A DNA stretch of 13,193 bases from Candidatus Hermodarchaeota archaeon (GTDB taxonomy: Archaea; Asgardarchaeota; Lokiarchaeia; Sigyniarchaeales; SOKP01). Under the pieces are notes generated by a model. That model was not told where the DNA came from, made no database searches, and saw nothing but the letters and a program-made list of their open reading frames with translations. Of this stretch, positions 1-13,193 are shown piece after piece. The stretch spans positions 1 to 13,193 of the forward strand of contig JBHLLG010000077.1 in the NCBI GenBank assembly GCA_048885925.1. Direction: 5' to 3'. Every line of letters begins with the position of its first letter. The stretch's first letter is position 1. Position numbers and translations under genes: made by a program.

Positions 1-30
1 TTAATATACAATGCGATGATGGTTTAGATT

Positions 31-1527
31 ATGACTTTAGATAACATAAAAATTCAGGTTGTTTTTATTGGTAAACCGCAATGGGAAGCGGGTTGGCCCT
101 ATTTAGGTTATGACAATTTAAAACTAATAAATGAGATTAAGGAACATCTAATTAAGAGCTTTCCAAAAGTAACTTTTAATTTGGGAAATATGATTACTTC
201 CTATGATCAACTTTTAGTTGATGATATTAAAGAAAATATAGTAAAAGCCGATGGATTAATTATTTTTACAATCGGGCATTATGGCGATCCTGGAATTATC
301 CAAGCTGGGATTGAATTTATAGAAATTAATAAACCAGTAATACTTGCTAATTTAATTTATGGAGGAGATCATACATTTACTAAAATATATTCAACAATTA
401 AAGATAAAGGTTTCCAAATATTTCCAATATCTTCACAGAAGATTGAAGATTTTGTAAAATCAATTGAAGCATTAAGCAAGTTATTGCAGTTAAGGGGAAA
501 GAGAGTTCTAGTTTATGCAAGTGATGTAATAAGAATGAACTGGGATGTAATATTAGGATTAATCGATCCAGAACGTAAAAAAATATTAAAAAATCATCCA
601 GAATTTCTTGAACAAATTGGAAAAATGAGTGGTGATCAGGAGTTTGAATTCTATATAGACACTGTCGGCAAAGACCAAGCGCATCAATGGAGGATAGATG
701 AAACAAAATATAGAGAAAACTTGAAAGATATCTTTGGTATAGACATGATAAGAGGAGATCCAAATGAGATTCTACAATATTATAGAAAAATTAATGAAGA
801 GGAAGCTAAGAAGGTTGCTGATAAATGGATTAAAAAAGCATTGAAAGTAGAGCCATCTGAAAAAACTATCCTGAATTCCGCAAAATTATATCTTGCTTTT
901 AAAGAAATCTTAGAAGATAGAGATATTGATATTTTTACTCCAGATTGTGGGACATTCTTATTGACAGGAATTTTACCTGCTTATCCTTGTATGGCTTACT
1001 TTGAATTAAGTAATGAAGGGAAATATGGTATATGTGAATCTGATATGGATTCAACAGCGAGTTTCCTATTTGGATTATATTTAACTGGTCGACCGGGATT
1101 TGTATCTAACCATACTCTTGATATTATTAATGAGCAAATTACATATATGCACTGTGTAGCTCCAAATAAACTTTATGGACTTGATGGACCATCAGTTCCT
1201 TATGAAATAGTTTTTCATGGTGAAACTCATTATTTAGGTGCTTCTCCTTGTGTTAAATTCCCTGTTGGTGAAATTGTAACAACCATAAAAATAAGTGTTT
1301 TTAAAAAAAAAATATCAATTAGACAAGGGACAATTATAGATAATGTAGTTAATGAGAAAGGTTGTGTATCAAAGATGCTTGTGAAAAATGATGTCGAAAA
1401 AATTATGAGAAATTACGATTGGGAAACATTCGGATGGCATAGAGTTACATTTGTTGGTGATTGGAAGGAAATTTTCATAATTGGAGCCAAGATTTTAGGA
1501 CTAGAGATTATTGAAGAAGATTTATAA
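31..1527 (+). CDS. L-fucose/L-arabinose isomerase-like (FucI/AraA superfamily) sugar isomerase; substrate unknown
   Basis: 498-aa ORF. The C-terminal half has the family pattern PDCG...YPCMAYFEL...GICESDMDS...GRPGFVSN...YMHCVAP...GWHRVTFVGD, with CExD, HC and a terminal H as candidate metal ligands. It lies directly upstream of a sugar symporter. Confidence 0.7.
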   Translation: MTLDNIKIQVVFIGKPQWEAGWPYLGYDNLKLINEIKEHLIKSFPKVTFNLGNMITSYDQLLVDDIKENIVKADGLIIFTIGHYGDPGIIQAGIEFIEINKPVILANLIYGGDHTFTKIYSTIKDKGFQIFPISSQKIEDFVKSIEALSKLLQLRGKRVLVYASDVIRMNWDVILGLIDPERKKILKNHPEFLEQIGKMSGDQEFEFYIDTVGKDQAHQWRIDETKYRENLKDIFGIDMIRGDPNEILQYYRKINEEEAKKVADKWIKKALKVEPSEKTILNSAKLYLAFKEILEDRDIDIFTPDCGTFLLTGILPAYPCMAYFELSNEGKYGICESDMDSTASFLFGLYLTGRPGFVSNHTLDIINEQITYMHCVAPNKLYGLDGPSVPYEIVFHGETHYLGASPCVKFPVGEIVTTIKISVFKKKISIRQGTIIDNVVNEKGCVSKMLVKNDVEKIMRNYDWETFGWHRVTFVGDWKEIFIIGAKILGLEIIEEDL

Positions 1528-1552
1528 TTAATTTTTCGAAAAAACTTAGTAT

Positions 1553-1577
1553 TATTAATTAGTAGACCTAATTAATA
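1553..1577. promoter_or_regulatory. Perfect 10-bp inverted repeat with 5-nt spacer; candidate operator or hairpin between the isomerase and the transporter
   Basis: TATTAATTAG (1553-1562), TAGAC, CTAATTAATA (1568-1577); the arms are exact reverse complements. Function is inferred. Confidence 0.4.
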
Positions 1578-1646
1578 TCATCAAATAAATCTTAAAATAA
1601 TATTAAAATTTATTAATAATCTAAAATCATAATCGTATTACGTAAA

Positions 1647-3020
1647 ATGAAGGAAAACCATAAAGATAAAGTACATTCACTTCGAGGGCGTTTTTTATAC
1701 TCCCTTGGTGCTGTACCTTCAGCACTTCCATATAACATGATTTCTGCTTCATTTGTATTTTTTTATGTTACAGCTGAATATGGACCGCATCTTGATTTAG
1801 CTCTTTCTGGTTGGGTTTGGTTAATTTATGGGATTTGGAATGCAATAAATGATCCTTTACTTGGATTTTATATGGATAAAAAGATAACTAGATGGGGGCG
1901 TCGCATTCCCTATATAGTGCTTGGAACGATTCCTTTCACAATTGGGTTTATATTTCTCTGGTGGGTACCTTATTCAAGCTCAGAACAAATTTTTATATTT
2001 TTCCATGCACTCCTTATGTTATTTATATTCGATCTTGGATTTACGCTTTGTATGGTAGGATGGTCAGCTTTATACACTGAAATGTATGAAGAAGAAGGAG
2101 AAAGAGCTACTGTTGTTGCTATAAAAGATTCAATTGCGTTTATATCGTCATTTACTGGAATAATAATTCCACCTATCATTGCAGATGCTATTGGATGGGA
2201 ATTTGCAGGACTTATAATAGGAATTTTTATCCCTATTACAATGTTACTTTCCCTTCTTGGTTCAAAAGAAAAAAAAGAATATCAAATTGATAAACCATTA
2301 CCAGTATTTACGGCAATTAAAGAGACTCTTAAAAATAAACCATTTATAAATATAACATTGACATATACTTTGCTTGACTTTTGTTTTGGATTAACCATAA
2401 TGGTTCTTCCTTTATATGCTAAATTTATTCTTGGTGTAGATGAAAGTTTAGTAGGTGTTTCTGCTGCTGGAGTAGCAATAGGAATTATCATAAGCGTACC
2501 TTTTTGGAGATATATCTATTCTAAAAGAGGACCAAAATACGGATTGCTTCTTGCGATGGTCATTTTTTCTTTAGGAATATGGCCACTATTCCTTGTAAAT
2601 GACTTTCTCATATTATTACTAATTACAATTTTTCCTGGGTTGGGAGCTGCTGGTATGCTTATGACTGAACCTGCTATAAGTGCCGCGATTGATTATGATG
2701 AATTAAGGACCAATAAAAGGCGAGAAGCTTCATACAATGGTATTTTAGCTCTCTTCGCAAGATTATCTCTAGTTTTCTCTGGATTAACTTTAATCATTGT
2801 TGGAATTTTAACTGGGTTTGATGCTGATGCTGATACGCAAACTACAACAGCACTCATTGGCCTTAAATTATTAATAGGATTTGTACCTCTTCTTGGTGGG
2901 ATTCTAGGAATTTTAGTGTTTAAATTCTTTCCTATTAATTATGACACATTTATGCAACAACAACAACAATTAAAAATCGTACATGAAGAAAGAATAGAGA
3001 GATTAGAAATGGAAAAATAA
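1647..3020 (+). CDS. MFS glycoside-pentoside-hexuronide (GPH, MelB/MFS_2 family) cation:sugar symporter
   Basis: 457 aa with roughly 12 hydrophobic segments. Family motifs: IWNAINDPLLGFYMD, TRWGRRIPY, ER in the loop after TM4, KNKPF, and IDYDELRTNKRREASYNG. Confidence 0.93.
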   Translation: MKENHKDKVHSLRGRFLYSLGAVPSALPYNMISASFVFFYVTAEYGPHLDLALSGWVWLIYGIWNAINDPLLGFYMDKKITRWGRRIPYIVLGTIPFTIGFIFLWWVPYSSSEQIFIFFHALLMLFIFDLGFTLCMVGWSALYTEMYEEEGERATVVAIKDSIAFISSFTGIIIPPIIADAIGWEFAGLIIGIFIPITMLLSLLGSKEKKEYQIDKPLPVFTAIKETLKNKPFINITLTYTLLDFCFGLTIMVLPLYAKFILGVDESLVGVSAAGVAIGIIISVPFWRYIYSKRGPKYGLLLAMVIFSLGIWPLFLVNDFLILLLITIFPGLGAAGMLMTEPAISAAIDYDELRTNKRREASYNGILALFARLSLVFSGLTLIIVGILTGFDADADTQTTTALIGLKLLIGFVPLLGGILGILVFKFFPINYDTFMQQQQQLKIVHEERIERLEMEK

Positions 3021-3041
3021 TTTACAATTTTTTCATTTTTT
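3021..3041 (+). terminator. Oligo-T tract, candidate archaeal-type intrinsic terminator of the isomerase-transporter unit
   Basis: TTTACAATTTTTTCATTTTTT immediately after the TAA at 3018-3020, containing two T6 runs. Confidence 0.4.
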
Positions 3042-3069
3042 AACAATATATTTATTTCCTATTATATAG

Positions 3070-3100
3070 ATTTAGCAATAGAATACAAATATTGCTAAAT
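3070..3100. promoter_or_regulatory. Perfect 11-bp inverted repeat with 9-nt spacer; candidate operator or hairpin
   Basis: ATTTAGCAATA (3070-3080), GAATACAAA, TATTGCTAAAT (3090-3100); the arms are exact reverse complements. Confidence 0.45.
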
Positions 3101-3255
3101 ATCAGGATTTTATGAATTTCATTATTTATATAATAAAAATTAAAAAGAGCATATTACATTTATTTTGTTTAATTTTTTATTTCTAATTTATAACTTAAAA
3201 CACTCAATATCATTTATGAAAATTCTAAGAATAAAAATCAGTTTGATGATTTCAT

Positions 3256-4098
3256 ATGGAATGTAAGCTTAAAAATACAACAATCTATTATGAAGAGTTT
3301 GGTAAAGGATATCCTATTCTAAATATTCATGGTTTTATGCCTGACCATCGTTTAATGAAAGGATGTATGGAGCCAATTTTTAAAAATAAAGGAGGTTACA
3401 AACGTATTTATTTTGATCTACCTGGAATGGGTAAAACTATTGGACCAAAATGGTTAACAACATCAGATCAGATGCTCGATATTGTTTTAGAATTTATAGA
3501 TAAGGTTATTCCTAATGAAAAGTTTATAATTGCCAGTGAGTCTTATGGATGCTATTTAGCAAGAGGAGTTATTTTGAAGAGGTCTAAGTTTGTAGATGGA
3601 GTCTTATATATTTGTCCTCTTATAATACCTCAAACTGAAAAGCGAGATTTACCTAAAGATTTTAAAATTTTAATAAAAGACACTGAATTTATATCGAGTT
3701 TAAGCCCTTCAGAAGCTAAGGAAGTCGAAGAATCATTAATTATTCAAAATAAAGATGTATGGGAAAGATTTAGAGACGAAGTTTTACCTGGATTGAAAAT
3801 TGCTGATCAAAATTTTTTGAACTCAATCTTTCCAACTAATTATGAGTTTTCTTTCGAGGTTGATCAGCTTATAGATTTGTATAATAAACCAACCTTATTT
3901 CTTTTAGGGAGACAAGATATTTCAGTAGGATATCGTGATGCTTGGAACATAATTGAAAATTACCCTAGTGCTACCTTCGCTATTCTTGACCAAGCAGGTC
4001 ATAATTTACAAATTGAAAAAGCAAATCTGTTTAATCCTTTAGTTAATGATTGGTTAAGTAGGGTTGAATACAATAATTCTTCTGTGAATAAAAATTAA
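3256..4098 (+). CDS. Alpha/beta-fold hydrolase (Abhydrolase_1/6 type)
   Basis: Oxyanion HGF, YFDLPGMG, nucleophile elbow S-E-S96-Y-G (GxSxG variant), acid in GRQD and catalytic His in AGHNLQIE. Confidence 0.9.
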   Translation: MECKLKNTTIYYEEFGKGYPILNIHGFMPDHRLMKGCMEPIFKNKGGYKRIYFDLPGMGKTIGPKWLTTSDQMLDIVLEFIDKVIPNEKFIIASESYGCYLARGVILKRSKFVDGVLYICPLIIPQTEKRDLPKDFKILIKDTEFISSLSPSEAKEVEESLIIQNKDVWERFRDEVLPGLKIADQNFLNSIFPTNYEFSFEVDQLIDLYNKPTLFLLGRQDISVGYRDAWNIIENYPSATFAILDQAGHNLQIEKANLFNPLVNDWLSRVEYNNSSVNKN

Positions 4099-4119
4099 AG
4101 ATTTAGTTTTTCCTTGAAA

Positions 4120-5187
4120 TTAAGCTATTTCTTTCGGTTCTTCCCTTGGTAATCTTTCTTCCACTGCTAAAATTTGTTTAAATTTTTTATGAGGTTCTGT
4201 CTGATACCAATATGCAGTAGACGACCAATCATCTGAACGTTGATTCGCATGGCCATGTTCAATTTTAACCTTTATGTTCTTATGAAAATAAATAGGATCT
4301 TCAATATGATATCGATAGTAGGAAATTTTTCCACTCCAATTCTTTCCACCTGGTAATATTATTCCAAAATATGGGGAACAATAATATTGATTTGGACACC
4401 AAGCTCCTCCGATGTAATCTTCAGTTCCAGTTCCATGAAGAATTACTTCTCCATCATCAATTTCAATGTAATCATCCCCTTCACCTGGCCAATTTTCTGT
4501 ATCTGTTTTAAACAAATTATGAATATCCAAATGACATCCAATATAATGACCCTCACCTTCTGCTTCTAATATTAAATAATCATCTTCGTGCGTAAGGTTT
4601 TCTTTACTAAACATTTCGGACTTCCAACCCCTTTCATTTAGTTTTTTGTAATCTTGACCTTTACAAGGGTTTTCTCGTGTCCAAAAAGTGTGAAATCTCC
4701 CTAAAGATTGATGGATTTCTTGATATTCCTCGTAATCAATATAATAATAAAGGATAAGTTGTTCTTGAGATTCATTCTCAACTTCAATCTTAACATTTTT
4801 AGAAAATGGCATCGGAAACCAGCAATTAAATCCTTTACCATCATTAGGACCCATAGAGAGTGGCAAACTCCAAAAGTTTACGGTTTTTGCATGACCAACT
4901 CCAAAAAAATCACCAATTGGACAAACAACTGAAGGATGCTCTTCATCATCCCACCACATTCGAATTACAGCTTTCCTTAAATAGTAAGGATCTTCAGAAG
5001 CAAGTGTCATCCAAATATGTTTTATAATACCCGAACAAGTTAAATCACATAGTTTAAATTTTTCTGTTTTTTCAATAATTTTAAAATCGGCATTGGCACC
5101 AGTTTTATCATAACTCGAGACTCGCCTTCTCTTAACCTCTCTTTTAACTTTTATTAAGTTCATTAAAGAACCAAATCCAAACTCCAT
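4120..5187 (-). CDS. DUF2961 / glycoside hydrolase family 172 protein (alpha-D-arabinofuranosidase / alpha-D-fructofuranosidase / DFA-I synthase-hydrolase-like), apparently cytoplasmic
   Basis: Motifs SSYDKTGANAD, GIIKHIWMT, WWDDEEHPSV.CPIGDFFG, NCWFPMPF, WPGEGDD (E236), HGTGTEDY.GGAW (E256), YRYHIEDPIYF, EHGHAN and SSTAYWYQ. No N-terminal hydrophobic signal peptide. Confidence 0.92.
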   Translation of the reverse strand: MEFGFGSLMNLIKVKREVKRRRVSSYDKTGANADFKIIEKTEKFKLCDLTCSGIIKHIWMTLASEDPYYLRKAVIRMWWDDEEHPSVVCPIGDFFGVGHAKTVNFWSLPLSMGPNDGKGFNCWFPMPFSKNVKIEVENESQEQLILYYYIDYEEYQEIHQSLGRFHTFWTRENPCKGQDYKKLNERGWKSEMFSKENLTHEDDYLILEAEGEGHYIGCHLDIHNLFKTDTENWPGEGDDYIEIDDGEVILHGTGTEDYIGGAWCPNQYYCSPYFGIILPGGKNWSGKISYYRYHIEDPIYFHKNIKVKIEHGHANQRSDDWSSTAYWYQTEPHKKFKQILAVEERLPREEPKEIA

Positions 5188-5346
5188 ATAAATCCCTTAA
5201 TTTGTATTGTTAGAAATTTAATAATTAGAATAGAATTAAATAGTATATAATTTAAATTTTAACTACTATAAATTATTTACATGATAGTATTCAGTTAATT
5301 TTTATCTAATTTAGAGTTATTTAAGGCTTTACAATTAATGATATAT

Positions 5347-5763
5347 TTATTCTCCATGAACTTGTACATATACTTTTCGATTTCGCGGTCCATCATATTC
5401 CACAAACATTATTCCTTGCCATGTACCTAACATTAACCTGTTTTCATGTATTATTATATCCACAGAATGTCCTGTTAAAGTACATTTGATATGAGCATCA
5501 GAATTACCTTCACCATGTCTATAAGAATATCCCAATCCTCCACCTCTAGGAATTAATTTATTTAAATAATTACTAATATCTCTAATAACAGAAGGATCTG
5601 CATTCTCATTGATAGTAATTCCCGCAGTGGTATGAGGGACGAAGATTCGACATACTCCTTCTTCAATAGTAGTATTTCTGACAATTTTATTAATCTCATT
5701 TGTTATATCCACTAAAATCTCTCTTTCTGGAGTCTTAATTCTTAATTCATTAAATTCTATCAT
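5347..5763 (-). CDS. yjbQ: YjbQ/UPF0047 family protein (secondary thiamine-phosphate synthase-like)
   Basis: Motifs VDIT, HTTAGITINENADPSV..D, H.EGNSDAHIK, LGTWQGI.F.EYDGPR.R. RBS GGTGAT lies 3 nt upstream of the ATG. Confidence 0.95.
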   Translation of the reverse strand: MIEFNELRIKTPEREILVDITNEINKIVRNTTIEEGVCRIFVPHTTAGITINENADPSVIRDISNYLNKLIPRGGGLGYSYRHGEGNSDAHIKCTLTGHSVDIIIHENRLMLGTWQGIMFVEYDGPRNRKVYVQVHGE

Positions 5764-5805
5764 TTTATCACCAAGAAATATTTAATTTGCAAGTATTAAT
5801 AATGA

Positions 5806-6576
5806 TTACCAATCATTAAAAGAACCATGTTTTCCCATCCCTTGTAAAAAAGATTTACTTCCTTCTAGATATTCTCCACTTTCTAAGGATTTTAAACCAA
5901 ATTCGAACTCTTTTCTCATAGCTTCTTCTAAATCTAATCCAAACTGATTGTATATAGAAAAACGATCATTTCTTAAGCATATTTGAGGAAATGACGCGAT
6001 AATTCTTGCTATTTTTAGGGTTTCCTGTTTTGATTGTCCAATGTCAACTATTCTATTTATTAATCCCCAATCATATGCTTCTTGAGCATTAACAGGACGT
6101 CCTGTAAGAATCATATCTAAAGCTCGACTTAATCCAATTAATCTCGGAAGTCGTATAGTACATCCATCGATAAGAGGAACACCAAATCGACGATTAAACA
6201 CTCCAAAAATAGCATCTTTTTCAGCAATGCGTAAATCACACCATAAAGCGAGTTCAAGTCCTCCTGCAACTGCATATCCTGATATTGCTGCAATCACTGG
6301 TTTGGATAGCAACATTCTCGTCGGTCCCATAGGTCCATCTCCCTCTTTCTCAATTCTATTCCCTTTCCCTTCAGAAATTGCTTTTAAATTTGCCCCAGAA
6401 CAAAATGTACCATTTGCTCCTTCTAGTATACCTACTAGAGCTTTTTCATCTTTTTCGAAATCACGGAATGCATTAGCAAGACTATTCGCAGTAGGACCAT
6501 CTACAGCGTTTTTTACTTCAGGATTGTCAATAGTTATTATATAAATTGGATATTTTTTTTCAATTAAAATAGGCAT
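5806..6576 (-). CDS. Crotonase/enoyl-CoA hydratase-isomerase family protein
   Basis: Motifs NAVDG, FCSGANL, GPMGPTRMLLSKPVIAAISGYAVAGGLELALWCDLR and FGVFNRRFGVPLIDG.T.RLPRLIG.SRALDMILTGR. Confidence 0.93.
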   Translation of the reverse strand: MPILIEKKYPIYIITIDNPEVKNAVDGPTANSLANAFRDFEKDEKALVGILEGANGTFCSGANLKAISEGKGNRIEKEGDGPMGPTRMLLSKPVIAAISGYAVAGGLELALWCDLRIAEKDAIFGVFNRRFGVPLIDGCTIRLPRLIGLSRALDMILTGRPVNAQEAYDWGLINRIVDIGQSKQETLKIARIIASFPQICLRNDRFSIYNQFGLDLEEAMRKEFEFGLKSLESGEYLEGSKSFLQGMGKHGSFNDW

Positions 6577-6633
6577 AAAGAATAAAAAAAATTAGAGAAA
6601 AAAAAATTTATCAGTATTAAAAAATGAAAAGAA
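6577..6633 (-). terminator. T-rich tract on the minus strand downstream of the oxidoreductase beta gene; candidate terminator
   Basis: The + strand has several A runs (e.g. AAAAAAAA and AAAAAAAAA), which are T runs on the coding strand right after the porB-like stop codon. Confidence 0.4.
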
Positions 6634-7722
6634 TTATTTTTGGTTCTTCAAATATTCATTCATCTCGACAAAACTGCTTGTCCTAATTAGTGCTGCTTTC
6701 AAAAATTGAAAGCCAATATCATATGTAGAGCCGTCACCTCCTATATGAATGACCCATGGAACTTCTTTTTCATAAAGATTTTTTGCTTTCATAATCTTTT
6801 TCGCAGTTGAGATAGCTTCAGCAACAGTTGCACCAGATTCAAATAAATGGTGAACCCAAGGAACATTCCAAGAAGTTACATTATCTTTTGAAGTGGAAAC
6901 CTCCGAACAACTTGTGTTATTTACATAAATAATATTCTTATCAGCAACAGCTGTTGCTGCTGTTGCCATTTGGTTCAATACCATTCCAGCACCACATCCA
7001 GGACATAGGCCATGACCTGGTTGTATATGAGTTTGAGGTCTCAATTTCTTCCTATTGACTCTATAAACATCAATAGATTTTTCTGCTCCGAATTTATCAA
7101 TAAGAGCTTTCAATTTATTATTTCTTTGTTCTGTTAAATAAATAATCTCGTCAATTTCTTTTTCCATAAATTTGGGTTTGAAAAGATGTCTAAATTTTCC
7201 CATCGATTTGAGATATTCTACAAACTTCTCTTTATCAATATCTAATCCACGAAAATATGAAAATATCGGGACTCCATCTTCAACACGAACAGTGTAAAGA
7301 GGCCAATATCCGCAATCTGTTGCTAGTTTTGATATTTTTAAAGCATCTGCAGCTTCATGTCTCCAGCCTCTCATGCAGTCTGAATAAGCTTGAATAAAAG
7401 CGGAACCATTTGATTTGAGCGCATCGGCAATTTTTCCCATAAAATCATTTGGATATGCTGGATTTACCGTAGCTAAAAAAAGCTTTTTAGTTCCATAGAA
7501 AGCAAATGGAGTGACTAAATCTTGTTTAACACCTATTTTACCAGGAATCTTTTCTCCTGCTGGACCTGTTGTTGTAGAAGCATAAGGTGGAGTTCCTCCG
7601 CTTTCTTGAATTCCTGTATTCATAAAGGCTTCATTATCGTAATTGAAAAATAGTACATTACTTTTTTGATTTCTGGTTAAAATATCTTCAAAATTAATAA
7701 TATTTCTCTCTGATTTTGACAT
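6634..7722 (-). CDS. porB: 2-oxoacid (pyruvate-type):ferredoxin oxidoreductase beta subunit, ThDP/[4Fe-4S]-binding, circularly permuted
   Basis: All PorB blocks are present but in swapped order: YDNEAFMNTGIQ.SG.TP, KQDL, AFIQAYSDC.RGW, GYWPLY and GKFRHL come first; GHGLCPGCG, TSCSEV, W.VPW.H.LFE and GGDGSTYDIGFQ come last. The likely start is the ATG at 7722, one base after the alpha-subunit TAA (TAA-A-ATG) and preceded by GGGGTGG. The ORF track start at 7740 is a TTG inside porA. Confidence 0.9.
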   Translation of the reverse strand: MSKSERNIINFEDILTRNQKSNVLFFNYDNEAFMNTGIQESGGTPPYASTTTGPAGEKIPGKIGVKQDLVTPFAFYGTKKLFLATVNPAYPNDFMGKIADALKSNGSAFIQAYSDCMRGWRHEAADALKISKLATDCGYWPLYTVRVEDGVPIFSYFRGLDIDKEKFVEYLKSMGKFRHLFKPKFMEKEIDEIIYLTEQRNNKLKALIDKFGAEKSIDVYRVNRKKLRPQTHIQPGHGLCPGCGAGMVLNQMATAATAVADKNIIYVNNTSCSEVSTSKDNVTSWNVPWVHHLFESGATVAEAISTAKKIMKAKNLYEKEVPWVIHIGGDGSTYDIGFQFLKAALIRTSSFVEMNEYLKNQK

Positions 7723-7723
7723 T

Positions 7724-8953
7724 TTAGCGATCCACCCCAAATATTTTTTCTTTAGTTTCTCTAACTCCCAGATATTGATATAATTGTCCTTTCATATTAT
7801 TTACAGATAACATTTTCCTTTTTACAATGTCAAATTCATCTCGAGTTACATCTCTCCCTCCCAAGCCAACAATAAAACTTCTAAAAATTGTGCTTAATGG
7901 ATATAAAGCCGAAGCAACTGACATAGAAAATGGAGGTAACATCCCATTTAATGAATCACTTTTTTCTAAGAGAATCAGTTTTTCAATATTATGTTCTTCT
8001 ATAATTTTTCTTAGTTCTTCATACGGGAATGGTCGATAAGCTCTTATTTTAATTAAACCTACATCCTTATTTTTTGTCATCCAACTTATGATATTACCAC
8101 ACATTGATCCCATTGTACAAAAAGCAGTTTTGGAAGAGTTATCTAAATTATAAGTTTCAATAAGTTTGTACTCTCTGCCTGTTTCTATTTCAAATTTATT
8201 GAAAACATTAATCATTTTACTTAAAACAGGCTTTTTAGCTTCCTCTAAATTTGCTCTTCCTTCCATAAAGTAAGAAGGAGTGACTATACCACCCCAAGTA
8301 CCTGGTTTTGAAGGATCTATAGTGTGTCTTGGCTTCTTTGGTGTCATTTTTCTAACTGATTCATCAGGAATTAGAGTCAACTTTTGTACAGAATGAGATA
8401 TAATAAATCCATCATGAACAAAGATAGTAGGAAAAAGTGAATCTTCTGAAATCATAACTGAAAGGATAGCTGCATCATAAGTCTCTTGAACGTTCTCAGA
8501 GACAATTATATTCCAACCTATTTCAGAATTTACTTGTGTGAATTCCCAAGAATTCCAAATGGATAAATTTGGTGAATTAAAAGCTCTGGCAGAAATCATC
8601 ATAGTTAAAGGCAATCTCCACCCTACTGCCATCGGGAGGGCTTCAGTCATTAATAAATATCCTTGACTTGCTGTTGCAGTAAATGATCTTGCTCCTGCTG
8701 CACAAGCAGCAGTTGAATAACTTATTGCGGCTAATTCTGATTCTACATTTACAAAAGCTGCTTTTAATCTTCCATGATGAACAACATCAGATAATCCTTC
8801 AACTGATTGGGTTTGTGGTGTGATGGGAAAAGCACATATTACATCTGGATCTGTTTGAGTGACTCCTCCAGCAACAGCATAATTTCCAATCATTGTAGTT
8901 TCTATAGGTTCTTTTATTTCTTTGAAAAATATTCTCATTGGTTCTATTGACAT
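7724..8953 (-). CDS. porA: 2-oxoacid (pyruvate-type):ferredoxin oxidoreductase alpha subunit
   Basis: Motifs GNYAVA, AFPITPQT, VESE (ThDP-activating Glu), RSFTATASQG, RLP, DGFIISH, GLIKIRAYRPFP and GLGGRD. The likely start is the ATG at 8953 with RBS GAGGTGA 5 nt upstream, rather than 8986. Confidence 0.93.
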   Translation of the reverse strand: MSIEPMRIFFKEIKEPIETTMIGNYAVAGGVTQTDPDVICAFPITPQTQSVEGLSDVVHHGRLKAAFVNVESELAAISYSTAACAAGARSFTATASQGYLLMTEALPMAVGWRLPLTMMISARAFNSPNLSIWNSWEFTQVNSEIGWNIIVSENVQETYDAAILSVMISEDSLFPTIFVHDGFIISHSVQKLTLIPDESVRKMTPKKPRHTIDPSKPGTWGGIVTPSYFMEGRANLEEAKKPVLSKMINVFNKFEIETGREYKLIETYNLDNSSKTAFCTMGSMCGNIISWMTKNKDVGLIKIRAYRPFPYEELRKIIEEHNIEKLILLEKSDSLNGMLPPFSMSVASALYPLSTIFRSFIVGLGGRDVTRDEFDIVKRKMLSVNNMKGQLYQYLGVRETKEKIFGVDR

Positions 8954-8958
8954 TATTT

Positions 8959-8965
8959 TCACCTC
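8959..8965 (-). promoter_or_regulatory. Shine-Dalgarno site for porA
   Basis: The minus strand reads TAA-TT-GAGGTGA-AAATA-ATG between the gamma-delta stop and the porA start. Confidence 0.75.
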
Positions 8966-8967
8966 AA

Positions 8968-9957
8968 TTATTCTGGAGCGGCACAAGCTGCCGGACCTTG
9001 TTTCAATTTTTTACTAATAGCCTCTACTGGGCAAATTTCAAGACAATTTTGGCATGATTTACAATGGGATTGGTCAATACCTTTCATATGCCATAATCCA
9101 TCTTCTCCTTGTTCTCTAATAATAGCAAAATCTGGGCAAATATACCAGCATTGAGCACAATCAGTACATTTTTCTTCATCCCATATCATATCCCATTCAC
9201 CCCAAGAACCAGTATTTACTTGTTTGCTCCCAATTTCTATAACATCTTCATCGCAATACCATACTCCTGCTTCATCAACTTCCTTATAACCTGGCAAACC
9301 GGGATATACCTGTTGCCAAGGAACTTTTGTATCAATGGTGAAATCAAGATTAGGAGCATTTGAACTTTCATATACACAGGTTTCTTCATAAGCTCTTTTT
9401 ATAGCAGCTACATTTTTTCCAGCAATTTCCCCTTTAAATCGAAGCATTATTGCATCTGCTAGCGCATCAATAGAGAATATTGGAATAACTCGTATTAGGG
9501 CTCCTAGAATAATGGTGTTTGTAATATTTCTCCCAAGTATCTCCATTGCAATATTTAATGCATCTATAGTTGCAATATTTATGTCTGTTCTTCCAATAAT
9601 TCCTTGAATAGTAACTTGATCCAGTGTAGTATTTACAATAAGCCACCCTCCAGGCGCAAGTCCTGCCGTCACATCAATTTCTCCAAGGAGAGAAGGATCC
9701 AGTACAGAAACTGCATGTGGAGCATAAACTTGTTCATTAGTTCTCACCAATTCTTCATTTACACTAAGCCTAACATAACTTTCAGTGGGAGATCCCATAC
9801 GTTCTGCTCCAAAGAGAGGTTGACATACTCCATAACCATAAAAAGCTTCCACACATAAATTAGAAGCAGTAACTCCACCTTGTCCACCACGAGCGTGAAA
9901 CCTAAGATTAATTACATTTTCCTTTAAAATTTCTTTCATCTTTTCTGGAGTTAACAT
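8968..9957 (-). CDS. 2-oxoacid:ferredoxin oxidoreductase gamma-delta (PorC-PorD) fusion subunit with a 2x[4Fe-4S] ferredoxin domain
   Basis: The N-terminal gamma domain has RFHARGGQGGVTA, FGAERMGSP..SYVRLS, VLDPSL, NTIILGA and N..AI.RAYE. The C-terminal delta domain has TGSW, C264TDC267AQC270WYIC274P and C299KSC302QNC305LEIC309P. Confidence 0.92.
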   Translation of the reverse strand: MLTPEKMKEILKENVINLRFHARGGQGGVTASNLCVEAFYGYGVCQPLFGAERMGSPTESYVRLSVNEELVRTNEQVYAPHAVSVLDPSLLGEIDVTAGLAPGGWLIVNTTLDQVTIQGIIGRTDINIATIDALNIAMEILGRNITNTIILGALIRVIPIFSIDALADAIMLRFKGEIAGKNVAAIKRAYEETCVYESSNAPNLDFTIDTKVPWQQVYPGLPGYKEVDEAGVWYCDEDVIEIGSKQVNTGSWGEWDMIWDEEKCTDCAQCWYICPDFAIIREQGEDGLWHMKGIDQSHCKSCQNCLEICPVEAISKKLKQGPAACAAPE

Positions 9958-10103
9958 TTATAAAAAACTCTTATTTTTTCTTTAAAAAATCAAATTCTAT
10001 TAAATAAATTTAAGGGTAAAAATTAAGTTATGTTTAATCTTTCTTAAAACTTACTTATCTTTTCTTTATAAAAAATAATCCTTATCATTCAAAAGAAGAA
10101 AAA

Positions 10104-11351
10104 CTAATTAAATTCATTATTCAATTTATTTGCTACGTCCACACATAAGAGAAGAGTATATTTTATTCCTTTTTTGGAAACTAAATGCATATCATCTTTC
10201 TTGGTATGTACATATTTTAATCCTGGTTGAGAACCGAGCCAACAAGCCTCGAATCCCGCTTGAACAATTGGCATATAGTCAGACCAAGCTCCTGTAGGCA
10301 AATAAATATCTTTTATCTTAATATTCAATTCATTAGCACTGTCTAAAAATAACTTCGTTAATTTCTTGGAAGATGATCTACGAGGAATTCCATATGAAGT
10401 TATTAATCTAATAAAATCCTGACCTCCAATAGGATCGAGATTAATAAAGTATGTAGAATTTTTTTCTAATTCATTCTTATGTTTTTGAATAAAATTTGTT
10501 GCCCCTCCTAAATTCAATTCTTCAGAACTCGTACATAAGAACAGGAAATCAATATTATCTAAGGAATTGTTTCTAAAGTATTTACTTAGTTCAACAATGA
10601 CTCCTACTGCTGCTGCATTATCATACGCTCCAGGAGATTTGTTTCCTGTCTTATTAAAATAATTTAGATTGCTAAGTATAATAATTACAACACTTATATA
10701 TAACATAGAATAATTTAATATTTGGTTATTAAAAGGAAATATTAATTGAATGATAGACAAAATAAAATATAATAACAGCATGATTGTAAAACTAAAAAGG
10801 GTTATCATAAATAGAATTATTCTTATAGACGAAGGGAAAGTTTGTGATTTTGAGTCCCAATGCCCCATAAAGATAACTTTTGCCCTGGAATTTTTACTTT
10901 TAAATTCAATATAAATGTTTTCAGTTGGAAAATTCTTTTCTTCGTTTTTCAATAATTTAATTTCACTTGATGTTGCTAATCCAAGGATTCTAACACCAAT
11001 AAAAAGACTAACTAAAACTAATACTAGAGAGAACCAGTAGTTCATAAAAAACGATACTGCTAACGAGAGTAAACAAATCCCTAACGGTATAAAAGCATAT
11101 CTTAAGACTATCCAAATATAAAAAGAAGTTTTAAAACTTTCTCGATATACTGAATTAAAACCAACTTTTTTAAATTCATCTATAACAATTTCTTTAGCTT
11201 TTTTCTCTCCCTCTGTACCAATCAAACGAGGGAAGGCAAGTCTTTCTGCTATTCGATACGCATTATCTACATTAGGAATTTTTTCGGAAGACTTCTTATC
11301 TATTGCTATATGATTAGATTTTTTGACACTCATTTTAGATTTTAATGTCAT
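10104..11351 (-). CDS. M28-family zinc metallopeptidase with two inserted transmembrane hairpins
   Basis: Motifs PR..GTEGE, ENI, GH164WD166, PGAYD244NAAA, SE277E278LNL.G, INLD306, SDY.P and VH382T..D. Hydrophobic hairpins at about aa 78-125 and 178-230. The start overlaps the upstream stop (ATGA at 11351-11348). Confidence 0.88.
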   Translation of the reverse strand: MTLKSKMSVKKSNHIAIDKKSSEKIPNVDNAYRIAERLAFPRLIGTEGEKKAKEIVIDEFKKVGFNSVYRESFKTSFYIWIVLRYAFIPLGICLLSLAVSFFMNYWFSLVLVLVSLFIGVRILGLATSSEIKLLKNEEKNFPTENIYIEFKSKNSRAKVIFMGHWDSKSQTFPSSIRIILFMITLFSFTIMLLLYFILSIIQLIFPFNNQILNYSMLYISVVIIILSNLNYFNKTGNKSPGAYDNAAAVGVIVELSKYFRNNSLDNIDFLFLCTSSEELNLGGATNFIQKHKNELEKNSTYFINLDPIGGQDFIRLITSYGIPRRSSSKKLTKLFLDSANELNIKIKDIYLPTGAWSDYMPIVQAGFEACWLGSQPGLKYVHTKKDDMHLVSKKGIKYTLLLCVDVANKLNNEFN

Positions 11352-12283
11352 ATCTCTTTGTTATTTAAAAAATATTTAAACCACTCGATTGGAAGTACTT
11401 TTTTTACCTTTTCCAAAAATTCTTTTATCGTTAATATCCCTAATTCAGATATAATTCCGGAAATATATTCGGGTGGGGTAATATCAAAATAAAAATTATG
11501 AACCTCCAAAAACTTATTTATTATCTCTTTATCATAAACTTCTCTTATTGGTTTTTCCTTAATTAGTACACTATAACCATAATGACTTTTTAAGTTGTAT
11601 TTATACGAGTCGCAGACTGCGTAAACTTTTACCTTACTGGTGCTAGCTAATACAGCCAAGGTAAATGTGCCCACCTTATTGATAATCGAACCATCTTTTA
11701 ATATACTGTCAACTCCTATTAAAACTACATCTATCTCATCAATAAAATTTCCCATGGCACTATCTATAATTAGATGTGTTTTAAAACGTGAAGATAAAAT
11801 TTCAGCAACGTGTTGTCCCTCAAGGAGAGGTCTTGATTCCAGTACATAAATTTCAAATTCATATTCTTTATTTTTCAATAATAAGTTGATAATCGTTGAG
11901 CTATAAGATATTAACATTATTTTCAATGGAATTTTTTTATTCTCTTTTAAAAATGTTTGAAAGGCAAATTCTAAGGATTTCATTATTTTTTCTCTGTAAA
12001 TCTTAAACTGATTCAACTTTTCCTCTATAGCATTTTTATTTATTTTTTCTAAATCGTGAATCAGATATCCCATGGTATTGATAAGGGGAGCCATACTTGG
12101 ATGGGTATCAATTATTTGTTTTAACAAATATATAAGATCTTCTTTTATGTCTTTGTACGGATCAATAACCTGTTCAAGTTGAATTTTAATTATTTCAAGA
12201 GCTTTATCAATAAATTCACTAGCTCCAGAGGAGTTATCCTCTCTTAATTCTCTAATAATATCTTGAGTATTCTGGATTTTCAA
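11348..12283 (-). CDS. eIF-2B alpha/beta/delta (IF-2B) family protein, aIF2B-like; probably not an active MtnA or ribose-1,5-bisphosphate isomerase
   Basis: Motifs DNSSGASE, HPSMAPL, ISYSSTI, VLESRPLLEG, IDSA, IGVDSI..DG.IINKVGT and FDITP..YISGIISELG. TTG start. Confidence 0.88.
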   Translation of the reverse strand: MKIQNTQDIIRELREDNSSGASEFIDKALEIIKIQLEQVIDPYKDIKEDLIYLLKQIIDTHPSMAPLINTMGYLIHDLEKINKNAIEEKLNQFKIYREKIMKSLEFAFQTFLKENKKIPLKIMLISYSSTIINLLLKNKEYEFEIYVLESRPLLEGQHVAEILSSRFKTHLIIDSAMGNFIDEIDVVLIGVDSILKDGSIINKVGTFTLAVLASTSKVKVYAVCDSYKYNLKSHYGYSVLIKEKPIREVYDKEIINKFLEVHNFYFDITPPEYISGIISELGILTIKEFLEKVKKVLPIEWFKYFLNNKEI

Positions 12284-12363
12284 ACTATTTTGCCTTTAAT
12301 CCGCTTTTTAATTTTTATTAATTATATTTGCTTAAATCAAATATTTTTTTAAAGTAGAAACGA

Positions 12364-13191
12364 TTAATAAAATTTTTTAAAAATACGGCAGACTGCCAAT
12401 GCAATCCATAGATGAAGATCTTCATCTTTAGTCCTTAATAATTTTAAATCCCATAATCCATTTCCTAATTGTCTATTTCTTAATATATTAAGTGCTAACT
12501 CAATTTGAGGGTGAGAAATAGTGAATCTTAAGTTAACAAGGGTGTCAAGTGAAGATATAATATCAGTAAACCAAAAAGGGAATGATACTCTGAACCAATA
12601 ATCCACTGCCTTACGATCAGGGTATTTATCTGGTTTAAAAAACCTTGAAGCTAAAAGTTCTCCTGCTAATTTTATATCTTGTAAATTTCGATATTTAGAG
12701 TGAGCAGAAAAAGCCCTTAACACTACACCTGTTACCATATGAGAAAAGGGTTTTACTCTGTTTGGTTCTAATGGTTCAAGATCATTCAATACATCTGACC
12801 ATTTTGTATTATTTGTTCTTATTGGTATAGCCCATCCTCCATCATCTTGTCTTACTGATAATAGCCATTTAAATCCTTTTTCTATTCGTGGATCATCCTG
12901 ATATCCCGCTTTAATTAAAAGTTCCATAATACCAGCAGTGTAATTCGGGGAGTATTGATTACCGTATATCCCTCTAAAATCGCCTTATTTTGTTTGAAAT
13001 GAAAATAAGAATTCTGCTGCTTTTTGAATAGCTTGATGTTGATTATTAAGACCATTTTTTTCAATAAGGAAGCCTAATTGCCTGTATGTTTCTATTTGAT
13101 TGTAATTTTCTTGTGTCCTTAAATCATTTTTGCTCATAGGATATTGCCATGAACCATCCTCATGTTGCTTATTAATAATCCTTAATACTGA
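12364..13191 (-). pseudogene. Prenyltransferase/squalene-cyclase (QW) repeat alpha/alpha-toroid protein, 5'-truncated by the window edge and interrupted by one in-frame TAA at 12987-12985
   Basis: Reading upstream in frame from the 187-aa ORF gives SVLRIINKQHEDGSWQYP...AAEFLFSFQTK*GDFRGIYGNQYSPNYTAGIMELLIKAGY... The QxxxGxW/F repeats are KQHEDGSW, FQTK*GDF, RQDDGGW and RQLGNGLW. No other stop occurs up to the window end. Confidence 0.75.
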
Positions 13192-13193
13192 AG

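Follow-up and report, generated by a model that had tools for sequence, protein, structure and literature searches.

A probable natural circular permutant of the PorB-type beta subunit of 2-oxoacid:ferredoxin oxidoreductases in Lokiarchaeia

ThDP enzymes are recognised by a sequence signature, GDG-X(~25-30)-N. Among the 2-oxoacid:ferredoxin oxidoreductases (OFORs) described so far, two have beta subunits close to the protein reported here. One is PorB of the Methanosarcina acetivorans PFOR (9bt4 chain C). Both of its halves are homologous to parts of our protein (161 bits in total, 31% identity over the structurally aligned part), it shares the cluster cysteines and the GDG, YDNE and MNTG motifs, and its fold matches the first half of our model with a Z score of 12.8. 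The gene order of this PFOR, given as gamma, delta, alpha, beta in the accessible text of a November 2026 review of PFOR diversity, is the same as here. The protein reported here differs from it, however, in having its two halves in reversed order, which places the new termini inside the GDG-X-N ThDP motif. Moreover, it has 362 aa compared to 291-296 aa in PorB, and the gamma and delta subunits that accompany it are fused. The other close relative is the oxalate oxidoreductase of Moorella thermoacetica (5c4i, 5exd, 5exe), which is likewise a three-gene enzyme with a fused gamma-delta type subunit; indeed, the gamma-delta protein studied here matches the OxalOxreddelta model over residues 52-315. 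The halves of the oxalate oxidoreductase beta subunit are also homologous to ours (145 bits, structural match with Z 12.5-12.7). Unlike the permuted beta, however, that subunit is canonical in order, and all three subunits of the locus score far below the NCBIfam OOR cut-offs.

Rearrangement of parts around a single ThDP site has a precedent in the ThDP families that differ by PP-PYR-x versus PYR-x-PP order, a difference called circular permutation in the available text of a preprint (bioRxiv 10.1101/2021.03.21.436335). As described there, whole domains are moved and the GDG...N motif stays contiguous, whereas in our case both the PP domain and the motif are themselves broken. The split-gene transketolase of Carboxydothermus hydrogenoformans is, according to the accessible part of its description (PMC7661550), a ThDP enzyme whose chain is interrupted and which is nevertheless active; there the split yields two polypeptides, whereas here there is a single permuted chain. 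The original prediction knew of no described permuted OFOR beta subunit, which agrees with our full-text literature searches, in which no description of such a layout was found. The November 2026 review contains no occurrence of 'permut', 'Asgard' or 'Loki', and its section on subunit and domain arrangements, as far as its text is accessible, lists none inside domain VI. In the text available from these sources, whole-domain order is the only 'circular permutation' that we found described for ThDP enzymes.

We analysed a window of 13,193 nucleotides, which is the whole stretch of contig JBHLLG010000077.1 from position 1 onwards. On its reverse strand lies a gene (Table 1) that very probably encodes the beta subunit of a three-gene OFOR and a natural circular permutant of PorB/VorB, whose cofactor binding, assembly, activity and substrate are predicted. 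Translation gives a single open frame of 362 codons from an ATG, plus stop. The list of open reading frames extends this frame to a TTG at 7740. However, the ATG at 7722 is the likelier start, since full-length homologues mostly have 356-363 aa, with a few reaching 369, and since the TAA of the upstream porA gene ends 1 nt ahead of this ATG. Base-by-base checking confirmed the motif positions given in the original prediction, namely YDNE at 7641-7630, GHGLCPGCG at 7017-6991 and GGDG at 6741-6730. That all four cluster cysteines are kept also held true; their numbers C122, C246, C249 and C278, in contrast, count from the TTG at 7740 and become C116, C240, C243 and C272 when counted from the ATG. 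In the same numbering the candidate Mg ligands are D330 and N30.

Table 1. Positions of the permuted beta gene, its parts and the neighbouring genes in the window.
Feature	Position	Strand	Remarks
PorB-type beta gene, permuted (domain VI: PP domain and proximal [4Fe-4S] site)	6634..7722	-	stop at 6634-6636
New N-terminal tail, aa 1-19	7666..7722	-	modelled as short strand (6-10) and helix (11-15)
Segment B, old C-terminal half, aa 20-193	7144..7665	-	homology, conservation and structure match; contains YDNE strand (YDNE 7630-7641), MNTG, C116 (7375-7377) and GYWPLY motif
Junction of old termini, aa 194-225	7048..7143	-	end of old C-terminal helix, then old N-terminal lead
Segment A, old N-terminal half, aa 226-347	6682..7047	-	homology and conservation; contains C240 and C243 (CPGC, 6994-7005), C272 (6907-6909), GGDG (6730-6741) and post-GDG helix
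New C-terminal tail, aa 348-362	6637..6681	-	modelled as continuation of post-GDG helix
porA-type alpha gene (domains I and II)	7724..8953	-	stop codon 1 nt before beta ATG
Fused gamma-delta gene (POR domain III and 2x[4Fe-4S] ferredoxin domain)	8968..9957	-	profile matches
Enoyl-CoA hydratase/isomerase family gene	5806..6576	-	downstream of beta gene, same strand

The two halves of the protein match canonical PorB in reversed order, as had been read from the motifs. In a phmmer search of all PDB sequences, the whole protein matched 9bt4_C (296 aa) with an E-value of 2.5e-46 and 5c4i_C with an E-value of 2e-41. Within 9bt4_C, residues 226-347 of the query align to chain positions 3-115 (i-E 1.9e-17) and residues 23-193 to chain positions 119-282 (i-E 8.7e-26). 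The oxalate oxidoreductase beta subunit 5c4i_C gives the same picture, with query residues 225-347 aligning to 9-127 and residues 22-187 to 130-290, and when a canonical paralogue encoded by the same genome is compared by BLASTP, the halves are reversed in the same way. Per-half E-values of 1e-17 to 1e-26 set a chance match aside. The end points of the two matched stretches put the break between PorB residues 115 and 119, which is between the post-GDG helix and the strand that ends in YDN. As a result of the reversal D330 and N30 are 300 residues apart in sequence, compared to about 27 in the canonical order. C240, C243, C272 and C116 align with cysteines of 9bt4_C, 5c4i_C and 1b0p_A; from the literature on the D. 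africanus PFOR we take them to be the cluster ligands. Thus, a single ORF holds two swapped homologous segments joined through their native termini, with homology to both halves of PorB/VorB and with three cluster cysteines in the old N-terminal half and one in the old C-terminal half. Standard profile models had been expected to miss part of such a protein, and they do: Pfam TPP_enzyme_C covers residues 19-111 only, corresponding to profile positions 71-150 of 151, and the NCBIfam PorB model NF008819, whose cut-off is 405 bits, matches in two stretches that together reach 204. What keeps the protein from the colinearity that the PorB model demands is its reversed order and not divergence.

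At a threshold of E ≤ 1e-60, the permuted beta is matched in 128 of the 160 genomes of one Asgard class, compared to a single genome among the 239 in the rest of the phylum. This bears out the suggestion that it could serve as a lineage marker. By group, the genomes with a match number 105/133 (f1), 1/1 (f2), 12/14 (f3), 4/4 (f4), 1/3 (f5), 2/2 (f6) and 2/2 (f7). The one outside case (G075) is a fragment with 89% identity on a short contig; contamination of the genome is estimated at 8%, and the fragment is probably foreign or a contaminant. Thirty-two of the 160 class genomes, some of them 99% complete, have no match, indicating that the enzyme is dispensable. In their record titles the carriers are called Promethearchaeota or Promethearchaeia (Lokiarchaeia); labels such as Thor-, Hod-, Odin- or Hermodarchaeota occur in a few cases, and one title names a bacterium. 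Since near-identical proteins bear different labels, we trusted the genome-based grouping over the record labels.

A search of a 50%-identity library of 1.84 billion representatives gave 1286 matches, and among the best 150 of these the permuted layout was confined to P0122, P0123 and fragments, the other 131 two-segment matches being canonical in order. Fifteen 'second-half-only' and two 'first-half-only' representatives, considered as natural split forms, turned out to be family fragments, pieces at contig edges, calls from an internal Met, or intein remnants. Separately, inteins were seen at or adjoining the GDG/YDN loop in canonical relatives.

For phylogenetic analysis the two segments were aligned separately and then concatenated. 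A FastTree phylogeny of 33 permuted and 84 canonical proteins, and a second tree inferred by IQ-TREE -fast with SH-aLRT from 17 of these permuted proteins together with the full set of 84 canonical ones, recover the permuted proteins as one clade on a long stem (support 1.0 and 100, respectively). In both trees two representatives of canonical order, P0233 and P0195, adjoin this clade (0.966 and 98.6). P0233 is an alpha-beta fusion, and P0195 may be a piece of such a fusion. Between the alpha part of P0233 and the alpha subunit of our locus, identity is only 29%. No close relative of P0233 was found in the 399 phylum genomes, where the best match is 34-37% identical and reads through stop codons. 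The permutation has a single origin, which lies in the ancestor of one Asgard class (Lokiarchaeia/Promethearchaeia) or earlier, and the class has retained it from then on.

How the halves came to be exchanged can be approached from the junction of the old termini. In a profile-profile alignment, residues 170-213 align to the canonical C-terminal helix up to its last residue (probability 96.8), and the old N-terminal half aligns from PorB residue 3 onwards. Both alignments thus reach native ends, so that the apparent linker of ~32 residues (194-225) is the native C-terminus abutting the native N-terminus; a foreign linker is not detectable in this stretch. Such a join fits a tandem duplication followed by in-frame fusion and loss of the outer parts, and it fits equally well a gene fission followed by re-fusion of the pieces in swapped order. 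Fission at the GDG/YDN loop with reversed re-fusion, in place of duplication, fusion and truncation, appears to us possible but somewhat doubtful. The direct joining of native termini is what either route predicts, the loop tolerates interruption, given the inteins that canonical homologues carry there, and the two tails have no detectable similarity to each other. Convincing split forms were not found among the best 150 representatives, however, and on either side of the break the profile alignment continues weakly beyond it, in the manner expected of overlapping duplication relics, albeit with low confidence. Such relics are not demonstrated at the new termini, since the alignment past the break has near-zero confidence and the comparison of tail with head gives a probability of 0.3.

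Whichever route produced the circular permutant, its predicted structure is compact. An AlphaFold2 model of the single chain, built with 67 family sequences, has a mean pLDDT of 84.6 and a pTM of 0.89. Confident strands are found at 23-29 (ending in YD), 80-86, 107-113, 264-269, 289-292 and 323-329 (ending in GGD), which we read as the sheet of the PP domain in the order 4-5-6-1-2-3. The ThDP/substrate loop (32-41) and residues 52-65 fall below a pLDDT of 50, which is expected of a model lacking alpha and cofactors, yet not reassuring. Residues 10-210 of the model superpose on the C-terminal half of domain VI/PorB with Z 12.5-14.4 and an rmsd of 2.3-3.6 Å over 173-190 residues, and an unbiased scan of 48,161 representative chains gave Z 12.8-13.4 with 179-184 residues aligned. 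Sequential aligners place only about 175-190 of the 362 residues, and the second half cannot be aligned simultaneously. No solved chain with the whole permuted connectivity was found; the longest alignment at Z ≥ 8 has 190 residues, or 184 among the 48,161 representatives. Alignments of at most 190 residues are what any sequential aligner must give for a permutant. A search of the ESM Atlas returned generic TPP_enzyme_C clusters only.

From the fold we infer that D330 would adjoin N30 in space. In the proposed arrangement the old C-terminal half, now first, would supply the YDN strand, the MNTG loop, the fourth cluster cysteine and the C-terminal helix, and the old N-terminal half, now second, the CxxC, the third cysteine and the GDG strand and helix, with the old termini fused directly. 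Most likely the sheet would be that of the canonical PP domain with its strand order changed. The Mg-ThDP diphosphate site would be formed by residues from opposite ends of the chain, N30 close to its start and D330 close to its end, and C240, C243, C272 and C116 would hold the proximal [4Fe-4S] cluster. As domain VI of a three-gene OFOR, beta would act with alpha and the gamma-delta fusion, and the predicted reaction is the oxidative decarboxylation of a 2-oxoacid to acyl-CoA with reduction of ferredoxin. The pocket residues resemble those of POR/VOR types, and the enzyme would work like an OFOR of the POR/VOR type.

The site could in principle be completed in trans. The protein would still be functional, but the paired strands would come from different chains of the dimer, YDN from one beta and GDG from the second, as in a domain swap, and dimerisation would be obligatory for cofactor binding. 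In favour of this, the chain now begins and ends at the cofactor loop, and each tail is conserved and has a structured model; moreover, according to the accessible text of the November 2026 review, all solved OFORs are dimers of the core. We nevertheless regard a trans site as distinctly unlikely, because the monomer model is compact, with the pTM given above, and both strands are confident. This compactness suggests the cis arrangement, bearing in mind that a single-chain prediction cannot show a swap. A related idea is that the permutation is an adaptive rewiring of the enzyme instead of a neutral reshuffle: both chain ends would sit at the Mg-ThDP site, and the site would stay open until the strand made first (N30) and the strand made last (D330) had docked, perhaps across the beta-beta' dimer. 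We hold this to be a speculative and rather unlikely reading. If it were true, the conserved, structured tails would act as a clasp, and cofactor loading, assembly control or half-of-sites coupling would be unlike those of any described ThDP enzyme.

The partners that the permuted beta would need are encoded alongside it, namely alpha with domains I and II and gamma/delta with domains III and V. Of 80 loci in which the match covers nearly the full query in one piece, three being cut at contig ends, 75 have porA directly upstream, and the remaining five have no upstream DNA. A fused gamma-delta (porGD) gene is present in 64 of the 80, and an enoyl-CoA hydratase/isomerase family gene lies downstream in 37. 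Nine out of ten divergent genomes show the same order with porA directly upstream; in the tenth, the beta gene is about 540 kb away from the gamma-delta and alpha genes. The proposed translational coupling to porA is suggested by the 1-nt spacer at this locus and is not general. The alpha partner and the permuted beta share one phyletic range, and the closest match to alpha outside the class has 39% identity, which indicates that the whole enzyme is a distinct lineage. In alpha, the motifs ITPQT and ESE and an Arg are invariant; we presume for them the roles described in the PFOR literature. With two canonical PorB-type paralogues in the genome, the main POR function does not have to rest on this copy.

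Conservation was assessed in 102 full-length members that are 55-88% identical to the protein of this contig. Invariant in all 102 are Y28, D29, N30, E31, N35, T36, G37, C116, G119 and W120, as well as C240, C243, C272, G329, D330, G331 and D335. The two candidate Mg-ThDP ligands, D330 of the GDG and N30, are thus both present in 102/102, and little or no variation is seen in the MNTG loop and in the GW and WP motifs. The N-terminal tail is less conserved than the cores, while residues 348-358 of the C-terminal tail are conserved. Across 35 ungapped orthologues the overall pN/pS is 0.14, with synonymous sites near saturation; by region it amounts to 0.37 in the N-tail, 0.10 in the first core, 0.19 in the junction, 0.16 in the second core and 0.10 in the C-tail. 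Every region, including the junction and the new tails, is under purifying selection.

These results bear on whether the protein might be a degenerate, non-catalytic beta-like protein, that is, a scaffold or a decaying paralogue which has lost ThDP binding. Such a fate could be suspected since the signature motif is interrupted, the genome also encodes canonical paralogues, the family is missing from about a fifth of the class genomes and the ThDP loop is poorly modelled. Against this, all Mg/ThDP and cluster residues are invariant in the 102 sequences down to 55% identity, pN/pS in the cores is 0.10-0.16, and a dedicated alpha that keeps its catalytic motifs co-occurs with beta. We therefore consider degeneration very improbable.

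The layout of the permuted beta is found in many independent genomes. In a search of 5.8 billion proteins, all 120 homologues listed either place YDN at about residue 28, CxGC at about 240 and GDG at about 329 or are fragments of such proteins. A search with the junction-spanning residues 150-275 gave 140 matches, and all 120 of those listed belong to the permuted family. In collections holding one genome per species, 120 species carry the permuted beta. Candidatus Lokiarchaeum ossiferum has a homologue, named 'hypothetical protein', on a contig of 6.27 Mb, and the 80 loci mentioned above include one on a closed MAG chromosome. In addition, we placed Logan contigs of four runs from four studies on 6500-7900 and saw no joints: the junction of the old termini is bridged by one contig each from two runs (6850/6854-7258), and the porA/porB boundary is crossed by contigs of all four (7226-7900 spanned). 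The same genome has two more porB-type genes, which are canonical in order and, being only 31-38% identical to the permuted gene, cannot have supplied its halves. That the gene is an assembly chimera or misjoin of two porB copies, for which the 13-kb MAG contig and the two further porB-type genes might speak, is refuted, with next to no probability left to it, by the same order in 129 of 399 phylum genomes, five of them single-contig, and in 120 species genomes from many assemblers, and by the Logan contigs that run without joints across 6850-7258 and 7226-7900.

Misassembly had been named as something that would refute the reading, and it is countered by the junction-spanning contigs from other studies together with the block order in independent genomes. 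The central proposal, a functional natural circular permutant and not debris or a chimera, draws support from these genomes and bridging contigs, from the invariant residues, selection and operon, and from the confident predicted fold.

A signature that is cut in two, with its parts at opposite chain ends and every ligand residue kept, offers a natural test of the chain connectivity that the cofactor site needs. All 26 NCBI names listed for the family read 'hypothetical protein'. Since the curated models fail as well, metabolic reconstructions of Lokiarchaeia can show alpha and gamma-delta without beta, or miss one 2-oxoacid oxidoreductase, and such reconstructions bear on models of eukaryote origins. 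Finally, as a rare genomic change that is cleanly distributed, the permutation is usable as a marker.

A separate observation concerns small inserts in the permuted beta gene of four genomes (4/160 in the class). Each measures 30-31 nt, and all lie at one identical site right after MNTG. Every insert introduces an in-frame stop, and one of them causes a frameshift in addition; outside the inserts the ORF is undamaged. They differ in sequence and share a hairpin of 7-9 bp, in which 4 of the 21 predicted pairs are changed on both sides in a compensatory manner. In all four cases the conserved Ile codon would be restored by cuts placed two bases 3' of a helix of 3-4 bp on each strand. This geometry, as read from the sequences, resembles a relaxed bulge-helix-bulge splice motif, and the inserts may be candidate mRNA mini-introns.

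In four of the 160 genomes of the Asgard class that holds the permuted family (Lokiarchaeia/Promethearchaeia), the permuted porB gene is interrupted by an insert of 30-31 nt, whose site is identical in all four and lies between the MNTG motif and an Ile codon. Every copy contains an in-frame stop codon, which is TGA in three copies and TAG in the fourth, and the insert of 31 nt additionally causes a frameshift; the remainder of the ORF is intact in all four genomes. A common hairpin, in which compensatory changes occur, is predicted for the inserts, and the cut points that would restore the Ile codon are flanked by a BHB-like geometry. From these sequence features, we consider the insert a candidate archaeal mRNA mini-intron. 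A precedent for mRNA introns in archaea is cbf5 of Crenarchaeota. One insert-bearing copy accounts for the representative protein P0104 (264 aa), which is a truncated gene call. The permuted porB of the window lacks the insert, and its corresponding site reads GGA ATT CAA (~7606-7614, minus strand).

Interruptions are also found in PorB homologues of canonical order. Among the best 150 of 1286 matches in the library of representative proteins, LAGLIDADG-domain inteins break such homologues within the ThDP motif region (P0126 and P0200). Judged by these protein sequences, the inteins show that the ThDP-motif loop tolerates interruption. The intein of P0126 lies a few residues from the site of the termini of the permuted family. 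Since inteins favour conserved cofactor sites, this closeness is probably a coincidence. Finally, some members of the permuted family (L076:2326-3426 and L079) have a short acidic insertion of ~4 residues immediately ahead of the GGDG strand, so that the loop leading into this last strand of the sheet is of variable length.

Positions of the insert, the inteins, the separated operon parts and the neighbouring genes
Feature	Location	Position or length	Strand	Remark
Insert in permuted porB	L079	3032-3061		same site in L097 (G163), L084/L098 (G159) and L099 (G272)
Intein-containing PorB homologue	P0126	852 aa		canonical order; intein immediately before CYDNE strand
Intein-containing PorB homologue	P0200	413 aa		canonical order; intein immediately after GDG
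Permuted beta gene	G278:C1 (L095)	~1.50 Mb		
Gamma-delta/alpha genes	G278:C1 (L096)	~2.05 Mb		
DUF2961 protein gene	window	4120-5187	-	
UPF0047 (YjbQ family) gene	window	5347-5763	-	downstream of operon
M28 peptidase gene	window	10104-11351	-	membrane-anchored
IF-2B-family gene	window	11348-12283	-	sugar-phosphate isomerase-like

The sole match outside the class is a porA/porB fragment, 89-91% identical, on two short contigs (C23 and C29) of the genome G075, whose contamination is estimated at ~8%. This fragment is likely mis-binned, and the same is probably true of a locus titled Nanopelagicaceae bacterium among the related species-genome loci.

In the single-contig genome G278, the permuted beta gene is separated by ~540 kb from the gamma-delta and alpha genes, and thus neither operon linkage nor translational coupling is obligatory. 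Downstream of the operon, a UPF0047 gene is present in 38 of the 80 related loci. Members of this family reportedly have weak thiamin phosphate synthase activity; should that hold, a place beside a ThDP enzyme would be suggestive. Upstream, the M28 peptidase gene recurs in 26 and the IF-2B-family gene in 22 of the same 80 loci.
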